From a virus, in IMG/VR virus record IMGVR_UViG_3300034685_000230, positions 1-64,000 of that record: DNA of 64,000 nucleotides, one strand, 5' to 3'. The notes beneath the pieces are model-generated. The model ran no database searches and had not been told where the DNA came from. It saw nothing but the letters and a program-made list of their open reading frames with translations. Shown here one piece after another: positions 1-64,000 of the stretch. The translations under genes were made by a program, and so were the position numbers. The number at the start of each line of letters is the position of its first letter. The stretch's first letter is position 1.

Positions 1-126
1 AGCATCCTATGGTGACTATATATTCCCATATAACGTAGCCCGATAGGGTTAATACCCCCTGGCTGAGGCTAATCAACTGAGCTTGTTAATCACAAGCTCC
101 ACCCTCTATAGGGTGGGGTAGTTGAC
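1..126 (-). ncRNA. IscB-type omegaRNA / HEARO RNA 5' portion (IS200/IS605-family element running off the left edge)
   Basis: Minus strand reads GTCAACTACCCCACCCTATAGAGGGTGGAGCTTGTGATTAACAAGCTCAGTTGATTAGCCTCAG...CTACGTT...ATAGTCACCATAGGATGCT. This matches the typical HEARO/IscB omegaRNA start and contains hairpins CCACCCT/AGGGTGG and GAGCTTG/CAAGCTC. Any associated ORF would lie outside the window. Confidence 0.75.
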
Positions 127-130
127 AATA

Positions 131-2728
131 TTATCCAATAATTACAGCTGTAAATTCACCAGGTTCTAGAATTCTATTAAAAAATAGTGTAATAGTATCT
201 GGTGAAGTTTTTTCTACATAATAATCAATTTCATCATACGGAGAATTCGTTCTCCAAACTGAAATTGTACAAGCTCTAGTATTTAAATTATGTGTTATTA
301 CATACTCAGTATTAATTCCATCACCGATAATTTCAGTATGTTTATATTTTTGCCATATAGGTATACCAGCAATAGAACCTGTTCCTGTCTGGGTTAAAAT
401 TTTTGTGTCTGTAGTAATATTACCAGCTAATCTACCTAAAGTATTAGTAGACGGTGCATATATTATATCGCCTGTTATAAATGAACTTAAACCAGTTCCA
501 CCCTTTGTCGGACCAATTGGACTACTAAAAACAGCATCGGTCAATTGACCACCATTTGTAAAATCAGTATGATTATGAGTAGCATTTGTAAAATTTTCAA
601 TTATAGGTGCTATAAGAGTTTTATTCGTCAGAGTTTGTGTTGCAGTATTGGTAGTTATAATATCGCTATTAACTTTTATTGTTCCAGTACCATTAGATAT
701 AATATTTAAACCAACATTTGCTGAACCAAGAGCTGATAGAGTAATATCTTCATCTAAAGCATTGTTTGTTAACTTTAAATATGTTGTTGCCGATGGTGTA
801 ACACCGAACATTAATAATTTATTATTATTGCTATCTGCAATATATCCTCCATCATTAAATGTCGGTGTAATCATAATAGGTGAAGTAAGTGTTTTATTGG
901 TTAAGTTTTGAACCGCAGCTAATGTTACAACAGTATCAGTAACTGCAGGAAAAGTAATTCTATTTGTTTTATCATTATCTTGGTATAAAGAATTTATAAT
1001 ATTATCAGATAATACTTTATTTATTAATGTTTGTTCATCGGATAGTGTTACAACAGTTGAATCGATTTCAATAACATTACCAATAATGTCAATACCATTT
1101 CCACCAGTATATGCAAGTGTTCCAGTACCAGACCCACTACACTGAACAAAATTAATATCAGTTGTCCACTCAATAATTGAGACATTAGAACATGTCCAAC
1201 ACGTATTAGCTAAAGTGTTACCGTCTGCTACGAATACCGTAGCATGAGCTAATTTATCAGCAGTATTTGTATCAGGTGATCTAGTCCATTCAGAAATAGA
1301 AACAATATATATACCATTTTGTGTAGCATCAGTTTGATTTTTAACTAAAACTCTATCACCTGTTACGACAGAAACCCCATCTATAATCTGTTCTCCAGAA
1401 AGTATTATATTTTCAGTTGTAGCTGCACGTACTTCAGCTTTCCACGATAAACCTGTAATAGCATTGTCAACATATGTTTTAATGGCTTTTTGTGAGGCTA
1501 TTTTTGAATCAGAGGCATATTCTCCATCTAAGTTAACATCAGTTGATAGTAGTGTGTTACTTAAATCAGAAGCCAAAATTTTAGCTGAAATTAATTCATT
1601 TAATGCTCCTACTTTTACAACACCGTTTGCATTTAAATCATTAAAAATATATTTTCCTTTTGTAGTACTAGTAGTTGTATTAAATACAAGGTTATCAGCA
1701 GAAGCTGTTCCACCTGTTAATATTTGTCCTCCAATTCTTCCAGCTAATAACATGTATTGACTATGATCGTCATCGTTTAAACCATTCAATGCTGTACCAT
1801 GATCAAGTTTTCCACCTTTAATTTCATTCGTATGATCATGCATAGCATTAGTAAAATCACTAATCGTAGGTTGTATGAGAGTTTTATTTGTTAAACTTTG
1901 AATAGCTGTATTGGTAGTTATAGTATCTGTATTAACTCTTACTACACCGGTACCCTTTGCTTTTAGCACTAAATCAATACTAGTATCATTACCATCTGGT
2001 TTAATAATAGGAGAATTTCCAGTAGTGGCATTTTCTATTGATATGCTATTTACAGCAGAAAGAGTAGAATCAAAAATTAATATTTTATTTCCAAATTCAT
2101 CAGCTATAAAATCACCGTCAATAAATTTTGGAGCCGAAAGAGTTTTATTACTAAGAGTTTGTGTTCCTGCTAGTGTTACAACCGTTGAATCAATTGTTAA
2201 TTTTTTGTTAGGACTAGTACCTGTTAGCACTAATCCTGCCCCAGTATCAATACTTATTACACCGTTATCTACTGCAATTCCGTCGCTAATTCTTACGTGA
2301 CCAAAGTTATTTTTATCTCCTGCACCATAACTATTAATAGAAGTGGCATGTGCAGGTATGTCACTTGCGTCTAAAGTATTTCCATACGTAATTGTTCCGT
2401 CTGATTCGTTTTTTATAAATCCGGCAATGTTAAACTCTGGAATTTTAATAGTTCCTTTTATATCACTAGTTGTTGATTGGATTATTAAAGTACCGTTAGG
2501 GTTGTTTCCACCTGAAATAGTCTGTCCGTTATACAATCCATCAGCCCAAAAAAGCGATCGGATTTTTTCACCGTCATAAAGTTTAATCTTTTTAGATATG
2601 GTATCTAACCATATCATTCCATCTTTTAAATTTTCAATAGAAGGATCCGTCGTTAATTTTTGCAGTGATACGTTCTGTATCTCGTTTCCTTCAAAGTTGT
2701 AGTGAGTTGCAATTAGTTTAACAGCCAT
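131..2728 (-). CDS. tail fibre / virion fibre protein
   Basis: 865 aa, Thr/Gly/Asn-rich. Repeated TQTLTNKTL motifs, a duplicated module ending in HxH (FTNAMHDH / FTNATHNH), a WK..VRAATT..GDRVLVKNQTD..QNGIY domain and C-terminal IGDG..YVITHNL. AT-rich DNA. Confidence 0.75.
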   Translation of the reverse strand: MAVKLIATHYNFEGNEIQNVSLQKLTTDPSIENLKDGMIWLDTISKKIKLYDGEKIRSLFWADGLYNGQTISGGNNPNGTLIIQSTTSDIKGTIKIPEFNIAGFIKNESDGTITYGNTLDASDIPAHATSINSYGAGDKNNFGHVRISDGIAVDNGVISIDTGAGLVLTGTSPNKKLTIDSTVVTLAGTQTLSNKTLSAPKFIDGDFIADEFGNKILIFDSTLSAVNSISIENATTGNSPIIKPDGNDTSIDLVLKAKGTGVVRVNTDTITTNTAIQSLTNKTLIQPTISDFTNAMHDHTNEIKGGKLDHGTALNGLNDDDHSQYMLLAGRIGGQILTGGTASADNLVFNTTTSTTKGKYIFNDLNANGVVKVGALNELISAKILASDLSNTLLSTDVNLDGEYASDSKIASQKAIKTYVDNAITGLSWKAEVRAATTENIILSGEQIIDGVSVVTGDRVLVKNQTDATQNGIYIVSISEWTRSPDTNTADKLAHATVFVADGNTLANTCWTCSNVSIIEWTTDINFVQCSGSGTGTLAYTGGNGIDIIGNVIEIDSTVVTLSDEQTLINKVLSDNIINSLYQDNDKTNRITFPAVTDTVVTLAAVQNLTNKTLTSPIMITPTFNDGGYIADSNNNKLLMFGVTPSATTYLKLTNNALDEDITLSALGSANVGLNIISNGTGTIKVNSDIITTNTATQTLTNKTLIAPIIENFTNATHNHTDFTNGGQLTDAVFSSPIGPTKGGTGLSSFITGDIIYAPSTNTLGRLAGNITTDTKILTQTGTGSIAGIPIWQKYKHTEIIGDGINTEYVITHNLNTRACTISVWRTNSPYDEIDYYVEKTSPDTITLFFNRILEPGEFTAVIIG

Positions 2729-2771
2729 GTGTTATTAATACCTCCACAAATATCTACTATTTGCATATTTT

Positions 2772-3356
2772 TTAACTTAAACTTGCTTTACCACTTATCG
2801 GTATATTAAATTGAATAACTGTAGTATTTAAATTTAAATGTATAATTGAACCTTCAAGTACTGAACCAGCTGAATCTGTTATTACAACATTTGGATATCT
2901 ATTTAAATAATGATTTAAAACCCAATATGTTGAAGGAGTTGATTGATTATACACATATTTTTGGGTTATTAAATCAACCTGACCTTTAGTATAATAATTG
3001 TTAATATCTTTTCCATCAACAAAATTAGAATTTTTAGCCAGATCAGCAAATTCAGCATGATTGATTTTACCATCATTATTCGAATCATATCTATTTACAA
3101 TACGGTTATAGGGGTCTTCAATCCATACTAAGTCGTAGTTTTCATCACTATTTTTACTCAGTATGTCACCAGCGTTACCTCCAGGGGGCATACCCTCACC
3201 CGAAGGTCCCTGTGCACCTTGTATACCAGGTGGTCCTTGTATACCAACTTCAATAATATCTATAATTTCGTCAATCACATCAACTATAGTACTTTCTTCA
3301 ATTAATTCAATCGTAGTATATTCATCTACTACTTCAAGTGTGGTATTTTCACTCAT
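2772..3356 (-). CDS. collagen-like repeat virion protein (fibre-associated)
   Basis: G-X-Y run GIQGPPGIQGAQGPSGEG; C-terminal YNQSTPSTYWVLNHYLNRYPNV domain; next to the fibre gene. Confidence 0.6.
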   Translation of the reverse strand: MSENTTLEVVDEYTTIELIEESTIVDVIDEIIDIIEVGIQGPPGIQGAQGPSGEGMPPGGNAGDILSKNSDENYDLVWIEDPYNRIVNRYDSNNDGKINHAEFADLAKNSNFVDGKDINNYYTKGQVDLITQKYVYNQSTPSTYWVLNHYLNRYPNVVITDSAGSVLEGSIIHLNLNTTVIQFNIPISGKASLS

Positions 3357-3357
3357 T

Positions 3358-3717
3358 TTACTCGGTCACCTCAGGTTCAACTACCCATCTACCCCTTATT
3401 AGAGTCTTAAACGGTTTTGCTGGGTCATTCCTGTAGTCTAAACTCCACAAACCGGAGTCGTAGTTAGTTAGAGTTGAAGTAACGTCCTCACCGATGTATA
3501 TTTCTATCGTACCCTCCGCCGGTACCGTGACGATCCCGTTACCCATAGTTAGGGTACAGACAACGTTGTCCTCGCCAAACTCGCGTCGAAACTGCGACTT
3601 AAACTCAAAGCCGGTTAGGTTGATCGGCTCCCTGTACTTATCCTTCCAGCGAAACTTTTTAGTAAAAATCGTTCCCCTCTCAATCTTTAAGAGAACGTTT
3701 TTGCTGGCTAACGGCAT
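3358..3717 (-). CDS. virion structural / fibre adaptor protein (BppU/LtfC-like)
   Basis: IERGTIF..FRWKD..PINLTG..KSQFR..LIRG..VVEPEVT pattern typical of small beta-sandwich fibre adaptors; gene context. Confidence 0.5.
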   Translation of the reverse strand: MPLASKNVLLKIERGTIFTKKFRWKDKYREPINLTGFEFKSQFRREFGEDNVVCTLTMGNGIVTVPAEGTIEIYIGEDVTSTLTNYDSGLWSLDYRNDPAKPFKTLIRGRWVVEPEVTE

Positions 3718-3955
3718 TGTTTAGACTCCTTATGTACTCAAAGATACGGTTAGACTCCACAGACTTCTTCGACGACCTTTTAACCCACTTCTCCCCTACC
3801 TTTTTGTAACTCTTCTCAACCGCTCCCCAAGCTTTTCTAGCGGCCTTCTCTTCTGAGTCACCGGCATCAATCGCAGACTGGTATACTTTTTTCCACATAT
3901 CGTTGGCTTTTTTAGGCAAGCCTCGGGATGACTTAGCCGAGCGTCCACAACCCAT
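3680..3955 (-). CDS. ChaB family protein
   Basis: LPKKANDMWKKVYQSA..EEKAARKAWGAVEKSYKKVGEKWV is the ChaB signature. Confidence 0.8.
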   Translation of the reverse strand: MGCGRSAKSSRGLPKKANDMWKKVYQSAIDAGDSEEKAARKAWGAVEKSYKKVGEKWVKRSSKKSVESNRIFEYIRSLNNAVSQQKRSLKD

Positions 3956-4106
3956 TAAGAATCACTCCTCTTTTTTTCGCAAACTGCAGCGTATAAACAA
4001 AACATTGGTCTTGTTAACTCTATACCGTTTGTCACGCTTCTTGTTACAATTAATTTTAGAATTGTTTAACCACATTTCTAACTCACGAACAGCCAGCTGC
4101 TAGGGT

Positions 4107-4136
4107 GTTTACTTCCCGCTGGTTTTGTGTTATAAT
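4107..4136 (+). promoter_or_regulatory. T4-early-like sigma70 promoter (GTTTAC...TGnTATAAT)
   Basis: GTTTACT, 17 nt, TATAAT with extended TG. Similar motifs at 5906-5934(+), 44259-44287(-), 45902-45931(-), 53182-53210(-), 53697-53726(-), 63762-63790(+) and 63860-63889(+). Confidence 0.7.
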
Positions 4137-4158
4137 ATAACCAAACCTTAGTAAAGGA

Positions 4159-4347
4159 GTGCATGCGGTGAGCAGTCAAAGCGGCAGCGACGAGGTAAGG
4201 GAGTGTTACTGCGACGAGTACAACTACCGTGTAGTGGAGGTTTTAAAGCACCTTCCACCAGACATTCTACTACCGTATGATTTAATGATTGCTTTACACA
4301 ACTTGCGGAAAGTATACGAGCGCGCGAATAACGTTACTACTATTTAA
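4159..4347 (+). CDS. hypothetical protein
   Basis: Short ORF after the promoter and an AAGGAG RBS. Confidence 0.4.
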   Translation: MHAVSSQSGSDEVRECYCDEYNYRVVEVLKHLPPDILLPYDLMIALHNLRKVYERANNVTTI

Positions 4348-4476
4348 AATTTAGTAAAAAAAGCTTGTAAAGCGTAGTAACAAAGTAGTGAAGGGAGTGA
4401 GCGAGACATTTTAGACGCTGAAAGGTTAGGAGTATTTCATAGGTTCTATAAGTTATTTAACGCTACCGCGCGTAAC

Positions 4477-4968
4477 ATGCTGAACCTCAGTAGGGAGAGC
4501 AAGACAGCCGTTGTTATCGTTGACTTGGCTCCCCAGTTTAACGTTCCAAAGAGTAAGAGCGAGTTTGTTGAGTCTTACCTGAGCGAGATCTACCAGCACC
4601 TAACCGACTACTACGTGTACTACACTCACGTGTACAAGCACGCCCTAAACAAAAAGATCTTTGTCGAGACTAGCGAAGACTCGTACAACTCGATCGTTGC
4701 CGTAGCGAGTGAGGTAGAGTACCTACTCACAAACGTTTTGCGCGTTAGCAAAGTTTTAGTGGTAAGTCTAGGAAAGTACAAAGAGTACTCTTACCTGAAC
4801 CGACTCTTAAAGAAGTACTACGAGGGAAACTCCGTTGCGATGAGATTTACGAGTGTTAAGCACTACTCTAACTACGTAAAAAACAGCTGGAACTTAGACG
4901 GCGACAGCTTCTCCTCCGACGTTAAGAGTATTGAGAGAAACATTAAATATTTAGAAAGCGGCGTGTAG
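4477..4968 (+). CDS. hypothetical protein
   Basis: 163-aa ORF ending 3 nt before the PolA-like gene. Confidence 0.55.
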   Translation: MLNLSRESKTAVVIVDLAPQFNVPKSKSEFVESYLSEIYQHLTDYYVYYTHVYKHALNKKIFVETSEDSYNSIVAVASEVEYLLTNVLRVSKVLVVSLGKYKEYSYLNRLLKKYYEGNSVAMRFTSVKHYSNYVKNSWNLDGDSFSSDVKSIERNIKYLESGV

Positions 4969-4971
4969 AGA

Positions 4972-6255
4972 GTGACTGATAAAGCACTGCTCGTTGACAA
5001 CTGGAACAGGGTGTTTTCCGAGTCTGTAAGTTCTAGCGGGGTAGCCGACTCAGAGAGTGTAGACCAACTCTTTAACGACTACCTAAGGCTGGTAGCGGCT
5101 AACCGCTCCTACACTCTTCGAGAAGACACGTGCTTAGTAGACAAGGTAGGGTACAAGTACTACGTGTACTTCGCTAGAAAGAGTTCGGTAGACAAAGTAG
5201 AGTTCGACGTTCGCTCTAAGCGTAAGTTCTTTTCCACCATCAGCGGTTACAGTACTGTTATAGCAAGAAACTTTCCCTTACAGGACAACTCTCAGGACGG
5301 TAAAACGATACTAAGGTACGAGGTAGTTCGCAACATTCTTACTAGCAACAACACGCACTTTTTCTCTCTAGACCTACCGTTCCCAGTCGACGACTACACC
5401 GTGTTCTTTACGGAAAATTTTTACAGACTACTACTAAGCAACTTGTCTAAGTTTAACTTACTAAAGTTTTCTAGCGCGCTCCTCAACAGCTTTGAGACCG
5501 GGTTAACCGTCGACAACTTTGTCCTAAAGCCAAGCGTTAACGTTAGCCGCTATGGTAGGTGGTACTGGTCAAACACCGAGAAGATTCAGTCTAGCCTAAA
5601 CGTTAGAAGCAAGCTTTATTCTAAGGTAGTAAAGTACGGTAGGGTGTTGAACGTTGACTTTATATCCGCCGAGCCTACCCTGCTAAGCAAGCTGTGCGAC
5701 TCCGAGCTCATGCGTAAGCTAGTAAAGTACCGCGTTGTGGTTAGGAAGTCTAACCCTGAGGTAAGCGACGCTGTAAAGAACCTGCTAAACATATACATTC
5801 ACTCAAACGACTCTCCGACTGAGGCTTTTAAAAAGTTTAAGCGTAAGTACGATTCTGAAAAGGTAGAGAGTGTGTTTGGTGTCAGTATTTTCGACATACT
5901 GAGCTGTTTACAAGATGACTTTTTGTGTTATAATAGACATGTAACTGACAGCTACAGGACTAGCCTAAGCGTTGAGGAGTTTTACCGCAGGGTAGTTAAC
6001 CCGGGAGTCTTTACATGTGACGACAGAGAGGTGATCAAGGAACATAGAAAGTTTTTACAAGGACACGTACACGACCACGTCTTAGAGTTGGCGAGACTAG
6101 TAAGCGAAGACTTAAGCGTACTACCTATATTCACGATACACGACTCACTAAGTTACTTCGTACCGAGAGACTTTGACTTGGACAGGTTAAAGGACAGCTT
6201 GAGTAAGGGTATTAAGAGATTAGGCATTTCGGCAAGAGTAGAAATTATAGACTAG
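4972..6255 (+). CDS. family A DNA polymerase-like protein (palm/fingers only, no clear exonuclease)
   Basis: YGRWYW..IQ (cf. TGRLSS..LQ), motif A VLNVDFISAEP, motif B-like KNLLNIYIHS, FLQG, motif C TIHDSL. Confidence 0.6.
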   Translation: MTDKALLVDNWNRVFSESVSSSGVADSESVDQLFNDYLRLVAANRSYTLREDTCLVDKVGYKYYVYFARKSSVDKVEFDVRSKRKFFSTISGYSTVIARNFPLQDNSQDGKTILRYEVVRNILTSNNTHFFSLDLPFPVDDYTVFFTENFYRLLLSNLSKFNLLKFSSALLNSFETGLTVDNFVLKPSVNVSRYGRWYWSNTEKIQSSLNVRSKLYSKVVKYGRVLNVDFISAEPTLLSKLCDSELMRKLVKYRVVVRKSNPEVSDAVKNLLNIYIHSNDSPTEAFKKFKRKYDSEKVESVFGVSIFDILSCLQDDFLCYNRHVTDSYRTSLSVEEFYRRVVNPGVFTCDDREVIKEHRKFLQGHVHDHVLELARLVSEDLSVLPIFTIHDSLSYFVPRDFDLDRLKDSLSKGIKRLGISARVEIID

Positions 6256-6265
6256 GAGGATTGAC

Positions 6266-7174
6266 ATGTCAATAAACAAGTATAAGAAGTTACTAGCGGA
6301 GAAGAAAAGGATCATTCAGGCTACGGCTCAACCCGGCGATGCGTTAGACAAGGTAAAGTTTGTAAACTTCTTCAACCCTAACAAGTACGTAAAGGGTAGC
6401 GGCGACTGCTTTGTCCGCGTGCTGCCGAGGAAAAACGACTTGTTTTTCTTACAGTTTAAGAAGCACAGCTTTAAAGTCGGTACGTCGTGGAAGAACGCCT
6501 TCTGCTTCTACAGCCGCGACGGTAGTGGGGAGACCGTCGGCAGCGAGTGCCCGTTCTGCGACTTTATCGAGGAAAACAAGACTAGCCTAAGCAGAGACAC
6601 GCTGTACAAGCTCAGTGCTAAGAACTCACACATGTTTTTAGTGTACAACTACCAGGCGGACGAGGTTCAGAAGTACGAGGCTAACGACTACCGCATCACG
6701 GACGTACTCACGGCCATGCAGTCTGGACTAGCGGATGACGAGACCGAAGACTTTGACGTTGATAGGGAGGGGTTTGACCTATTCTTTAAGAGGGGAGAGT
6801 CTGGGTACGCCGAAGTGTATAAGGTTGAGAGACCGTCCGTTACCATCAGTGAACTAATGAAGAGCTCGAAAAACTTTACTGAGATACCGGACTTGGAGAG
6901 AGAGGTGATCCCACCGTTCAACGACTCTACGCTGAAATCGATTAGGTCTATGCTAGAGCTAGCAGTTAGCGTGTTTGAACCAACGCTGGCTGATAAGAGT
7001 GGTGAGGGAGTAGAAAAAGACGAAGAAGAGTACGCTTTGGGCAGTACGGAAGACGAGTTTGACCCGAACGACGTAGAGTTTAGCGTTGAGGACGAAGTAA
7101 TAGAGTCGGAAGAGCTAGACGACGATGAGGACGTAGAGGACATTAAGAATTTTCTCAAGAATAGAAAGAAGTAG
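6266..7174 (+). CDS. single-stranded DNA-binding protein, gp32-like
   Basis: VRVLP..KKHSFK..FCF..ECPFC zinc-ligand pattern and a very acidic C-terminal tail. Confidence 0.75.
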   Translation: MSINKYKKLLAEKKRIIQATAQPGDALDKVKFVNFFNPNKYVKGSGDCFVRVLPRKNDLFFLQFKKHSFKVGTSWKNAFCFYSRDGSGETVGSECPFCDFIEENKTSLSRDTLYKLSAKNSHMFLVYNYQADEVQKYEANDYRITDVLTAMQSGLADDETEDFDVDREGFDLFFKRGESGYAEVYKVERPSVTISELMKSSKNFTEIPDLEREVIPPFNDSTLKSIRSMLELAVSVFEPTLADKSGEGVEKDEEEYALGSTEDEFDPNDVEFSVEDEVIESEELDDDEDVEDIKNFLKNRKK

Positions 7175-7220
7175 AGCTGTGTTAACTTAATAATAATAAT
7201 AAAAAAAAAAAAAAAAAAAA

Positions 7221-7252
7221 AAAGAGAGGGAACTTAAGTTTCCTCTCTTTTT
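7221..7252. terminator. bidirectional intrinsic terminator
   Basis: AAAGAGAGGGAAC-TTAA-GTTTCCTCTCTTTT hairpin between convergent genes, with an A23 tract to its left. Confidence 0.75.
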
Positions 7253-7274
7253 ACATAACTAAGCGCTGCTTGAG

Positions 7275-7844
7275 TCATCTTGTGAGAACAAAGTTGAAGT
7301 GTGTTGACTTAGTGAGCGCCGCAAACACCGGCACCGGGGAGGAGTTAAACTTTACACTGTACGAACTCTCCTTACCTCTAAAAACCTTGTGTGAGAACTT
7401 AACTACCGTGTCACCGATGCATACGTTTGGAGACTTGTTTGCAAAGTTAGTTAGATTCGCTACAGCTACCCACCTTAGGTTAAGCTTTGCCCTAAGAAGG
7501 TTGGCTTTCAAGTACCGGACAACTTGGTAGTTCTTGTTTATTACCGGGTAGTCTTCCGTCTGTAGTACGTTGTACTGGAATATTTCAGTATCGTTAGTAG
7601 CGTTTAGTATGATGTTTCTACTTGAAAACACGTCGACAAACCTGACCTCGTACACGTCTGTATTAGTGCTCTCCACAACTTCGTCAACTTCCGTAAAGTA
7701 GTACGTCAAGTAGTTGGGAGACGCTGCGTCCGTGTTAAACGTTAGCACTTTAGGCAGCGGTAAACTGTTTTTCTGTAAACTTAATAGATCACTTATAGAA
7801 AGTAAACCCACTTCGGTATACACGTAGTTGTTAACGCTTAGCAT
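7275..7844 (-). CDS. free-standing degenerate Hint (intein-like) domain protein
   Basis: MLSVNNYVYTEVGLLSISDL (block A-like), VYEVRF..IILNATNDTEIF (block B-like, no TxxH His), RWVAVANL, and KVFRGKESSYSVKF..HFNFVL (block F-like). No C1 and no terminal HN. Confidence 0.55.
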   Translation of the reverse strand: MLSVNNYVYTEVGLLSISDLLSLQKNSLPLPKVLTFNTDAASPNYLTYYFTEVDEVVESTNTDVYEVRFVDVFSSRNIILNATNDTEIFQYNVLQTEDYPVINKNYQVVRYLKANLLRAKLNLRWVAVANLTNFANKSPNVCIGDTVVKFSHKVFRGKESSYSVKFNSSPVPVFAALTKSTHFNFVLTR

Positions 7845-7861
7845 TAACTGACTCCTTTAGA

Positions 7862-8938
7862 CTACTCAATACCATAAAATATACTTAGTATTTTTTTAGA
7901 ATCTCTAGCCTTATCTAGCTCAGGATAACCTGTAGGTTTGTCTCCTATGTTATACATAATTCTACGCTCTAAATTGATTATATCCTCTTGTACTTTTAAC
8001 TTGTCATTAAAATCAAGCTCAATAGTATCGACTAAGTTAAAAAACGCTTTACGAGTCTCTACATCACCTAAGTATTTTTTATACTTTTCTATAATGTTTG
8101 AATTATTGTTATTTCTAGTATTCTCTAAAAATTTTCTTTTATTTATAATATATTTATTTATTCTAATTGTTTCCTTTTCAACAGGTTCCTTATAAGTTGC
8201 CCCTTTAAACGTGCTCAAGCTGATAGCGCTGGATATCATAAAGTACAGGTTAGATATGGGTCTTAGGTTAGACTCGAGTATCTTGTAGTCCCTAGCAAAG
8301 TCGCGCAGTATCTCAGCGGCTTGGGCAGTTACGTCTCCCGACGGGTTAACCTCGGTGTTTAACCTGTTAGCCAGCTCCCTCAGCAGCTTTGGCACGGCGG
8401 TGTTTGAGTAGAAGCTGTTTAGCTCCTTAGTTATTAGGTTTTTGTACTTATCGGACAGTAGTATCGCTACCATGTTTAAGGTATTGCGGAGTAGTATTTT
8501 CTCGTCATTACTCGCAACGTCGTAGTTTTCCGCGATGTCAATAAGTTCCTTGTCTACGTTTGTGTCCCTCTTCGCCCATTGGTTCATTATGTAGGAATAG
8601 GCTTTCCTAAACCTGAAGTCCTTCTCGTATATCTCGCCTATCCTGTCGACAAAGTCGGTGGACAGACTCTCCTTTACTAAGTCTAAGACACCGTCGAAAA
8701 AGTTAAAGTTAGTCAGCCCCGGACCCCTGGTTAGAAACTCTAGCCCTACCCTAGCAAAGTTCTTACCCGTTCTCTTCATTATCTTAGTTATGTAGGGTTC
8801 GGCAACGTTTTTAATTACTTTCTGCTGGTACTTGTCTAAACCAACCTCTCCGAAGGTGTTATCCCCACCCTCGTCGTCATCGTCGTCCTCGAGCAGCGCT
8901 GAGTAGTTACCCAGCCGCGCGATGTCGTCGTCGGACAT
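7862..8938 (-). CDS. hypothetical protein (probably the 3' part of a frameshifted gene starting at 9180)
   Basis: The frame stays open upstream to the A9 run at 9019-9027. Confidence 0.6.
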   Translation of the reverse strand: MSDDDIARLGNYSALLEDDDDDEGGDNTFGEVGLDKYQQKVIKNVAEPYITKIMKRTGKNFARVGLEFLTRGPGLTNFNFFDGVLDLVKESLSTDFVDRIGEIYEKDFRFRKAYSYIMNQWAKRDTNVDKELIDIAENYDVASNDEKILLRNTLNMVAILLSDKYKNLITKELNSFYSNTAVPKLLRELANRLNTEVNPSGDVTAQAAEILRDFARDYKILESNLRPISNLYFMISSAISLSTFKGATYKEPVEKETIRINKYIINKRKFLENTRNNNNSNIIEKYKKYLGDVETRKAFFNLVDTIELDFNDKLKVQEDIINLERRIMYNIGDKPTGYPELDKARDSKKILSIFYGIE

Positions 8939-9009
8939 GTATATAACACCCGTATCTGCGGACAGTACAGGTGTTACAACACCGCTACCTGAGACTACCA
9001 GCGAGGCGT

Positions 9010-9180
9010 CTACCCTACTTTTTTTTTACCCAACTCTTTCTTGAACAAGTCAACCTCCTCGGAGTTGTTGAGGAACTCCAGCACTTCCCTCTCAACTCTC
9101 TGGGAGATTAAGTTAATCTTCTCACCGTACTCCTTGACCATCTGCGTAAACTTATCGTTTCCCCACTTGGGATCAGCCAT
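9010..9180 (-). CDS. 56-aa ORF MADPKWGNDKF...ELGKKKVG (5' part of a putative frameshifted gene)
   Basis: GAGGTG RBS then ATG at 9180. Ends GGT AAA AAA AAA GTA GGG TAG; a -1 shift joins it to 7862-8938. Confidence 0.6.
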   Translation of the reverse strand: MADPKWGNDKFTQMVKEYGEKINLISQRVEREVLEFLNNSEEVDLFKKELGKKKVG

Positions 9181-9202
9181 CGTAACACCTCGGCATTCGT
9201 CG

Positions 9203-9300
9203 GTGAACTAATTACAGTCTAAAACTGCAATCTTCCTGCTTCAGCGACTGCAAGGTTCACAGTCTCTACAGGCGTAAATTCCCTGCGTCCCGCAGGTACT
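9203..9300 (-). ncRNA. orphan TnpB-type omegaRNA scaffold (copy B)
   Basis: AGTACCTGCGGGACGCAGGGAATTTACGCCTGTAGAGAC...GTCGCTGAAGCAGGAAG-hairpin-TAGTTCAC; homologous to 44791-44890. Confidence 0.7.
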
Positions 9301-9569
9301 AGGTTTATTTATTTTTGAACTATTTTAGTCATAATAATCATATTATTTGCTGAATAAATATTTTTTTGTTATATCGTTCTTACGATTGAGCAATTTAACA
9401 TACTCTCTCTTTATCAAATAAATAATTTTTCTTCTATTGTTAGAGTCCTTTACTTATCAATTTAACTTCTTTTGTAAACGTTTAAGGCACTCACTTTTTT
9501 CAATAGAAACGTTTAACTTCTCACCGTTTGAGAGAGTAATATTAGTCTTAAAATTTATATATTATTAAC

Positions 9570-10097
9570 TTATGAAAAGTTGTTTATCCAAATCTTGTCG
9601 GCGGCGAACATGCTGCTGATCTCCAGCACCCCGTCATCCTCTACCGACAGGGTGATGTTCTCAATGTTCGTCGGCCAGACACCGCTCGCCTTGATCTCGT
9701 ACTGCAGCGAGTTTCCGGAGTCGTCCATGTCGGCCGTGATGTCGTACACGTTTATAGTAGCTTCCTTCTTGTACTCGTGGGCTAGTGCGATGCGGCCCGT
9801 GTTGTGGTCAAACACTAGGTTTCTCCAGCGGTACAGATCTAAGAGCGTGTCGTAAGAGTTGTCAACACCGACGAGAAAACTAGCCGTAATCGTGTACTGC
9901 TGGCTGACTCTCCCCGCCAACTGCATGATACCGCTGATCCACGGTACTGGCACGTTGTTAGTCGCAGGCATGGGTATCGTAAGAGTCCTACAGAGAATGT
10001 GTAAGGGTTCTTGGCCGACAACGATAAGTTCGAACGCGTTCTTGCGTACGAAGTCACTTCTTATGTCTACCGGGTGGTATATGTTTCGGTCACGCAC
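9570..10097 (-). CDS. tail tube protein (gp19-like)
   Basis: RKNAFEL, WRNLVFD..TG..EYKK, GVWPTNI; immediately downstream of the sheath gene. Confidence 0.8.
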   Translation of the reverse strand: MRDRNIYHPVDIRSDFVRKNAFELIVVGQEPLHILCRTLTIPMPATNNVPVPWISGIMQLAGRVSQQYTITASFLVGVDNSYDTLLDLYRWRNLVFDHNTGRIALAHEYKKEATINVYDITADMDDSGNSLQYEIKASGVWPTNIENITLSVEDDGVLEISSMFAADKIWINNFS

Positions 10098-10195
10098 TGT
10101 TTAATTCACCTCTAAAAGCTTTAAAATTTTTGAAGTAGGGTAGAAGTGTATTCTCCCTCTCTATTAAGTTTAGTTTGCTCTAAGGAGTACTAGTA

Positions 10196-12850
10196 CTACC
10201 CTACCTCTAGCTCGGAGAAGCTAGCTCCCGTAGACGTGATTATAAACCTGTTGATTAGTCTCTCCGCAACCTTCGTCGGCTTGAGCCAAACCTCAGCCAC
10301 CATGGTGTTGTTGTCTATGTCGAATGGGGTGTTCGTAGTCTCGTCGCAGACAACCTTAAACTCGTACAAGCCCCGCCTCTGCTTGATATCCGACAGTAGG
10401 GGGTCAACCAGCTGCGTGTATTGAATCCAAGTAAGCCTGTCGTTAGGCTCAAACAGCAGGTACTTAGTCGCTGTTGCTAGTATCTTCGTAATGTATATTA
10501 TCAGCCTCATAACGTTAACCCTGTCGAGCGCGGACGGTTTTCGCTGCAGCGTCTTCTGACCGTACACTACGATCCCGTCCCCGGTAAAGTCACAGATTGG
10601 GTTGACCGCGTTTGTTCCCGTAGCGTAGAGTAAGTCTCTGTCGGAAACGTTCAGTCGTCTCTCAACTTTCTGTACTTTAAACAGCCTACCGCGGTTTAAC
10701 CCTGCAGGAGCGTTCCACACCTCGGCTACCCTGTCGTTGTACGCGAAGACGCTTACTATCCGCACGCTGGGCGGTACCCACTGCAATGACTCCGTGAACT
10801 CGTCGGAGATCTGGATCCAGGGGTAGTACAGAGCGGCAAAGCTGGAGTTTAAGGCGTTCTCGTTCAGCCAGCGTCCCGACCCGTTGTGCCAGTTAACTAC
10901 GTCCTGAACCGTTAGACCCTGGGGAGGGTCAACGATGGCGAAGCAGTCTCCCCTCTCGTTCTCGCAGAGTTGAATTAGCTTGTTGATAACGGTTTTGTTT
11001 CCAGGAAAGTCCGGGCAAGCGATTAGGTTGATGTCGTACTGCTCTGCGTTGGCGAACTGGGAGAGAGCGCTGACCGCGGAGTACTCAGTGATGTTCTCAG
11101 CGTCGTCGTACCCACCGCTCAGCTGCAGCACCGTGTTTAGTACGGGGACAAACCCGGCTTCCTCGTTCTCTAGCTCTACGCTAACGTAGTTTGAGACAAC
11201 GCGGTTTGTGACAAAGTTTCTGCTAGAGGGGTCGCTAAACTCAATGTTTTTAAACCTCTCGGAGGGCAGCTGGTTTGTGCTTAGCTCGGGTACCCACACG
11301 TCTAACCCGTAGTTTCCGAAGTCGTCTTTGCTAAACCGAACCTTTAAACCGTTGTAGTACTCTCCCTTGTAGAGGGAGCTGACGGTTCCCATCTTAGAAA
11401 GAAAGTCAACGGTGACTGTGTCACCCTCGCTTAGACTTGCTATGTAGTTAACCGAAACGTACCCCGTGTCGTAGTCAACAACGCCGTTGCCGAGACTCCC
11501 TACTAAGTTACCCTCGCCGTCGTCCGTCAGTACTACGTCACTCCCGACTTTTACTCGCACGCTTCCCCTGATGACCGGTCGCGCTGACAGCGTAGCGGAG
11601 GCGTTGCTGGAGGTGTCTCCACCCTCACCCACGGTTTTAATTACGTCTAAGTGCTTGGCCAAGTAGTCGGCTAGTATCTGGTACCCACCCTTAAGGGGGT
11701 AAGTCAGGGCTATGTCTATAGTCTTATTATCGTAGTCTACTTTGTTCTCCGACACTACAACGTCACCCGTAAACTTGCCCTCCCCGTTGTCTTGAGCAAC
11801 CACTGTTTCTCCCACTAACACCGACACCGAGTTAGGGTAGACAACGGTGTTTAGCGAGCCGATGTACGCTCCACCGTAGGTGTACCCGTCGGGCGATGCA
11901 GTCCCTATAGTACCAAGAGTCTTAACCTTAAACGTGCTGTACTCGTAGGACGCCCTAAACACGTCTCCGACCTCAACGTTAGCGCTGCCCGAGAATGCCA
12001 CTTCCCACTGCCCGGTTATAGCGTTAACGCTTCCACTTCCAACGGTAGCTTCGCTCGTGTCTTTTCCAACCAGCGTGTACTCGTTGTTTGTAGGCGTACC
12101 GGTAACGGTAAACGTGTAAGTGTCATCACTGACTTCAACGCTTAACTCAAATGTGTTTAGGTTGACTAAGTTTCCGTGAGACAGCATGCCGGAGTACGTA
12201 TAGTCTACCGAGTTAACGGTAGCTACCGTTAGCGTAGCTTCGCCGGACACGCTCTTTGTAACGGTGTTGTACTTAATTGAAACTTCCGACCCGTCAGTCA
12301 CAACGCTCTCGTCTAGTGTAAACCTGTACTCCCCGGTATCGTAGTCTATAAAGTTTGGGTACAGTGAAATGTTGGGGTTTAACGCCGGTGAGAAAGAGCC
12401 GTGCCCGTCGTCCCTAACCGTTGTGTAGTTAGAGGGGTCGTTTGGGTCAACCAACCTTAGTTCGAGTGTTTCCGGAACCGGCGAGTAGTTTAGGGTAGCG
12501 CTGAATATGTAGCTGTTGTCGTTAGCCGCCGTGGTGACTAACTCGCCCTTAACCTCAACGGCCGTTGGGATACTAACCGTTGCTTTTCTAGCGGAGGGGC
12601 CCAGGGTTCTCGTGAACCAGAGGGAGCTACCGAACTCCAGGAAGCTAACCGCCGCTAAGCTACTGTACTCACCGACTCTAGGGGTTCCGAACAAGTCGAC
12701 AAACTGCCGCACCGACGAAACGAAAGTCGGTTCGGTAGGTCCCTTTCTCGTTTTTCCAACCAGCGCCAGTATAGACTGAGACAGCCTGGGAGCGTACAGG
12801 GAAAAATCTATAGTTTCAAAATACACTCCAGGACTCGCGTGGATAGGCAT
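10196..12850 (-). CDS. tail sheath protein (gp18-like)
   Basis: N-terminal ASPGVY..IDFS; C-terminal YYPW, WNAPAGLNRG, VNPI, GQKTLQ..SALDRVNVMRL, FEPND, KPTK. ATG at 12850 is the likely start. Confidence 0.92.
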   Translation of the reverse strand: MPIHASPGVYFETIDFSLYAPRLSQSILALVGKTRKGPTEPTFVSSVRQFVDLFGTPRVGEYSSLAAVSFLEFGSSLWFTRTLGPSARKATVSIPTAVEVKGELVTTAANDNSYIFSATLNYSPVPETLELRLVDPNDPSNYTTVRDDGHGSFSPALNPNISLYPNFIDYDTGEYRFTLDESVVTDGSEVSIKYNTVTKSVSGEATLTVATVNSVDYTYSGMLSHGNLVNLNTFELSVEVSDDTYTFTVTGTPTNNEYTLVGKDTSEATVGSGSVNAITGQWEVAFSGSANVEVGDVFRASYEYSTFKVKTLGTIGTASPDGYTYGGAYIGSLNTVVYPNSVSVLVGETVVAQDNGEGKFTGDVVVSENKVDYDNKTIDIALTYPLKGGYQILADYLAKHLDVIKTVGEGGDTSSNASATLSARPVIRGSVRVKVGSDVVLTDDGEGNLVGSLGNGVVDYDTGYVSVNYIASLSEGDTVTVDFLSKMGTVSSLYKGEYYNGLKVRFSKDDFGNYGLDVWVPELSTNQLPSERFKNIEFSDPSSRNFVTNRVVSNYVSVELENEEAGFVPVLNTVLQLSGGYDDAENITEYSAVSALSQFANAEQYDINLIACPDFPGNKTVINKLIQLCENERGDCFAIVDPPQGLTVQDVVNWHNGSGRWLNENALNSSFAALYYPWIQISDEFTESLQWVPPSVRIVSVFAYNDRVAEVWNAPAGLNRGRLFKVQKVERRLNVSDRDLLYATGTNAVNPICDFTGDGIVVYGQKTLQRKPSALDRVNVMRLIIYITKILATATKYLLFEPNDRLTWIQYTQLVDPLLSDIKQRRGLYEFKVVCDETTNTPFDIDNNTMVAEVWLKPTKVAERLINRFIITSTGASFSELEVG

Positions 12851-12964
12851 GTGTAACAACACCTCTCTCTTATATTCTTAAATATCTAGATAGTGATTTT
12901 ATCTTGTTTTTAATTTTGAGATTAACTATATGTAGACTAGTGATTTCATAAAACTATTAGATCT

Positions 12965-13609
12965 TTAGGTCAACAGTGTTTCACTGTCTACAATTCTTCT
13001 CTCGAGACTTATGTCTAAGACAGACTTCGTGTAGTAGTTCGGGTCTAGCAGCATGGTGTACAAACTAAAGGTTGCCGTACCGTGAAAGATTCTAGTGCTA
13101 GTGTCAGGTAGCTCTACGTACGGCGTAGAGTCAGTGAGTGACACGTCGTGTATGTAACCGTTTACCTCTAAGTTGTGGTTTGAAATTTCAACAAAAGTTT
13201 TTACATAGTGACGCTTATATAGGCAGAACAGTAGTTTTTCAGAAATTTCGTTGTACATCTCTTGCGTTAGGGTAAAGTAGTCAAGCTGGTAGTTTATGTT
13301 GTACGGCATCATCTCCGCACCCTCGTAGACTCTCTTATCGCTGCTAATGCTGTACAGCATCGGTCTGTTTACCTTACTCTTTACAATCTTTGTCTCTGGG
13401 TTTGGAGACAAGCCAGTTCTAACAACTGCCAGCAGGGGGAGTAGGGGAGTTTTACTCTCAGAAACTTCAAGCTTAACCCCCTGCCTAGAAGGCAGGGCAA
13501 ACGTTACCTGCGGGGAGTCTACACCCTCTCCGGTGTCAACTTTAATGTTGTCTTTAAAGTATGCAACGACTGACTCGTCGTAGAATCTTATAACGGACAA
13601 GCAATACAT
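12965..13609 (-). CDS. tail terminator / sheath stabiliser (gp15-like)
   Basis: LPLLAVVRTG, PYNINYQLDYFT...NEISEKLL pattern; upstream of the sheath gene. Confidence 0.55.
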   Translation of the reverse strand: MYCLSVIRFYDESVVAYFKDNIKVDTGEGVDSPQVTFALPSRQGVKLEVSESKTPLLPLLAVVRTGLSPNPETKIVKSKVNRPMLYSISSDKRVYEGAEMMPYNINYQLDYFTLTQEMYNEISEKLLFCLYKRHYVKTFVEISNHNLEVNGYIHDVSLTDSTPYVELPDTSTRIFHGTATFSLYTMLLDPNYYTKSVLDISLERRIVDSETLLT

Positions 13610-13648
13610 CTATCCTTTTTTAACTGTATTTTTAACGCTTAAGCGTTA

Positions 13649-13903
13649 CTACTTGCTAAAGTCGGTTTCAACCATCTGAATCGCCGAGATCTCCGACAGT
13701 AAGATACTTACGGCTTCGATAATACTGTTGTCCTTCTTTTTCTCAATCTTTATCTTCGAAACGTCGACTTTTTCCTTGGGAATAAAGTTAACCCACTGCT
13801 CGTAGATTGAGAAAGCTTGCTCCTCGTTCATCGTAACTACGATGGACTTACCACTCGCTAGCGTAAACACCATCTTTATAACGCGGTTAGCCTTTTGAGA
13901 CAC
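13649..13903 (-). CDS. hypothetical protein
   Basis: Overlaps its neighbour within the late operon. Confidence 0.5.
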   Translation of the reverse strand: MSQKANRVIKMVFTLASGKSIVVTMNEEQAFSIYEQWVNFIPKEKVDVSKIKIEKKKDNSIIEAVSILLSEISAIQMVETDFSK

Positions 13904-14396
13904 TTCTACTTTCCTCCTCTGTAGTATTGTATTTTTTATATAAACTTATATACTGGTCAATTATTGAGTACGCTTTCTTCACGTTTCCCTCAAACACACT
14001 CTTCTCTATATCGGGGTACAGTTTTACCGTGTCGCTGTAGCTAGAGTGGAGCATCTTGTGCACGCAGTGCATGAGCGGAACGTACGGAACGCAATTCTGC
14101 AGGTGTATGTCCGCCAGTATCATCAGCACGAAGAAGGTGTTGAAGGGAACGCCGCGTTCAACAAACTTGTCAACTATAGTTTCTACCCAGTCCCAGATAG
14201 TCTTACCGTAATGGTGTACCTCTATGTCTACGTTGGACTCGTACTTGTTAACTCCCGTAGCGGCGCAGGTACTCCTGTTACACTGGTTTAACCACATGCC
14301 GTACTCGGGGCTGAGCCTAAATAGCTTTACAACACTCTTTACAAACTGCTCGAAGTCTTCCTCGTCGAATAACTCGTAAAATATCGCGCTACTCAT
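13887..14396 (-). CDS. HNH-like protein
   Basis: C..TG..IEVHH..VPL..CVHKMLH His/Cys pattern. Confidence 0.4.
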   Translation of the reverse strand: MSSAIFYELFDEEDFEQFVKSVVKLFRLSPEYGMWLNQCNRSTCAATGVNKYESNVDIEVHHYGKTIWDWVETIVDKFVERGVPFNTFFVLMILADIHLQNCVPYVPLMHCVHKMLHSSYSDTVKLYPDIEKSVFEGNVKKAYSIIDQYISLYKKYNTTEEESRSVSKG

Positions 14397-14403
14397 GTGA
14401 TTA

Positions 14404-15168
14404 CTACCCGACCGCGATGAACGTTTCGGGAAACTTATGCCTAGACTTTAGCTCTTCAATTAGAGCCTTCTCCATCTCTACCGACTCAGCGTACAGGGAG
14501 TTGCCCGACGGTTCCAGGGACCCTACGGGTAGTGTAACACCGCTGTATTTTCTCCTTATCTGCCCCAGCACCTTGCCTACGTTAGCTTGGCAAAACCTTT
14601 CAAGCCAGTTAATCTCAAAATCATTTAGGGAGGAGAGGTCCGGTAGGTGGTCAACGAGTAAGTCAAACTTGAATATAGTCTCCATAAACGGTGCTGGGTT
14701 GATGCTGACAAAGTTTGGCTGGACGAGTTCAGCTCTGGGTTTCGTTCCAAACATCCGCTTGGCAACGTCGTACGCTTGAAACATTGATATAAAGTTGATC
14801 AAGTGCTGACTGTTTCTAGCCGCGGCTAGTGACATCGGCACCCCCAGCACGGCTTGGATAGGAAGACCCAAACCTATCAGGTACTCCACTGAGACAAAAA
14901 CGTCCAGCACCCCGTTTACCTGGGGAAAGTCAAACATCTCGTAGAGGGTAACGTACGGCCTGACAGTCTTAGATACTAGTACTTCCCGCGGGGAGTAGGT
15001 GTTTAGAAACGATATAGCCTTCTTGACTATGTACTTAAAGCTGTCGTCGCCTATCTCCACGGCGACCGTCGGCCAGCCGAACTGGCTGTACACCCTCTGC
15101 TTTAGCTCGTTGAAGTCGTCAAGTTCTAACTGAATGTTAGCGTCGGTTGCGTTGTATAAAACACCCAT
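14404..15168 (-). CDS. neck / head-tail adaptor protein (gp13-like)
   Basis: ELKQRVYSQFGWPTVAVEI..., LGQIRRKYSGVTLP..GNSLYAE..E..LIEEL. Confidence 0.75.
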   Translation of the reverse strand: MGVLYNATDANIQLELDDFNELKQRVYSQFGWPTVAVEIGDDSFKYIVKKAISFLNTYSPREVLVSKTVRPYVTLYEMFDFPQVNGVLDVFVSVEYLIGLGLPIQAVLGVPMSLAAARNSQHLINFISMFQAYDVAKRMFGTKPRAELVQPNFVSINPAPFMETIFKFDLLVDHLPDLSSLNDFEINWLERFCQANVGKVLGQIRRKYSGVTLPVGSLEPSGNSLYAESVEMEKALIEELKSRHKFPETFIAVG

Positions 15169-15185
15169 TTTGTATCAAACTCTCT

Positions 15186-15710
15186 CTACCCGTTAACTTT
15201 AGCTATCTCAAGCGCTAGCTCTCTCTTAGTCTTACCCTCAGTATCGATGTTTAGCTTTTCCGCTAGTTCTACCAGCTTAACCTTGCTTAGCTTAGCTAGC
15301 TCGGATTCCCGAATGTCTACCGCCGCCGTGTTGTTACTCTCTTCCCAAGACAACGCTTCCTCAAACCCAGCTTCTAACTCTTCTACTTTATCTACTTCCT
15401 CTATTGCTGTGTCTTCTTTAAACAGGCTTGAATCACTCGGTGTGCGAGGACCCTCGATGAGTATGCCGACGGTGTTTTCTTCGTTAACGACTGGTTCAGG
15501 CGCCGGTTCACTAACTTCAAGCTTAGATAAAAGTATTTCATCTAACAGCCGCTTTGGCTTAGCAAGAGGCTGGGCCGACTCTATCTTGCTCTGCTCTTTG
15601 AGAAAGTTAATGTCTTCCTTAGAAAACTTAACTACGTCGCTGTCAAACACTTCTCCTCCCTTAATCCTTACACCGTTGTGTATAAAGTCTATAAACGCTC
15701 TGTACTTCAC
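15186..15710 (-). CDS. acidic protein with C-terminal Rho-N/HeH-like helix pair
   Basis: LAKLSKVKLVELAEKLNIDTEGKTKRELALEI. Confidence 0.5.
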   Translation of the reverse strand: MKYRAFIDFIHNGVRIKGGEVFDSDVVKFSKEDINFLKEQSKIESAQPLAKPKRLLDEILLSKLEVSEPAPEPVVNEENTVGILIEGPRTPSDSSLFKEDTAIEEVDKVEELEAGFEEALSWEESNNTAAVDIRESELAKLSKVKLVELAEKLNIDTEGKTKRELALEIAKVNG

Positions 15711-15724
15711 TACACTTCACCCCT

Positions 15725-17542
15725 TCAGTACTTTCCCTTGTAGAATGCTTTGTAAATGTTGCTTAGTGACGATGATTCTTCAGGCTTCTCCTTGCCGTTT
15801 TTAGCATTATTAATTTCTAAATTTTCACCGTACTCTTCGTCTAGTATCTTCTGAATGTCCTCGGGTCTTAGCGAGTTCCAAATGTTAGAGTTAGAGTGCT
15901 CTTGGACAAACTTAATCGACTCTAACTGGTTTCTCCTACTGTCCTCAACACCGACGGTTCGACTTAGTATACTAGCAAAGTTTCTTAGCAGCAGCTGCTT
16001 ACTCTTTGTAAAAGCGTACAGCGCGTGCACCCAGGCAAATATTAAGTCGGTTCTAGGACCGTCGGCTCGACCGTGCTCGTCTACTACAAAGTTTAGAAGC
16101 TGGTGGTGTAACCTCTCCGACTTTATAATCCCGTACTTCTTAACTACACTGTCGCTTCTCCTATTCTGCATGATCATCTCAAACTTTCTCCTAGCGTCAA
16201 ACTTGTCCTCCTCCGCTGATATGATTGAGTCCACGGCCTCCGTGTACTTGTCGATTATGATGTTGTACATGTTGGCTAGAAGGATGTCCCTAGACACGCC
16301 GGTAACGTCCGTTCCTATAGACGAGCGGTACAAGTCCCTACCGTAGTCGTAACCCGCTGTTAGCTCATTTTTCGACTTATCCCTAAACAAGTTCACGCCT
16401 ATACCGTTGTTAGTCTTGTTAAGTATCTTGTCTATTAGTATCTTACCCACGGCGTTTCTCTCTATGTTGACTAGGCAGTTGTTGTACCGCTTAGTCAAGT
16501 CGATAACAACGTCGGCGAACTTGTCCGGAATTATCGTGTTAGAGTCGTACTCAGCGACTTGCTCTAGCGTGCTAGCCTTTACGATCTGAACGGTACTCGA
16601 GTCTTTTCTGTCTCCGTACGCAACGTCTACTCCGGCTACGTAGACTTCACCCGGAACGGGGTTCTCAAAAATCCAGAGGCGGCCGTCGAAATCTGTCATG
16701 ACTGGGTCGACCGTAGCGATGGAGTCTAGAATTTGCCCCGGAACGTAGGTGTTTCCAGACGACACGAACGAGAGCTCCAGCTCGGCAGCTATCGACCTGT
16801 AGTTCCAGTTTAGCTGGCTGCACTGGTCGAGGTACCAGCTCTCGTCGTACTCCGGCACCGCGCTCCAGTGTACCCTGACTGGAACGTACTTGTTGTCCCC
16901 GTTGAGCGCTCCCTCGTACATCTGGTAGTACCACTTACCGGTGCCGGAGATACCGTTGGGGGTTGAGATAATTATGATTCCGTACGGTTTTCCCTTACTT
17001 GACTTAAACGCCCTAGAGATAGTCGGGTACGCGGCCTGGTACACGTCTTCCACTCTCTCTATGAAGGCAGCTTCGTCGATGACTAGTAAGTTAATAGACT
17101 CACCCAGAGAAGCGCTTCGAGTAGCCGGGAGGGCTGTTACCTTTGACCCGTTGGAGAATACTAGGGACTGCTTGTTGTCTGTTTCAAGCTTAAGCTTCCA
17201 AGAACTGTTTGGGAGTAGCTCATACATCTTTCTTATCTTTGAGAGAAAGGAAGCCGCGTTGCGCTGACCAGCGGATATGATGAGTATGTTGTAGTTTGAG
17301 TAGTGTAGCAGGCTCCACAAGCATATTGCCTGTACCAGTGTTGACATGCCTATCTGCCTAGACTTAAGCGTTATGATAAAGTGTTTAGCTAGAAACAGCT
17401 TGACTATCTTCTTCTGAAAGTCGTACATGTTAAACGGTATCAAGCCGTGGGCCGGGTGCTGGATCTTAACGTTGCTCTCCATCCACTGAATGGGGTCTCT
17501 TCTGTTCTTTATTAAACTCTCTAGCAGTTCTTCCGTATTCAT
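15725..17542 (-). CDS. terL: terminase large subunit (gp17-like)
   Basis: Walker A KSRQIGMST, Walker B LLVIDEAAFI, STPNG motif III, nuclease motif AGVDVAYG, IERNAVG. Confidence 0.93.
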   Translation of the reverse strand: MNTEELLESLIKNRRDPIQWMESNVKIQHPAHGLIPFNMYDFQKKIVKLFLAKHFIITLKSRQIGMSTLVQAICLWSLLHYSNYNILIISAGQRNAASFLSKIRKMYELLPNSSWKLKLETDNKQSLVFSNGSKVTALPATRSASLGESINLLVIDEAAFIERVEDVYQAAYPTISRAFKSSKGKPYGIIIISTPNGISGTGKWYYQMYEGALNGDNKYVPVRVHWSAVPEYDESWYLDQCSQLNWNYRSIAAELELSFVSSGNTYVPGQILDSIATVDPVMTDFDGRLWIFENPVPGEVYVAGVDVAYGDRKDSSTVQIVKASTLEQVAEYDSNTIIPDKFADVVIDLTKRYNNCLVNIERNAVGKILIDKILNKTNNGIGVNLFRDKSKNELTAGYDYGRDLYRSSIGTDVTGVSRDILLANMYNIIIDKYTEAVDSIISAEEDKFDARRKFEMIMQNRRSDSVVKKYGIIKSERLHHQLLNFVVDEHGRADGPRTDLIFAWVHALYAFTKSKQLLLRNFASILSRTVGVEDSRRNQLESIKFVQEHSNSNIWNSLRPEDIQKILDEEYGENLEINNAKNGKEKPEESSSLSNIYKAFYKGKY

Positions 17543-17699
17543 CTAAACACCCATTTTTAATAATATTTACTACGTAGCAAATGTATTTAAGTTTAACTTG
17601 TATGGATAAGTTAAATTTAATAAAAAGCCCGCATAGTATTAATTTCACAATTAGTGTATAATTCTAAAATTAAACCTAAGGTGGTAGTGTCATAACAAA

Positions 17700-19022
17700 A
17701 TGAGAGGCATGATAGACAAATCAGCCTTTAACTGGAACTTTAGGGAAGACGACTGGCTAGTGGACTTAGTCCTTAACAACCAGCGGCTAAGGCAGAAGAT
17801 ATTTACCTTAAAGAACTACTCGTCGCTTAGGATTAACGAGATAGTGTATGAGATATACAACATAGTTAAAAACTACAGGCAGGGTTTAGAAATAGAGTCA
17901 GAGTCTTTCCTAAAGAAAAAGCAGTTTCTAGTACTGGCCGAGAAGAGTGAAGACAGCGATAGGATACAGCTGACTCTAGAAGACGAGTACAAGCTAAAGG
18001 ACTTAATCGAACAGTACAAGATATACGAGTTGATCGGTTGGTTTCACTTGGGTAAAAACTCAAAGGTGTTTAAAATTTGCACGCTAAAGAAGCAGGAGAT
18101 ACTCGAAAAGATATACCCTATAGTCGACCTAAGTATTCGAAAGGTTATTGGGTCAAAGGTTATAAACCCGAAGAGCCCGGAGTTTGAGGAAGCCGTTAAC
18201 AACGCGTGGCTGGCTATCATTAAGTACCTACCGAAGATTGACACGTCAAAAGTGATGTTTAGTATATTCGTTGGGGTTGGCCACCGCTCCGCTATATACT
18301 ACAACATTACAAACTTGAGGGAAAAGTACAGCACTGTAAAGATAAATGACCTTAAGTCAGTAAGTGACGATGACGACGGCGTGGAAGAAGACTTGTTTAT
18401 AAGTACGGTTGTTGGTAACAGCGTAGAGAGTAACTACGATGCTGTTAGTGTCGAGAACGACGTTATCGATAGAATCGACTCAGGTAGTGTAGGGGAAGAG
18501 TTTTACTTAGAGTCGGTAGACAGCATGACGGAGGAAGCCGAGAGAGTCATTGAATCGTTGGAAAGAGACAATAAAGCAAATTACCTACAGCAGAACGTGC
18601 TAGCACACTCGTTTAACATACTGTCGGGTAAGGTAAAGAAGCTGTGCTTTGAAAAAATCTTTGCTGAGTTTTTTAGCGACTTGATAAACTCTAAAGTGTC
18701 GGAGAGAATCTTAATAAAACACTCCCCAACCCTGATTGAGATAATGAACCTTACGACGATTGACCCGGACTTAGTGGATGACGAAGAAGCCAACAACAGC
18801 GTGTACAAGCTGTTTAGGGATTGGATCAAGGAAAAGATAGAAGACAAGCTGTACAAGTACAACATTAGGCTAACGGATGACATGGATGAGTTTAAAAAGC
18901 AGCAGCTCTTAGAGATAGTTAAGAGAGAGAACAACATGATTAAGTATATGAAGGAAAACAAGAGGGACTTTATAAAGAAGTTACTCGAGTTTCGAAACTC
19001 TTGCATTAACTTCAAGACGTAA
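17700..19022 (+). CDS. putative phage sigma factor (gp55-like region 2, extended)
   Basis: FEEAVNNAWLAIIKYLPKIDTSKVMFSIF resembles sigma70 regions 2.2-2.3. Confidence 0.5.
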   Translation: MRGMIDKSAFNWNFREDDWLVDLVLNNQRLRQKIFTLKNYSSLRINEIVYEIYNIVKNYRQGLEIESESFLKKKQFLVLAEKSEDSDRIQLTLEDEYKLKDLIEQYKIYELIGWFHLGKNSKVFKICTLKKQEILEKIYPIVDLSIRKVIGSKVINPKSPEFEEAVNNAWLAIIKYLPKIDTSKVMFSIFVGVGHRSAIYYNITNLREKYSTVKINDLKSVSDDDDGVEEDLFISTVVGNSVESNYDAVSVENDVIDRIDSGSVGEEFYLESVDSMTEEAERVIESLERDNKANYLQQNVLAHSFNILSGKVKKLCFEKIFAEFFSDLINSKVSERILIKHSPTLIEIMNLTTIDPDLVDDEEANNSVYKLFRDWIKEKIEDKLYKYNIRLTDDMDEFKKQQLLEIVKRENNMIKYMKENKRDFIKKLLEFRNSCINFKT

Positions 19023-19036
19023 AGGAGACACTCAAG

Positions 19037-19834
19037 TTGCCGTCGGTTTTAAGACACGAAAGAGAAAATCAGTTTTCCAAGCTAGTGCTCTCCATTCTAA
19101 ATGACAGCTACGGTGGGAACGTACTCAAGTACAAAGACGCTGAGAGAGACGCTCGCGACTTTACGCAATTGAGTAAGAAACTACGGAGAGCGTCAGCTCT
19201 CGGGTTAGACTTAAGCAAGGTTAAGAGTCCGTACCTTAAGTACACGCACGTAGATCTTAAGAACTCCGCGGTGTCGGTAGTCTTAACGGAGTGTCCCGAA
19301 GTACTACTAGGGTACAACATCGACTACCTAAAGTCTAAGAGATTTTTCCCGTTTGGTTTAGACTCTCTGTTTCAGAGGAGTAAGTCTAAAGACCTATACA
19401 AGATAAGAGACAACAGAGATAAAGAACAAGAAGCTAAGTACGTGTTTAACTGGGTGAGAGACAGAGTACTAAACAACTACTTCTCCATCAGCAACATCCA
19501 GGTTGACAGAAAGTTGGGGAGAGTTGAGTTCAGCTCAAACTTTAGGGACCAAAACTACGGTATGACTATCCAGAACATAGTAGCAAAGATACCTGACGAT
19601 AAGAATTTGAATATATCGGGGCTTAAGGGAACTGCGTTAGAACTAAGTAGAGACTACGACACGCTGTTCCTATACTTCTCCATGCTGGGATTTACAGAAA
19701 TATTTGCAAAGTGCTCTTGCCCGGAGTACGTGAGAAAGCACTCACGCAAGTACGGTATATCAAACTACTTTTGCTCGCACCTACTGTACTCGATAATGCA
19801 GTTTCCGTACTACCTAATGTACGCTCTACAGTGA
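19037..19834 (+). CDS. SWIM zinc-finger protein
   Basis: KCSCPEY...FCSHL. Confidence 0.6.
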   Translation: MPSVLRHERENQFSKLVLSILNDSYGGNVLKYKDAERDARDFTQLSKKLRRASALGLDLSKVKSPYLKYTHVDLKNSAVSVVLTECPEVLLGYNIDYLKSKRFFPFGLDSLFQRSKSKDLYKIRDNRDKEQEAKYVFNWVRDRVLNNYFSISNIQVDRKLGRVEFSSNFRDQNYGMTIQNIVAKIPDDKNLNISGLKGTALELSRDYDTLFLYFSMLGFTEIFAKCSCPEYVRKHSRKYGISNYFCSHLLYSIMQFPYYLMYALQ

Positions 19835-19852
19835 GTAGGGAGACACCTTAAG

Positions 19853-20776
19853 ATGAAGAGAGTACTACTCTCCGCTAAGCTAGACTACCTGTTAGACTAC
19901 GCGAAAAAACAGTACAGCGTGAGAAGGGGCCTACGCTTAAACTCGAAAGACTGGGAGTCATTCGTCAGCATAAGGAGTGCCGTATACTACTCCTTTCTAA
20001 TCAACGGTACGGTAAAGTTTACGACTAAGTCAAAGATTTCCGGTAAGACGTACGAGCAGTACGTTAAGCTGGTTAACTTTAAGAGAGTAGAACCGGCGCT
20101 ACTGTTACTCTTTCTAATCGACACACCTGAAGACCAAGTTGTAGAGTTTTTAAACAGCTTTCTACTCAGCGGAGAGGCTAAATTATCGTGTCAGTGTGCA
20201 TCCTATATTTACCACGGAGCTAAATACAACCTAACTAAGCTAAAGTCATGTTACGGCCCGGGTGAGATTAGGCCGCCAGACGTGAGGGACCCTCTTAGAA
20301 AGTTTCTAGTGTGCAAGCACCTGTGGCTAGTCTTAGTCAATTTTGAAAAACATGTTACCGAGTTTGCCAAGGGCTTACTACCCTACTATAAGAGAGCCTT
20401 CGGCTTAGCGTCTCCGACTGGGTTGGAAAGGTTAAAGAAAAACTTAGGTGACAGCGGGTTAAAGAGGGTTGTAGAGGAAGCGGTTAGAAACACCAACGCT
20501 CTCAAGTCTGACCAAGTTAAGCGGCTGTTTGACAAGCTAACGTCCGGTAAGCTTAACGAAGGGATTAATAAGAAGCTAAGCAACACCGACGCGGCCGAGA
20601 GTAGAGAGAATACCCAAAAAGAACAAGATAGTCACGCAACCGAAGAGCATGCTTCTGAAGAAGAAGGTAAACCGGTTCAAAAGGAAGAGTCGCTGAATAA
20701 TAAGAGTAATACAGAAGAAGAAAAAGAAAGCCTTAAGACTACAAAAAGTAAGAGTGAAACCGAGGAGGTACCATGA
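19853..20776 (+). CDS. SWIM zinc-finger protein
   Basis: SCQCASYIY...VCKHL; charged C-terminal tail. Confidence 0.6.
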   Translation: MKRVLLSAKLDYLLDYAKKQYSVRRGLRLNSKDWESFVSIRSAVYYSFLINGTVKFTTKSKISGKTYEQYVKLVNFKRVEPALLLLFLIDTPEDQVVEFLNSFLLSGEAKLSCQCASYIYHGAKYNLTKLKSCYGPGEIRPPDVRDPLRKFLVCKHLWLVLVNFEKHVTEFAKGLLPYYKRAFGLASPTGLERLKKNLGDSGLKRVVEEAVRNTNALKSDQVKRLFDKLTSGKLNEGINKKLSNTDAAESRENTQKEQDSHATEEHASEEEGKPVQKEESLNNKSNTEEEKESLKTTKSKSETEEVP

Positions 20777-21282
20777 AACAGTCGCTAGTTAAGATTTTGT
20801 CGGATGACGAGCAGCTAAGTGAGTACATAAGCTCTCTAGAGAGTGAGTTAGAGAACACGGAGTTAGTCGACGCTAAGCTTGACTTAATTCTCGACAACAT
20901 ACTCAGCTTGTACTCTAACTTTACCGACCGCAGGGCCTTGCGCGCGTCGAACATAAGTGCCGTCACGGAAATGCTAAAGTTAAAGGCCGACATACCGATG
21001 AGAAGGATACAGACTAAAAAGATGATTCTCGACATGCTAGCTAAAAAGAGAGAGCTTGAGATAAAGGAAAGGAGTGTTAGCGCTAGTGACCAACTGGTTG
21101 GAACGACGAGTGACTTGCTCAGAGCTATCTTCAACCGCTTAGACCAAAGCAACATTCACCCGATAGTAGACACTAGTGTACTAGAAAGTGAGTGTCTAGA
21201 TATTGTAGACTCTCCTAAAAGCTTGAGTGACTCAAGCTGTGATTCAGAAAGCGAAAACCGTGGGGATGATGCCGTTGCCTAG
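20773..21282 (+). CDS. putative terminase small subunit (gp16-like)
   Basis: Helical, with LVGTTSDLL resembling the gp16 FVGSTxEL motif; directly upstream of the portal gene. Confidence 0.4.
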   Translation: MKQSLVKILSDDEQLSEYISSLESELENTELVDAKLDLILDNILSLYSNFTDRRALRASNISAVTEMLKLKADIPMRRIQTKKMILDMLAKKRELEIKERSVSASDQLVGTTSDLLRAIFNRLDQSNIHPIVDTSVLESECLDIVDSPKSLSDSSCDSESENRGDDAVA

Positions 21283-23107
21283 AGATAAAGTAGGTTTGTT
21301 CGGTGACATAGGCGACCGCCTGAGTGAGTACATCCAGCAGTACAACAGACTGCGGTACGACAGCTTAATATACGATGATTCCGGTAAGAAGTTAGACATA
21401 TCCAAGCTGATACCGCAGCGGGAGCTGTCTAAGTTACTCCAGACTGTCTCTTCGTCGAACATATTCGGCCAGTCTATGTTTGAAAGGTTCTTTGACTTAC
21501 AGGTGGGGAGGGCTGCAAGGTATACGGAGTACGAGCAGATACTGTACAGGATACCCGAAGCTTCCCAAGCCCTGCAAGTCTACGTTGACAGCATACTGGC
21601 ACCCAACGTTGGGAGCAGGGACAACCAGATGAACTTTAACATATGGGAAGACAACCCTGTAGACGTCAAGGCTAAGACTCTAGCAGAGACGATGTTGAAG
21701 AGAAGCGGTTTCTTCGACATACTCCCGCAGATTATATACACCTCTCTTCTCTACGGAGACTCTATAGTAGAGTTAGACAAGACTGAGTCGGGTATCCGAT
21801 ACGTGCTACACACGCCTAAGAACTGCACGATACTCTTTGACCAGAAGACCGACATTGAGCTGGGTGTCTTGATCCAGCAGGACGTGGAGTCGTCTAAGCT
21901 GCTAGACATGCTCTCCTACGCTTACCCAACGCTAAACGTTGAGGTACCCGACAAGTTTGTGTCGATCGTAAGCAGCGTTCACCGCATAGACGACTACCAA
22001 GAGAAGCACATAGAGCAGCAGATAAAGTCTCTAATCGAAGACTTGTTTAAAGACCACGGGGCAAAGTACAAGTACTTGTCGCCGAGAAGGTACGTTAAGT
22101 TTCCGATATACTACAACAACATGTACTACCCGTACGGAACGTCTCTCTTCGACCCCGTAAGGTCCATCGCTAAGCAGCTGCTGCTAGTCGAAGCCGCCCT
22201 GTCCATCTACCGCGCTACCCGCACCCCGCTGCGGACCTTGTGGACAATCGAGGTCGGCAACACCCCTGAGCCTGAGATTCCGTCGCTAGTCAACGGGATA
22301 ATGGACAGGATAAGGCGACAGAAGGTTATCGACCCTGAGAACGAGGGTACCACGTCCCTAGACTCCATACCCGAGATGATGTCCTTAGAAGAGGATATCT
22401 GGAGCCCGTCGATCGGTGGCGCACCGCTGCTCAGAGCTGAGCCTATTCAGGGCGGTGATATATCACCCTACATTAACGACGCCGAGTACTTTAAGAGAAA
22501 GCTCATCGCAGCGCTGGGTATACCCCCCGCTTACTTAGCCGAGGAGCAGGCCGCGGGAACGAGAGCACTACTGACGCTGGAAGACATTAAGTTTAGTAGG
22601 ACGATAAGAAAGTACCAAACAGATATTAACAACTCCCTCAATGATCTAGTCAACACGTGTTTCCTACTGACGGGTAACTCGGAATTCTACAACAAAGTAA
22701 CGCTGTCTCTGCCGGAACCTAAGACTATCGAAGACAACATCAGGATAGAGAACATCAACAACAGGTTAAACGCGGCGGACTCGTTTATGAACTCATTCCC
22801 CAACATTCCCAAGCTGTGGGTGTTGAAGAACCTAATAGGGTTGACCGACGACGATATTGAGGACATGGTAAAGATGGTAGAGGATCAAAAGAAACTCGTT
22901 ATCTTTAGTGAGCAAGTACCGGGTAAGGAGCAGGGAGAGGGTAGTGTCGGCGGTGGCTTAGGTGGTGGGTTCGGAATGGAAGAAGGACCCGTGGGTATGG
23001 GTGAGAACTTAGGCGGGGAGTACGAAGAGCCCGAGTCGCTCGAGGGTCCGCTCGGAGAGATAGAGTTTGAAGAAGAAGAAACTGAAACTGAGGAGTTACC
23101 AACATAG
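21227..23107 (+). CDS. portal protein (gp20-like)
   Basis: PYGTSLFDPVR..KQLLLVEAALSIYRATRTPLR..IEVGN, SLEEDIW, YFKRKLIAALGIP, EDIKFSRTI. Confidence 0.9.
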   Translation: MTQAVIQKAKTVGMMPLPRDKVGLFGDIGDRLSEYIQQYNRLRYDSLIYDDSGKKLDISKLIPQRELSKLLQTVSSSNIFGQSMFERFFDLQVGRAARYTEYEQILYRIPEASQALQVYVDSILAPNVGSRDNQMNFNIWEDNPVDVKAKTLAETMLKRSGFFDILPQIIYTSLLYGDSIVELDKTESGIRYVLHTPKNCTILFDQKTDIELGVLIQQDVESSKLLDMLSYAYPTLNVEVPDKFVSIVSSVHRIDDYQEKHIEQQIKSLIEDLFKDHGAKYKYLSPRRYVKFPIYYNNMYYPYGTSLFDPVRSIAKQLLLVEAALSIYRATRTPLRTLWTIEVGNTPEPEIPSLVNGIMDRIRRQKVIDPENEGTTSLDSIPEMMSLEEDIWSPSIGGAPLLRAEPIQGGDISPYINDAEYFKRKLIAALGIPPAYLAEEQAAGTRALLTLEDIKFSRTIRKYQTDINNSLNDLVNTCFLLTGNSEFYNKVTLSLPEPKTIEDNIRIENINNRLNAADSFMNSFPNIPKLWVLKNLIGLTDDDIEDMVKMVEDQKKLVIFSEQVPGKEQGEGSVGGGLGGGFGMEEGPVGMGENLGGEYEEPESLEGPLGEIEFEEEETETEELPT

Positions 23108-23210
23108 TTGTAAGCTACAGTTTGTTGGTAAATAATACTGTGAAAACTGCAGCGCGTTATTAACAAACCGTACCGCTAGAGTGTAGTTAGTTTACGCAAC
23201 AAGTGAAAAA

Positions 23211-23220
23211 TAAAATTAAA
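23211..23220 (+). promoter_or_regulatory. candidate late-promoter motif (T/C)AAAATTAA(A/T)
   Basis: TAAAATTAAA here; related copies upstream of late genes at 4049-4058(-), 12909-12918(-), 17665-17674, 25707-25716, 26751-26760, 30307-30316, 32953-32962 and 50261-50270. Confidence 0.45.
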
Positions 23221-23256
23221 TACATAAAAGCTAAAGTGTAGGAGGCAAACACTTCT

Positions 23257-24789
23257 ATGGTTAAGAATAGATTAAAAGATGACATTAGGTTTATGCTGTC
23301 CAACTTAGTAAAGAGTTTTGACGATGCGGGGGAAGACTACAACAGCCTGATATCGGAGATCTACGATGAGTTAGACAACCTGTCTCTAGTTGACTTGTGC
23401 GTTACGAGGGAGTACATTAAAGACTCAGTAAGCGCCTTGAATTCCAGCAAGCAGTTTAAGAAACCTAAGAAAAGCATGCTGGCGGCTAGGCTGAAGGTTA
23501 TCTCAGACAACGTTGGCAACTTCTACGTTGTTTCAGAAGACGGCGGGCAGGAAAAGATAGTGTTTCAAACTAGTGATAAGAATAGAGCCGACCAGTTTGT
23601 GCGTGACAACCAAAAGAACGCTGCCGTGGCGGCGGCTCCGGAAGACGAGTTGGAAGGCGACGTTAGCGAAGACATAGCTGAAATTCCCGAGGATGACTTA
23701 CCGAATACTAGAACCGACAAAAACGATACCGACGACGAAGACGAGGACAGCTTAGGCGAGCTAGATGATGAAGAAGAAGAGTTAAACGGTGAAGAGGAAG
23801 ATGAAGTCGATCAAGAAACTCTAGACGAGATTGAAGAGCTAATTGAGAGAGCGGATCACCTGATCGCAGCGATCGACAACTCGATCGACGTTGTCCCGGA
23901 CTTAGACGCGATCACGGATTTAGTAAACATCAAGGTGTCGATTCAGGACAGGGTTGACGAGCTTAACTCGAAAGACCCAGCCGCTCCAGACTTAGACGAG
24001 GCTATGGAAGCACTCCGGAGTGAACTCGAAGAGTACGAGAGTAAAGCGCTGGACATAATCAACAAAAACACACCGAACGGTGAGGAAGATAAAGAAGAGG
24101 AAGAAGAAGCCGAAGATACCGAGCCGGTTGAGGAGAGTACTATCATTAAGGGTGAGGAAGAGCTACCCGACGACGAAACTGACGAGGAAGAGTCTCCTGA
24201 GTCTGAGGAAGACGAGCTCGAACTTGACGAAGAGTTTGACGACAGTGGTGAAGAGTTTGAAGACGTAGAGTTGGACAGTGAGGAAGAGCCGTTCGGCGAA
24301 GACACTGAAGAGTTAAACGAAGAAGAGTTAAGTGAGGATAACATTGACGAGCTTATCGACGACTTACTAAGCAGCGTTGAAGACCTTGAAGAAAAAATAG
24401 AAGACGTAAGAGAAATTGTTGAGGAAAAAAAGCAAGAAAAAGACATAGAAGAGGTTGACTTAGATACTGATAGTAAGGATACTGCTGAGGGTGAAGAAGA
24501 GCTAGGAGAAGAGTTAAGCGAGGAAACACCGGAAGAAGAGAGTGCCGGCGAAGATGAAGAAGACAAGACTCTAGCTAGTTCGGCGTTGACCCCGCCTGGC
24601 TGGGAGTCGCTAGAAGACGGGGAGGTAAAAGACTCGGAGTTAGAGTCCGACACTCCGACTAGCAAGATGGTACCAGAAGACGACGGTGTTGCGGAAGTTG
24701 GTAGGAAGAAGCCTGACAAAAAGCCGTGTGGAGAATTACCCTTAGACGGAGTTAACCCACTCGAGGCTAAGAAAGCGGCTAAAAGATAA
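23257..24789 (+). CDS. highly acidic prohead core / scaffold protein
   Basis: E/D-rich 510 aa between the portal and protease genes; AGGAGG RBS. Confidence 0.6.
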   Translation: MVKNRLKDDIRFMLSNLVKSFDDAGEDYNSLISEIYDELDNLSLVDLCVTREYIKDSVSALNSSKQFKKPKKSMLAARLKVISDNVGNFYVVSEDGGQEKIVFQTSDKNRADQFVRDNQKNAAVAAAPEDELEGDVSEDIAEIPEDDLPNTRTDKNDTDDEDEDSLGELDDEEEELNGEEEDEVDQETLDEIEELIERADHLIAAIDNSIDVVPDLDAITDLVNIKVSIQDRVDELNSKDPAAPDLDEAMEALRSELEEYESKALDIINKNTPNGEEDKEEEEEAEDTEPVEESTIIKGEEELPDDETDEEESPESEEDELELDEEFDDSGEEFEDVELDSEEEPFGEDTEELNEEELSEDNIDELIDDLLSSVEDLEEKIEDVREIVEEKKQEKDIEEVDLDTDSKDTAEGEEELGEELSEETPEEESAGEDEEDKTLASSALTPPGWESLEDGEVKDSELESDTPTSKMVPEDDGVAEVGRKKPDKKPCGELPLDGVNPLEAKKAAKR

Positions 24790-24792
24790 AGG

Positions 24793-25479
24793 GTGAGTAC
24801 AGTGCAGAAGGATAAGTATCTAATAAGGTCGATCGTCAACCCTCTCTTAGAGTACAAGATAGTCGAGGGCTCCGAGGTTAAGGGGTCTAACAAAGTAGTG
24901 GCTGAGGCAGTGTTTCAGAAGTGCGACGACCCCAACGCTAACGGGCACTCCTTTCCGCGTAGGGTCTTAGCCGCGGCTGTTGACGAGGCGAGGGAGAATA
25001 TAAGAAACAGGCACTTCTTGGGAGAGCTAGACCACCCGGAGAACATAAAGGACGTTAACAGAATTGCCACCGTGTCGCTTAAAAACGTGTCTCACCTCAT
25101 CACTAACTTAGAGATGGATGGAGACTACGTTGTCGGAAAGTTTGAGACGCTAGATACCCCCAACGGTATGATCCTTGCCTCGCTGCTTAAGGACAAGATA
25201 AAGACCGGCGTCTCTATCCGAGCCATCACCGACCAAGATATTAGCTACGGGTCAGACAAGATAAACAGCATCACTGAGTTTACCCTCATCACCTACGACG
25301 CGGTTCACAACCCCGCGTACTCCGACGCGTACGTAAAGTCCATCATGGCGTCGGTCTACAAGCTTGACTCCGACTACAGCGAGAGACGGATAAGCGTTAG
25401 CGAGGGTGAGTTTAAGGCAATGCTGGCTGAAGCTATAACGGCGGCGGTTAAGAGAATATACGCTAACAGTAAGAGATAA
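24793..25479 (+). CDS. prohead protease (gp21-like)
   Basis: NANGHSFP, LGELDHP, LDTPNGMI, GVSIRA, TYDAVHNPA. Confidence 0.9.
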   Translation: MSTVQKDKYLIRSIVNPLLEYKIVEGSEVKGSNKVVAEAVFQKCDDPNANGHSFPRRVLAAAVDEARENIRNRHFLGELDHPENIKDVNRIATVSLKNVSHLITNLEMDGDYVVGKFETLDTPNGMILASLLKDKIKTGVSIRAITDQDISYGSDKINSITEFTLITYDAVHNPAYSDAYVKSIMASVYKLDSDYSERRISVSEGEFKAMLAEAITAAVKRIYANSKR

Positions 25480-25501
25480 CCGTGAACTGAGGTGCTGTGA
25501 G

Positions 25502-25738
25502 ATGGATCTAAACGAGTTTATGAAGAAGTCCCTGAGTCTAGTTGACCCAGTCGACCTTGAGAGGGAGTTCAGCGACACGGAGATGAAGTACGCTTCTAAG
25601 ATCGCTAAAAAGGACATGGAGATAAGCGACTTAGACCGGAAGATAGCTAGCGTAAATAGAAGAACAAGCGACATAAAAGCAAACATTAACACGTTAAAAA
25701 GTAACTTAAAATTAATAAGCGACGCTTTAGAAGACTAA
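25502..25738 (+). CDS. hypothetical head-module protein
   Basis: GAGGTG RBS; coiled-coil-like. Confidence 0.55.
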   Translation: MDLNEFMKKSLSLVDPVDLEREFSDTEMKYASKIAKKDMEISDLDRKIASVNRRTSDIKANINTLKSNLKLISDALED

Positions 25739-25761
25739 GTTGCGAAGGTGGGAAATCAAGC

Positions 25762-26925
25762 ATGCACATAGACAAGGACCTCGTACAGAAGGCTGTCGAC
25801 GAAGCCTTTGAGAAGATCATAAAGGAAAACGAGAGTTACGACGACAGCGAGGTAATATACTCCGACGAGCCTAAGCCGGAGTTGAAAGAGATGCCCGAAG
25901 AGGATAAAGTAGAGGAAGAGGAAAACGTAGAAGACAGGGTGGAGGAAGAGGTTGAGGAAGCCATCGGTGAAAACTCAGACTTTAACTTTCTCGGCTTAGA
26001 CATCAGTATTGAGAAGACCGAGAACGGTAAGTTCAACGTTAAGATAACGAAGGCCGACAAGGAGAAAGTTGAGGTACTAGACGTGGCTGACCTTCCGAAC
26101 ATCCTCGGCTTGATAGAGGACTTCTTCAACGAGTTAGTCTTAGAAGACACAAAGAGCGGTGAGGGTGAGGAAGACGAAGCGGAGAGTGACGAGGAGATCT
26201 CCGAGTTAAACGAGGAAGACGACTCCGACGAGGACGAGCCTGTTGAGCAAGAGTTTGAAGACGAGCTAACCGAAGGCTACCGAGCTTCAGGCTACCACAC
26301 CTCGCTAGCCTCACTGCGAAGAAAATATGGGAGTAGGGTAGAGGAGATTCTAGAGCACGGGTTGCTGGCTAAGGAGTTAGCGCTGGAGATGGTTAAGGGT
26401 AACTTAGTTAAGGGCACAGTTAAGGAGCTAGTCGACACAGTCAGGGAGAAGGACGCTCTGATCGCCGCTAAGAAAACCGATCTGCGGAAGTCAAGCGTTA
26501 GGTACCTCTACGCGAAGAAGATGGAGAGTAGCCTGAAGAAAGCCAGCGCCGTGCTGGGGTCGGCGATCGTTGACTTGAGCAAGCAAGTAAACAGCAGGCG
26601 GGTGTCGCCTGAGTTGGCGCGGAAGGCTGTGAAGAGGTACAAGTCTATCATAGCCGCGATCGTCAACGCTAACAGTCCTAAGACCGTACTGGCTGCTACC
26701 GCCGCGGTGGGTAAGGTACGAAACGCTGTTTTAGCAAATGTTAACAAAAGTAAAATTAAACCCGACAGGAGTAGGAGTGTTAACACTGAGTTTAGGCCGA
26801 GAAATGTACTGAACAGGACTGGAAAGACTGCCAACTCGACTCTACTCTCCGGTAGGCGATATGACGGAATCGACGAGATGAGCGCTGAGATCCTGCGGAT
26901 TGCAGGCATCACTGGTAACAGTTAG
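25762..26925 (+). CDS. prohead core scaffolding protein (gp22-like)
   Basis: Acidic N-terminal half, basic helical C-terminal half ending ILRIAGI; directly upstream of the MCP gene. Confidence 0.6.
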   Translation: MHIDKDLVQKAVDEAFEKIIKENESYDDSEVIYSDEPKPELKEMPEEDKVEEEENVEDRVEEEVEEAIGENSDFNFLGLDISIEKTENGKFNVKITKADKEKVEVLDVADLPNILGLIEDFFNELVLEDTKSGEGEEDEAESDEEISELNEEDDSDEDEPVEQEFEDELTEGYRASGYHTSLASLRRKYGSRVEEILEHGLLAKELALEMVKGNLVKGTVKELVDTVREKDALIAAKKTDLRKSSVRYLYAKKMESSLKKASAVLGSAIVDLSKQVNSRRVSPELARKAVKRYKSIIAAIVNANSPKTVLAATAAVGKVRNAVLANVNKSKIKPDRSRSVNTEFRPRNVLNRTGKTANSTLLSGRRYDGIDEMSAEILRIAGITGNS

Positions 26926-26975
26926 CTTACCAACATTTTAAACTAAACTACATAAACAAGGAGTGTAACGCAACT

Positions 26976-29900
26976 ATGGACAGAAAAGACTACACGGCTC
27001 TCCTGTCAGAGAGAGTCTGGCCCAGGGTTGAGAGACAGCTTTTGGGTGGAATCGCTGACAGGGGGCTTCAGAGAAACTTGAAAACTGTTCTCGCTAACAC
27101 GAGAAACGCGCTTTTGGCTGACACGTCAATGCAGAACATGGTATACCTCAGTGTGGGGTCATTTTAGCGAGAGCTAAAATAGCAAATCGGGTGAATTGCT
27201 GGGACTCTTTAGAGCCTCTAGTGCTACAGCGTAGTCGGTAACGACAAGCGCGAAAGCTCTAAAAAACTTAGAGGATTAGGGAATCAGCAGCCGAGCAGCC
27301 AGTACACTGGTTGAAGGTCCAGAGACTACCGGAGAGATGCTCTTAGTTCTTAAGAGCGAGTTCTCTTAATAACCGGCTAGAGCGCCCGACCCTTAGTTAT
27401 AAAGCTAAGGTGAAGATATAGTCCATCCCACAGCGAAAGCTGCGGACAAGATGCCCGAAAATTGTACTACCGTTAGTTAGACGTCTCAACGTAGGGACCG
27501 CTGTAGGGTAACCTACAGTTGCAAATTCGGTGAATTGCTGGGAGCCTTTAGAGCCCTCGGTGCTACAGCGTAGCTGGCAACGGCAGGCGCGAACGCTCTA
27601 AAAAACCGTAGGGATTAGGTAATCAGCAGCCAAGCTCCCGAAAGCGCAAGATAGTAGGGAGAAGGTTCAGAGACTAGAGGTTGAGCCAGCGCAGGCAATA
27701 ACACCTCCTCGAGCGCCGAATAACTAAAGCAGTATAGCTTTAGTTAATGATATAGTCCACTCTAGGGTGAAAGCCTTAGGTAGAGTGCTTTCCAAAACTG
27801 ATTGCGAATCAGATTATCTCGGTTCAGCCGCTCAACGGACCAACGGGTTATTAATCTAGCTCGTTTAAAATCGGGTGAATTGCTGGGAGTTCCTAAAGCT
27901 CTTAGTACTACAGAGTAGCCGGAAACGGCAAGCTCGAAAGTTTGAAAAACTAAGAGATGCAACAATGGATAACCAGCAGCCAAGCTCCTGAAGGTACATT
28001 AAGAGTATGGAGAAGGTTCAGAGACTAGAGGTTGAGCTAGTACAAGCAATAACACCTCCTAGAGCGCCCGACAAGTATTGAGTACCTTGACAATTAAATA
28101 ATACTATAGATTATATAATAATTAATATAAAAAATATTAATATATTATGGGACAGGTGCTGATCACACTTGATAAATTTAACCCTCATTTATCTTACCAT
28201 AATATATTCAATAAAAAGAGGGTTAATTATGATTCAATGTCCAATATGTAAAAAATATTTTAAGCATATTAATAACATGCATTTAAAAAAACATAATTTA
28301 ACTACTGAACAATTTAAATCATTATATCCTAATTATAATACATGTTCTAAAGAATTTAGTGAAAAACGATCGGCTGCTAATAAAATACAAATGTTAAAAA
28401 TTCATAAAAAAAATCCAAAAGAAAGATATGTTAATGTTGGTATTGGTCGAAAAAAAGCTTGGGATAATTGTTCAGAAGAAAGACGAAAAGAGATAGGGTT
28501 AAAAGCTACTGAATGTTGGAGAAAATATGATTTAAATGAAGAAAATAAACGAAAAAAATATAAAAAAGTTTCTAAATCTCTTAAAAAATATTATAAAAAT
28601 TTAGATCCAAAAGAAAAAGAAAAAATATTGAAAAATAGTTTATTTAAAATTAGAAAACATGGTGGAGCTAAAATAGAAACTAATATTAACGGAAAAATAA
28701 TTAAATTTCGATCAATACCAGAAATTTGGATAGCAGAGTTTTTAGAACAAAGTGGTTTTAGTTGGGAATATGAAACTTTAAAAATTGATTATTTAGACAA
28801 AAATAATAATATGCATATATATATTCCTGATTTTTATATAAAAGATTATAATTTAGTTTTAGAATTTAAAGGTAAAAATTTTCTTGAAGAAGATATTGAA
28901 ATATATAAAAAATACTATACAGAAAAAGCCGGATTTAATTATATTTTATTAATGTATCAAGAAAAATATTTATTATTAAAAGAATTAAAAAAGATTTTTA
29001 ATCTATAGTATTATTTAATTATTAGGTACTCAATACTTGAAGATATAGTCCGTTCCGTAGTGAAAGCTACGGAGTAAAACGTGGATTCGGTTCCTTGACG
29101 CATTTGTTGAACACATTAATCCAGCTACTGGCAACGTAAACATCTACCCCTGGTCTCAGGGTGACAGCACGTACTCTACACCGCAGAATGATTTAACGGT
29201 TGAAATTTCAGCTGATGGTACTGACACAAACTATACTGGAGTACTAAAAGACAGCGATAATAATATACTGGTACCGTCGGAGGGAACGCTCTTTGTGGAG
29301 ATTGAAAGTTCCTCCGGTACGTGGACGAAGATAGCCGAGGCTGACAGGAGTGGAGTGCTTCACTCTCTGAGTTCCGCCTATAAAGTTATAGGTGTCGTTG
29401 ACCCTAAAACACAAGAGTTTGTCGTTAACGTTACAGACTCAGCCGGCACCGTAGTCGGAAAAGCGCTTCGCTTTGCCTTTAAGGAAGACATTCAGAAGAA
29501 CATCCCGTTCGGCGACGGTAAGACCTACAACACGATGCGGTTTGAGATCACCAAGATCGCCGTCGAGGCTAAGACCCGTAAGCTGGGTGCCACGTACAGC
29601 TTCGAGCTCATGGAAGACTACAAGAACGAGTTCGGTGAGAACTTCGAGGACAAGATGGTCGACTACCTAACCACGACTATTCTGACGGAGGTCGACAGTG
29701 AGGTAATCGACACGCTGTTCAGTAAGGCTACCGTAAGCGGTTCTTGGGACGCCACGATGCCGATGACGTGGACTCGCGGTATCAACCAGTGGTACGAGAC
29801 GGTGCTGCCGAAGATAAACAAGCTGAGCAACTACATCTACCAGGCAACCCACGTCTCCGGAGCAACGTTCCTGGTCTGCAGCCCCGTTACGGCTACCATC

Positions 29901-30218
29901 TTCCAGAGCCTGATGCAGTTCAGCGGTAACGGTACGCCGACCGACCAGATGAACGTCGGTACCGTCAACATCGGTACGCTCAGCGGCGTGTACAAGGTGT
30001 TTACGTCGCCGCTCTGCCCCGACAACAAGGTTCTGCTTGGGTTTAAGGGAAGCAAGCCTGAGGACACCGGAGCGGTGTACGCTCCGTACGTTCCGGTACA
30101 GCTCCACCCAATCTACTACTCCGAAGGCATGCCCTCGGTCATGGCCAGGACCCGTTACTGGCTGGGTGTACTGCGGCCCGACTACTACGGGGTACTCAAC
30201 ATCAACGGCACCATTTAG
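26976..30218 (+). CDS. major capsid protein (gp23-like), spliced: join(26976..27148,27454..27486,27788..27848,29082..30218), 467 aa
   Basis: Joined exons read ...MQNMVYL|PKIVLPLVRRL|FPKLIANQIISVQPLNGPTG|WIRFLD..., the conserved gp23 LVRR..P.LIA..VQP..GPTG motif. Exon 4 has VEAKTRKLGA, GAVYAPYVP and MARTRY. Total 1404 nt, in frame. Confidence 0.93.
27149..27453 (+). mobile_element. group I intron 1 in MCP gene (305 nt, no ORF)
   Basis: P1 with U27148.G27156; P GAATTGCTGGGA, Q AATCAGCAGCC, R GTCCAGAGACTA, S GATATAGTCC; P9 GAAA loop; CAT/ATG P9.0; terminal G27453. Confidence 0.92.
27487..27787 (+). mobile_element. group I intron 2 in MCP gene (301 nt, no ORF)
   Basis: P1 GTCTC/GGGAC with U27486.G; same P/Q/R/S cores; CACTCTA/TAGAGTG closing stem; terminal G27787. 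Confidence 0.92.
27849..29081 (+). mobile_element. group I intron 3 in MCP gene (1233 nt) with homing endonuclease ORF in the P8 loop
   Basis: P1 AACGGGTTA/TAGCTCGTT with U27848.G; P/Q/R cores at 27877-28026; S GATATAGTCC at 29042-29051; CGTT/AACG P9.0; terminal G29081. Confidence 0.92.
28229..29008 (+). CDS. intron-encoded homing endonuclease, PD-(D/E)XK type with N-terminal C2H2 finger
   Basis: CPICKK..HLKKH; FRS..E..IAEFL..WEYE..YIPDFY..LEFKG; very AT-rich. ATG 28229 follows AAGAGGG. Confidence 0.8.
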   Translation: MIQCPICKKYFKHINNMHLKKHNLTTEQFKSLYPNYNTCSKEFSEKRSAANKIQMLKIHKKNPKERYVNVGIGRKKAWDNCSEERRKEIGLKATECWRKYDLNEENKRKKYKKVSKSLKKYYKNLDPKEKEKILKNSLFKIRKHGGAKIETNINGKIIKFRSIPEIWIAEFLEQSGFSWEYETLKIDYLDKNNNMHIYIPDFYIKDYNLVLEFKGKNFLEEDIEIYKKYYTEKAGFNYILLMYQEKYLLLKELKKIFNL

Positions 30219-30251
30219 TAAGATTAGTAAGTAGTAAGTAAGCAACACTAG

Positions 30252-30289
30252 AAAGAGGGGGAGACTACGTAGTCTTCCTCTCTTTTTTT
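30252..30289 (+). terminator. intrinsic terminator after MCP
   Basis: AAAGAGGGGGAGACT-ACGT-AGTCTTCCTCTC followed by T7. Confidence 0.8.
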
Positions 30290-30344
30290 ATGCACTAGTG
30301 TAAAAGATAAATTAAACATATAGATTAACTAATCATAATTCGTA

Positions 30345-31415
30345 GTGCTGGAAGGGATATGCAGCGTGAGAGATACTCAGTCTGGTTTAAACCTTATAAA
30401 CTACATTCTTGCCGCTACGGCTAAGACTGAGTCAGGAGATATCTTAGACAAGCATAGGATTAAGCATACTCCGTTAACTAAGGATGAGTTGACGGAGTTG
30501 TTAAGAACTGACTACTCATCCGCTTATAAAAAGTTTTTAGAAAATAAAATTATGTTTCGCGGCGTTAACGACAGTACAAGGTACTTTATCGGACGGTACG
30601 GCTTACTAAAACCTGGGCTTAGAGTTTCGCAGTACGCGCGGTACAACTTGTATACTAGGCTGTTCTCAGACATCCTGCCGTCGTGGAAAGGTTACCCGCC
30701 GAGAAACCGGTCGTTTATATGCTCAACCAGCACTAGCTACGCAGCGCAGTTCGCGTCTAGTGAGTCTGGTGGACCACCGACAATGGCTAACGTATACGCT
30801 GTTCTACCAAAAAACGGAGCGGTTATCGGAGTGTGTCCAGATGTAGACCTTTGGTGGTCGTTTGAAACTTTAGTAAAAAAAGGTTTAGGCTTAGAAGACT
30901 TTCAACACCTGTTACTGGGTGTTATTGAGTTTATCGGCATGCAGTTAGATGAAGTTACTTCTGCTAAGACGGGGGTAAAGAGTACCGAGTTTTCTAAGAT
31001 ATGGCTAGACCTAGACAAAGCCGCTAAGTACGAAAGCGCCGCTAGTATAGTTGCGGTGTTTAACACTTTGTCTGAAAAGCTTAAAATATACATTGACGAT
31101 GTTCTTAAAGAGACTAAGAGAAAGTATCCGATTAAGAATGTATACAGCTTTGAGACATACACGGCTAATATTGCCGAGGAGATGCTAGAGGAGATGAAAA
31201 GACGCGGTACTACCGACATTCTTGAAATTTTAGACGATATTTTTAACCCTAAGACAAACGGCATTAAGAAAGTAACTATAGAGCAGTACGGCGAGCGGTC
31301 GCATATAACTACTAAAACCGACACCAAACACAGCGGAAAGGAAGTCTGGACTGACTCCGAGTGTCTGTTTATAAACAAGCGACACTTAAAGTTGTTAAAA
31401 CAAATAGACTTATAA
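30345..31415 (+). CDS. hypothetical protein, possible ADP-ribosyltransferase fold
   Basis: MFRGV ... FICSTSTSYAAQF ... KEVW, an R-S-E-like pattern. Confidence 0.4.
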   Translation: MLEGICSVRDTQSGLNLINYILAATAKTESGDILDKHRIKHTPLTKDELTELLRTDYSSAYKKFLENKIMFRGVNDSTRYFIGRYGLLKPGLRVSQYARYNLYTRLFSDILPSWKGYPPRNRSFICSTSTSYAAQFASSESGGPPTMANVYAVLPKNGAVIGVCPDVDLWWSFETLVKKGLGLEDFQHLLLGVIEFIGMQLDEVTSAKTGVKSTEFSKIWLDLDKAAKYESAASIVAVFNTLSEKLKIYIDDVLKETKRKYPIKNVYSFETYTANIAEEMLEEMKRRGTTDILEILDDIFNPKTNGIKKVTIEQYGERSHITTKTDTKHSGKEVWTDSECLFINKRHLKLLKQIDL

Positions 31416-31418
31416 GGT

Positions 31419-32933
31419 GTGTATACTACGATGGACGGTAAAAACGTATTAGGCAACATTAACATATTACTAGCAAAACTTAAGCCCTCGCAGTACCGAA
31501 AGTACTGGAAGATATGGAACGAGCGCTTTAGGGCTAGGTACAGTGATGTTTTCGATAACAAGTACCGGATATACTTAGACTACCCGGAAGACGCCGGTGA
31601 GTCAATAACTGACGCCAAGTCTGCCAAAAACATAAAGCGTATTAACATAATACTACACGACTGTCCGTACACGAAAGACTATGTAGTAAGGGGTGCAAGC
31701 GACTACCTCGAGGGCTACGCTTACAAGAGTAACGGTTTAGAAAAAGTTAAGATCGGCAAGCTCTTAAGTAAAGCGCTAGACTACTTTAAGAAAGAAAATA
31801 TACCGCCGGAGCTGTATGATTTCGACGAAGCACTTCGCGTGTTTAACACTAGGGCTAGCCTTAAGCAGTTGAGTAAACCGAAGCTAGTCTGTATATCAAG
31901 ACACCCCTACGACATTGCCGGGATGAGTACCGACCGACGGTGGAAGTCTTGCATGCGCTTAGAGGACAAGGAGAAGTTTACCGCCGCCGGGCAGTACAGC
32001 GAGTACATTGAGAGTGATATTCGGGAGGGCACTCTTGTTGCCTACTTAATATACGCCGACGACAGAAACATCAACGACCCACTAGCAAGAATCCTCATCA
32101 AGCCGTACATCAACGTCAACGACTCTTCAGACATTCTGCTCGTACCGGAGCCGACTATCTACTCGGACGACTCACTGAACCCGGCCTCGTACCGTAAGTT
32201 TAGGGAAGTAGTAAACAACTGGCTCGAGTCATTCCAGGGAGAAAAGACCGGTACCTACATGTTTAACCCAGAGTTGTACCGCGACAAGAGTCCGGAAGCT
32301 GTGACTAAGGTAGGTAAGGATAAGGTAAAGAGAATAGAGGACAACATTACAGTCGACGGTAACAGCTGGATCTCGTCAGTACGTGATATAGCGTCAATGT
32401 TCCCCTGGCTAGCGGAGGGAAAGTTTGAAAACCTACTAGTATACGTTGACAAGCACGAGCCTGACCGACTAGTCATAAGGCGCGGTACTTGGAAGAGCGG
32501 GGTTGTAGTCGACGCCGTTTTAGAAAAGGACGTCGTTGTCGAGGGTGGGATACTGTACAGCTGCGTCTTTCGTGGAGTCTTCAAGGACGGTGTGTTCTAC
32601 ATGGGATCATTCTACGGTACGTTTGAGAACGGAATCTGGCTAGACGGCGTTTTTAGCAACAGCGCGGTGTGGAGGGACGGAGTTTGGTACAGAGGGTACT
32701 TTGACGGGCGTCTAAGGAACGGTGCGGTTGACATCTTTCCAAAGACACTACTCAACCCCAACATCGTAAAGGAAATTATCTCTAACTGCAAGAGTGAGGA
32801 AGAGTTCGAGTCTAAGTACAAAAAGCGCGAGATAGAGTTCTTTAAAACAAGGGAAAACGTTGAGAGACACCTGAGGATCCTTAAGGCTTACGAGAGTAAA
32901 GTGAAAAAAGCGGTAAAAGACTACTGGCGTTAA
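31419..32933 (+). CDS. hypothetical virion-associated protein with C-terminal 5-residue Gly/aromatic repeats
   Basis: ISRHPYDIAGMSTDRRWKSCM motif; GVFKD-GVFYM-GSF-GTFEN-GIWLD-GVF repeats (beta-helix-like). Confidence 0.55.
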   Translation: MYTTMDGKNVLGNINILLAKLKPSQYRKYWKIWNERFRARYSDVFDNKYRIYLDYPEDAGESITDAKSAKNIKRINIILHDCPYTKDYVVRGASDYLEGYAYKSNGLEKVKIGKLLSKALDYFKKENIPPELYDFDEALRVFNTRASLKQLSKPKLVCISRHPYDIAGMSTDRRWKSCMRLEDKEKFTAAGQYSEYIESDIREGTLVAYLIYADDRNINDPLARILIKPYINVNDSSDILLVPEPTIYSDDSLNPASYRKFREVVNNWLESFQGEKTGTYMFNPELYRDKSPEAVTKVGKDKVKRIEDNITVDGNSWISSVRDIASMFPWLAEGKFENLLVYVDKHEPDRLVIRRGTWKSGVVVDAVLEKDVVVEGGILYSCVFRGVFKDGVFYMGSFYGTFENGIWLDGVFSNSAVWRDGVWYRGYFDGRLRNGAVDIFPKTLLNPNIVKEIISNCKSEEEFESKYKKREIEFFKTRENVERHLRILKAYESKVKKAVKDYWR

Positions 32934-32995
32934 GAGCTAAGCTTTGCAATTTCAAAATTAAAATAAGACTAGAAAATAAAAAGGGGAATGCTCGC

Positions 32996-33226
32996 ATGGT
33001 TAGCGTTAAGTTAGACGACGCGCTGTATCTAAAACCTAACCTTACCTTAAAGTTAGACGGTAAGTTTATAATCATATTTAATGACGGAGTAGAGGTTAAG
33101 AGGGAAGAGTACGCCGACGCGACTGCAGCGACGAATAAGTTTAACGGCATTATTACGGCTATAAATACTGCGGTGTCACCGACTACATCAAACATGTTGT
33201 TTTTGGACTTAGACACTCTGCTATAA
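32996..33226 (+). CDS. hypothetical protein
   Basis: AAGGGG RBS; follows the candidate late motif. Confidence 0.5.
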   Translation: MVSVKLDDALYLKPNLTLKLDGKFIIIFNDGVEVKREEYADATAATNKFNGIITAINTAVSPTTSNMLFLDLDTLL

Positions 33227-33271
33227 ATTTCATGATAGACTTAATATATTACAAAAAGGTGGTATAAAGAC

Positions 33272-34183
33272 ATGTTTCAACCAGTTAACTTAGCGATAGA
33301 CAGTAGCGGTAGACTCTTTGTCACCGACTTCGGTGACAACACGGTCAAGGTGTTTGACAATCCAAGTGACCTAGAGACACCCAGTATCGTGCTGACAGGG
33401 TTTAACTTCAACGAGAAGACCTTCTCTTTTCCAGACGTTGTCATAAAACCTAAAGTAACAGAAGAGATAGAAGGAGAGCCAGTAGTTACACAGCCTGAAA
33501 CTCTGTTTGTTTCAGACCCGTTTAACCACGCTGTCAAGGTGTACAGCATCGGTGAAGACGGTCTAGAGTTGGTAGCTACCCTGGGTGGCTTCGGTTCGGG
33601 AGACGCACAGTTTAGCCAGCCGGGAGGGCTAGCCCTCAACGAGGACGGAACGGAGCTACATGTTGTCGACACGATGAACCACAGGATCTCGGTGTGGTCA
33701 GCCGAAACGCCCTTTGCATACATTGCAAGCTACGGTGGCCCGGGTCACGGTGACGATAGCGGGTTGTACTACCCGACGGACATACTACACGCTGGTGCCG
33801 GGGTTATGTACGTTGCCGACTGCGGGCACAACAGGGTAGTCAGCTTTAAGAACGACGGGACCGCGTCGATTCCCTACGTAGTCAAGAAGTTAGACGAGTA
33901 CGTTGGGCACAGCTTGAGCCCAAGCGGAGTCTTGACTCTAACTACAAACACGTTTCCGGTAATCAGCTTGGTAGCTCACGGGACTAGTTTTTACCTGTCA
34001 GACCTATACGTTTCAAACATAGTTGAATTCGACAGTACTTGGGCACAAGACGGTACAGTTTTTCTTTCATACGGTGACGGTACTGAAAAAGTTAAGTTTC
34101 CGAAGGGTATGCACGTAAGCGACGACACGCTGTATGTAGCGGATACGGCTTCAAGCGAAGTCGAAGCAATCTCACTAGTTTAG
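33272..34183 (+). CDS. NHL-repeat beta-propeller protein
   Basis: PVNLAIDSSGRLFVTDFGDNTVKVF, FSQPGGLAL..VVDTMNHRISVW, YVADCGHNRV. Confidence 0.8.
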   Translation: MFQPVNLAIDSSGRLFVTDFGDNTVKVFDNPSDLETPSIVLTGFNFNEKTFSFPDVVIKPKVTEEIEGEPVVTQPETLFVSDPFNHAVKVYSIGEDGLELVATLGGFGSGDAQFSQPGGLALNEDGTELHVVDTMNHRISVWSAETPFAYIASYGGPGHGDDSGLYYPTDILHAGAGVMYVADCGHNRVVSFKNDGTASIPYVVKKLDEYVGHSLSPSGVLTLTTNTFPVISLVAHGTSFYLSDLYVSNIVEFDSTWAQDGTVFLSYGDGTEKVKFPKGMHVSDDTLYVADTASSEVEAISLV

Positions 34184-34202
34184 CTTATTTTTATAAATAC
34201 AT

Positions 34203-34236
34203 AAGGGGAGAGGATTAAATCCTCTCCTTTTTTTTT
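34203..34236 (+). terminator. intrinsic terminator
   Basis: AAGGGGAGAGGAT-TAA-ATCCTCTCC followed by T9. Confidence 0.8.
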
Positions 34237-34249
34237 ATGCTAACATACC

Positions 34250-34633
34250 TCAGTGGTAGTAGATCGGTGTGTTCGGGTAACTTACGATAACCCTATATAG
34301 TTTAATCTTCCCACCGTCTGGAAGCTCAGAAGCTTCTTCCGAAAGCTCTCCGCCGCAGTACTGCACGACTACAGCCCTGTCTCCCACACTTAACTCTACA
34401 GTCTCACTACTACAGACTACACCGATGATACTAGCCAACCCCCTGTGCCTAACGTAGCTCTTGTATCCCGACCGAACGTACATGTCCATAACGCTCTTAA
34501 CGTTACCGCGGTCTAAGTTAAAGTAGTCCGTTATGTCGGCAACGTATACGTCGCAGGGAAAAGCGCTGTCCCTCAGCATGTCTAAGCTAAGCGTGTCGAG
34601 AATGTACTCTTCACTCATAAAAACCCCCCTCAC
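34250..34633 (-). CDS. divergent AcrIII-1 / DUF1874 (STIV B116, YddF)-like protein
   Basis: YILDTLSLDML (cf. YL.NAFS.NML), SYVRH (cf. SAVGH), L..GD..VVVQY.GG.L.E.A..LP.G..I. ATG near 34618 is the likely start. Confidence 0.6.
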   Translation of the reverse strand: MRGVFMSEEYILDTLSLDMLRDSAFPCDVYVADITDYFNLDRGNVKSVMDMYVRSGYKSYVRHRGLASIIGVVCSSETVELSVGDRAVVVQYCGGELSEEASELPDGGKIKLYRVIVSYPNTPIYYH

Positions 34634-35094
34634 TGGATAATCTTAACCCTCCACCCCTTAGTCTCGGCATCGTACCACCAGAGTCTAACACTTCTTAAGT
34701 AGACTCGAAGCAAGCTGTAGCATATGCTACACGGGTGTGACGACAAAAGCCTGCGCGTTCCCCTTAAGACAACTACGTCTGTGACACCGTCGGTTAACTC
34801 TTTTCTTAGCAGTTTGATCACGAGGTCTGCTTCGGCGTGAATTGACATGCACTTTAGATCGTGGTAAGTTTCCTTAAGAAAAGGATGTGTCTTCAGCTTG
34901 TTTTCACCGTACTCTACGAGTTTTGAACCGTCGAGAGCTACAGCTACGCAGCGAAGGCTTGAGTCAAAGCGTCGCGTGTTCTTTAAGTTGTGTTCTTTAG
35001 ACATTGTGGCAATCTCGGGTAAGATAGAAGGGAGAGCTCCCTTAAATCTTTTCCCTACTTTAACGTAGCTTGAGTTTAACCCAACACTTTTCAT
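34630..35094 (-). CDS. cytidine/dCMP deaminase-fold zinc protein
   Basis: HAE ... PCSIC zinc motif. Confidence 0.75.
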   Translation of the reverse strand: MKSVGLNSSYVKVGKRFKGALPSILPEIATMSKEHNLKNTRRFDSSLRCVAVALDGSKLVEYGENKLKTHPFLKETYHDLKCMSIHAEADLVIKLLRKELTDGVTDVVVLRGTRRLLSSHPCSICYSLLRVYLRSVRLWWYDAETKGWRVKIIQ

Positions 35095-35136
35095 ACCTTA
35101 CTCCATCTCACTTTAACTCTATAAGTTAATTAAATT

Positions 35137-35319
35137 GTGAACTACCCCCACCTATAGAGGTGGTGGCTTCGTGGTCAATGCTCCCATCGGAGCAAGATTA
35201 CCCACGCTCAAAGGGCTGTTCCTTCCCCAGCTTTACCAATTATACAGTATTAGGAAAGAATTGTCAAGCGACATTCATCACCCACTTATAGAAGTGGGCG
35301 ACTTCTGTCGTTAATTAGG
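35137..35319 (-). mobile_element. non-autonomous IS200/IS605 mini-element: left-end hairpin + sigma70 promoter + TnpB-type omegaRNA/right end
   Basis: Minus strand: TTTAA | left-end hairpin (CCCACTT/AAGTGGG, 35269-35310); TTGACA-17-TATAAT (35267-35239); structured RNA; right-end hairpin CCACCTCTATAGGTGG-GGGTAGTTCAC. No ORF. Confidence 0.75.
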
Positions 35320-35364
35320 TTAAAATACTACGGTATTTTCTACGCCACTGCCTGTTAAATAAAT

Positions 35365-35388
35365 AAGGGGAGTTTGTAGCTCCCCTTT
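35365..35388. terminator. hairpin terminator
   Basis: AAGGGGAG-TTTGTAG-CTCCCCTT. Confidence 0.55.
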
Positions 35389-35437
35389 GAGTTCATCCAC
35401 TAACAGATGCAACTCCCTCCCTCGCAAAAACTGTTTC

Positions 35438-35950
35438 TTACCCCTGCAGCTGCTCTTGGCAGAACAGCTTTATCATAACAAAGGAGTGTATGTAAGACCT
35501 AACTAGCTCCCCAATCTCTTCTAAGTTTGACAAAGACAATGGTAGCTTAAAACTAATTTCCCTACCGTCGGCTTCTGTAGAGTTAAACCAAAATGTTGCA
35601 AACTTAGGCTTTGATATATCTTTATCATCGGTAAAGTACGACAGAGTAACTTTCTTATTGTACTTTTCGCTGTTTCTATACAGCTCTACAATGCTAGCAA
35701 CATTCTTAGACTTGATAAACTCTAGAATATTTAAGCAGTCTTGAAACGTTAGCGAGACAACTATTTGCGAAGCGTAGTCAAATATCTTAGTTCCCTTAGG
35801 TATCTGCCCGGGTTTAATACCGTCGGGTAGCTTACCAGGTGTGTACGACGGTGCCGCTACTAACGCTAAGTTACCAGCCTTGTTAATCTTAAACTGCAGC
35901 TTCGCGTACTTTGGAAACACCATTTCATGAACATCAACACTGTACTTCAA
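35438..35950 (-). CDS. hypothetical protein (possible Whirly/PC4-like ssDNA-binding fold)
   Basis: GGAGG RBS; KIFDYASQIVVSLTFQDC and FKLPLSLSNLEEIG patterns. The fold guess is weak. Confidence 0.45.
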   Translation of the reverse strand: MKYSVDVHEMVFPKYAKLQFKINKAGNLALVAAPSYTPGKLPDGIKPGQIPKGTKIFDYASQIVVSLTFQDCLNILEFIKSKNVASIVELYRNSEKYNKKVTLSYFTDDKDISKPKFATFWFNSTEADGREISFKLPLSLSNLEEIGELVRSYIHSFVMIKLFCQEQLQG

Positions 35951-36037
35951 ACCTTACTACCTCCCTTACGTTTTACGGAGTACTCTCCGGTGTTTTACTG
36001 CTATAGTTATAACTTTTAAAGCTTTAAAAACCTTACG

Positions 36038-37102
36038 TCACACTACATTATCGTATATCAGAATGTTCTTGTTCAAGCGACTCTTGTACACAGCTAGTAC
36101 TCTTAAACCACGGTAACCGAGCTTCTTAGAGTTTCGGGAAGCGTCGTTTCTTATTAGAAAAGCTACGTCGTCGTGGTCGTCTACATCGTCTAGACTGGTG
36201 ATCACTTTTGTTACAGGTATCTTAAACCAACCCTCATCGTCAACGCTAACGGTAGTGTCTAAGTCAAAACTCTTGACGACAACCGCACCGTTCGGTAGTA
36301 TGTCACTACCGAACACAACGTCTCTCTTCTCCTCTTCGGTGGGTAAAAAAGCAACGTTCGGTTTTAAACGGTACACACCCTTGTCAGTCAGCTCGAGTTC
36401 TACTACACCCTTCTCTACAAGCTCGTCTACAACTCTTCTAGCCTTAGCCCCCATGTAGTCATCGGCGGACTCCCAAGTTTCAGCATTGTCCTTCTTAAGC
36501 GATACAGGGTAGTCTAAGTTTCCCTGCAGTACTAAGTCCGCCTTTCGCCTGTTCTTTGTATCCGTTCCGGTCAGAACGCAGTTTTTAACGCCAACACAGC
36601 TAAACGTTTTATTCTTACCGACAAACCTTACGTTAACGGGCCCGTTAGCACACAGCTCGTTTATCTTATCCGCTAGAATCTTTTCGTTTAACACCCCGGC
36701 GCTGTGTTCTTTGTTCGGTTTGGCGACAAGCCTTATGTTGTTGTCTAGCTTAACGTAGCCTACCGACGAGACACCGCTCGGGGTGTCAATGTACACGCCG
36801 TCTAACTCGTCAGCTAGAAACTTTAGGAGCTTAACCCTGTTTTCATCGGTCTTTATATGAATTAACCTACTGTTCTTAACTACTACGCTCCCAACGTTTA
36901 AAGCTTTTAGTTTCTCCGCTACTTCAAGCACTTCTGGGTTAAAACTCTTCTCAGCTAGCAGTAAGTTTTTCACCCTTTTAAACAACTCGTCTTTGTCTAA
37001 CATGATGGGGGTGTGTGGTACCCTAGCTATAAAGCTACCACTCTTTTTCTTTTTCTTCTTACCCTTACTAATGTCGTACTTTCGCTCTACCGGCTTAGCC
37101 AT
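36038..37102 (-). CDS. hypothetical protein, possible PD-(D/E)XK nuclease
   Basis: KADLVL...YPVSLKK; start likely at MAKPVERKY after GGAGAGG. Confidence 0.45.
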   Translation of the reverse strand: MAKPVERKYDISKGKKKKKKSGSFIARVPHTPIMLDKDELFKRVKNLLLAEKSFNPEVLEVAEKLKALNVGSVVVKNSRLIHIKTDENRVKLLKFLADELDGVYIDTPSGVSSVGYVKLDNNIRLVAKPNKEHSAGVLNEKILADKINELCANGPVNVRFVGKNKTFSCVGVKNCVLTGTDTKNRRKADLVLQGNLDYPVSLKKDNAETWESADDYMGAKARRVVDELVEKGVVELELTDKGVYRLKPNVAFLPTEEEKRDVVFGSDILPNGAVVVKSFDLDTTVSVDDEGWFKIPVTKVITSLDDVDDHDDVAFLIRNDASRNSKKLGYRGLRVLAVYKSRLNKNILIYDNVV

Positions 37103-38006
37103 GAGACGCCTCTCCAGGGTTAACGTGCTGGGTAATTCTCTGGAGCATCTCGTCACTCAGTTCAAACTTACCGTTGGTCTTCTCCAACTTAAACGCCGTG
37201 TCTCTAAACTTAGAGCGAAACGTACTTTCGTCGGTATTCTTACTAAACACAACCCAGAGCTCGTCTAGAGTGTTTAGTAGCCCCTGCCGGACAGCCCTGG
37301 GGATAGTGTTTAGGATCTTTCTGTGCACGTGTTCTAGATAGTCTTCGGGAACTACGCGGTCCCTAGTCTTGTTACGTATCTTAGCCAAGTCAATACTCGT
37401 GACTACCCAAACTAGGGCAACCCTGTAGCCTAAGTCTTTAAACAAGCGTGTGTTTAAAACTAGCTCTTCAACGTTGTTACCGGTCGTGTCTATCACGAAG
37501 TTCTGAAGTTTCTTTCCCGAACTTCTTAGAAAACTGTCTAGCGCTTTGCTAAACAGATGTCTTTTCCAGCTAGTATATTTATGCAGCTCCTCCATGTCTC
37601 GAGGGTTCTTTGGGTCCGGCAGCCTACCGCCGTACGGTTCTAGAATCTGCTCCTTAACTCTCGGACTAGTCTCCGGGCTGTTGACTAGCTTTTCTAGCAG
37701 CTTAACGTACAGCATCTTTATGTTGTCGCTGTCTAACACCTTGGCGTCGATTAAAAGTTGGTTCCTAATAGTGTACGACTTGCCGGACCCCGGTCCACCG
37801 CACGTAAACACGGCCCAACCGCTTCTAGGGTACGGCTGGTTTCCAAACTTTACGGCTGAGTCTTCGACTACACCGACTAAGTTATACCTAGTGTTTTGCA
37901 GCGTCGCTTTAATTAAATCATGTAGTTTGTCTGGCACTGGTACGTACCTCCTACGTAGTGAAAAACTCTTCATACAAAAATCTATGACTATACGGTAGTT
38001 CGTCAA
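37095..38006 (-). CDS. P-loop kinase (zeta-toxin/AAA_33-like)
   Basis: GGPGSGKS, VIDTTG, RNKTRDRVVP. Confidence 0.7.
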   Translation of the reverse strand: MTNYRIVIDFCMKSFSLRRRYVPVPDKLHDLIKATLQNTRYNLVGVVEDSAVKFGNQPYPRSGWAVFTCGGPGSGKSYTIRNQLLIDAKVLDSDNIKMLYVKLLEKLVNSPETSPRVKEQILEPYGGRLPDPKNPRDMEELHKYTSWKRHLFSKALDSFLRSSGKKLQNFVIDTTGNNVEELVLNTRLFKDLGYRVALVWVVTSIDLAKIRNKTRDRVVPEDYLEHVHRKILNTIPRAVRQGLLNTLDELWVVFSKNTDESTFRSKFRDTAFKLEKTNGKFELSDEMLQRITQHVNPGEASHG

Positions 38007-38559
38007 ACATCTTTCTACACAATGTTTGAAACTCTTTTAAAGCTCTTGGACTAGTCCTAAGCCTGAAAATGTGGCGCAGTTCCCTAGCGTTTAGTGTCAT
38101 GACTAGCTTTGTTGTGGTTGACTCTTGAATGTAATACTTTAAAACATCGTTCGGTATACCGCACCGCACCGCTTCCTCTAACTGCGACTGTAGTGTCTCG
38201 GAAGTTTCCTTAAGCTTACTCAAAGTCGCAGCTTTGTCACTATCCTGTAAAACCACCGCTTCGTCTTCTGAGAATACGTGCTCATTTCGCACGGTTTTAC
38301 CCAGCGCCCACCTAGTAGACTGCACGCTTAGCGACACGTGTCTGTGGCGAGCTAGCTCTTGAAGCAGGGCTCTCGACACTCCCTCTATCACGAAGCTGTA
38401 GACAACATGCTCGACAACACTCTCGTGACCCATCGAGACTAGTTTTTTCAGAAACTCCGCCGCGTCGTAGCTGTCTATCTTACTCTCGGAGTTCGTGCAA
38501 GTTAGGGCAGCTTCTAGAGCCACCGTAACGGGCGTTAGATTTAACAAGCTAACTCTCAC
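37951..38559 (-). CDS. thyX: FAD-dependent thymidylate synthase
   Basis: GHESVVEH, SRALLQELARHRHVSLSVQSTR (RHRx7S), NARELRH. Confidence 0.93.
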   Translation of the reverse strand: MRVSLLNLTPVTVALEAALTCTNSESKIDSYDAAEFLKKLVSMGHESVVEHVVYSFVIEGVSRALLQELARHRHVSLSVQSTRWALGKTVRNEHVFSEDEAVVLQDSDKAATLSKLKETSETLQSQLEEAVRCGIPNDVLKYYIQESTTTKLVMTLNARELRHIFRLRTSPRALKEFQTLCRKMFDELPYSHRFLYEEFFTT

Positions 38560-38923
38560 TGCTTACCATTCCCTTTTCATTAATTATATCATATATTTCC
38601 TTATCTCTACTGTTTGTATCCGTGTAGTACGCCTCTACCTTCCTAGCGATGATTAAGCTCGCTAAGTCAGCGTACTTCAGCTTTATTAAACCTTCATCAT
38701 CGCTTGACACCGTAGTATCACCGCTTAGTGGCTTCGTCTTATACATCACGTGCATGTACACGTAGTCCTTGTCTTCAGTTATAACGTCTGAAAACAATAT
38801 CATCCCACCGACATATACCCTAATATTCTGGGTCTGGTCGGTAAAGTCTGACTTTACGATAAAGTACGTTGAGTTTCTATCCCGCTTAAACTTTAGCGCT
38901 GCTAGCAGCCTGTCGTAGTCCAC
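38549..38923 (-). CDS. hypothetical protein
   Basis: Overlaps neighbours in a coupled operon. Confidence 0.55.
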   Translation of the reverse strand: MDYDRLLAALKFKRDRNSTYFIVKSDFTDQTQNIRVYVGGMILFSDVITEDKDYVYMHVMYKTKPLSGDTTVSSDDEGLIKLKYADLASLIIARKVEAYYTDTNSRDKEIYDIINEKGMVSSES

Positions 38924-39402
38924 TAGAAGTCAGACTCCCTTCTATCCTGGTAGTAGACGTTTAGTACTACGCTGTAGCAGACGTCCCTGTGCACGTCGGT
39001 GCTACCCAGCTGAAACTTGTAGTACCGGTCGTCGTAGGGAAGCTTAAGCTCAACGATGTCATCTTCCTTAGGGTGGTCGTCGAACTTCATGATTCCGTTT
39101 AGCGTAGTGTTTGTCTCTACCGAGTGTCCGTAAGCTTTGAGTACTTCGTTGAACCGGTTGTAGTCAACGTAAACGTGAGTGTTTACCGTGTGGTACAAGT
39201 CCTCGTCCGTATGGTACGTAGTAGGGGTGTCTTGATACATAGGGTCCAGGACGGGCTGAATCCCTACCCATTTTCTAAGCCTGCACGGTATACCGTACAG
39301 TTCGATAATCTCGTCAGCGTAGTGCCTGAGTAGCGGCTTGTCGTCTAACTCGTGAAATATCTCGTTAAAGTTGATCTCTGCCAACCTACACCACCATTCC
39401 AA
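38923..39402 (-). CDS. head closure / neck protein (gp14-like)
   Basis: EIIELYG..DPMYQD..LKAYG..PKEDDIV pattern. Confidence 0.5.
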   Translation of the reverse strand: MEWWCRLAEINFNEIFHELDDKPLLRHYADEIIELYGIPCRLRKWVGIQPVLDPMYQDTPTTYHTDEDLYHTVNTHVYVDYNRFNEVLKAYGHSVETNTTLNGIMKFDDHPKEDDIVELKLPYDDRYYKFQLGSTDVHRDVCYSVVLNVYYQDRRESDF

Positions 39403-39945
39403 ACCAGTCAGTTTGCTTGTCTTTTCGCATCGCAGCTAGCGTGTGCTCAACAGTGTTAAAGTAAGTGTAGACTCTCTTACCCCTATCGCTGTCGTAGCGC
39501 GAGAGCCAGTACAGCAAGGAACTCCTAGTGTCTACGTGTATAAACGACAGTTTACTACCGCTTTCAAGCTGGTTTAAACCGACGCAGTTAAAAACACCCG
39601 TTGCTTTTAGCAACACCTCACCGGCGTTTAACTTTCCGCATGTAGTAAAGTCAACGGCATCTCCGCTTGAGTGCAAGCTTGAGTTACACAGCTCAGTACT
39701 TCTACCGCACTCTAGACAGCGGTAAGCGCTTACGATCCTGACCGGAGTGTTACCAATGCCAGACCTAAGCTTTTCCAGTCTGTCAAGTAAGCTCGCGCTT
39801 ACTACTACTCTCCCGCAGTGTCGGCACTTAAACTCACCGACTCTAAAGTGTGGGGACAGGTGCCTACCGCTATAACGGTAACCGTCACTTACTCTAACGT
39901 ATGGTGAGCGGTAAAGCCAGCTCCTACACTTTTCTACGACTGCTC
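39386..39945 (-). CDS. peptidase M15A (Zn peptidoglycan peptidase); N-terminus has no canonical start codon
   Basis: The frame of 39386-39676 is open upstream: HLSPHFRVGEFKCRHCG..LLDRLEKLR..IVSAYRC..SLHSSGDAVD..FIHVDTR. Confidence 0.75.
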
Positions 39946-40428
39946 TAAAAAAGGGACGTCTTTCTTACTCTCCTCCATGGAGAAGAGAATAACGTTACTC
40001 ACGAACAGTGTCTTCATGTTGTCACTAAGTTCAACGATGTAAAACTTCTGTAGGTCGTCCTCACCTAAGTCAGCTACAAAGTCAACCGTTAGGAAGCCAT
40101 TTATCGTGACGGCGTAGTCGTTGGGTGAGAAGTCTTCAACGTCTACAGCCCTACCGTCGGGCGTCATGATTTTTTGACCTGGGTATACTACAATATTATG
40201 ATCTTGCAGGCCCATGCCTGACACCCTAATCAGCTTACCGACAGCGGCGTCTATCTCCTGCATATTTAGTATATTCGAGGTTTCCTCACCGTTGGGCCTG
40301 AAACCCGCCACTCTGAAGTCTGAGTTGAGTAGTTCTTTCTTAAAACTGTCGTACACCGCGTAGGCTTGTACGTTGCCGTGCGATGTGTACAGCTCGGAGT
40401 TTTCGTGTACAATGAACCTTTGAGTCAT
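39934..40428 (-). CDS. free-standing degenerate Hint (intein-like) domain protein
   Basis: IVHENSELYTSHG (block A-like), IVVYPGQKIMTPDGRAVDVEDFSPND (block B-like), FYIVELSDNMKTLFVSNVILFS (block F/G-like). Catalytic C, H and N are absent. Confidence 0.55.
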   Translation of the reverse strand: MTQRFIVHENSELYTSHGNVQAYAVYDSFKKELLNSDFRVAGFRPNGEETSNILNMQEIDAAVGKLIRVSGMGLQDHNIVVYPGQKIMTPDGRAVDVEDFSPNDYAVTINGFLTVDFVADLGEDDLQKFYIVELSDNMKTLFVSNVILFSMEESKKDVPFLEQS

Positions 40429-40468
40429 TTCGTACTCTCCTTTAGCTTAACTACTTATAATATTAAGT

Positions 40469-43321
40469 TCAAAAATACTTAACTTTACTGCTTCTACTCT
40501 TAGACATAAACTTGTTAAACACACCGTTGCTCTTAGCGGTTACCTCAAACGGTAGCTGCCAGCCCAGTGCGTTGTAAAAAGACTCAACTGGCTTAATAAT
40601 TAGTCTTTCCTTCATCTTATCGTAGTCAACGTCAAGCTTACCCTCGATTAGCTGCCAGTACTGGCTTCCGTCCGGTACGGACAGCACGTACTCCTTCCTT
40701 TGGTTTAACTCACTATCACTCCATTTCTTAACGTATATGTACTTAACTTTACCGGTCTTAATCTTGTCAGTCTTTTTCTTAGCAAAGTAGTCGTTCCACA
40801 CCCTGGCTCCCCTTATGTGAACGGGGAGGTTCTTGACGTATGAGTCGACGTTGTTCACCGATATGGGGAGAGCTATATCCTTTAGCTGGTACTCGTTCCT
40901 TAACCTCTCGCACTCTCGCACAACTATAGAGTCTACTCTGTCCTTACCATCAAGCTTTAGTATACTTAGCAAAACATTTTCTAAAAACGGTTTTAGCGCC
41001 TTCGGCGTGCTAGACCGTCTTAGGGATATACCGACGGACTTTAGCTTGTCTACCGGTACACCCTCGCTGAATATAATGTGTATGGCGTACGCTTTCTTCG
41101 CCACAAATATCCCCGTGTCGGCTAGCCACTCGTTCTTTATAGTCAAAAAATTATTAGACCTACTTACCCTATACTTGTAGAATATGTCTCTACACACCGA
41201 GTATATAGACTCGTTGATGTAGTCTTGACACTCCTTAGAGACAGCGGATATCTTCTTCAAAACTTCAGGGTCCCTCTCCGTTGGGTTGTAGTCTACCACG
41301 CCCTCGAGAGTAAATATGATTGAGTCGGTGTCGTTCGTTATAACATAGTCTTTTTCCTGGCTGGCTTGTGTCTTACCGTTTAGAAACTTATTCAGGAGGT
41401 AAGAACACGTTCTTATCAAGAGCTGGCCCGTAGTTGTAATACCCTCCGATATGTCTAAGTTGTACAGCCTGAAGCCCTCGTTAGCCGTAGCCCCGTAGAC
41501 CGAGTTGTTGATGATTTTAACAGCCGTTTGGTAGACGTTGTACATGTTGTAGAGACTCTCGTTTCCCCGCTCTAAGTTGGCTAACATAAGCTTCTTATAC
41601 TTTTCTCTCGACTGCATTATGTCGTCGATAACCTTAGCGATAATAGCATCATCTTTACTCTGGTCGACTATCAGCCCGTTTGGTAGTAGGCAAAAGTTGT
41701 TGTCTCTCAGCCATCTCTTAAGGACCCCTAAGTTCTCAAACTTGCTCGGAAAACCCTTGTCTGTGTACAAGTCGTAATACTCAACTTCCATGTCGATATA
41801 CTCTCTCTCAACGGACTTTAAGTTTACAGTACTCTTACTCTCAATATCTTTAAGGAGCCTAACGTCGTACTGCAGGTACTTCGGTAGCAGCTCGTCTCTA
41901 ACGTACTCTAGACTGTCGATATTTAGCGCTTTTGCTATAGTGTAAGCGACTAGCTGCTGGTAGCAGTCTACCCTGCCGACCAATGTTTCGGTAGACAGTA
42001 AAAACGTTTTAACTATTGACGGGTATAGGGACTTAAAGTCTAGGTCAGACACCCACTTGAACAGTCCCTTAAGCGGTGGCTTTACGTACGCTCCTAAGTA
42101 CTTATCCTTCGAAGTGTGCTTTGGTTTTGATGGAAGCACGTAGTTCCAGCCGCTCTCCTCCCTACGCCTAACAGCCTCCATTAAGAGAAGGTTGTCTATA
42201 ACTCGAGTCTCGTAAAATATGTCCTGAAAGTTAACCTTTGAGATGTTTCTTATCGTAACAGCTAAGTTTATTATCTTCAGCTTGTCTTCCAGCATTGTTA
42301 GCAAGCGTACGTCTTGAACGTTGTACTTGCAAAACTTAGTAAAATCACTTAAGTACAAGTCGGACGGGTCAACGTACTCTTCGTCACCCGCGCCGTTGAT
42401 TAGCTTTGACTCGCCGAGTTCTTCCTCGGCGATGTACTTCAGCGCGTACGACGGTTTTTCGGTGTCGGTGTACTTCTTGTACAGCGTTAGCATGTCTACA
42501 ACGTCTATACCTGGGATAACGTTGTCCATGTCTAAGTCTTGGTTGTTTTCAAGCGCGTACCTAACCTTTGAGCTAACGTAGTCAAACGGGCTTAACACTC
42601 TAAGCCCGTCTACACCGATGTAGTCGACTACCTTCCTACAGATGTACGGAATGTCAAACTTAGAATTCCAAGCGGTTACAATGTCCGGGTAGTTCTTCTT
42701 AACAAACTGTATAAACGAAACGAGTAGCGCTTTGGGACTGTCAAAGAGGTATACCTCTACCTCACCGTACTCCCTTACTTCCTTCTCAACTTTCGCCTGC
42801 GCGACTGATCGCTTGTTAGCTTCGTCTCTAGTTAGCAAAAACCACGAGTAAAACTTACTCGTGTAGTTGTCGTATACCGTTACGGCGTTTATGTCGGCTA
42901 GGTTGTTCTTAAAGCTAGGCATGTTCCCGTCGGTGACGTAAGTCTCAATGTCTAGGTAGAATATTCTCGGGGATATAGTCGACGGAAACTCTACGTTGTA
43001 GAACGAGTCACACACAAACCTCTGCTCGGGTGACACGTCCGCTTCCCCGTGCGGTAGGTTGGATGACTTGTAGAGTTCGTACGCTTCCTTAGGGCTAACG
43101 TACACTTTTACTAATTCTTCACCCGTGTTTAAGTGCTTGTAGACAGTATCGTTGACACCGTACCTACGGTATCTAGAAGACATAAAAATGTAGTGGTCGA
43201 AGGGAACTGAAGCGTAGTTAAGTCGGTGTGCCCCCCTCACCCTGTAGTACATGTCAATGCAGCGGTTCTTACTGTTATACTTTATCTTAGTAGGTAAAAA
43301 ATTAATCTTTCTATGCGTCAC
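40469..43321 (-). CDS. family B DNA polymerase (gp43-like)
   Basis: ExoI DIET, ExoII WNSKFDIPY, ExoIII YNVQD; DFKSLYPS, KIINNSVYG, NDTDS. Confidence 0.95.
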   Translation of the reverse strand: MTHRKINFLPTKIKYNSKNRCIDMYYRVRGAHRLNYASVPFDHYIFMSSRYRRYGVNDTVYKHLNTGEELVKVYVSPKEAYELYKSSNLPHGEADVSPEQRFVCDSFYNVEFPSTISPRIFYLDIETYVTDGNMPSFKNNLADINAVTVYDNYTSKFYSWFLLTRDEANKRSVAQAKVEKEVREYGEVEVYLFDSPKALLVSFIQFVKKNYPDIVTAWNSKFDIPYICRKVVDYIGVDGLRVLSPFDYVSSKVRYALENNQDLDMDNVIPGIDVVDMLTLYKKYTDTEKPSYALKYIAEEELGESKLINGAGDEEYVDPSDLYLSDFTKFCKYNVQDVRLLTMLEDKLKIINLAVTIRNISKVNFQDIFYETRVIDNLLLMEAVRRREESGWNYVLPSKPKHTSKDKYLGAYVKPPLKGLFKWVSDLDFKSLYPSIVKTFLLSTETLVGRVDCYQQLVAYTIAKALNIDSLEYVRDELLPKYLQYDVRLLKDIESKSTVNLKSVEREYIDMEVEYYDLYTDKGFPSKFENLGVLKRWLRDNNFCLLPNGLIVDQSKDDAIIAKVIDDIMQSREKYKKLMLANLERGNESLYNMYNVYQTAVKIINNSVYGATANEGFRLYNLDISEGITTTGQLLIRTCSYLLNKFLNGKTQASQEKDYVITNDTDSIIFTLEGVVDYNPTERDPEVLKKISAVSKECQDYINESIYSVCRDIFYKYRVSRSNNFLTIKNEWLADTGIFVAKKAYAIHIIFSEGVPVDKLKSVGISLRRSSTPKALKPFLENVLLSILKLDGKDRVDSIVVRECERLRNEYQLKDIALPISVNNVDSYVKNLPVHIRGARVWNDYFAKKKTDKIKTGKVKYIYVKKWSDSELNQRKEYVLSVPDGSQYWQLIEGKLDVDYDKMKERLIIKPVESFYNALGWQLPFEVTAKSNGVFNKFMSKSRSSKVKYF

Positions 43322-43376
43322 TTTAGCCAGCTGTTAACTTCTAACCCCCCTTCAAACTTGCTCTTCTCAACACTCA

Positions 43377-44171
43377 CTAAACTTCTAAAATTCTACTAAG
43401 ACGACTGGCCTGCCACTCCTCCGCCTCACCCTTCGCTTTCTTAGCTACGGCTCGGGCATCTTCTATCTCTACGCTATTATCCGCTAGCGTGTCAGCTAGA
43501 ACCGTAGCGTACACGGCGTTTCTAGCCGCTCTGGCGGTAAGCTTCGCGGCACTCACCGCGCTACCGTCAGTTAGCGAGGCAAACATGTCGCTTAGAGCTA
43601 TTAACCGGCTGTGGTGGGAGTCAACCTCGCGCGTACACATTGCCTTAGACTTAACCGACCGGCTGAAAATATCATGCACCCACTGCCGGGTGTGGTCGTA
43701 GTTAATCTTGTGTACGTACGCTTTCCTACACGCAAACGCATTGGTTAGGAAGCGCGCCGCGTCTACCGCGCTGAACAGGTAAGCGTTGTCAGGGTACATT
43801 TTTTCGTACAGCGCAAGCACGTACTCCACACAGTCGGAGGCAAACTTTCGAGCCGCGTCCTCAGTCCAACCGGTGCATTCTCTCACAAGCCTACACTCTC
43901 GAGCAACGTACTCGTCACCGCAGTCAACCACCTCTTGACCAACCTCAGTTTTGAATATTCTAGGACCCAACCGGTTTAGTAGCTGTCTAGTATCGGCAAC
44001 GTGGTACCCGTTTGAACACCCCTTTAACTCTCCGTCGGCTAGACTCATCCACTCACCGGGAGTCCAGCTGCCGTTTCTGCTAAGCGTGGGTAGAGACCAC
44101 TTAACCGTGTCGCCGTGACACGAGTACCCTGACTCGTTGAGTACCTTGTAGAGGTTAACTTTCCTTTCCAC
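43377..44171 (-). CDS. hypothetical protein
   Basis: AGGAGG RBS; CSNGYH motif and Ala-rich helical C-terminus. Confidence 0.6.
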   Translation of the reverse strand: MERKVNLYKVLNESGYSCHGDTVKWSLPTLSRNGSWTPGEWMSLADGELKGCSNGYHVADTRQLLNRLGPRIFKTEVGQEVVDCGDEYVARECRLVRECTGWTEDAARKFASDCVEYVLALYEKMYPDNAYLFSAVDAARFLTNAFACRKAYVHKINYDHTRQWVHDIFSRSVKSKAMCTREVDSHHSRLIALSDMFASLTDGSAVSAAKLTARAARNAVYATVLADTLADNSVEIEDARAVAKKAKGEAEEWQASRLSRILEV

Positions 44172-44376
44172 AGCATTTCCTCCTTTGTTTAATGAAAAAT
44201 ATTTTCTATTACTATAACACTTTGACTTTTTTTCTCTCCTATTTTATTACCTACACTTATTATATCACATTTCTTTATAAAGTAAACTAGCAATCAACAC
44301 AAAATATACTTAACACGCTTACATGATATTTTTCTACTAGCTATTTATTCATTTTTTTATATACTGTACACTACTA

Positions 44377-44670
44377 TTATAACTCCCTCATGTACAAGTC
44401 ACCCACGAAGTCAAACTGAGTGCCGTACGGCCACTCGTCAGGATCGTCGTAGTCACTTTTTCTCTCCGTTACCCTAAAGCTACTCTCCGCGACTACTACC
44501 GCTACAACAACGCCGCCCTCCGTAACCTCGTCTGGAATTCCGTCTGGGTCGTCTGAGTAGTCGTCAAGTATGTTTTGAGCCATTCTCATCGCATCTTCCT
44601 TACTGTCGGCTAAGTACTTACAGTTGTTAAATTTATCGTAGACAATCCACCTAACTCTTTTGTCTTCCAT
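44377..44670 (-). CDS. hypothetical protein
   Basis: AGGAG RBS. Confidence 0.6.
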   Translation of the reverse strand: MEDKRVRWIVYDKFNNCKYLADSKEDAMRMAQNILDDYSDDPDGIPDEVTEGGVVVAVVVAESSFRVTERKSDYDDPDEWPYGTQFDFVGDLYMREL

Positions 44671-44790
44671 CTTACTCTCCTTTTTACTTATAGTTAATAT
44701 ACACCAACAACTTATTATCTATGATCTTTTCATTCAGACTAAATGCTTGCAAAATATAAATTAATAATATAGAAATACTGAGTGTATCAG

Positions 44791-44890
44791 AGTACCTGTG
44801 GAACACAGGGAATTTACGCCTGTGGAGACTTCGGAAGTCTGTAGTCGCTGAAGCAGGAAGACTACAACTTTTAAGTTGTAGTTAGTTCAC
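44791..44890 (+). ncRNA. orphan TnpB-type omegaRNA scaffold (copy A)
   Basis: AGTACCTGTGGAACACAGGGAATTTACGCCTGTGGAGAC...GTCGCTGAAGCAGGAAG-ACTACAACT/AGTTGTAGT-TAGTTCAC; no tnpB ORF upstream. Confidence 0.7.
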
Positions 44891-44910
44891 CAAAATCTCT
44901 TTATTTTTTC

Positions 44911-45162
44911 TTATCTTTCTTTTTTATTTCTTCTAACTTTGTATTCTTCATACTTAAGCTCTTTGATTACTTCCCACGTGGGTTCATCCTCGTTGTATAC
45001 TTCGCACCACGTGTTAAAGATGTCCTTTAACAGGGCGCGACACTCTTGTTCAGAAAAATTGCCGGCTGAACCAGCACTAACACAAACACTCATTATTTTG
45101 TCAAGTAGAAAATCTTTTTTTAAAACTAACTTTTTAAGTTCATCGACACTTAAATCCACCAT
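44911..45162 (-). CDS. hypothetical protein
   Basis: AGGAGG RBS; has a decayed paralogue at 45629-45854. Confidence 0.6.
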   Translation of the reverse strand: MVDLSVDELKKLVLKKDFLLDKIMSVCVSAGSAGNFSEQECRALLKDIFNTWCEVYNEDEPTWEVIKELKYEEYKVRRNKKER

Positions 45163-45216
45163 TACTTTATCCTCCTTTTACTTTGTATATATTTGAAACC
45201 TATTCCTAACTAAAAC

Positions 45217-45627
45217 CTAGTCTGTGAGTAATTTATCTTGGTTCTCCCTTACAGCCACTGCGGAGGCGTAGTCAGTCTCAAGCTGAGCGTAGTAATCAGC
45301 GTTAAAGCTAGTTATAAACTTGTATACTTCGATCTTACCCCTTTCCAAACCTTCCTGAATAATTCTAACAAACTCTTTAATTGCTTCTACAATGTTACTT
45401 TGAGTGTCCTCCGAACAGGGAGTGTCAAACAAGACGCGAATTTTTACTTTTCTCTCTCCGGTTGGATGGTTTATTAGTATACCTGAATCATTCATTACAG
45501 AGTAGCTAAACATGCAATCAACGTCAATAGAACAGTCGTTAATGTCTTCTCGCTTTGAATTAACAAAGTCCCTAAACTCGCTTAGCTTCATGTGTATGAG
45601 TTCTTCACGCTTCGCTAAGTTAGTCAT
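45217..45627 (-). CDS. hypothetical protein
   Basis: GAGG RBS. Confidence 0.55.
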   Translation of the reverse strand: MTNLAKREELIHMKLSEFRDFVNSKREDINDCSIDVDCMFSYSVMNDSGILINHPTGERKVKIRVLFDTPCSEDTQSNIVEAIKEFVRIIQEGLERGKIEVYKFITSFNADYYAQLETDYASAVAVRENQDKLLTD

Positions 45628-45628
45628 C

Positions 45629-45854
45629 TTACGCCTCTTCTTTTAATTTTCTAACTATTCTCCACACGGAGTCGTATTCTCTCTCTACTTCACACCACAC
45701 CGCGTCAATGTCTTTTAATACAGCGCGACACTCATACTCAGGAAAACCGCTGCCAGTAGGACTAGCGTTTAACGTGAACTGTTAGAATCTTATCTAACAT
45801 GGAACCTAACTACAGTGTTACCTTTCTTAACTCCACAATATTCAAGTCAGACAC
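45629..45854 (-). pseudogene. pseudogene paralogue of 44911-45162
   Basis: Reads VSDLNIVELRKVTL*LGSMLDKILTVHV/..FPEYECRA/LKDIDAVWCEV..WRIVRKLKEE, versus MVDLSVDELKKLVL..LLDKIMSV..FSEQECRALLKDIFNTWCEV..WEVIKELK. One stop and two frameshifts. Confidence 0.7.
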
Positions 45855-45983
45855 TACACTACCTTTCTTCTTCTATTCTTCATTCCATTATTCACGTGTA
45901 TATTATACCATACTGCTACTAAAAAGTAAACAGGCCGACACTACAACGTGTGTCGACCTGTACAGTACTTACTCAACAATCCT

Positions 45984-46208
45984 TTACGCGGTTTTAACTC
46001 GCTTTCTTCTATACCTTTCAGAACGGCTATTGGGTTTTAAATCAAACTGGCTACTCACCGGGGTTACCAACAGCTGGTGATCCTCGGGGTCATACTTCAT
46101 GAACACTACGTCACCGGGGTTGACCCTCAAGGATTTTAAAATACCCGGTGGTAGAATAATCCTATTCATCGAGTCAACCTTTGCCGTAGCTTCCATTAAA
46201 ACGCCCAC
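45984..46208 (-). CDS. AbrB/MazE-family transcription regulator
   Basis: AKVDSMNRIILPPGILKSLRVNPGDVV. Confidence 0.75.
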   Translation of the reverse strand: MGVLMEATAKVDSMNRIILPPGILKSLRVNPGDVVFMKYDPEDHQLLVTPVSSQFDLKPNSRSERYRRKRVKTA

Positions 46209-46240
46209 CCCTCCACAGTTACTCGTGTGATAAATTATTT

Positions 46241-46561
46241 CTACTCACTAACAACTTCTACCTTTAACTTACCCCCACTGTCTAACTCACCACTGCTATA
46301 ATTTAAGTCATCCGTGTTTGAATTCTGTTCTAGCGCCGTAGACCTGTAGTAGTCTATTACTTTATTTATCTGTTCTTGAAACTCATCTTGGCTAATGTAC
46401 TCCTTCTCTACTAGTAGCCTAGCCAACGCTTCTAACCTAACGACAACTTGAAACACCGACACCTCAGTCTCGCTAAGCTGTGACTCTAGCACTGCCACTT
46501 TCTTGCCCAGCTGTCCTACTCCCTTAGCTTGAGTCGAACCGTTCTTAGACCTACTTCCCAC
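46241..46561 (-). CDS. hypothetical protein
   Basis: GGAGG RBS; LEALARLLVEKEYISQDEF motif. Confidence 0.55.
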   Translation of the reverse strand: MGSRSKNGSTQAKGVGQLGKKVAVLESQLSETEVSVFQVVVRLEALARLLVEKEYISQDEFQEQINKVIDYYRSTALEQNSNTDDLNYSSGELDSGGKLKVEVVSE

Positions 46562-46595
46562 ACTTATCCCTCCCTAAATTCTACACCACTCATAT

Positions 46596-46642
46596 TGGAC
46601 ATAATGGACACTAACGGTAACTATAATGGACATAATGGACAC
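46596..46642. repeat. direct repeat TGGACATAATGGACAC x2 (9-bp ATAATGGAC units)
   Basis: Copies at 46596-46611 and 46627-46642, just after the nrdJ stop. Confidence 0.8.
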
Positions 46643-46654
46643 CGCGCTACCTCA

Positions 46655-49600
46655 CTATATAGTGCACGTTGGGCACGAAGTACCAAAGTGCATAAACTCC
46701 TCGATAGACGGGCTCTCCTTAACCTCCTCACAGTCATCCTCTGCAAGCTTCCTGCTGTCGTACAGCGACAGGTAGTACTTGTTCAAGTCGGCGAGCATCT
46801 TGCTAGCCGCGTCTGGGATACTCTTAACAACGATCTCCTTTCCCCTTAAAGACTTGTAGAACCAAACCTCGGACCCAGCTATGTCGCTCAGCGTGCTGAC
46901 TAAGTCCTCAATGTCTACTCCCGAGCGTAGGGCTAAGCTTATGACTCTACCCAGAGCCTCGGTTATGGACTTTAGGATACTCCCTGACTTACCTATCGAG
47001 ATAAACGTTTCGAACATTCTCTTATCGTCGTCGAAGTTTGCCGTTATGTAGATTGAACCGTACGGGGAGCTACACTTCGTGGTTACTCCCTGCACGAACT
47101 GCGGCCGCGGCCTGACCCTCCCCTTCTGACCCCCTGACTCATCCCTGTCTATCTTCTTAATCGGTTGCCCGCTACGCGAACCGTCCCTGTATATCGTGAC
47201 TCCCTTGATACCGTTGTCGAAACAGTACTCGTAAATTTTTCTAACGTCATCGACGGTTGACTCACTCGGCATGTTAACCGTCTTACTTATAGCGCTGTCG
47301 ATGTACGGAGCGAAGACGGCAACCGCCCTAACGTGCTGCTCAGGCGTGATGTCGTGAGCCTTGACTAGCAACCCCCTCGCCTTGTTCTCCTCGTTGTACA
47401 GCCGGTGGTAGTACGTTAGCTGCCGCCTCTCAGTGGGAGACACGACAACGTCTCTAGTCCACTCGTATGAAAAGTTAGGCTCGATTCCCGAGCTTGTGTT
47501 TAACAGTATCGATATCGTCCCGGTAGGTGCGATCGACAACCTTCTCGAGTTTCTCAAGCCACCCTTGCCCCTCTCAGTACTGAACACCGACTTAAACAAC
47601 TCTAAGACAAGCTCGTCGCTTACAATGTAGCTTCGGTCGTTGTACACGCACGCCAGTGCGTTCTTAAAGGACACGGGTAAGTCGGAGTTAGGGATAACTT
47701 CGCTTACTATACTGTCTATACTACTACTCGATATATCCGAGCCCCTCACAACCCTAGTTAGGTAGTTTCTCTCACCGCTCTCCTCGTCGAAGTGTGGGTA
47801 GGGTCCCTTCAACAAGGCTATGGCTGCGGATGCTATCAGGGAGTACTCGGCTAAAATTCTAGCAACACTCAGCGAGAACTCCTCGAACTCCCTCGAACCG
47901 TACTTAATCCCCATCATAATGCACGCGTCTGCCAACCCCATGATACCCAGTCCGACCGGGCGAATGTCCTTAGTATTCTTCTCTATCTTCTTCAGCGGGT
48001 AGTTTGTTACGTCAATAACTAAGTCTAGGTAGTACACCGACCGCAAGACCTGGTCCTTAAACTCCTTGTAGTTGAAGCTACGGTTCTCGTCTACGAACTC
48101 AGCTAGGTTGATCGACCCAAGGTTGCAGCTAGAGTCGTTAGGCAGCGGCTGCTCACCGCACTGCAGGCTGTTGACAAAGTACAGCTCCGAGTCGGTGCTG
48201 GTAGGTAGTACCGTGCAGATGTTGTGGTACTCGTCTACGGTACCGTTGTAGACCGTTTCCTTACCTATGTAGCTTATGCTTATAATCCTATTGTTGTAGT
48301 GCTGGGACGGTTTTCTCACCCTACCGTAGTCTTCCAACGGTAGCGGTTCCTCTAAAAGCTTAGCTTGTGCTTCACCCTTACTGTATTTACTAATTGATTC
48401 TTTTTTTTCTAATTGTTTATTTAGCTTAGCATTTAAATCTATACGACGTTTAGAAAATCGTTCTTGAATTTCTTTTCTTTTATCAGCTATTAGTTGTCTT
48501 CTTTCTTCACGTGTAGTACTACTGTTAGTTTTAAGAACGGCTAGTTTATGCCCACACTCCGAAGAACATGCGGAAATTTCTCTTCTATTAAAGGGAACGG
48601 TAAACTTTTTACCACAAACTTCACAGTATTTTTCTACGTAAATACTATTCTCGTTAATAAAACATTTTAAATCAGTGTACTGCTGGCATACTTCTAACTT
48701 TTTAGCCAACCTGTCCTGTAAATACCTATCACGTAGATTACTTATTTCTCTTTTAATATTGTCAACCACTGTATTATTATCAATATTAGTATATTTTTGT
48801 CTAAGTTCTGAACTTTGATTAAAATTACTCTTAATGGCTTCTCTTGTTTTTTCCTGAATTTCTAACCTATTCAACTCCACATCATGTAAAATTTTGCTCC
48901 CTACCCACAAGCTGTCGCCTGCGCGCAGCTCTGAAACCTCCTTGTACTCACCGCTCTCCGTCTTAAACTTGTGGTCCCCGGTTGCTTTGATAACGGAGCC
49001 GTCAAACAGTTTGATTTCATAAACATCCTTATCGTAGCCGGTAACCCTCGGGTTTCGCATTGTCTTGACAACGATATGGTTGTCGCTGTTCAAGCAGTAT
49101 ACCGGTACGTCCTTACCCTCCTCGGCTAGCTGCTTAAACGCTACGGCGTTTCTACCGTCGGCTGTCGCTACTAGGGTGTCACCCGTCAAGCACGGGTTTG
49201 TAGCCTCAATACGATACCTCCCGTCACTCTTGAGCAAGTTGTCCCGGTTTGCCGTGTCGATAAAGAATAACCCAGGGTCTCCGTTCTTATGCGCGTTTTG
49301 ACAGATCTTGTCCCACAGATTTCTCGCCTTAACGGTCTTTACCACGCGGCCTGAAGCTGGAGACACTAGGTCGTACACGCCGTCGCTTCTCAAAGCCTCC
49401 ATAAACTTGTCGTCCACGGCTACGGAGATGTTGAAGTAGTTTAGGTTACCGTCGCTTTCCTTACATGAGACAAACTCCTCGATGTCCGGGTGGTGCACGT
49501 TAAGGATTCCCATCAGCGCCGCGCGCCTCTTTCCACCCTGAACTACACTCGAACCCATCGCGTTCCAGTTGTGCATGAAGGAGACCGGACCCGAAGCCCT

Positions 49601-50224
49601 GCCGCCGCAGCCGCCGGCTATCAGCGCTCCCTTCTCTCTCAAGTTTCCAAAGTTAGCACCGACCCCGCCGCCAAACTTTGAAATTATCGCAGCGTTCTTA
49701 ACGCTGTCGAATATCCCCTCGATCGAGTCAGGAACCTCAATGGTAAAGCACGCGAACATCATCTGGTTCTTACTGTAATTCTTAGAAATCTTTTCATACG
49801 TGTCTCTTATCTCTTCGTAATTCTCTCTAGCAAGTGTCTTGTAGAGGTACTTACTCAGCGCTTTGTTTGAGCTGATTCCAACGCCGGCCGAAAACAAAGT
49901 TGGGGAGTTAAACAAAAACCTGTGACTCATCATGTCGTTGTATATACTGTTCTCTATGTTTAGCACGTACTCTAAGTCCTCGTCAGGCATGCCTTCCCTG
50001 TACTCCCCGGCAGCGACAACCCTCGCGACTCTCCGGCACAGCTGGGAGTAGTTACTCTCCCTTTGCCCGTCGGGTAAGTCCATGAAATACCTTAGCTTCA
50101 AAACTTCCTGAGCGTTCTCGTCAACCTCTTTGTTCATGGTTACTAGCGGTGATGGCTGCGCAAACACCCTCTCCCTGTACAGCTTGCTTAAGGAAGCACT
50201 GTCCGTAGGCAACGTATACTTCAC
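46655..50224 (-). CDS. nrdJ: class II (B12-dependent) ribonucleotide reductase with intein and TSCPD domain
   Basis: FNSPTL, FACF, GGGVG, QGGKRRAALM, TNP|CGEQPL, CNLGSINL, IAPTGTIS, SAISKTVNMP, KGVTIYRDGSR. Confidence 0.93.
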   Translation of the reverse strand: MKYTLPTDSASLSKLYRERVFAQPSPLVTMNKEVDENAQEVLKLRYFMDLPDGQRESNYSQLCRRVARVVAAGEYREGMPDEDLEYVLNIENSIYNDMMSHRFLFNSPTLFSAGVGISSNKALSKYLYKTLARENYEEIRDTYEKISKNYSKNQMMFACFTIEVPDSIEGIFDSVKNAAIISKFGGGVGANFGNLREKGALIAGGCGGRASGPVSFMHNWNAMGSSVVQGGKRRAALMGILNVHHPDIEEFVSCKESDGNLNYFNISVAVDDKFMEALRSDGVYDLVSPASGRVVKTVKARNLWDKICQNAHKNGDPGLFFIDTANRDNLLKSDGRYRIEATNPCLTGDTLVATADGRNAVAFKQLAEEGKDVPVYCLNSDNHIVVKTMRNPRVTGYDKDVYEIKLFDGSVIKATGDHKFKTESGEYKEVSELRAGDSLWVGSKILHDVELNRLEIQEKTREAIKSNFNQSSELRQKYTNIDNNTVVDNIKREISNLRDRYLQDRLAKKLEVCQQYTDLKCFINENSIYVEKYCEVCGKKFTVPFNRREISACSSECGHKLAVLKTNSSTTREERRQLIADKRKEIQERFSKRRIDLNAKLNKQLEKKESISKYSKGEAQAKLLEEPLPLEDYGRVRKPSQHYNNRIISISYIGKETVYNGTVDEYHNICTVLPTSTDSELYFVNSLQCGEQPLPNDSSCNLGSINLAEFVDENRSFNYKEFKDQVLRSVYYLDLVIDVTNYPLKKIEKNTKDIRPVGLGIMGLADACIMMGIKYGSREFEEFSLSVARILAEYSLIASAAIALLKGPYPHFDEESGERNYLTRVVRGSDISSSSIDSIVSEVIPNSDLPVSFKNALACVYNDRSYIVSDELVLELFKSVFSTERGKGGLRNSRRLSIAPTGTISILLNTSSGIEPNFSYEWTRDVVVSPTERRQLTYYHRLYNEENKARGLLVKAHDITPEQHVRAVAVFAPYIDSAISKTVNMPSESTVDDVRKIYEYCFDNGIKGVTIYRDGSRSGQPIKKIDRDESGGQKGRVRPRPQFVQGVTTKCSSPYGSIYITANFDDDKRMFETFISIGKSGSILKSITEALGRVISLALRSGVDIEDLVSTLSDIAGSEVWFYKSLRGKEIVVKSIPDAASKMLADLNKYYLSLYDSRKLAEDDCEEVKESPSIEEFMHFGTSCPTCTI
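48161..49192 (-). mobile_element. intein (344 aa) at the RNR active-site NP/CGE position, ending in Gln
   Basis: Starts CLTGDTLVATADG; block B ATGDHKF; block F VYNGTVDEYHN; ends NSLQ, followed by Cys+1 (CGEQ). Confidence 0.9.
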
Positions 50225-50305
50225 TCCTTAAAAGTTTAATGTTTCAAGCGCTGTTAATTCTAAAATTAAACTAAACCACACAAACCTACGATCGGAGTTG
50301 GTTAA

Positions 50306-50923
50306 GTGGTAACAGAGTTTAACTTTATCAAGAACCTTGAAAAAAACTACGACCTGCACCCGGTCGTCTGCTACTACTGCGGAAAACCCCTCCCCTTCAA
50401 AAAGTTTTACAAACAGCAAGATGTACCAAAAAAGTTTTGTAGTAAAAAATGTAAGAATTCCTACATTGAAGAAACACGCGATATCGTAGAAACAACCGAA
50501 GAGTTCTCCTCTCAAACCGAAAGAGCCATCTATACCTTCCTAACTATGCAGTACCCCAACTACATAGTAAGACACAACTTGAGGGACGTGTACCCACCCT
50601 ACGAGATAGACATGTGCGTTGAAACTAATAAATTTCCCATTTATCTAGAGTACAACGGGACGTTCCATCAGCCTAACTCTCGTAAGAAACAGCTAAATGA
50701 CAAGATAAAAAAAGACGAACTCTGCGTTCGAAGACAGCTAAAGCTAGTTCGCTTGTGGAGCGAAATCGGAATCTACTCTAGACCCTCTGTGTTTAATGAA
50801 GCTCTTAAAAAACTAAAGGAAGAAATTGATACACTCATTAAGAATAATATAAGCGGCGGTAAGTGTATAGAGATAGTTGTCGACAAGAATGAAGAGTTTC
50901 ATAGATACACCGAAGAGTTTTAG
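50306..50923 (+). CDS. free-standing homing endonuclease (Vsr/DUF559-like) with N-terminal Zn finger
   Basis: CYYCGK..FCSKKC; SSQTE..YEIDM..LEYNGTFH..D..K..LVRLW; divergent from nrdJ. Confidence 0.7.
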   Translation: MVTEFNFIKNLEKNYDLHPVVCYYCGKPLPFKKFYKQQDVPKKFCSKKCKNSYIEETRDIVETTEEFSSQTERAIYTFLTMQYPNYIVRHNLRDVYPPYEIDMCVETNKFPIYLEYNGTFHQPNSRKKQLNDKIKKDELCVRRQLKLVRLWSEIGIYSRPSVFNEALKKLKEEIDTLIKNNISGGKCIEIVVDKNEEFHRYTEEF

Positions 50924-50936
50924 AATTTAAGTTAAC

Positions 50937-51404
50937 TTAACCTACAGGTACACTATTCTTCTTAGCTTGCTCCTCTACATATTTCTTACCCTTTCGAATA
51001 GCTACTACTCCCCACCTCGCGTCCCTGTAGTCAATCCACCAGGACGCTCTGGTTTCCTTTAGTAGCTCTGTAAGACCCAGCCTTGCTAAAAATTCCTCCT
51101 GCGTAGACTTTTCTTCAGGGTTGAGTTTGTAAACTTCCAACTGCTTCTCTATTGCTTTTATCGCTTCCATCCTGATCTTAAGCGCCCAGTCGACTTGCTT
51201 TTTGCTCCCCGTTAGTTCGGGGAGTTTCATCTCCCTACTCTTTTCCTTAGCTTCCTCTAGTTCTTTCTCACGCTTCTCGGCCTTACACCCGTCGCACAAC
51301 CAGTAGTAGTGCTCCACCTTGTAGTTCCTATCCTTCATCTTACCGTACAGCTGTACTTCAAACTCTTTCCTACACTCGCGGCACTCAACCTTTGTCCACG
51401 CCAT
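50937..51404 (-). CDS. hypothetical phage protein
   Basis: CREC..CDGC; LPELTGSKKQVDWALKIR..ASWWID motif. Confidence 0.65.
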   Translation of the reverse strand: MAWTKVECRECRKEFEVQLYGKMKDRNYKVEHYYWLCDGCKAEKREKELEEAKEKSREMKLPELTGSKKQVDWALKIRMEAIKAIEKQLEVYKLNPEEKSTQEEFLARLGLTELLKETRASWWIDYRDARWGVVAIRKGKKYVEEQAKKNSVPVG

Positions 51405-51452
51405 TCCAAATCTCCTCCATTCAGTTTATACACTACCATTTATTGCAACAGC

Positions 51453-52337
51453 TTACTCGTAATTCCTTATCACTACTTCATCAACTTCCCTGTACTTTCC
51501 ATAGGCTAAATTAATTGATCTTCTAGCTCGAACCATGGTAATGTTGTAAGCTGAGTACTGTTCCCTTATAAAATCCGTCGCAGAGTTTGAGAGCATAAAC
51601 TTAATCCCTCTTTTGTTTAAATTATCACAAGACTCACGTAACCTTACCTGATCATCTCGAGTAAACCCACCCGTTGAGTACCCCGTGAAGTAGGACGCGT
51701 TCGAACCACGGTCGTACGGCGGGTCAAGGTAGACAAACGTGTCTTTAGGTAGTAACTCTAGAACTTCTGCAAAATCAGTGGAGGTTAAGTAAATCACCGC
51801 TTTGTTAAAGTAAGTACTCACCGCGCGCAGTGCGGGAGCGTTTACAATGTTAGGGTTACGGTAGTTAGCAAAGGAAGCGTTAAACTCACCGGCGCTGTTA
51901 ACCCTGTACAAACCGTTGTAGCAGGTCTTGTTGAGGTAAATCATGCGGGCAGCTCTTTGCACGTCTGATAGAGTAGAGTACCTCACTTTATCCCTATCCC
52001 AATCTCTGACAGAATAAAAACAATCAGCATCGTTCTTAAACTCTTGCAAAACTTTAATTAGAGATTCTACGTCTTCTTTTATAACCTTGTACGCGTTGAT
52101 TAAATCAGCGTTTATATCGTTAACATACGCTACACTAGGCTGTAAGGCAAAAAGCAGCGCCCCACCGCCGACAAACGGCTCACAGTATGTAGTAACACGC
52201 TGCGGAAGAAGGGGTGTTAGAGTGTTTAACAACCGCTGCTTACCACCAAGCCACTTTAAAACGGGAGCGACTAACTTACTTTTATCCGCTGCAACCTTCT
52301 TCTCCATAATTGTATACTTCACACGGTTAATTAACAA
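51453..52337 (-). CDS. dam: Dam-like (D12 class) N6-adenine DNA methyltransferase
   Basis: LKWLGGK, YCEPFVGGG, NKTCYNGLYRVN, YLDPPY. Confidence 0.88.
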   Translation of the reverse strand: MLINRVKYTIMEKKVAADKSKLVAPVLKWLGGKQRLLNTLTPLLPQRVTTYCEPFVGGGALLFALQPSVAYVNDINADLINAYKVIKEDVESLIKVLQEFKNDADCFYSVRDWDRDKVRYSTLSDVQRAARMIYLNKTCYNGLYRVNSAGEFNASFANYRNPNIVNAPALRAVSTYFNKAVIYLTSTDFAEVLELLPKDTFVYLDPPYDRGSNASYFTGYSTGGFTRDDQVRLRESCDNLNKRGIKFMLSNSATDFIREQYSAYNITMVRARRSINLAYGKYREVDEVVIRNYE

Positions 52338-52483
52338 TATTATTAATATAGCTAGTTACTATCTGTGTACACGTACACCTAACATAAAACTGTATCACTT
52401 TAAGCCAAAACACCGCCAAGCGTACGCGGTAGAGTAAGTATCCTTTCGTTAACACGTGTATTTCCCCTCTCTACCAGTTAGAC

Positions 52484-53134
52484 TCAGTCTATAATGTAGA
52501 GAACATTCATAAACAAGTCAGTTACGTTGTCTAAATCCACACCGCTATCTAACGTGTCTCTAACGCTCAGAATAGGAAAGTATAACAGCATAGCGTTCTT
52601 AACGGTGTTTCCAGCCGTTAGTCGAGACACACCCGCTAGGGATCCATATACGTCCCCCGCTTCAACGTTACCTACCGTTTTAACTAGTGTAGAAATTGTT
52701 TGTACGCTCGGCAACCAGTTGTTAGACTTACTGTTAGTGTTAGAAGGTTTAAGCGTGTCAGTAATTCTATCTGCAGCCTTGTCAGTCAACTGCAGGTACA
52801 AGCTGTCGCCAAAGTCGTTGTCTAACAGCCTGTAGAAGTAAGCGTGAACCTCTCCGACACCAGCTAGTACCTCATACTTATGCGTGTACACACCTACCCG
52901 GTGCATTGAACTGCCAACCAGAGTTAACTCACTGTAGTCATTTCTATGTAAAGCCGCGTACGCTATATATGTAGTAAACTCTCTTACATTTTTAATGTAA
53001 TACTGAACGTTTGGCTCACTCTTACTGAATACATAGCCGGTGTTGTCACCCTGGTCTACGTACGCGACACCGGCGTACGCTACGCCTGTAAACACTAGTA
53101 AAAAACACGCTAGCAGTATGAAAAATTTTTTCAT
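52484..53134 (-). CDS. secreted protein with Sec signal peptide
   Basis: MKKFFILLACFLLVFTGVAYA; paralogue of 53214-53660. Confidence 0.65.
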   Translation of the reverse strand: MKKFFILLACFLLVFTGVAYAGVAYVDQGDNTGYVFSKSEPNVQYYIKNVREFTTYIAYAALHRNDYSELTLVGSSMHRVGVYTHKYEVLAGVGEVHAYFYRLLDNDFGDSLYLQLTDKAADRITDTLKPSNTNSKSNNWLPSVQTISTLVKTVGNVEAGDVYGSLAGVSRLTAGNTVKNAMLLYFPILSVRDTLDSGVDLDNVTDLFMNVLYIID

Positions 53135-53213
53135 AACTCTTACCTCCCCTTCGAACACTGAGCTAACCCACACCTACTAGAATTATAACACACACCGCTG
53201 CGAGTGTACACCG

Positions 53214-53660
53214 TTAGAATTCAATCATTTCGGTAAACCCGTCTTCAGGAACCTCGGGTAGGCCGTGCTCCTCTATGTAGTCCTCAATAATCTTAATGTC
53301 GTTCGCGGACAGTACCATGTCTTGCTCAAACAAGTATCCGTCACCCATAGGGCGGTAAAGCTGTATGACAACCAACCCCTCACCGCACAAAATCTCGTAC
53401 TTATACAAGTGTTTTCCTATATAATACGCCTGGTCTGTTACGTAAATAAAGTGATCATGCTCATTTCTAAGCGCTACTGCATACACAACATATACATAAA
53501 ATTTATACAAGTCTTTAATGTAATACCTAGCGTTTGGATTATCCTCGTCGTATAAGTAGCCGAAGTTGTTTCCCTCGTCTACTAGTGCAAGGTCGGCAAA
53601 CACCGGCGTTGCAAACGCTACTAACAACAAGCAAATTACGAGAGTCAGTACTTTTTTCAT
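53214..53660 (-). CDS. secreted protein with Sec signal peptide
   Basis: MKKVLTLVICLLLVAFATPVFA; AGGAGGAG RBS. Confidence 0.7.
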   Translation of the reverse strand: MKKVLTLVICLLLVAFATPVFADLALVDEGNNFGYLYDEDNPNARYYIKDLYKFYVYVVYAVALRNEHDHFIYVTDQAYYIGKHLYKYEILCGEGLVVIQLYRPMGDGYLFEQDMVLSANDIKIIEDYIEEHGLPEVPEDGFTEMIEF

Positions 53661-53731
53661 ACCTATCTCCTCCTATAATCAATTTAAGTTTATTTAATTA
53701 TAATACACTGTATGTAATTTGTAAACTAGTA

Positions 53732-55330
53732 CTATTCAATACTCAAGTCCGGCCTGAACACCGTATAGTCTATCTCGTCAACCAGCTCGCTTACGTAATT
53801 TAGGTCAAAAAAGCGAGCGCTGTCAAACTTAGACACGCTCCTGACCCACTTGTTGTACAGCAGCAGCTCGTGTAGGTACTCTCCGGCACAGCTTGACTCA
53901 ACGCCGAACTCCGCGTTCAACACCGGTAGTAGTTCACGCAGGTAAATGCTTCCAGTTCTAAAGTACTCGCTAGTCACTAACTCAGCGGTGCGAAGGTTTC
54001 TCTCTAAGTCCCACTCGGGTAAGTAAGACATCACTAAAAGCTTTCTGTACTGGTCATGAAACTGCTGGCCGTAGCGCTCCAGTACGTAGGCTAAGTTGGC
54101 TTTTATTTTCGCGTCAGCCTCAGTAACTAGCCTGTTATAGTAACCTAAATCACTTTTTGGAAAGGCGTACTTACTGCACAGCGCTACCTCGTCCTCTACA
54201 AACCTTCCCAGTATTAGAGCCTGGTAGTCTACGCCGACCCTTATCTCAACGTCCTCTAACTCAGAGTCTACCAACCGGTTAAACTCACTCTCTAAGTCCG
54301 TGTAGCAATCCTCAACGGGAGACTCCCTCAGCCACGTAGCGATACCGACCTCGTGCTGACCAAACCTACCGGCTCTACCGGTGAGTTGGTGAAACTCCGA
54401 GGGTCTTAGGTACCCGATACCAGGTTTGTAGACTTGCGCTATCACCGCGTACTTTGCCGGTAAGTTTACCCCCAGCGCTAGGGAGTCCGTACCGATAACG
54501 GTGTCGACAAAGCCGTTTCTGTACAAGTACTCGATAAACATTTTTTCCTTAGGCAGTAGCTTACCGTGGTACTTTGAAACACCGATCTCCCACTCTGGGA
54601 AAAAGTTAACACGGTACTCCGACGCTAAGTCGGATATCTTTCTTATCTTCTTGTCGGAAATTCTTTTCCTACACCCGTAAAGCTCGTTAATCAGAGTTCT
54701 AATAGCCTTACGCGAAAAGCAAAAGACTAAGGCGTCCCTAACCTTACTCAGCTTAACGCCCCTTCGGTTGACCTCCAGCGGTACTAGCCTCTCCTTCGAA
54801 GTTGCTAGGCAAAACTTCCTGTCGGTTAGACCCTCAACGTACTTCTTAATCTCCGCCGGCTTGCTGCACGTAGCTGACATTAAGAGCATGTCGGTCTTTC
54901 TACTGGTGTTTGTGATGGACTCAGTGTAGCAGCGGGCCCTGTCCTCGTTGTTGAATATGTAGTGAAACTCGTCAATGACTACGTACGACGGGACCTTGTA
55001 GTAGTGCTGGTAGTAGATTTCCTGCGTCATGCAGAGAACCTTAGCCCTTGGGTTCCACTTAACGTCACCGGTGATTAACCCAACGTCCAACCCTTCCTTC
55101 TTCAACTCTCTGTACCGTTCGTTAGACAGAGCCTTGATCGGTGCGGTAAAGATTATCTTTCGAAAGTCATCGCTCAGAATGTTCGCCCAGGTATACGCGA
55201 TCAATGTCTTGCCCGAATTCGTGGGCATCACCACGAGGGCGTTCTTATTCTTTACTCGGTCAATGATTCTTCTCTGAAACTCGGTGGGCTTAAGCTCGTT
55301 GCCGATTAGGTTTTTCATAGAAGACCGCAC
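53732..55330 (-). CDS. Ski2-like SF2 helicase
   Basis: PTNSGKT, APIKALSNE, DEFH, MSAT, LALGVNLPA, QLTGRAGR. Confidence 0.88.
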   Translation of the reverse strand: MRSSMKNLIGNELKPTEFQRRIIDRVKNKNALVVMPTNSGKTLIAYTWANILSDDFRKIIFTAPIKALSNERYRELKKEGLDVGLITGDVKWNPRAKVLCMTQEIYYQHYYKVPSYVVIDEFHYIFNNEDRARCYTESITNTSRKTDMLLMSATCSKPAEIKKYVEGLTDRKFCLATSKERLVPLEVNRRGVKLSKVRDALVFCFSRKAIRTLINELYGCRKRISDKKIRKISDLASEYRVNFFPEWEIGVSKYHGKLLPKEKMFIEYLYRNGFVDTVIGTDSLALGVNLPAKYAVIAQVYKPGIGYLRPSEFHQLTGRAGRFGQHEVGIATWLRESPVEDCYTDLESEFNRLVDSELEDVEIRVGVDYQALILGRFVEDEVALCSKYAFPKSDLGYYNRLVTEADAKIKANLAYVLERYGQQFHDQYRKLLVMSYLPEWDLERNLRTAELVTSEYFRTGSIYLRELLPVLNAEFGVESSCAGEYLHELLLYNKWVRSVSKFDSARFFDLNYVSELVDEIDYTVFRPDLSIE

Positions 55331-55373
55331 TTTCTAAGTTGGTTTGCTTTATATTGACTAACTGTAAGTTAAC

Positions 55374-57173
55374 CTAACTCACGGACTCAACTCGAGACGT
55401 TTTGTCTTTCTTTACCACTAGAATGTGCTTAACGTTTGTAGCGCTGTCTATATCCTCGATAGGTAGCGGGATGTGTGATATTACGAAAAGGTCTACCCGG
55501 TGCCTCCTCTGCACGTCGAGCAGGGCCTCGGTCACAGCCTTTATACCTGGGTAGTCTAGGGAGTCAAACACCTCGTCCAGTATAAGAAACTTAGGCATGT
55601 TCGGGTTTAAGTGGGCGGTAAACTCATACAGGGAGAGCATCATAGCGATGTCAATCCTCTTTCTCTCCCCCGAACTCATCTGCCAGTAATTAGTCTCAAA
55701 GTTGTCCTTGTACAGAAGAATGTCTATCTGCCCGTCGTCGTCTATCTCAATCTTACTGAGGATCTCGTTGTTGTAGAGCTTTGAAATGTAGTAGTCAAAG
55801 ATGTCACTCAGTATGTTGATGTACTTTCTAATGATAGCGCTGCGGAGTAGGGACTTGGGCGCGAAGAGGTTGTACCAGTAGTCTAGGTTCTGCTTCCAGT
55901 TGCTTCGAATACCGATAGCCCTACCGATAGCCTCTAGCTTTTTCTCGTACTTATTCTTGTCGACACCGCTGTCGCTACTACTCTCTAGCTCTTCAATCTC
56001 CTTCCTTACCTTTTTAATCTCTGCCTGAACGTTATTTACACTCTGTTCGTTTAGAACCTTGTCGTTGTTAATCTTATTCAGCTGTTCCCTCAACTCACTC
56101 TTACTCTTAGCTACCTCAGTCTTTTTCTTACTAACGCTTTCTACTTCTTTCAAAATTTCTTCTAGCTTGACTGAAAGCTTACTCAACTCATCCTTGTACT
56201 GCTCGCTTATCCTTTCAGTGTGGTTCCTGGGTACGTACTGCTTGCACGTCGGGCACTCGATGTCAACTAGCGAGTCTATCTTCTTTAATTCCTTCTCAAG
56301 CTTGTCCATACTCTTTCTTACGTAGCTAGCGTTGCTCTGGCAGTCTAGCAAGCGCTTGTCTAGATCCTCTATCTCTTTGTCAAGAGTCTTTATACTTGTC
56401 TCTAGCCACTCGGTGTCTTCAAACTCTACGCACTTTAGGTCGTCTAACTTACTAGTTAACTCTAGCAGTCTAGACTCTAAGTAACTCTTGTACTTACCCT
56501 TGTTTTCATCCACTATGTTTATAATCTCTTCGATATTCTTATAGCTGTAGGTTAACCTGTCTAGATACTTTTCGTTTAAGTTTTTAAAGTCCTTAACCTT
56601 GTTGTAGTAGTCGTCTATTATGTTTAGATCTATTATGTTCTTAAAAAAGTCTAAACGCTGCCCGTAGTTCATAGACAAGAGGTTAACGTTGTCCCTGTAA
56701 TACACTATGACCTGGGAAAACACCTCGGGTAAAATGTTCACAAACAGCTTGATGTCCTTGTCGGACAGCCTCTTCGTCCTCTTTGTCTTTTCCTCACCGT
56801 CGATTAAGACACTCACGGAGCTAGACCCGTCGTACTGCTTGATCCTAGTTATGACAAGGTTCTTCGGACCGTCGTCCGTATTGATTAAGTACTCTACCTC
56901 GTTAAACATGTCCTGCGCACCGTACTTAACCATGTCGTTAAGCCGTACCTTCTGCTTTGTCCCCCTCAAGCCCTTACCGTATATGTTGTAGGTTACGGAC
57001 TCGCCTATGAGGGCGGACTTACCGCTGCCGTTGCTAGCATCCTCACTGTCGCTGTCGTAGTTAACACCGCTAATGATATACAGGACCGGGTCGTCGCTGA
57101 CACTCCGCACTAAGTCTAAGTCAACACTACTAAACGACAGAAAGTTTCTAAGCCTTATACTCTTAATGCGCAT
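55374..57173 (-). CDS. Rad50/SbcC-like ATPase (gp46-like)
   Basis: NGSGKS, zinc hook CPTC, MSSGE, LILDEVFDSLD, ISH. Confidence 0.9.
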   Translation of the reverse strand: MRIKSIRLRNFLSFSSVDLDLVRSVSDDPVLYIISGVNYDSDSEDASNGSGKSALIGESVTYNIYGKGLRGTKQKVRLNDMVKYGAQDMFNEVEYLINTDDGPKNLVITRIKQYDGSSSVSVLIDGEEKTKRTKRLSDKDIKLFVNILPEVFSQVIVYYRDNVNLLSMNYGQRLDFFKNIIDLNIIDDYYNKVKDFKNLNEKYLDRLTYSYKNIEEIINIVDENKGKYKSYLESRLLELTSKLDDLKCVEFEDTEWLETSIKTLDKEIEDLDKRLLDCQSNASYVRKSMDKLEKELKKIDSLVDIECPTCKQYVPRNHTERISEQYKDELSKLSVKLEEILKEVESVSKKKTEVAKSKSELREQLNKINNDKVLNEQSVNNVQAEIKKVRKEIEELESSSDSGVDKNKYEKKLEAIGRAIGIRSNWKQNLDYWYNLFAPKSLLRSAIIRKYINILSDIFDYYISKLYNNEILSKIEIDDDGQIDILLYKDNFETNYWQMSSGERKRIDIAMMLSLYEFTAHLNPNMPKFLILDEVFDSLDYPGIKAVTEALLDVQRRHRVDLFVISHIPLPIEDIDSATNVKHILVVKKDKTSRVESVS

Positions 57174-57183
57174 CGAGTCACCC

Positions 57184-57390
57184 TTACTCTACCGGGGGTA
57201 CCGGTGGGTTCTCTTTCGAACTCGCCTGCTCCTTAAACGTATGCTCTAGATACCGAGCCCAGCTGTCGATCGCTATTACTAGTGAGATACCCTCTAGAGT
57301 TTGCTTGTTAATCACCCAAACTGCTAGATTAACAAGCTTGATTGCTAGAGACAACCTCAGTTCCGAAAAAAAATTCTTCACGCTTCTCAC
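57184..57390 (-). CDS. hypothetical protein
   Basis: Small ORF coupled between the gp47- and gp46-like genes. Confidence 0.4.
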   Translation of the reverse strand: MRSVKNFFSELRLSLAIKLVNLAVWVINKQTLEGISLVIAIDSWARYLEHTFKEQASSKENPPVPPVE

Positions 57391-58514
57391 CGTCTCTTAA
57401 CGTACTCAATGATCTTAACCGCATCGTCCCTACCGGTAGGCGGTTTCTTAAACTGAAGGGCGTAGTCAACCAGCTTGTCGTCAGTCAGCAGGTTGTTGGC
57501 TAGGAGTTCCTCAAACTCGCTTATCGCGTTTAGAGACGCTTGGCTAAACTCCTCGGACGCCGTAGACTTAACAAACTTAACGGACTTGAAGAACTCCCTT
57601 AGCTTTGAAACCTTTCGCATGTCCCTAACGCTACTGTACTTGTACAGTATCTTAGTCCTACTCAGCTTTTCCAACTCGCTGTTCTTACAGTAGTCCCTTA
57701 AGTCTTCAAACTTGCTGTAGACTTTGTATATGTACGTGTGTGGGTTGTCGATATACTTCATTGCTTCAGGCTTGTCAAAGTCAAGCACGTGTAGCCCCTT
57801 AGACTCGCCTGTATTTCGAAAGTCAACGTTTCTACTGGACCCAATGTACACCGCTTTTCTTCCGTCTACCACGTACTCAGCAGGGTCATGCACGTGTCCG
57901 AGTAGTACTAAGTCATACTTATACTTTCTCACTAACTCTTCGGTAGTTGGAACGTTCGGGAGACTCTCTCTCCAACCGCCGTACGCGTGCTGCGTTTCGA
58001 GTAGGTTAAAGTGCCCCATCAGGATCCTCTTAGTCCCGGCGCTAAACTTTCGGTCGGCCTCGTCTAGATAGGGGTATACGTCCGTGCTGTACGGGATAAA
58101 GGCAACCTCCACCCCGTCCTGAATCTTGACAACTTTTGGGGAGTCAAAGACAACTACGTTTGGGTAGTGGGCGAACGGGGCGAGTAGGGACGCCCTTACC
58201 CTTACGTCTCTGTCACCGACCCTTACCACTGAGACTTTGTTGTCAACGTCGTCGTGGTTTCCGACTATGAGCAGAACGGTAGTATCCAGCGCTATCTCAG
58301 CTATGAGCTTTGAGATAATGCTCATCACGGAGGACGTGATTGAGTTGGGTGAGTTGAATACGTCGCCGAAGAATATCGTGTAGTCAGGTTTCTCCCTGTA
58401 GATACTGCTTCTTATGAGGTCAAACAGCTGAAACACTTCGCGAAACGAGTCGCTGTCGGTGATCGAAGTCTTAGCGTTGTCAATGTGCATGTCCCCCACC
58501 AGAATGGCCCTCAT
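57387..58514 (-). CDS. Mre11/SbcD-like nuclease (gp47-like)
   Basis: GDMH, FGDVF, GNHD, GHVH metallophosphoesterase motifs. Confidence 0.9.
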   Translation of the reverse strand: MRAILVGDMHIDNAKTSITDSDSFREVFQLFDLIRSSIYREKPDYTIFFGDVFNSPNSITSSVMSIISKLIAEIALDTTVLLIVGNHDDVDNKVSVVRVGDRDVRVRASLLAPFAHYPNVVVFDSPKVVKIQDGVEVAFIPYSTDVYPYLDEADRKFSAGTKRILMGHFNLLETQHAYGGWRESLPNVPTTEELVRKYKYDLVLLGHVHDPAEYVVDGRKAVYIGSSRNVDFRNTGESKGLHVLDFDKPEAMKYIDNPHTYIYKVYSKFEDLRDYCKNSELEKLSRTKILYKYSSVRDMRKVSKLREFFKSVKFVKSTASEEFSQASLNAISEFEELLANNLLTDDKLVDYALQFKKPPTGRDDAVKIIEYVKRR

Positions 58515-59626
58515 GACACCACCCTTCGCTTGCTTAATAGTTTTACTGCCTCGTTTATTTTGTGTGAAAAATACACTAAAACTGCGGCAGATTTAGCATT
58601 TTTTCGCAGTATTTGTGTGTATTCTAAGTCGTTCCCCTTGTACATGTCTAAGTGAAGGAGTTTGTAGAGTTCTCTTTGGTCGTACTTGAGCTTTCTCTCG
58701 AAAGTTTCCCTCTCTATAGTAGAGTTTACCCTGTATACGAACGGGTTTTCTAAGTTTGACAAGTCAATGACTGACTGGTTGCTCTGAATCAACCTTTTGT
58801 TACCGCTGTCTGACAAGACAGTCTTAAAGTTTTCTAGCAGTCTCTTATCCCTACTACTCAGCCCGTCGGCGTAGTTGCCTAAGATACTAGAAACACTCTT
58901 CTCTAGCTCACCAACGCTGCTAACAGTAGCTTTATCCCCGTACACGCTGTCGATAACGTTAAACACTCTAGAGACCTTCTTCCATCCCCAATTGTACAGC
59001 CCGCTTACACTGTCACTCTTGTCACCGACTATAGACTTCGCTAAGGCGTAGTTACGGTGGCTGAAGCAAGCGTCAAGCTTGTACTTGCTACACCAGTTGT
59101 CGACCGTAACTTCCCCCTTGTACCAGTCAAAAATGGTAGTATCCTCGCCCAGCAGCTGCACAAAGTCTGAGTCACTCGACGCTACGATAAACCTTGCCTT
59201 GTCGTCTAGTCTTCTTAGGTACCTGGTTAAAACGTAAACAATCAGATCCGCTTCCGTATTCTTTACGTCGATGAACGGAAACGGCAGAGTGTACACGACT
59301 TTCTTAAGGTACTCAACGTAACTCTTTTCTTTCTCCTCGTTGGTTAAACTCTTAAACCTCTTGCTACCACTCTTATAACCGCTTAGAATCGCCGTAGCTC
59401 TCCTGTTGTACCCGTTGTCGGAGCAGATATATATTAAGTTTGGCTTAAGCTCACTTACCAAGTCAGTTATCCTGTTTATCAAGCTAACAGTTAAACCGGT
59501 GACTAACTCCGCCTCGTCTAGACTAGAGATGTCTCGCGAGTACGTGTAGCGCTTTACAAGGTTAAGCCAGTCGACTATAAGGTACTTCACCCTACTCTCC
59601 TTCTTAGAAAACACAAGGGTAGACAC
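58511..59626 (-). CDS. 5'-3' exonuclease / RNase H (FEN-like)
   Basis: LIVDW, EADLI, SSDSDFVQL, GDKSDSVSG. Confidence 0.85.
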   Translation of the reverse strand: MSTLVFSKKESRVKYLIVDWLNLVKRYTYSRDISSLDEAELVTGLTVSLINRITDLVSELKPNLIYICSDNGYNRRATAILSGYKSGSKRFKSLTNEEKEKSYVEYLKKVVYTLPFPFIDVKNTEADLIVYVLTRYLRRLDDKARFIVASSDSDFVQLLGEDTTIFDWYKGEVTVDNWCSKYKLDACFSHRNYALAKSIVGDKSDSVSGLYNWGWKKVSRVFNVIDSVYGDKATVSSVGELEKSVSSILGNYADGLSSRDKRLLENFKTVLSDSGNKRLIQSNQSVIDLSNLENPFVYRVNSTIERETFERKLKYDQRELYKLLHLDMYKGNDLEYTQILRKNAKSAAVLVYFSHKINEAVKLLSKRRVVS

Positions 59627-59667
59627 TTCACCTACCCTTATGTTTCCTGAAACTTGTGTCAGCTAAA

Positions 59668-60447
59668 CTAGTCTCTTCTAGCCGTTACCGCTAGGGTAAC
59701 TACGGACTTGTCATCCTTTAGTGTAACTCCGATCAGTAGGTCACTCACCAGCATGCTTAAGCTACTGTCGCTCCTACACTTTGTAATCTTGTTTAAAACT
59801 TTAACTAAGTTAGTGTCATACTTACCGCTAAAGCCGGGGTCAACTTCTACGTCAAACGTGTACTGAAACTCATTACCCAAGACATCCTTACCCAGCGCCG
59901 TAAGCTTACCGCTCTTTTCCCTAAACTCTAGAGCGTCTAAGTCTGACAAGACTGACACCATGTCGACTAGTTCCTTTAACTGCGGCAGTTCTGGGCTAAA
60001 GACCGTAAACTTTGAGTCCCTGATGTCGTTCTCACTCTTAGCTAACTCGTACAGCTCTTCACCGGTGTGTGGAAACTCAAACACGTCACCCTCGCTTATC
60101 ATGAGTAGCGCCATGTCTAGCTTCTTACTCGGCCCCTTGGCGGAAATTTTATTCTTTGTTACCGTTAGCTCCTCAAAACCGGAGTTCAGCACGCTGTTGA
60201 TCAGAGCTTTGTTGAGCGGTAGCCTTACCACTAAGCCGGAGTTGTCCTCAATATCTTCGAAATCACTGACTACTACCTTTCCGGAAAACACCGTGTCGCC
60301 GTTAATGTCGATAGTCTCGATAGCTACCGCGCTCTCCCCATCCTTCTTGACAAACTTTACCGGTACACTTGAAAAGGTATCTGGACACAGCGCTAGTAAG
60401 TATTTTAGGCTCTCAACATCACTGGGTTTAAGTACTACTTTACTCAT
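59668..60447 (-). CDS. sliding clamp (PCNA/gp45-like)
   Basis: 259-aa two-domain alpha/beta pattern in the replication cluster near the clamp loader; inferred mainly from size and context. Confidence 0.5.
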   Translation of the reverse strand: MSKVVLKPSDVESLKYLLALCPDTFSSVPVKFVKKDGESAVAIETIDINGDTVFSGKVVVSDFEDIEDNSGLVVRLPLNKALINSVLNSGFEELTVTKNKISAKGPSKKLDMALLMISEGDVFEFPHTGEELYELAKSENDIRDSKFTVFSPELPQLKELVDMVSVLSDLDALEFREKSGKLTALGKDVLGNEFQYTFDVEVDPGFSGKYDTNLVKVLNKITKCRSDSSLSMLVSDLLIGVTLKDDKSVVTLAVTARRD

Positions 60448-60530
60448 CGCAAAACCTTCCTTTCACTGTTAGTTGTCAGTTTACAAACTTCTGTTAATTC
60501 CCTACTAACTTCCTGCCTACTCTTCCGCAC

Positions 60531-61604
60531 TCAAACAACGTCAAACATTGCGTTAAAAAACACGTTGTTGTACAGCTCGCACACGTCACTCTCTACGTTA
60601 AACTTTGACGCTAAGTAGACAAACGCCTGCGCTATCTCTAAGTAAGCTGGTATAACGTGACTGTGCATTGTAACCTCCGCGTTACAGTCTGTATTAAGTA
60701 ACTTATACACAGAGTTAATTAACGCTACTATTTCTCGGCGTGACTCTGTGTATACACTAGTAAAAAACGTAGCGATACCGTCGCTGACAGCCTGCGCGTT
60801 CTCAACTAACTCAGCGTGGTCCTTCAGCAACAGCCGTTTCCAACTAACACCGTTGCTAAGCAAGTTGTCGATTAAACCGTAGTCTCTCTCGTAGAAGTGC
60901 GCGCTCCCGATGTGTACCAGCATGTCGCTGTACTGCGCACCCAGCACCCTAGCCAGAAGCTGCCCTACTATGTCCCACCAGGGAATGTCAAAGGTTAAGC
61001 CCTTAACCGCGTCCGAAGACCTGATGTGTACTAAGTTGTACAGCCTTCCGTCCCTTATCAAAAAGTGCTGGGTTTGGGTGCACGTAAAATCCCTAACACC
61101 GTCTTCGTATATGTTCGGCAGGGTGTACTGGATGATAGCTTGCCTGCTGTGTGGGTCCCGGTTAAGCGTTCTAACAACGTACGAGAACGGGCTGTCTGGA
61201 TATGACCTTAACAGGTTGTACTTGTATATCGGAATCTCAGTCACGGGCTTGTAGAAAACGTGGTAACCGTAGTTTGAGTTGACCTTGTTTTCGTGTAGCT
61301 TGACTTCGTGCGGTGGGTAGCGGCGCTCACTTTTAGGGTTTCTTAGACTATCCCACATTCTCCCGAAGCGCGCGATGTAGTCCGGCTGTAGGTAGCCGGA
61401 CATGTACCACATAAACTCCGCGCGTAGGTACCTTCCCTCGGGAGTAGTGCTGTCGGCGGTGTTTCGAAACTTGGAGTTGACTATAGTCTCACTGTTCGTC
61501 ACCCTTAAGTCCTTAAACAAAAGTTCGGTTACTTCCTGCCCTCTCGGGCTAGACTTAAACCCACTAGTCTTAATGTCGCTAACTAAGTCTACATACGTGT
61601 TCAC
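60531..61604 (-). CDS. thymidylate-synthase-fold pyrimidine-modifying enzyme (dCMP hydroxymethylase-like)
   Basis: SPRG, NSNYG, SRQAII, DFTCT, RSSDAVKGLTFDIPWW, IGSAHFYE. Confidence 0.75.
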   Translation of the reverse strand: MNTYVDLVSDIKTSGFKSSPRGQEVTELLFKDLRVTNSETIVNSKFRNTADSTTPEGRYLRAEFMWYMSGYLQPDYIARFGRMWDSLRNPKSERRYPPHEVKLHENKVNSNYGYHVFYKPVTEIPIYKYNLLRSYPDSPFSYVVRTLNRDPHSRQAIIQYTLPNIYEDGVRDFTCTQTQHFLIRDGRLYNLVHIRSSDAVKGLTFDIPWWDIVGQLLARVLGAQYSDMLVHIGSAHFYERDYGLIDNLLSNGVSWKRLLLKDHAELVENAQAVSDGIATFFTSVYTESRREIVALINSVYKLLNTDCNAEVTMHSHVIPAYLEIAQAFVYLASKFNVESDVCELYNNVFFNAMFDVV

Positions 61605-61622
61605 CGGAATACCTCCCTTCTA

Positions 61623-62597
61623 CTACCCGTTACTCTCGCTGATTAACTCCTTTAGTGTAACAACGCAGCTTAGAAACACGAGGTCCCTGTCGACCACGAC
61701 TCTAGACTTGTAGGCGTGGTCGGCTATGACGATGATAGCGTCGGGTATGTCGTAGTTCTCGACAAAGTAGTCCTTCAGCGACGTGTATATGTTTTCGTCA
61801 AAAATGATCCTCTTAGTTAACTTTGCTATGTCCTTAATACTACTAGCTTTGGTAAATATTTGGTCAAAGAGCTTGCGGTAAGACTCTAGAATACCGTCCC
61901 TCAGTACGGCTTCGCTTAGCTTCCCGTGTATAGTGTGTAGTTTCTGCGACTCGTTGATAATCTTTCGCAAGTCAGAGTTGTACTTCTTAATCACGCTTAC
62001 AACGTACTCCTCGGTGTAGCTAACTCCCTCGCTGTCGAGTATCTCAACCAACCGCTTGGCGGCGTCGACCGGTTCAACGTGGGTTTCAAACTCTACACAC
62101 CGGCTTCGAATCGCGTCGCTAATCCTGTTAACGGCGTTGCACGTGAGTATAAACCTGCAGTACTTGCTGGAAGTCTCCATCAGCTCTCGCAGCGAGTCCT
62201 GAGCCGTGTAGTTCAAGCCGTCCGCCTCGTTTAAGACAACAACCTTAAGGGTGTTTCCCCAAGCGGACGACGTAGCAAAGGCCATCACCTTGTCGCGGAT
62301 AGTGTCGATACCGCGCTCCTCAGACGCGTTAATGACTAACTTAGAGCACTTAACGTTGCTTAGGATAACGCTGACAATCGAGTTCTTACCCGTCCCCGGC
62401 TTACCGTAGAGCAGTAGGTTGGGGATGTCTTGCTTTCTAATCGACTCGGTTAGAAACTTCTTAACGTCGCTGCTAGCAGCCAGTTCCTCAACCTTAGTCG
62501 GCCGGTACTTCTCGGTCCACAGCGAATGAACCCTCTCCACTAAGGCACGAACACCCTCACCGATACTTTTGTCACTCAATCCTACATCCTCCAACAC
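61623..62597 (-). CDS. clamp loader AAA+ subunit (RFC small / gp44-like)
   Basis: WTEKYRP, GKPGTGK, NASEERGID, NEADGL, FILTCN, SRC. Confidence 0.9.
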   Translation of the reverse strand: MLEDVGLSDKSIGEGVRALVERVHSLWTEKYRPTKVEELAASSDVKKFLTESIRKQDIPNLLLYGKPGTGKNSIVSVILSNVKCSKLVINASEERGIDTIRDKVMAFATSSAWGNTLKVVVLNEADGLNYTAQDSLRELMETSSKYCRFILTCNAVNRISDAIRSRCVEFETHVEPVDAAKRLVEILDSEGVSYTEEYVVSVIKKYNSDLRKIINESQKLHTIHGKLSEAVLRDGILESYRKLFDQIFTKASSIKDIAKLTKRIIFDENIYTSLKDYFVENYDIPDAIIVIADHAYKSRVVVDRDLVFLSCVVTLKELISESNG

Positions 62598-62832
62598 TGT
62601 AATTAGCTACCGCTTTGTAGAAGCTTGACTAGTTAGTTGTATTATAACTCGCTTCGGTGATGTTGTACATAGCTTTGCTTCAAAGAATAGCAACCACTGC
62701 TATGTTAGCTAAATACACTCTAACTATAGAGATACTTTTATGGTGAAAAAAACGCTGTATTTGTAACTATTTAATATATATTACTCTAGAGCAATATTAT
62801 TTTTAAAAACTACGCTAGTTATAATTATTTAT

Positions 62833-63081
62833 TGGCTCAAAAACATCTAGATGTTTTTGAGCCAGTCAAAGAATTGCTAGCATGCTAGCAATTCTTTGAC
62901 TCTAACTGTTAGCAACAATTACTACGTAGCAGTGCTGATTGATTTAATTAACAGTACTGTTTATTATATTTTTTATTAGCAATGCTATAACTAAATATCT
63001 TAGCTATAGTTTTTAATATCAATCAGTGTAACATAAACATGTTTATGTTACAATCGAAGAATTGCTAAGCAATTCTTCGAT
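62833..63081. repeat. two tandem pairs of long palindromes in an AT-rich intergenic region
   Basis: Perfect 32 bp (62833-62864), 38 bp (62864-62901) and 26 bp (63027-63052) palindromes, plus a 29-bp palindrome with a 1-nt centre (63053-63081). Confidence 0.85.
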
Positions 63082-63922
63082 ACAACTACAAGTATTTACA
63101 CTGTATAGTTAACATGTTATCTAAGTTCTAGAATCAATAAATTACCAGTTCTTTATATTGCAATGATTAGTAATATTTTTAATATTTATTTATAAATATT
63201 TTTATTATTATTTATACATAGCTAAGCTAGAGTGCTAAACGCCTACAGTTAAACTAAGCACTAAGGCACTAAACAACATCTACTAACACATGCTACTAGT
63301 GTATTAGCCTTTATTATAATTACGCTACTTTTCGAATCTAGATTCTAGCTGTACTACTCCGCGGAGCGCTCCGCTGCTCGAGCTTAGTTAACTAAACACT
63401 GTACGTTAAAAATTTAAAAACATGTTTGAATTCTTCTAACTACTCACCGCCTTACTTAAATAAAGGCTTTCTACACTTACACTGTATGTAGAGTACTCTC
63501 ACTGTCTAATTATAACTTACTACATCTCTAAGAAAAACGGCTAGTTTTCAAAAAGCCCTGCATAAATAGCACCCGTTGCTACTAATTTTTTTGAGAATTG
63601 GAGTCGTCTTGGTGTGTGCAGGGTTTTACTAGTGTCGATAGTTAACTTACTGTAGTTTTAAGAAAGTAATTGGCTTTCGAAGAAGTACTGTATAAATAGC
63701 ACTAGTTGCTATAAATGCATTTTAAAAAAACAACATTAAAAACCGTGTGTTAGCTAGCAGTTGTACTTTTCCTACTGCGTGTGATATAATCTCCGTAGAG
63801 AGAGTGAATTCGCTTAAAACTAACCGGCAGTAGAGTTTTACACCGTGCTCAAGACTACTGTTTACATTTAACGACTACTGTGGTATAATAAAACAAACGC
63901 GTTAGAAAAACGGGGTGACAGT

Positions 63923-64000
63923 ATGTCTAAATCTAAGCCGCTTACAAGAGAGTACTTTTCCGAAAAAGACATGACTAAGTATGTTAGAGAATACCAGTTA
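63923..64000 (+). CDS. partial CDS (MSKSKPLTREYFSEKDMTKYVREYQL...)
   Basis: GGGGTG RBS after two early-type promoters; runs off the window. Confidence 0.55.
   Translation, partial: MSKSKPLTREYFSEKDMTKYVREYQL

Follow-up and report, generated by a model that had tools for sequence, protein, structure and literature searches.

The major capsid gene of an uncultured phage, contained in a 64,000-nt window of metagenomic DNA (positions 1 to 64,000 of IMG/VR record IMGVR_UViG_3300034685_000230; hereafter the window), is interrupted by three group I introns packed within 94 nt of coding sequence. We consider it very probable that this single gp23-like gene is expressed through triple self-splicing, that each intron is an old paralogue bound to its own site, and that all three have passed through a homing cycle. 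Self-splicing activity, endonuclease cleavage of empty sites and the homing cycle itself are what we infer from comparative sequence data. A capsid gene with three group I introns is real, and not unprecedented.

Exons and spliced product of the capsid gene

The gene lies inside the head module (portal, protease, scaffold-like, capsid) and is divided into four exons, the first of which has a GGAG ribosome-binding site upstream of its ATG:

26976..27148, + strand: capsid exon 1, 173 nt; codons 1-57 plus CT of Leu58
27454..27486, + strand: micro-exon 2, 33 nt; C of Leu58, PKIVLPLVRR, CT of Leu69
27788..27848, + strand: micro-exon 3, 61 nt; C of Leu69, FPKLIANQIISVQPLNGPTG; Pfam Gp23 profile positions 16-36 matched
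29082..30218, + strand: capsid exon 4, 378 codons plus stop; Gp23 PF07068, phrog_138

Exon 4 matched Pfam Gp23 PF07068 with 167.6 bits (E 7e-49, profile positions 55-347), exceeding the curated cut-off of 24.4 bits, and phrog_138, 'major head protein', at 5e-41. Joining the four exons, by cutting out 27149-27453, 27487-27787 and 27849-29081, yielded 1404 nt in one open frame encoding a protein of 467 aa; the coordinates and the gp23-like product given in an earlier reading of these letters (the sequence-only reading) all hold. The spliced protein, which reads ...MVYL|PKIVLPLVRRL|FPKLIANQIISVQPLNGPTG|WIRF... across the junctions, aligned to 16 uninterrupted homologues of 461-475 aa with 0 gaps over all three of them. 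The nearest capsid proteins from cultured phages were less than 35% identical, and megablast with the complete locus as query found no match among these phages. Residues 61-90, the segment that bears the introns, are well conserved (mean column identity 0.84). Conservation nevertheless peaks elsewhere, around residues 250-290 (0.93).

The 89-kb phage genome is complete according to CheckV. A search of this entire genome confined Gp23 profile matches to exons 3 and 4 and revealed no second capsid gene; the sequence-only reading had named an intact copy elsewhere as grounds for regarding the locus as a relic. In unspliced RNA, the frame of exon 1 extends into intron 1 and meets a stop at 27167, after 63 codons. 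Thus, with a single capsid gene interrupted so early, capsid supply must depend on three splicing events, as that reading had anticipated.

Fold and probable splicing of the three introns

The intervening sequences were identified as follows, together with the two arms of an extended helix in the longest of them:

27149..27453, + strand: group I intron 1, 305 nt, no ORF; Rfam RF00028, 76 bits
27487..27787, + strand: group I intron 2, 301 nt, no ORF; Rfam RF00028, 90.1 bits
27849..29081, + strand: group I intron 3, 1233 nt, endonuclease gene in P8 loop; Rfam RF00028 in two halves
28073..28086, + strand: extended P8 stem of intron 3, 5' arm; perfect 14-bp complement of 29025-29038
29025..29038, + strand: extended P8 stem of intron 3, 3' arm; followed by conserved GAAGATATAGTCC (J8/7 and P7 3' strand)

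Matches to RF00028 spanned 27139-27445 for intron 1 and 27475-27779 for intron 2, both above the gathering score of 50 bits. For intron 3, the 5' part scored 49.1 bits and the 3' part 28.9 bits, with a 780-nt ORF between them; the 5' part falls just below the gathering score because the ORF insertion splits the model match. Orthologues of intron 3 that have no ORF in related phages scored 86-94.5 bits and showed 85-93% identity to the intron 3 core.

Every 5' exon ends in T and every intron in G (...GATG, ...AGTG and ...AACG), the terminal G being kept in all orthologues as well. Introns 1 and 2 each break a Leu codon as CT|C, which bears out the earlier observation, and intron 3 is inserted in phase 0 (GGT|TGG, G89|W90). 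In the predicted P1 helices, ACCU|CA pairs with UGGGGU in intron 1, with U.G at the splice site, GUCU|C pairs with GGGAC in intron 2, and AACGGGU|UA pairs with UAGCUCGUU in intron 3. A P1 helix with U.G was predicted in 14 of the 14 introns examined, and compensatory changes between exon and guide were found at two sites. At site 3, AACGGGU/GCUCGUU in the present genome becomes UGCGGGU/GCUCGCA in relative L007 and AAUGGGU/GCUCAU in L013 and L014; at site 1, ACCU/GGGGU becomes AUCU/GGGGAU in L014. Together with the Rfam matches, these predictions confirmed the three group I introns with U.G splice sites and terminal G that had been proposed from the sequence.

An RNAalifold consensus from eight ORF-less introns, representing all three sites, contained P3, P4, P5 with an extension, P6, a P7.1-like helix, P8 and P9, with compensatory change at 36 of 70 pairs. 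The P7 strands GACTA/TAGTC are invariant, so that P7 is present while contributing no covariation. From the P7.1-type extra hairpins we infer that the introns belong to subgroup IA. The insert carrying the endonuclease gene sits between the two arms of the intron 3 P8 stem. A common architecture unites the three introns, whose cores are 61-70% identical; "very similar", as they had been called, was an overstatement for members of one family that have clearly diverged.

According to the scheme that we favour, the guide sequence of each intron would pair with the last nucleotides of the exon just before it, and the late transcript would undergo three separate self-splicing reactions giving a capsid mRNA of 467 codons. 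Translation of any RNA left unspliced would end after 63 codons.

All three predicted junctions were found exactly, between them, in RNA-library contigs. These are Logan contigs of RNA libraries from digester and sludge, not reads, and contigs of this kind can contain DNA. One 1346-nt contig from an RNA run, X19, joined 27148 to 27454 and 27486 to 27788. On the DNA side, a contig of run X11, which comes from this sample, covers 26900 to 27731 without a break, crossing intron 1 and entering intron 2; it has all nine exon-1 variants in common with X19. In an RNA run from another study, X17 (depth 43.7), 27486 was joined to 27788 and 27848 to 29082; the end of exon 1 was also joined to 27454. At site 3, X19 and a further RNA-library contig, X7, both read GGG|TGG. 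Their strain probably has no intron 3, the site-3 join of X19 then being genomic, and splicing of intron 3 is therefore represented by X17 only. X7 keeps intron 2 and has neither intron 1 nor intron 3, as would be expected either of a precursor awaiting splicing or of a strain with the site-2 intron only. No contig of the RNA runs had the joint of 27148 to 27788 that skipping of exon 2 would give (and that would stay in frame), and most of the endonuclease gene was without coverage in them; we attach no weight to either point, since absence cannot be read from contigs. The junction-exact contigs would thus favour splicing and amount to support rather than proof, because intron-free alleles exist (L005, P0008) from which joined contigs could derive.

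The intron 3 endonuclease and the site-bound lineages

Intron 3 encodes the following gene, preceded by a GAGGG ribosome-binding site before the ATG:

28229..29008, + strand: intron-encoded endonuclease gene, 259 aa, 20% GC

The predicted protein combines a CxxC...H...H zinc finger with a T7-endonuclease-I-like PD-(D/E)xK nuclease. It matched ROS_MUCR at 7e-4, phrog_15137 'endonuclease', and Pfam PF05367 with 26.3 bits (E 6.3e-06). Since the latter score is below the curated cut-off of 29.1 bits, we call the protein endonuclease-I-like and not a member of PF05367. Comparison with structures of T7 endo I (E 0.015) aligned its FRSIPE, IPDF and LEFKG with FRSGLE, TPDF and VETKG, which we take to be the catalytic segments of the T7 enzyme. 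In an alignment of 20 family sequences, the zinc ligands and residues E165, D201, E212 and K214 were invariant or nearly so. The AlphaFold model had a mean pLDDT of 80.8, exceeding 85 over the nuclease domain. Foldseek searches with this model returned weak matches only (E about 0.01-0.2) and none at E <= 0.001; many of them, the better-aligned ones included, are proteins of the restriction-endonuclease-like fold (Vsr, the I-Bth0305I catalytic domain, TnsA, T7 endo I, Hjc). The family comprises 484 representative clusters in public data, recurs in the capsid-gene intron of the cultured phage SP-15 and is probably also present in a capsid-gene intron of Streptococcus phage vB_SagM-GXN1. We came across no experimental study of this family, and the fusion of zinc finger and T7-endonuclease-I-like nuclease appears to be an uncharacterised endonuclease. 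A sigma-70-like TTGACA-16-GATTAT motif upstream of the gene (28087-28114) was discounted, the DNA there being very AT-rich.

Related phages differ widely in the occupancy of the three sites. Several have no intron at any of them (L005, L008-L012, L016-L019 and others), some have one at site 1 only (L020, L028, L029), site 2 only (L035) or site 3 only (L004, L006, L007, L013, L065), and two sites are filled in L014 (1+3), L015 (2+3) and the X11 DNA contig (1+2). Among the relatives compared, all three were occupied in the present genome only, an arrangement known from metagenome assembly. At site 1, intron 1 shares 98% identity with its counterpart in L020 and 73% with the one in L014; at site 2, the corresponding figures for intron 2 are 92% (L035) and 80% (L015); and for intron 3 the identity to site-3 introns elsewhere was 77-93%, its core reaching 92-93% with the ORF-less introns of L004 and L006 (86-93 bits). 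Versions bearing an endonuclease are known at all three sites. Intact site-3 endonucleases were 60-96% identical among themselves, as against 30-36% between sites, and the copy in L013 is frameshifted into two ORFs. Across the relatives, one thus finds intact, frameshifted and lost endonucleases as well as empty sites. Between phages, introns at the same site are far closer than the exon DNA around them, which points to horizontal spread: intron 3 is 92-93% identical to its L004 and L006 counterparts in flanks of 61-75%, and intron 2 is 92% identical to that of L035 in flanks of 79-84%.

Clustering of introns and endonucleases by site indicates that the paralogy of the introns is old and that their spread looks driven by the endonucleases. 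Each homing endonuclease, encoded in the P8 loop, would be specific to its own site lineage. Following the usual cycle of homing endonuclease genes, a conserved site would be invaded, after which the endonuclease would decay and be lost, possibly followed by the intron itself. The present genome would then be the fullest state seen, with all sites filled and only intron 3 still coding. Homing finds indirect support in the position of the gene in a peripheral intron loop, the site-specific endonuclease lineages, the variable presence of the introns and their closeness relative to the flanks.

The sequence-only reading had instead proposed local duplication by reverse splicing; taken as a recent event, this would mean that one intron was copied into two nearby sites of this same capsid gene. 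Such an origin would account for the common architecture and 61-70% core identity, for the CT|C position shared by introns 1 and 2 and for the confinement of all sites to 94 nt. It is at odds, however, with the grouping by site just described: introns at the same site in other genomes are 73-98% identical, as opposed to 61-70% for neighbours here, the endonucleases of the three sites form separate, diverged lineages (30-36% identity between sites), and single-site and two-site genotypes occur for every site. Closeness at the same site, separate endonuclease lineages and the one- and two-site genotypes together imply that the introns diverged before these phages did, and we regard a recent duplication as very unlikely. 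An ancient re-targeting, via reverse splicing or a shift in endonuclease specificity, is possible.

Loss of the endonuclease genes from introns 1 and 2 might also be read as a sign of decay, the introns no longer splicing and the locus being the dead capsid gene of a defective phage. We can hardly credit this, given that the locus is the sole capsid gene of a CheckV-complete genome, that its four exons are intact and highly conserved, that core pairing of the ribozymes has been kept through compensatory changes, that exact junctions appear in RNA-library contigs and that the same introns recur in several diverged phage genomes. Another concern was that one- and two-intron strains had been merged during assembly and that no real genome has all three introns. 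The same habitats do hold strains with sites 1, 2, 3, 1+2, 1+3 and 2+3, the introns have repeats in common, and one contig of the X17 RNA run (record 9) passes from the 5' half of intron 2 straight into the 3' half of intron 3. Nevertheless, the DNA contig X11, from a different study, independently links introns 1 and 2, and four DNA runs of one study, two of which may be the source sample, contain 83-100% of the sampled words of the window; runs in which the share of words was small were left out of all statements on habitat. Moreover, the exons between introns measure only 33 and 61 nt, below ordinary read length, so that single reads link neighbouring introns; a chimera is accordingly most improbable.

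A wider scenario can be sketched tentatively, and we think it rather unlikely as a whole. A single unit of intron plus endonuclease would have been re-targeted twice to adjacent capsid positions. The site-3 endonuclease, on cutting intron-free capsid genes of co-infecting relatives, would drag both ORF-less neighbours along by co-conversion. The cluster might then move as one and act as a weapon between competing phages, the endonuclease being an uncharacterised homing architecture made of a MucR-type zinc finger and a T7-endonuclease-I-like nuclease. A co-conversion tract, that is, L004-like exon DNA beside site 3, was not evident in the flanks (61-75% identity, versus 92-93% for the intron).

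Precedents and significance

Group I introns of phage T4 (td, nrdB and nrdD, or sunY) house their endonuclease genes in peripheral loops and are present in some relatives but not in others. Unlike the introns described here, they reside in nucleotide-metabolism genes, one per gene, and encode GIY-YIG or HNH endonucleases. The view held in the sequence-only reading, that phage group I introns sit mostly in DNA-metabolism, terminase or lysin genes, is outdated in light of capsid cases in PMC3706429, PMC7886860 and SP-15. Probable group I introns have been described in the major capsid genes of lactococcal phage Tuc2009 and mycobacteriophage LittleE, and splicing of the LittleE intron was demonstrated by RT-PCR (PMC3706429, where its ORF is an HNH endonuclease in a figure legend and LAGLIDADG-like in the text). 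These phages have one intron each, in capsid proteins of another family. Bacillus phage SP-15 (KT624200, SP15_032 to SP15_034) has a gp23-like capsid gene whose annotation joins two segments on either side of an intron ORF. The region gives a group I signal, and the ORF is a Phage_endo_I protein with 27% identity over 91% of the intron 3 endonuclease. The two cases share both the type of capsid gene and the endonuclease family; SP-15 differs in that it is a jumbo phage in culture, infecting a Gram-positive host, and has a single intron at another position, about 725 nt past the start of a capsid gene span of 2.5 kb.

Among uncultured phages, the major capsid genes of crAss-like phages of the Delta and Zeta groups also hold group I introns (Yutin et al. 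2021, PMC7886860), in one instance as five gene fragments with intron-type endonuclease domains between them (PMC7886860). That lineage is unrelated and its capsid family is not Gp23 PF07068; the introns were found via protein domains, without site-by-site comparison or RNA evidence (PMC7886860). Three introns in one gene are known from orf142 of Staphylococcus phage Twort (Landthaler and Shub 1999, as related in PMC10136302 and PMC11878797), where an IA2 pair surrounds a 23-nt exon. As portrayed in these articles, Twort resembles the present case in having three group I introns in one late structural gene whose product is needed abundantly, and in having related introns around very short exons (23 nt, versus 33 and 61 nt here). 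The Twort gene, however, is that of the tail tube, and exon skipping was shown in Twort; endonuclease-bearing versions of each intron lineage and variable occupancy across an uncultured clade set the present locus apart from Twort so described.

Three paralogous lineages of intron plus endonuclease within 94 nt, with several occupancy states in relatives, form a compact natural series. This series is suited to studying how homing endonucleases change target and how closely packed ribozymes avoid mis-splicing, and to asking whether several splicing steps are merely tolerated in making a late protein that is needed in abundance, or serve to regulate it. Automated gene callers miss the split gene, calling the last exon alone; of the 60 database homologues nearest to it, roughly one in three is truncated exactly at these intron sites. 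Missed and truncated calls of this kind distort the capsid-based classification and counting of this clade of digester, sludge and subsurface phages.

The capsid gene and its introns

Removal of the three intervals that a sequence-only reading had proposed as group I introns (27149-27453, 27487-27787 and 27849-29081; introns 1, 2 and 3, inserted at sites 1, 2 and 3) left exons of 173, 33, 61 and 1137 nt that joined exactly into an open frame of 467 codons. All upstream exons ended in T and all introns in G; introns 1 and 2 each cut a Leu codon as CT/C, and intron 3 fell between codons. Exon 4 matched Pfam Gp23 (PF07068, 7e-49) and phrog_138 'major head protein' (5e-41), exon 3 covered positions 16-36 of the Gp23 profile, and the predicted 467-aa gp23-like protein aligned without gaps over MVYL/PKIVLPLVRRL/FPKLIANQIISVQPLNGPTG/WIRF with 16 uninterrupted homologues of 461-475 aa. 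A Gp23 profile search of the whole genome yielded no second copy, intact or otherwise, and neighbouring genes encode the portal, the head maturation protease and an acidic protein resembling a scaffold. The phage accordingly has a single capsid gene, this one, and it sits in a normal head module. Since the unspliced frame stops after 63 codons, capsid supply depends on three splicing events, as had been anticipated. The acidic protein (window 25762-26925, 387 aa, between head protease and capsid gene) matches no PHROG family; its position suggests a scaffolding protein.

The whole IMG/VR virus record measures 89,471 bp, is rated complete by CheckV, and has the window as its first 64 kb. The following features were located between 26976 and 30218:

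27139-27445, + strand, intron 1, Rfam group I intron model match, 76 bits
27475-27779, + strand, intron 2, Rfam group I intron model match, 90.1 bits
27839-28128, + strand, intron 3, 5' half, 49.1 bits
28977-29072, + strand, intron 3, 3' half, 28.9 bits
28073-28086 and 29025-29038, + strand, arms of the intron 3 P8 stem, perfect 14-bp pairing with an insert between them
28229-29008, + strand, open reading frame in the P8 loop of intron 3, two-part endonuclease of 259 aa

Introns 1 and 2 both exceeded the Rfam gathering score of 50 bits; the halves of intron 3 came from a permissive Rfam scan of 27780-29120 and are parted by an insert of about 20% GC, against about 50% in adjoining DNA. Throughout the genome, the Rfam model detected no group I introns beyond these three. 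RNAalifold analysis of eight ORF-less introns representing all three sites gave a consensus fold that contains P3, P4, P5 (much extended), P6, P8 and P9, as well as a helix between P7 and P3'. Compensatory changes on both sides affected 36 of 70 pairs; the P7 strands GACTA/TAGTC were invariant. The helix between P7 and P3' is P7.1-like and suggests subgroup IA. P1 was predicted between each intron and its own exon, with a U.G pair at the splice site. Its exon and guide strands covary at site 3 (AACGGGU/GCUCGUU in the window, UGCGGGU/GCUCGCA in L007, AAUGGGU/GCUCAU in L013 and L014; L-numbers denote loci of related phages or metagenome contigs) and at site 1 (ACCU/GGGGU in the window, AUCU/GGGGAU in L014). 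Together, the Rfam matches, core covariation and P1 pairs established that the three introns are real.

Junctions in RNA libraries

The RNA evidence consisted of Logan contigs only; RNA-library contigs may include DNA, and intron-free capsid alleles exist as an alternative source of joined contigs. In X19, an RNA library from an anaerobic digester, a 1346-nt contig joined 27148 to 27454 and 27486 to 27788. At site 3 it read CCAACTGGG/TGGATT, and the G ahead of the junction suggests a strain without intron 3. The same sample also yielded a DNA contig (X11) that covers 26900 to 27731 continuously, spanning intron 1 and entering intron 2, and that has all nine exon-1 variants in common with the X19 contig. 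Of the contig evidence, this pair gives the strongest indication that RNA loses introns 1 and 2. In an activated-sludge RNA run from a second study (X17), 27486 was joined to 27788 and 27848 to 29082 at a depth of 43.7, and the exon 1 end to 27454. An X7 RNA-library contig retained intron 2 and lacked introns 1 and 3. In a 366-nt contig of X17 (record 9; window 27458-27596 + 27942-28075 + 29032-29111) the 5' half of intron 2 ran directly into the 3' half of an intron 3 lacking the ORF, and exon 3 was missing. Possible origins are a switch between similar introns during assembly, recombination at the DNA level, or an RNA product.

Three site-locked lineages

Environmental homologues of the exon 4 protein are numerous. 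About one third of the 60 closest were truncated calls starting at FPKLIA/IANQ or WIRF, which correspond to sites 2 and 3, showing that introns there mislead gene callers. Mapping of 18 viral and 40 metagenome loci showed the three sites to be filled independently of one another, with all three occupied only in the window.

Site occupancy among relatives
No site: L005, L008-L012, L016-L019, L021, many metagenome contigs
Site 1 only: L020, L028, L029
Site 2 only: L035
Site 3 only: L004, L006, L007, L013, L065 and others
Sites 1 and 3: L014
Sites 2 and 3: L015

The L015 record (IMGVR_UViG_3300044606_000144) spans 179,181 bp, almost exactly twice this 89.5-kb genome, and might reflect a related phage assembled as a head-to-tail dimer, not a genome of that size.

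Intron cores grouped by site and not by genome.

Core identity of the window introns
Intron 1: same site, 98% L020, 73% L014; other window sites, 61-62%
Intron 2: same site, 92% L035, 80% L015; other window sites, 61-70%
Intron 3: same site, 92-93% L004 and L006, 85% L007, 77-78% L013-L015; other window sites, 62-70%

Long versions (about 1.24-1.37 kb) occur at all three sites, each with the same kind of P8 ORF, and these ORFs also group by site (60-96% identity among intact site-3 copies, 30-36% across sites). As a recent event, the local duplication by reverse splicing proposed from the sequence, in which one intron was copied into neighbouring sites, is not supported in view of this site-wise clustering of introns and ORFs. 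The three lineages do share a common ancestor, which might have reached neighbouring sites by reverse splicing or through shifted endonuclease specificity. Introns were far more alike than adjoining exon DNA (intron 3 versus L004 and L006, 92-93% against 61-75%; intron 2 versus L035, 92% against 79-84%), a disparity that points to horizontal spread. In L013 (4765-6000) a frameshift has broken the site-3 endonuclease gene into ORFs of 141 and 137 aa, making it a decaying copy. Taken jointly, the data fit the homing endonuclease gene life cycle in its standard form, running separately at three adjacent sites. In metagenome contig L063 (1-490), the site-3 endonuclease gene is reduced to its last codons before the intron 3' end, preceded by unrelated structured sequence with repeated hairpins, ending TAGTTCAC.

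The rarity of capsid-gene introns had been overstated, as they are published for Tuc2009 and LittleE (PMC3706429) and for crAss-like phages, with one capsid gene in five fragments (PMC7886860). Two papers describe Twort orf142 as holding three related group I introns that surround a 23-nt exon, and exon skipping is described there as well (PMC10136302, PMC11878797). Both that gene and the present one are late structural genes with three related group I introns and a very short exon, although orf142 encodes the tail tube and not the capsid. Given these precedents, the arrangement is of a known kind. The locus adds a clean view of how, within 94 nt, three paralogous lineages of intron and endonuclease are each locked to a site, together with several occupancy states among relatives, RNA-library contigs with exact junctions, and an endonuclease architecture that is apparently uncharacterised.

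The intron 3 endonuclease

The N-terminus of the protein carries a ROS/MucR-like CxxC...H...H zinc finger (E 7e-4). The C-terminal domain matched Phage_endo_I at 6e-6, under the Pfam cut-off; against structures of T7 endonuclease I it gave E 0.015, with its FRSIPE, IPDF and LEFKG segments aligned to FRSGLE, TPDF and VETKG, the catalytic segments of the T7 enzyme. Among 20 family members E165, D201, E212 and K214 are invariant and the four zinc ligands invariant or nearly so. The predicted structure was confident across both domains; its structural matches were all weak, many of them, better-aligned ones included, having the restriction-endonuclease-like fold, the I-Bth0305I homing endonuclease domain among them.

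The family comprises 484 representative clusters, and homologues from cultured phages include two capsid-gene contexts. In Bacillus phage SP-15 the capsid gene is annotated in two pieces; the homologue lies inside it, and a group I signal there scores 38 bits. In Streptococcus phage vB_SagM-GXN1 (L023, PQ819873; 2130-3615) a group I signal of 34.7 bits begins 2 nt past the annotated capsid stop, followed by an unannotated homologue at 3001-3615; this capsid gene is probably interrupted and annotated only in part. Past the window end (G000:C1:67247-67396; locus L027), a 426-aa open frame shares the endonuclease's N-terminal zinc-finger module (36% identity over residues 2-51, E 8e-7) and may be another mobile endonuclease of this genome that uses the same module for DNA binding.

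What the first reader, a model, noticed from the sequence alone, without database searches (positions are those of the whole stretch)
35137..35319. 183-bp self-promoted guide-RNA mini-element: IS605 ends + perfect sigma70 promoter + omegaRNA, no protein
Seen on the minus strand: TTTAA, a left-end hairpin, an exact TTGACA-N17-TATAAT, then about 95 nt of structured RNA (CGTGG/CCACG, TGCTCC/GGAGCA, CCACC/GGTGG) ending TAGTTCAC, followed by flank AATTTAATTAACTTATAGAG. Known: TnpB omegaRNAs derive from the IS605 right end and use the 3' flank as guide. Inference: this is a minimal selfish unit that expresses only a guide RNA and borrows TnpA/TnpB in trans. It could cut empty alleles (TTTAA + flank) in co-infecting phages. 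Its promoter also reads into the deaminase and AcrIII-1-like genes downstream.
Basis: partly seen in the sequence, partly recalled or inferred. Interest (0 to 1): 0.8.

Follow-up and report, generated by a model that had tools for sequence, protein, structure and literature searches.

The report
Gene-less IS605 mini-transposon carrying guide RNA
A 183-base, gene-less remnant of an IS605-type jumping gene sits in this phage genome, with the transposon's own promoter fused directly to a complete TnpB guide-RNA scaffold; this kind of element is already described, so it is a clean new example, not a new system.

Summary
Window 35137-35319 (minus strand) matches, base for base, the two ends of a 1,690-bp autonomous IS200/IS605 element (Y1 tnpA plus tnpB). 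That element occurs in another viral contig (L054) and in a Tissierellaceae MAG (L149). The window copy lacks 1,507 internal bp, deleted at a 4-nt TAAT microhomology.

The deletion puts the transposon's left-end promoter (TTGACA-N17-TATAAT, 12/12) about 4 nt upstream of the first stem of the TnpB omegaRNA scaffold. In 40 distinct relatives this RNA lies directly 3' of tnpB. Stems 1, 3 and 4 show compensatory changes across 96 distinct copies. The layout matches the 116-nt functional core of the ISDra2 omegaRNA. Similarity between copies stops exactly after GTAGTTCAC, where the guide would begin.

The 89-kb phage record has no tnpA, tnpB or iscB, so any activity needs enzymes supplied in trans. 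Not shown: transcription of this copy, TnpB loading, or an empty allele. A 90%-identical relative carries a sibling element at a site that is empty in this window, so the family has moved in this lineage.

Meers et al. 2023 already describe gene-less PATEs that encode omegaRNAs needing TnpB in trans, and this scan has met siblings on other DNA. Verdict: new member of a known kind.

The parts
35320..35324 (-). Target / transposon-adjacent motif TTTAA, immediately 5' of the left end. The alternative reading TTAAC = 35319-35323 is not excluded.
   Evidence: Nearly all of 36 distinct left-end flanks read (T/A)TTAAC. The empty site in this window for a sibling insertion reads TTTAA followed by A, not C. 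By analogy, ISGst2 has TAM TTTAT and TEM TTCAC.
35137..35319 (-). The whole non-autonomous IS200/IS605 mini-element (PATE), 183 bp, with no gene.
   Evidence: It equals the 1,690-bp IS of L054 minus 1,507 internal bp, and every remaining base is identical. Only spurious 43-47 aa ORFs lie on the opposite strand.
35281..35298 (-). Left-end subterminal hairpin (CCCAC, loop TTCTATAA, GTGGG). This is the DNA structure that TnpA recognises in this transposon family.
   Evidence: Sequence. It is conserved in all left-end copies.
35239..35267 (-). The transposon's own left-end promoter: TTGACA (35267-35262), 17-nt spacer, TATAAT (35244-35239). In the full-length IS it precedes the tnpA ribosome-binding site.
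   Evidence: 12/12 match. TTGACA/TTGATA-16/17-TATAAT is kept in left-end variants whose spacers differ. In L054 and L149 it is followed by CAGTATTA.AGGAAGG and then tnpA.
35239..35242 (-). Deletion junction: the 4-nt microhomology TAAT is shared by the -10 box and the tnpB stop-codon region.
   Evidence: Left identity runs to 35239 and right identity starts at 35242, an overlap of 4 nt, with 1,507 bp deleted.
35137..35232 (-). Predicted 96-nt omegaRNA scaffold, counted from the inferred start about 7 nt after the -10 box. Stem 1 is 35228-35225 with 35215-35212. Stem 2 is 35206-35202 with 35174-35170. Stem 3 is 35194-35189 with 35184-35179. Stem 4, the right-end hairpin, is 35163-35159 with 35152-35148. 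The candidate pseudoknot pairs GAAC (35221-35218) with GUUC (35142-35139).
   Evidence: Covariation in stems 1, 3 and 4. The layout parallels the ISDra2 omegaRNA core of stem 1 plus pseudoknot and stems 2-4. Stem 2 and the 3' strand of the pseudoknot were fixed by my search pattern, so their invariance carries no information. The start site is inferred, not measured.
35137..35141 (-). Transposon-encoded motif TTCAC: the right-end cleavage site and last bases of the element.
   Evidence: Similarity among all copies ends exactly here. ISGst2 has the same TEM.
35121..35136 (-). Predicted 16-nt guide (AATTTAATTAACTTAT). It is phage DNA flanking the right end.
   Evidence: Position only, by analogy with TnpB omegaRNAs, whose guide is the 3' flank. 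Not tested.
34630..35094 (-). Downstream 154-aa ORF, deaminase-like, co-directional with the element. No terminator lies between the element and this ORF.
   Evidence: ORF list. HAE...PCxxC motif. dCMP_cyt_deam_1 scores E = 0.028, below its cut-off. No terminator-like site between 35137 and 35094.
35365..35387 (-). Terminator-like hairpin of the upstream 170-aa gene. It would shield the element from upstream transcription.
   Evidence: It is conserved in relative L201.
62803..62807 (-). Empty target site (TTTAA followed by AAATAATATTG) for a sibling mini-element present in a 90%-identical relative (L029).

Best explanation
SHOWN. The stretch is a 183-bp non-autonomous derivative (PATE/MITE-like) of an IS200/IS605-family insertion sequence whose TnpB is close to ISDra2 TnpB. 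A single 1,507-bp internal deletion at a TAAT microhomology removed tnpA and tnpB. Both transposon ends were kept intact, and the left-end promoter now sits about 4 nt before stem 1 of the omegaRNA scaffold.

INFERRED MECHANISM.
(1) The left-end promoter starts an RNA near 35232. It consists of the complete scaffold (stem 1 with pseudoknot loop, then stems 2, 3 and 4), followed by the phage flank as guide.
(2) TnpB made by autonomous copies in the host or in co-resident elements loads this RNA. An identical copy exists in a Tissierellaceae MAG.
(3) The complex would cut any allele that reads TTTAA followed by the flank. That includes the donor joint left by TnpA excision and an uninterrupted allele in a co-infecting relative. 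Recombination with an occupied copy would then restore or spread the element.
(4) TnpA supplied in trans can excise and re-insert the element 3' of TTTAA.
(5) Because there is no terminator, the same promoter also reads into the downstream deaminase-like operon.

I put identity at about 0.93. I put the guide-RNA function of this copy at about 0.4-0.5.
For: - Both ends are 100% identical to a full IS carrying a Y1 TnpA (Pfam 5.7e-46) and a TnpB (OrfB_IS605, Cas12f-like TNB and HTH_OrfB domains).
- The same IS, with a 100% identical TnpB, lies in a Tissierellaceae MAG at a different TTTAA site.
- That TnpB matches ISDra2 TnpB structures at E = 6e-95.
- 128 right-end copies were found, 96 of them distinct. 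40 distinct copies lie directly 3' of tnpB.
- Covariation supports stems 1, 3 and 4.
- No covarying helix was found inside the tnpB coding part, so the structured scaffold lies after the stop codon and is all retained here.
- The layout matches the 116-nt functional ISDra2 core, and 5' truncation to that core keeps activity.
- Thirteen LE+RE mini-elements in viral contigs, with at least 7 different deletion junctions, all keep the whole scaffold.
- The promoter hexamers are conserved among left-end variants.
- The same phage with the element in place occurs in DNA runs of two other studies.
- A sibling element sits in a 90%-identical relative at a site that is empty here.
- In two metatranscriptomes, RNA contigs covering 35137-35229 have word depths up to 974, against 24-56 for the left end.
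- Meers et al. 2023 demonstrate the cut-and-copy retention mechanism and note PATEs with omegaRNAs.
Against: - Nothing shows that this particular copy is transcribed. The RNA contigs cannot be assigned to it, and at the copy-specific junction the listed RNA contigs branch into full-length IS sequence.
- The phage record has no tnpB, tnpA or iscB.
- No empty allele or excision joint of this insertion was found.
- The pseudoknot has no covariation support, and 11-12 variant copies break two of its pairs.
- Every other mini-element that still has the standard left end keeps 20-45 more nt on the 5' side of the scaffold than this one does, so a requirement for that segment cannot be excluded.
- With no terminator, the 3' end of the guide would depend on processing.
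- The host is unknown. The MAG contig with the identical IS is only 2.1 kb and could be mis-binned.
Confidence: 0.62

Rival explanations
1. It is the same transposon remnant, but its only present role is as a promoter and 5' leader for the phage's downstream deaminase-like operon. The guide-RNA scaffold is carried along unused.
For: The left-end promoter is the only consensus-like promoter between the upstream terminator (35387-35365) and the 154-aa ORF, and no terminator follows the scaffold. Relatives L199-L201 lack the element and have their own TTTACA-N17-TATAAT at the homologous place. The insertion is stable across three studies. The record has no TnpB.
Against: Both ends and the scaffold show zero substitutions relative to the autonomous copy, so the insertion is too recent to show selection for or against any role. 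All sibling mini-elements keep the scaffold, including those without a promoter, which points to the RNA or the transposon ends as the retained unit. Identical autonomous copies with intact TnpB circulate in the same kind of community.
Confidence: 0.25
2. It is a dead deletion relic with no function of any kind. It is neither transcribed usefully nor mobilisable, and will decay.
For: It contains no gene. No cognate enzymes are in the record. No empty allele or excision joint was seen.
Against: Both ends, the target motif, the TTCAC end, the hairpins and the promoter are all intact and identical to the autonomous element. Sibling mini-elements sit at different sites in related phages, one at a site that is empty here.
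Confidence: 0.1
3. It is a structured regulatory RNA, such as a riboswitch or small RNA of the phage, unrelated to transposons.
For: It lies in a 5' leader position. A three-way-junction-like fold is predicted. An 81.6%-identical copy in Rhodothermus phage RM378 is followed by a terminator.
Against: No Rfam family matches. In 40 distinct relatives the RNA is the sequence immediately 3' of tnpB. The downstream genes differ between copies. The left half is a transposon left end.
Confidence: 0.01

Closest known systems
PATE-like non-autonomous IS200/IS605 elements encoding omegaRNAs (Geobacillus stearothermophilus; Meers et al. 2023, PMC10055086)
   Same: Both have left and right ends with subterminal hairpins, no protein gene, and a right end that encodes a TnpB guide-RNA scaffold needing TnpB and TnpA in trans. 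The right-end motif TTCAC is the same as in ISGst2, and the target TTTAA is close to ISGst2's TTTAT.
   Different: This copy lies in a phage genome, not a bacterial chromosome. The complete left-end promoter is fused about 4 nt from the scaffold by a defined 1,507-bp deletion. I did not compare its sequence with the ISGst elements.
ISDra2 TnpB-omegaRNA system (Deinococcus radiodurans; PDB 8EXA, 8BF8, 8H1J; Nakagawa et al. 2023, PMC10097598)
   Same: The TnpB of the parent IS aligns over its full length with ISDra2 TnpB at E = 6e-95. [quoted passage not shown]
   Different: The scaffold is shorter, about 93-96 nt against 116 nt, and lies wholly after the stop codon. The TnpB is 356 aa against 408 aa, so it lacks the C-terminal tail that overlaps the RNA in ISDra2. 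The target is TTTAA, not TTGAT. The pseudoknot is not confirmed here.
Sibling mini-elements of the same IS family in other viral contigs (L011, L022, L028, L037, L058, L074, L081, L084, L098, L099, L103, L107, L094)
   Same: Same ends, same scaffold, no gene, total length 185-230 bp.
   Different: They have different deletion junctions. Most lack the consensus promoter. L011/L084/L179 keep it with about 45 nt of tnpB tail, and L099 has a junction-made TTGACT-16-TAAAAT. Of those that keep the standard left end, this copy has the shortest stretch before stem 1.

Membership tests
IS200/IS605 non-autonomous element (PATE) | Left and right ends with subterminal hairpins, homologous to the ends of an autonomous element encoding a Y1 (HUH) TnpA. 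| tested here: met
   86 nt of the left end and 106 nt of the right end are 100% identical to L054, which encodes Y1_Tnp (5.7e-46) and TnpB.
IS200/IS605 non-autonomous element (PATE) | No protein-coding gene inside the element. | tested here: met
   The element is 183 bp. Only 43-47 aa ORFs lie on the opposite strand.
IS200/IS605 non-autonomous element (PATE) | Insertion 3' of a fixed 4-5 nt target, without target-site duplication. | tested here: met
   Nearly all of 36 distinct left-end flanks read (T/A)TTAAC, and the flanks are otherwise unrelated. The TAATTAAC seen both inside the left end and in the right flank is not a duplication: the first copy is part of every copy of the element.
IS200/IS605 non-autonomous element (PATE) | Evidence of mobility, as occupied versus empty sites. 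| tested here: inconclusive
   A sibling element in L029 (90% identical phage) sits at a site that is empty in this window at 62803-62807. No empty allele of the 35.2-kb insertion itself was found.
TnpB omegaRNA (reRNA) | Encoded at the right end, at or after the 3' end of tnpB, with the guide being the DNA just outside the element. | tested here: met
   40 distinct copies lie directly 3' of a tnpB zinc-ribbon C-terminus. Similarity stops exactly after TTCAC.
TnpB omegaRNA (reRNA) | Conserved secondary structure supported by compensatory changes. | tested here: met
   Stem 1 (GC82/AU13; GC85/AU5/UA5), stem 3 (for example CG48/UA43 and CG40/AU27/GC17) and stem 4 (CG50/UA25). 0/500 shuffles reach the observed score. 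Stem 2 was invariant by construction of the search.
TnpB omegaRNA (reRNA) | Pseudoknot between the stem-1 loop and the bases just 5' of the guide, as in ISDra2. | tested here: inconclusive
   GAAC and GUUC can pair in 78-96 of 96 copies, depending on the pair, but no double changes were seen. The 3' strand was fixed by the search pattern, and 11-12 copies with a GGUUC loop break two pairs.
TnpB omegaRNA (reRNA) | The RNA is made and bound by TnpB, and directs cleavage next to the target motif. | not testable with these tools
   The only data are RNA contigs of the scaffold in two metatranscriptomes, which cannot be assigned to this copy.
TnpB omegaRNA (reRNA) | Match to a curated covariance model. 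| tested here: inconclusive
   Rfam 15 gives no match even at E = 10, and I saw no TnpB omegaRNA family among the outputs. A profile built from 95 other copies finds the site at E = 4e-34.
Sigma-70-type promoter | -35 and -10 hexamers at 16-18 nt spacing, conserved among homologues. | tested here: met
   12/12 match. The hexamers are kept in left-end variants with different spacers. Activity was not tested.

The most novel reading that the evidence does not exclude
The phage carries a stand-alone guide-RNA gene and no nuclease. On infection it programmes the host's own TnpB against the uninterrupted allele (TTTAA plus flank) of competing relatives. The 183-bp cassette would then act as a nuclease-free gene drive or superinfection weapon between co-infecting phages. 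The tRNA-carrying sibling and the HEARO fragment at the contig start would suggest that phages of this lineage collect such guide cassettes.
Probability: 0.15. Interest if true: 0.75.

Novelty: new member of a known kind. Interest (0 to 1): 0.35.

Why it matters
This is a very clean natural example of a minimal guide-RNA cassette: two transposon ends, a consensus promoter and a complete TnpB scaffold in 183 bp. Its exact parent element and its single deletion event can both be identified.

It shows that IS605-type guide RNAs circulate in phage genomes that encode no nuclease. This makes testable the idea that such RNAs use a host TnpB during infection.

It also delimits a compact natural scaffold of about 93-96 nt, lying wholly outside the tnpB reading frame, for a close relative of ISDra2 TnpB. 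The principle itself has been published, so the finding adds detail and does not change the picture.

Tried and rejected
- Rfam scan of 33000-37500 at E up to 10 gave only chance terminator-like hits. The tRNA scan of the window found none.
- A riboswitch or hammerhead-like three-way junction was considered from the two-sequence fold. It was dropped once tnpB was found upstream in relatives.
- Exact-pattern searches for an empty allele returned only unrelated chance matches. These were TTAAC plus flank in viral contigs and the 20-nt left flank in viral and metagenome contigs.
- Laid contigs of two DNA runs show no joint across the element. Two RNA runs show no cover on 34300-35097 and no listed contig across the copy-specific junction. 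Contigs cannot show absence.
- A first all-against-all covariation screen on 17 sequences was too loose to use. The stricter helix screen on 40 sequences found no helix inside tnpB.
- The target reading TTAAC was considered and judged less likely than TTTAA, but it is not excluded.
- The tRNA-omegaRNA arrangement of L029 was searched in viral contigs. Only L029 itself was found.
- The other end of the record was searched for the rest of the HEARO RNA and for IscB. Nothing was found.
- The 234-aa ORF near HEARO-like copies in L211 and L216 is not IscB. It gives only a weak PDEase_I hit.
- L054 shares nothing with this phage outside the element.

Full report
**What is there.** On the minus strand, the sequence reads as follows:
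- TTTAA at 35324-35320;
- an invariant C at 35319;
- a hairpin, CCCAC...GTGGG, at 35298-35281;
- GATGAATGTCGC;
- TTGACA (35267-35262), a 17-nt spacer, then TATAAT (35244-35239);
- about 96 nt with three obvious stems, ending GTAGTTCAC at 35137;
- an AT-rich flank, a ribosome-binding site, and the ATG of a 154-aa ORF at 35094.

The promoter is the only 12/12 match in 34000-36200. The single-sequence fold is unremarkable (z = -1.5), and Rfam finds nothing.

**How it was identified.** A search of phage records gave one hit, an 81.6%-identical copy of the RNA part only, in Rhodothermus phage RM378. That copy has four compensatory changes in the middle stem.

A degenerate pattern built on two conserved blocks found about 38 true relatives in IMG/VR. 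A longer pattern found 91 stretches in bacterial and archaeal genome contigs. These are mostly Caloramator and Tissierellia, plus Clostridium tetani, Cetobacterium, Fervidobacterium and others.

In many relatives a 356-371 aa ORF ends about 30 nt before the conserved core. Five such ORFs all carry HTH_OrfB_IS605, OrfB_IS605 and Cas12f1-like TNB domains, so they are TnpB. The L054 protein matches ISDra2 TnpB structures at E = 6e-95. The RNA is therefore the right-end guide RNA (omegaRNA) of an IS605-family element.

**Origin of the window copy.** The window's left part (TTTAA through TATAAT, 86 nt) is 100% identical to L054 5671-5756. There it precedes a 137-aa Y1 transposase (Pfam Y1_Tnp, 5.7e-46) and then tnpB.

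The right 106 nt are 100% identical to L054 7260-7365. The two identity runs overlap by the 4 nt TAAT. The window element therefore equals the 1,690-bp IS minus 1,507 bp, with no other change.

The TATAAT box is entirely left-end sequence. Its last four bases coincide with TAAT at the tnpB stop codon. The same IS, with a 100% identical TnpB, lies at a different TTTAA site in a Tissierellaceae MAG contig (L149).

**The RNA.**
- An alignment of 96 distinct copies (A4) shows compensatory changes in three stems:
  - stem 1: GC82/AU13 and GC85/AU5/UA5;
  - stem 3: UA49/GC37, CG48/UA43, UA45/AU39 and CG40/AU27/GC17;
  - stem 4: CG78/AU10, AU75/CG10 and CG50/UA25.
- Overall, 94.2% of cells are paired against 84.3% in shuffles and 30-56% when partners are slid. 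0 of 500 shuffles reach the observed covariation.
- The three blocks GAGCGTGG, CCACGAAGCC and GTAGTTCAC were required by my search patterns. The invariance of stem 2 and of the 3' tail therefore says nothing.
- Among 40 distinct tnpB-bearing copies, a helix screen found no covarying helix inside the coding region.
- Nakagawa et al. (PMC10097598) describe a functional 116-nt ISDra2 scaffold. It has stem 1, whose loop pairs with bases -5 to -3 to form a pseudoknot, then stems 2, 3 and 4. Deleting everything 5' of -116 does not reduce cleavage.
- The window RNA has the same order of parts in about 93 nt:
  - stem 1 at -92/-76;
  - a loop with GAAC (-85 to -82) that can pair with GUUC (-6 to -3);
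  - stem 2 (-70/-34);
  - stem 3 (-58/-43);
  - stem 4 (-27/-12).
- The predicted start (about -96) lies 4 nt before stem 1.
- The pseudoknot itself remains unconfirmed. There are no double changes, and 11-12 copies with a GGUUC loop break two of its pairs.

**Boundaries.**
- Thirteen LE+RE mini-elements aligned with their flanks, and 36 distinct left-end contexts, show unrelated DNA up to (T/A)TTAAC on the left and immediately after TTCAC on the right.
- ISGst2 of Geobacillus has TAM TTTAT and TEM TTCAC.
- The empty site in this window for a sibling insertion reads TTTAA followed by A.
- I therefore favour TTTAA as the target, with C as the first base of the element. TTAAC is not excluded.

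**Is it alone in the phage?** The record is an 89,471-bp virus contig that CheckV rates complete. It has one full copy of the RNA. It has no match to TnpB, OrfB_IS605, the Cas12f-like TNB domain, Y1_Tnp or the IscB RRXRR domain, and control genomes did give matches for all four Pfam-family searches.

One caveat applies. The contig begins inside another guide-RNA element. Window 1-126 (minus strand) matches the first 107 positions of Rfam HEARO, the IscB guide RNA, at E = 3.4e-9. Its homologue in L028 scores above the gathering threshold. The assembly therefore broke in a repeat, and something could be missing there.

**Mobility and population data.**
- Mini-elements of this family are common, with at least 7 different deletion junctions, and all keep the entire scaffold.
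- Relatives of this phage carry them at other places: L167, L037/L081 and L107.
- L029, 90% identical to window 62803-67007, has a sibling element at a TTTAA that is empty in this window.
- Contigs of two DNA runs from other studies hold this phage with the element in place. One 168-nt contig crosses the deletion junction without a difference.
- No empty allele of this insertion was found anywhere.
- More distant relatives (59% protein identity, L199-L201) lack the element. They have their own TTTACA-N17-TATAAT in the homologous spacer.

**Expression.** In two metatranscriptomes, contigs covering 35137-35219/35229 have word depths of 124-974 (X16) and 15-136 (X15). Contigs on the left end have depths of 24-56. 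This fits an abundant scaffold RNA in those communities. However, the contigs sum over all copies of the family, and at the copy-specific junction the listed RNA contigs branch into full-length IS sequence. Transcription of this copy is therefore not shown.

**Promoter.** TTGACA/TTGATA-16/17-TATAAT is retained in tnpA-bearing left-end variants with different spacers, and is followed by the tnpA ribosome-binding site. It is therefore the transposase promoter of the parent IS.

Most sibling mini-elements lost it. At least three other kinds have a promoter in front of the scaffold: L011/L084/L179, L099 and L178.

**Neighbours.** The 154-aa ORF has an HAE...PCxxC motif and a sub-threshold dCMP_cyt_deam_1 hit (E = 0.028). 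The 127-aa and 170-aa ORFs have no Pfam or PHROG match. No terminator lies between the scaffold and the 154-aa ORF, while a terminator-like hairpin lies upstream at 35387-35365.

**Comparison with what is known.** Meers et al. 2023 report gene-less PATE-like elements with IS605 ends. They state that such elements often encode omegaRNAs that must be acted on in trans by TnpB from other IS copies. Their work also provides the mechanism assumed here: TnpA excision leaves a donor joint of target motif plus flank, which the TnpB-omegaRNA complex cuts so that recombination restores the element.

Earlier notes of this scan describe sibling elements on other DNA, one of them followed up with the same verdict. 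The finding is a well-documented new member of a known kind.

**What is particular to this copy.**
- Its location in a phage.
- The exact reconstruction of its origin.
- The near-perfect placement of a consensus promoter in front of a complete scaffold.

Noticed in passing
window 1-126 (minus strand): The contig starts inside a HEARO RNA, the IscB-type guide RNA. Rfam RF02033 positions 1-107 of 211 match at E = 3.4e-9, cut off by the contig end. It ends in a hairpin plus GTAGTTGAC. The homologue in L028 scores 88.8 bits, above the gathering threshold. No IscB gene or rest of the RNA is found anywhere in the record.
   Followed up: partly
L029 1-385 (minus strand); empty site at window 62803-62807: A 90%-identical relative carries a sibling mini-element with a tRNA-Thr(UGU) gene as cargo. 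The tRNA has its own TGGTATAAT -10 box and lies between the tnpB tail remnant and the omegaRNA scaffold. A tRNA directly upstream of a guide RNA could supply its 5' processing. The contig ends inside the right-end hairpin. It is the only such case found in IMG/VR by exact pattern.
   Followed up: partly
L001 3001-3114 = NC_004735.1 128208-128321 (Rhodothermus phage RM378): An orphan omegaRNA scaffold with no left end and no tnpB lies directly after the sigma-factor gene and is followed by a terminator-like hairpin. The record annotates it as the 27-aa hypothetical protein Rm378p143. It is 81.6% identical to the window copy, with compensatory changes in stem 3.
   Followed up: partly
window 27165-28077: Three copies of a structured repeat about 340 nt long (families D2, D4, D8 and D9). 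Earlier notes of this scan read them as sibling group I introns in the capsid gene. I did not examine them.
   Followed up: no
window 34630-35094 (minus strand): The 154-aa ORF has a cytidine/dCMP-deaminase zinc motif (HAE...PCxxC) but only a sub-threshold Pfam hit (E = 0.028) and no PHROG match. The 127-aa ORF after it (34250-34633) has no family match at all, so the 'AcrIII-1-like' label is unsupported by these libraries.
   Followed up: partly
L199, L200, L201 (for example L201 1625-1700): Relatives at 59% protein identity lack the element in the homologous spacer and carry their own TTTACA-N17-TATAAT promoter there. In this window the transposon promoter is the only consensus-like promoter upstream of the gene.
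   Followed up: partly
L149 (Tissierellaceae MAG contig DATCJO010000125.1) 275-1969: A full autonomous copy of the parent IS, with TnpB 100% identical to the L054 protein and a scaffold 96/96 identical to the window's. It gives a candidate host lineage and a candidate source of TnpA and TnpB in trans. The contig is only 2.1 kb, so the binning is uncertain.
   Followed up: partly
L011, L084, L179, L099, L178: Other mini-elements of the family also place a promoter in front of the scaffold, through different deletion junctions. L099 has a junction-made TTGACT-16-TAAAAT. Promoter-to-guide fusions have therefore arisen several times.
   Followed up: partly

What the first reader, a model, noticed from the sequence alone, without database searches (positions are those of the whole stretch)
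44791..44910. Orphan TnpB-type omegaRNA copy A, structurally conserved with copy B 35 kb away
Seen: 44791-44890(+) and 9203-9300(-) share AGTACCTG..CAGGGAATTTACGCCTGT.GAGAC..GTCGCTGAAGCAGGAAG..TAGTTCAC. Differences are compensatory (CCTGTG/CACAGG vs CCTGCG/CGCAGG; ACTACAACT/AGTTGTAGT vs ATTGCAGTT/GACTGTAAT). Neither has a tnpB ORF or an obvious left-end hairpin, and their 3' flanks (putative guides) differ; here it is CAAAATCTCTTTATTTTTTC. Inference: a dispersed set of trans-acting guides for one TnpB/TldR-like effector, i.e. a possible phage-encoded multi-guide OMEGA system, or clean relics of two insertions.
Basis: partly seen in the sequence, partly recalled or inferred. Interest (0 to 1): 0.75.

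Follow-up and report, generated by a model that had tools for sequence, protein, structure and literature searches.

The report
Gene-less TnpB guide-RNA relics in phage
Two 100-base folded RNA modules in an 89-kb anaerobic-digester phage are the surviving guide-RNA scaffolds of TnpB mobile elements that have lost their nuclease gene; this kind of leftover is already known and is most likely idle here.

Summary
Copy A (44791-44890, +) and copy B (9203-9300, -) are 81% identical, fold the same way and differ mostly by pair-preserving changes.

They are TnpB omegaRNA scaffolds. A covariance model built without them, from the 3' ends of tnpB elements in bacteria, archaea and a related phage, scores them at 87 and 79.5 bits. 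It finds nothing else strong in the whole 89.5-kb genome.

The genome has no TnpB, no Y1 TnpA and no serine recombinase. Intact TnpB genes with the same scaffold class occur in related phage contigs (L050, 418 aa) and in a phage-like metagenome contig (L075, 426 aa).

- **Copy B** is not clean. The roughly 260 nt upstream are a decayed tnpB: two blocks with stop codons, an internal deletion and a missing 5' half.
- **Copy A** is an internal-deletion miniature. It keeps 21 nt of the tnpB 5' leader plus the scaffold, and it is antisense to its neighbours.
- Each copy lies in a segment that is absent from a near-identical relative.

No expression, no TAM and no usable target were shown.

Verdict: relics of phage-borne TnpB homing elements, a new member of a known kind (stand-alone omegaRNAs, PATE-like minis). 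This scan has noted similar gene-less relics in many other phages.

The parts
44791..44890 (+). Copy A: omegaRNA scaffold. P1 hairpin 44795-44809; closing helix 44810-44814 with 44884-44888; P2/P3 44819-44857; P4 (right-end) hairpin 44860-44883; terminal TTCAC 44886-44890.
   Evidence: Fold. Hit of model R2, built without A and B, at 44790-44890: 87 bits, E 1e-23. Same architecture as tnpB-linked relatives.
44891..44910 (+). 3' flank of A, the position a TnpB guide would occupy. Intergenic, ending at the stop codon of the minus-strand 83-aa gene.
   Evidence: Similarity between A and B ends at TTCAC(C). The only exact matches are A's own site and the A-less relative L041, where the same TTCAC precedes it.
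44751..44771 (+). 21-nt remnant of the tnpB 5' leader (left part of the element).
   Evidence: Exact match to positions -27 to -7 upstream of the start codon of the intact tnpB in L073/L075. Unique in the phage genome.
44729..44887 (.). 159-nt block (boundaries +/-2 nt because of a shared TT) that holds copy A and is absent from relative L041.
   Evidence: blastn and junction reading. L041 flanks are 93-97% identical. L041 reads ..CTATGATCTTCACCAAAATC..
9203..9301 (-). Copy B: omegaRNA scaffold, same architecture as A, ending in TAGTTCAC.
   Evidence: Fold. R2 hit of 79.5 bits, E 1.9e-21. 85% identical to the scaffold of the intact element in L073/L075.
9183..9202 (-). 3' flank of B (guide position). 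It overlaps the ribosome-binding site of the 56-aa ORF 9010-9180.
   Evidence: The corresponding site in the B-less relative L062 differs at 5 of 16 positions.
9361..9558 (-). Decayed tnpB fragment, block 1, matching aa 224-289 of the L075 TnpB, with two in-frame stops.
   Evidence: tblastn: 62% identity, E 8e-25. 74% nucleotide identity to L073/L075. GC 26% against 48% in the scaffold.
9302..9407 (-). Decayed tnpB fragment, block 2 (zinc-finger end and RuvC-III region, from about aa 364), running into the scaffold. About aa 290-363 are deleted.
   Evidence: tblastn of L075 aa 364-421 on window 9222-9407: 41% identity, E 2e-13, with stops.
35137..35232 (-). Element C: a distant third member of the scaffold class, behind a perfect TTGACA-N17-TATAAT. 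Not part of the finding, but it belongs to the same population of elements.
   Evidence: R2 gives 17.8 bits, E 0.006. Sequence. Copies 98% identical sit at other sites in related phages.

Best explanation
A and B are the right-end guide-RNA (omegaRNA) scaffolds of two different tnpB-only elements of the IS200/IS605 superfamily. Such elements circulate among phages of anaerobic digesters.

In an intact element (seen in L050 and L075), the 3' end of the tnpB mRNA folds into this scaffold and TnpB binds it. The 16-20 nt just past the terminal TTCAC then guide the nuclease to the allele that lacks the element, and that allele is cut and repaired from the occupied copy (homing, as described for TnpB).

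In this phage the nuclease gene has been destroyed.
- B keeps two stop-ridden tnpB blocks. It lacks the first ~223 codons and about 74 internal codons.
- A keeps only 21 nt of the 5' leader and the scaffold.

What remains is structurally intact RNA-coding DNA with no protein partner in the genome. By default it is an idle passenger. B is probably transcribed passively within the late tail operon. A is antisense to its neighbours and may not be made at all.

Shown: identity, architecture, gene loss, and presence/absence polymorphism against close relatives. Inferred: the homing mechanism of the parents and the present idleness.
For: **Scaffold identity**
- Model R2, built from 12 tnpB-linked sequences and excluding A and B, scores A at 87 bits and B at 79.5 bits. 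It finds only one other weak hit in the whole genome.
- A pattern derived from A/B found 38 places in prokaryote genomes. Many are the 3' ends of real TnpB genes (Pfam OrfB_IS605 plus Cas12f1-like TNB). They share P1-GAAUUYACGCCUGUGGAG-P3-GUCGCUGAAGCAGGAAG-P4-(U)AGUUCAC.
- Covariation is strong: 85.8% of cells are paired against 67% in shuffles and 35-47% when the partners are slid. 20 of 28 pairs show double changes.

**Parent elements**
- Intact TnpBs with this scaffold class are L050:883-2139 in related phages (sheath protein 73% identical) and L075:1883-3163.

**Gene loss**
- B's upstream region matches L075 TnpB aa 224-289 (E 8e-25) and aa 364-421 (E 2e-13), with stops and a deletion.
- A keeps 21 nt of the leader.
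- The genome has no TnpB, TnpA or resolvase.

**Polymorphism**
- A's block is absent from L041 and B's from L062.

**Signs of idleness**
- No promoter stands above chance.
- A is antisense to a real gene that is conserved in L041.
- The tnpB remnants have drifted to 17-26% GC, like the phage's AT-rich intergenic DNA. Intact tnpB is 38-39% GC.
Against: - Both scaffolds are flawless. Every stem is paired, GC is 45-48%, and their model scores are as high as those of scaffolds next to intact genes. The adjacent tnpB DNA has decayed badly. This contrast could mean the RNA is still under selection.
- Stand-alone omegaRNAs are reported to work in trans with compatible effectors (PMC10691335), and compatible TnpBs exist in phages of the same habitat.
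- A third, tnpB-less scaffold (C) sits behind a perfect promoter, which suggests that some of these minis are expressed.
- The 'no effector' claim covers only this genome. The host is unknown.
Confidence: 0.7

Rival explanations
1. Working trans-acting guides. The orphan scaffolds are kept because they load a TnpB supplied by the host or by a co-infecting phage. They then direct it against rival phage genomes that lack the insertion (marker exclusion or homing), or against some other target.
For: - The scaffolds are structurally perfect beside decayed tnpB DNA.
- Stand-alone omegaRNAs function in trans (PMC10691335).
- Intact TnpBs with 78-85% identical scaffolds occur in phage-like contigs of the same kind of habitat.
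- B is co-oriented with the late tail genes, so it is probably transcribed.
Against: - No effector in the genome.
- The only A-less relative (L041) has the same TTCAC directly before the A target as the occupied site does. A 5-nt TAM could therefore not tell rival from self.
- The B-less relative (L062) differs from the B guide at 5 of 16 positions, three of them next to the scaffold end.
- A has no convincing promoter and lies antisense to its neighbours.
- B's remnant looks like ordinary decay.
Confidence: 0.2
2. Exapted for another job. The folded RNA now serves the phage as a 5' leader, a processing or stability element or a small RNA, independent of TnpB.
For: B (and element C) lie in the 5' leader of a downstream ORF on the same strand. 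The structure is intact.
Against: - A is antisense to both neighbours.
- Close relatives do without either element.
- Sequence conservation tracks the TnpB scaffold class, not the neighbouring phage genes.
- No Rfam family matches.
Confidence: 0.07
3. Not an RNA element at all: a chance repeat or a DNA-level motif.
Against: - Independent model hits at E 1e-23 and 2e-21.
- Covariation across 33 distinct sequences.
- The fold is strand-specific, with G-U pairs.
Confidence: 0.01

Closest known systems
omegaRNA (reRNA) of TnpB in IS200/IS605-superfamily elements, e.g. ISDra2 (Karvelis 2021, PMC8612924) and the ISGst elements (Meers 2023, bioRxiv 10.1101/2023.03.14.532601)
   Same: - The scaffold overlaps the last codons of tnpB.
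- It ends at the element's right end after a subterminal hairpin.
- It is followed by flank-derived sequence in the guide position.
- Homologous scaffolds sit behind bona fide TnpB genes.
   Different: - No tnpB in cis or anywhere in the genome.
- No Rfam family covers this scaffold class.
- The parents in these phages are tnpB-only and show no matching left-end hairpin and no TnpA.
Stand-alone (effector-less) omegaRNAs of OMEGA systems (Altae-Tran 2021, as summarised in PMC10691335)
   Same: A mobilised scaffold without effector or transposase. Each copy sits next to a different flank.
   Different: The described cases lie in the same genome as a compatible effector and were shown to work in trans. 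Here the nearest effectors are in other phages, and no activity is shown.
PATEs, the non-autonomous IS200/IS605 miniatures that often carry an omegaRNA (Meers 2023)
   Same: A is a short (about 160 nt), protein-less derivative that keeps a piece of the left part and the whole right part of its parent.
   Different: A and B have no left-end hairpin matching the right-end hairpin. B is a truncated pseudogene, not a miniature with two ends. A and B are only 81% identical, so they are not recent copies of one another.
Free-standing homing endonuclease genes of T4-like phages and their decayed remnants
   Same: The intact relatives (L050, L075) sit between conserved phage genes, with presence/absence polymorphism among relatives and no transposase. 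This phage also carries group I introns and an intein.
   Different: Target recognition would be by RNA, not protein. Homing has not been demonstrated for these elements.

Membership tests
TnpB omegaRNA / right end of a tnpB element | Sequence-and-structure homology to the RNA encoded at the 3' end of bona fide tnpB genes | tested here: met
   Model R2, built without A and B, gives 87 and 79.5 bits. The TnpB identity of the neighbouring genes is confirmed by Pfam. Caveat: most training sequences were fetched with a pattern derived from A/B. L048 was found independently through synteny, while L075 was itself fetched with an A/B-derived pattern.
TnpB omegaRNA / right end of a tnpB element | Scaffold overlaps the C-terminal codons of tnpB | tested here: met
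   B reads ..EFTPVETVNLAVAEAGRLQF* in one frame, matching L075 ..EVTPVETVKFTVVEAGRLQLVSCG*. A carries the same tail with a frame break.
TnpB omegaRNA / right end of a tnpB element | Scaffold ends at the element boundary and is followed by unrelated flank (the guide) | tested here: met
   Identity between A and B stops at TAGTTCAC(C). Homology to the A-less L041 resumes within 3 nt of that point.
TnpB omegaRNA / right end of a tnpB element | A cognate TnpB encoded in cis, or at least in the same genome | tested here: not met
   No match to PF07282, PF01385 or the L050 TnpB at E<=10 in the 89.5-kb record. Only decayed fragments lie next to B.
TnpB omegaRNA / right end of a tnpB element | RNA is made, processed and bound by TnpB, and the guided cleavage sits next to a TAM | not testable with these tools
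   Contigs from RNA libraries did not cover A itself. They covered other elements of the class. The TAM is unknown.
PATE (non-autonomous IS200/IS605 miniature) | Matching subterminal hairpins at the left and right ends, flanked by TAM and TEM | tested here: not met
   Only the right-end hairpin (P4) is present. No comparable hairpin lies in 44729-44790 or upstream of B. Element C does have both.
PATE (non-autonomous IS200/IS605 miniature) | No coding capacity and derived from a full-length element by internal deletion | tested here: met
   For A: 21-nt leader plus scaffold. B has an internal deletion but also a 5' truncation.
Stand-alone trans-acting omegaRNA | Compatible effector in the same genome and demonstrated activity in trans | tested here: not met
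   No effector in the genome. Activity was not testable.
TldR-type guide RNA (nuclease-dead TnpB repressor) | Adjacent RuvC-dead TnpB homologue, with the guide matching a promoter | tested here: not met
   No TnpB-like ORF of any kind. The guides match only their own flanks.
Any curated Rfam family | Score at or near the gathering threshold | tested here: not met
   No relevant hit at the gathering threshold or at E<=10 around A and B.

The most novel reading that the evidence does not exclude
The orphan scaffolds are 'guide-only' hitch-hikers kept by selection. When the phage meets a TnpB of the same clade, from the host or from a co-infecting phage such as the L075 or L050 type, its own scaffolds capture the nuclease. 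They then direct it to alleles of rival phages that lack the relic, biasing inheritance of the flanking phage genes without the cost of carrying the nuclease.
Probability: 0.12. Interest if true: 0.6.

Novelty: new member of a known kind. Interest (0 to 1): 0.3.

Why it matters
This case is an unusually complete decay series for phage-borne TnpB elements:
- an intact gene in relatives;
- a stop-ridden, internally deleted copy (B);
- a leader-plus-scaffold miniature (A);
- a promoter-plus-scaffold mini that is still moving between phages (C).

It shows that the guide-RNA scaffold outlasts the nuclease gene.

It also shows that the scaffold core GCUGAAGCAGGAAG is read in two different protein frames in different TnpBs (SLKQEA or AEAGS). 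The RNA, not the peptide, is therefore what is conserved.

The case does not reveal a new system. Gene-less omegaRNAs are already described, and this scan has met them in many phages.

Tried and rejected
**Database searches that found nothing**
- Rfam at the gathering threshold and at E<=10 gave nothing relevant.
- blastn of B against the phage and plasmid collections gave no real hit. blastn of the A region against phages gave none.
- An exact two-block pattern gave 0 hits in viral contigs. The degenerate pattern gave one, L069, another tnpB-less partial scaffold.
- The L050 TnpB scan of viral contigs returned only the three contigs already known.

**Signals near the copies**
- Promoter and terminator scans around A and B gave only chance-level matches.
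- T4-type late promoter TATAAATA is not enriched: 9 found, 6.4 expected. I therefore dropped the idea that A's leader is a T4-like late promoter.

**Expression**
- Contigs of two metatranscriptomes cover the neighbouring 264-aa gene at 99% identity, but not A.
- What lands on A at 85-90% identity are 1.4-1.5-kb contigs of other elements of the class. One has the flanks of the L075 element.
- Contigs cannot show absence, so this says nothing for or against transcription of A.

**Origin and ends of the elements**
- Gain versus loss of A could not be polarised.
- I considered TTCAT (left of A, and also at the tube-gene stop left of B) as the TAM and TTCAC as the element-end motif. The junctions do not fit cleanly, so this stays open.
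- IS607-type (serine recombinase) and Y1 TnpA mobilisation from within the genome are excluded, because neither gene is present.

Full report
**1. The observation**

Copy A (window 44791-44890, + strand) and copy B (9203-9300, - strand) are real.
- They align at 81% identity. Similarity starts at AGTACC and ends at TAGTTCAC(C); beyond that the flanks are unrelated.
- The conserved cores (16 and 17 nt) occur only at these two places. About 0.2-0.3 matches are expected by chance even with three mismatches allowed.
- Both copies fold alike on the named strand. The fold has a 6-bp hairpin P1 and a short closing helix (GAAUU with AGUUC). That helix encloses a helix with an inner variable hairpin (P2/P3) and a 10-bp hairpin P4. 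The energies are -33.8 and -34.4 kcal/mol, z about -3.
- The complementary strands fold worse. The differences between A and B are largely pair-preserving and include G-U pairs, which fixes the strand.

**2. Context**

The window is the first 64 kb of an 89,471-bp IMG/VR virus record, rated 100% complete, 44.5% GC.
- It is a myovirus with a family-B DNA polymerase, a ribonucleotide reductase carrying an intein, and tail sheath and tube genes. Two Rfam group I introns lie at 27.1-27.8 kb.
- B lies between the tail tube gene (9570-10097, -) and a 56-aa ORF (9010-9180, -), in the same orientation as both.
- A lies between two minus-strand genes (44377-44670 and 44911-45162), so it is antisense to them.
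- The 83-aa minus-strand ORF is a real gene. It is intact in a relative, it has an AAAGGAGG ribosome-binding site, and the overlapping plus-strand ORF is broken in that relative.
- The phage is common in anaerobic digesters: it holds half or more of the sampled words in runs from nine further studies, apart from the four runs of its likely source study.

**3. What the repeat is**

Read as protein, B gives ..LVPAGRREFTPVETVNLAVAEAGRLQF*, which looked to me like the C-terminal tail of TnpB.

*Pattern scan.* A degenerate DNA pattern for EFTPVE...AEAG gave 38 places among one genome for each of about 185,000 prokaryote species. I estimate one or two would be expected by chance.
- Many of the 38 are the last codons of genes that tblastn and Pfam identify as TnpB: OrfB_IS605, Cas12f1-like TNB and HTH_OrfB_IS605.
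- They share the whole architecture of A and B, not just the motif used to fetch them. This comprises a covarying P1 hairpin, GAAUUYACGCCUGUGGAG, a variable hairpin and GUCGCUGAAGCAGGAAG. A covarying last hairpin and a terminal (U)AGUUCAC or GGUCAC follow, after which the sequences diverge.

*Covariation.* On 33 distinct sequences, 85.8% of pair cells are standard pairs. That compares with 67% in shuffles and 35-47% when the partners are slid. 20 of 28 pairs show changes on both sides. The alignment was fitted to the model, so these figures lean towards the structure.

*Independent model.* A covariance model built without A and B scores them at 87 and 79.5 bits (E 1e-23 and 2e-21). In the whole genome it finds only one further weak hit, element C.

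*Two reading frames.* The core GCUGAAGCAGGAAG is read as SLKQEA in some TnpBs and as (V)AEAGS in others. The RNA, not the peptide, is therefore the conserved entity.

No Rfam family matches.

**4. Where the nuclease is**

The phage has no TnpB (PF07282, PF01385, or the phage TnpB used as a query), no Y1 transposase and no serine recombinase.

*Intact TnpBs elsewhere:*
- Three contigs of related phages (sheath protein 73% identical) carry an intact 418-aa TnpB (L050:883-2139). It has all the catalytic and zinc-finger motifs and the same scaffold class, and it is inserted just upstream of the sheath gene. A sister contig (L047) shows the empty site.
- A metagenome scan found L073/L075, an intact 426-aa TnpB in a phage-like contig with DNA ligase and phage metallopeptidase neighbours.

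*What is left in this phage:*
- **B.** Measured against the L075 TnpB, B is a wreck. Window 9361-9558 matches aa 224-289 (62% identity, E 8e-25, two in-frame stops). Window 9222-9407 matches aa 364-421 (E 2e-13). About 74 codons between the two blocks and the first ~223 codons are gone.
- **A.** A keeps only two pieces. One is 21 nt (44751-44771) identical to positions -27 to -7 of the tnpB leader of L073/L075, and unique in the genome. The other is the scaffold. A is thus an internal-deletion miniature.
- **Base composition.** The tnpB remnants have drifted to 17-26% GC, like the phage's AT-rich spacers, while intact tnpB is 38-39% GC. The scaffolds stay at 45-48%.

**5. Polymorphism**

- A relative with a 96% identical polymerase (L041) lacks a 159-nt block (44729-44887, +/-2 nt) that contains A. 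It reads ..CTATGATCTTCACCAAAATC...
- A relative with 91-97% identical flanks (L062) has about 20 nt where this phage has the ~356-nt segment 9203-9558 holding B and its tnpB remnant.

Whether these differences are gains here or losses there could not be settled.

**6. Does it do anything now?**

*Against activity:*
- There is no effector in the genome.
- Promoter-like matches are at chance level.
- A is antisense to its neighbours.
- The guides match nothing but their own flanks.
- In L041 the A target is preceded by the same TTCAC as in the occupied site, so a 5-nt TAM could not distinguish rival from self.
- The L062 site differs from the B guide at 5 of 16 positions.

*For possible activity:*
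- Both scaffolds are flawless beside decayed coding DNA.
- Stand-alone omegaRNAs are reported to work in trans (PMC10691335; Meers 2023).
- Compatible TnpBs circulate in the same kind of habitat.

Contigs from RNA libraries did not cover A. They did cover full-length elements of the class, which says nothing either way about A.

My estimates are:
- about 0.7 for idle relics of TnpB homing elements;
- about 0.2 for guides that still work in trans;
- the rest for exaptation.

**7. Comparison and novelty**

The closest known things are:
- TnpB omegaRNAs of IS200/IS605-superfamily elements;
- the stand-alone omegaRNAs of OMEGA systems;
- PATE-like miniatures.

A and B meet the scaffold-defining features. 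They fail 'effector in cis or in the same genome', and they fail the PATE requirement of matching end hairpins.

The same scan has already reported gene-less TnpB scaffolds in many other phages. This is a well-resolved new member of a known kind, not a new system.

Noticed in passing
window 35137-35319 (-): Element C is a ~183-bp protein-less mini. It has a left hairpin, a perfect TTGACA-N17-TATAAT, a distant member of the same scaffold class (R2 E 0.006) and a right-end hairpin ending GGTAGTTCAC. It lies in the 5' leader of ORF 34630-35094. Copies 98% identical sit upstream of the sheath gene in L054/L055/L063, and an 87% copy lies downstream of the sheath gene in L048, so it has moved recently between related phages.
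   Followed up: partly
window 1-126 (+): Element D has a hairpin like C's right-end hairpin followed by TAGTTGAC, right at the record's start. The covariance models do not hit it, and Rfam finds no HEARO/IscB RNA at the gathering threshold.
   Followed up: partly
L048:206-1468, L050:883-2144, L051:206-1468; empty site in L047: An intact 418-aa TnpB with its omegaRNA is inserted a few nt after a conserved AAAATTAAAT motif, just upstream of the sheath gene of related phages. No left-end hairpin and no transposase are present. The right end carries a 13-nt duplication (GTAGTTAGTCCAA) about 47 nt apart.
   Followed up: partly
window 12917(-), 17666(+), 23212(+), 45650(-) and others: AAAATTAAA is enriched (8 found, about 1.9 expected). 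It mostly lies 20-50 nt upstream of gene starts and is conserved upstream of the sheath gene in relatives. It may be a phage-specific promoter motif.
   Followed up: no
window 27139-27445 and 27475-27779 (+): Two tandem group I introns (Rfam RF00028, 76 and 90 bits) lie inside the capsid-gene region.
   Followed up: no
window 46655-50224 (-): The ribonucleotide reductase large subunit (1189 aa) carries an intein (Intein_splicing) and a C-terminal TSCPD domain.
   Followed up: no
L041:2254-3133: The A-less relative has two extra small genes (about 870 nt) where this phage has about 25 nt, right next to the A site. A second indel lies at window 45695-45880.
   Followed up: no
L069:1929-2033 (+): An unrelated viral contig has a tnpB-less partial scaffold of the same class (52.6 bits) directly behind TTGACA-N16-TACAGT. 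This is a second case of 'promoter plus scaffold, no nuclease'.
   Followed up: partly
many tnpB 3' ends (L004, L026, L038 versus L008, L016, L027): The conserved RNA core GCUGAAGCAGGAAG is translated as SLKQEA in some TnpBs and as AEAGS in others. One RNA motif is thus read in two protein frames.
   Followed up: partly
genome 89,170-89,471 (outside the window): The record ends inside tandem ~99-nt repeats of a coding region, so the assembly probably broke in a repeat. The 'ends' are not physical ends.
   Followed up: no
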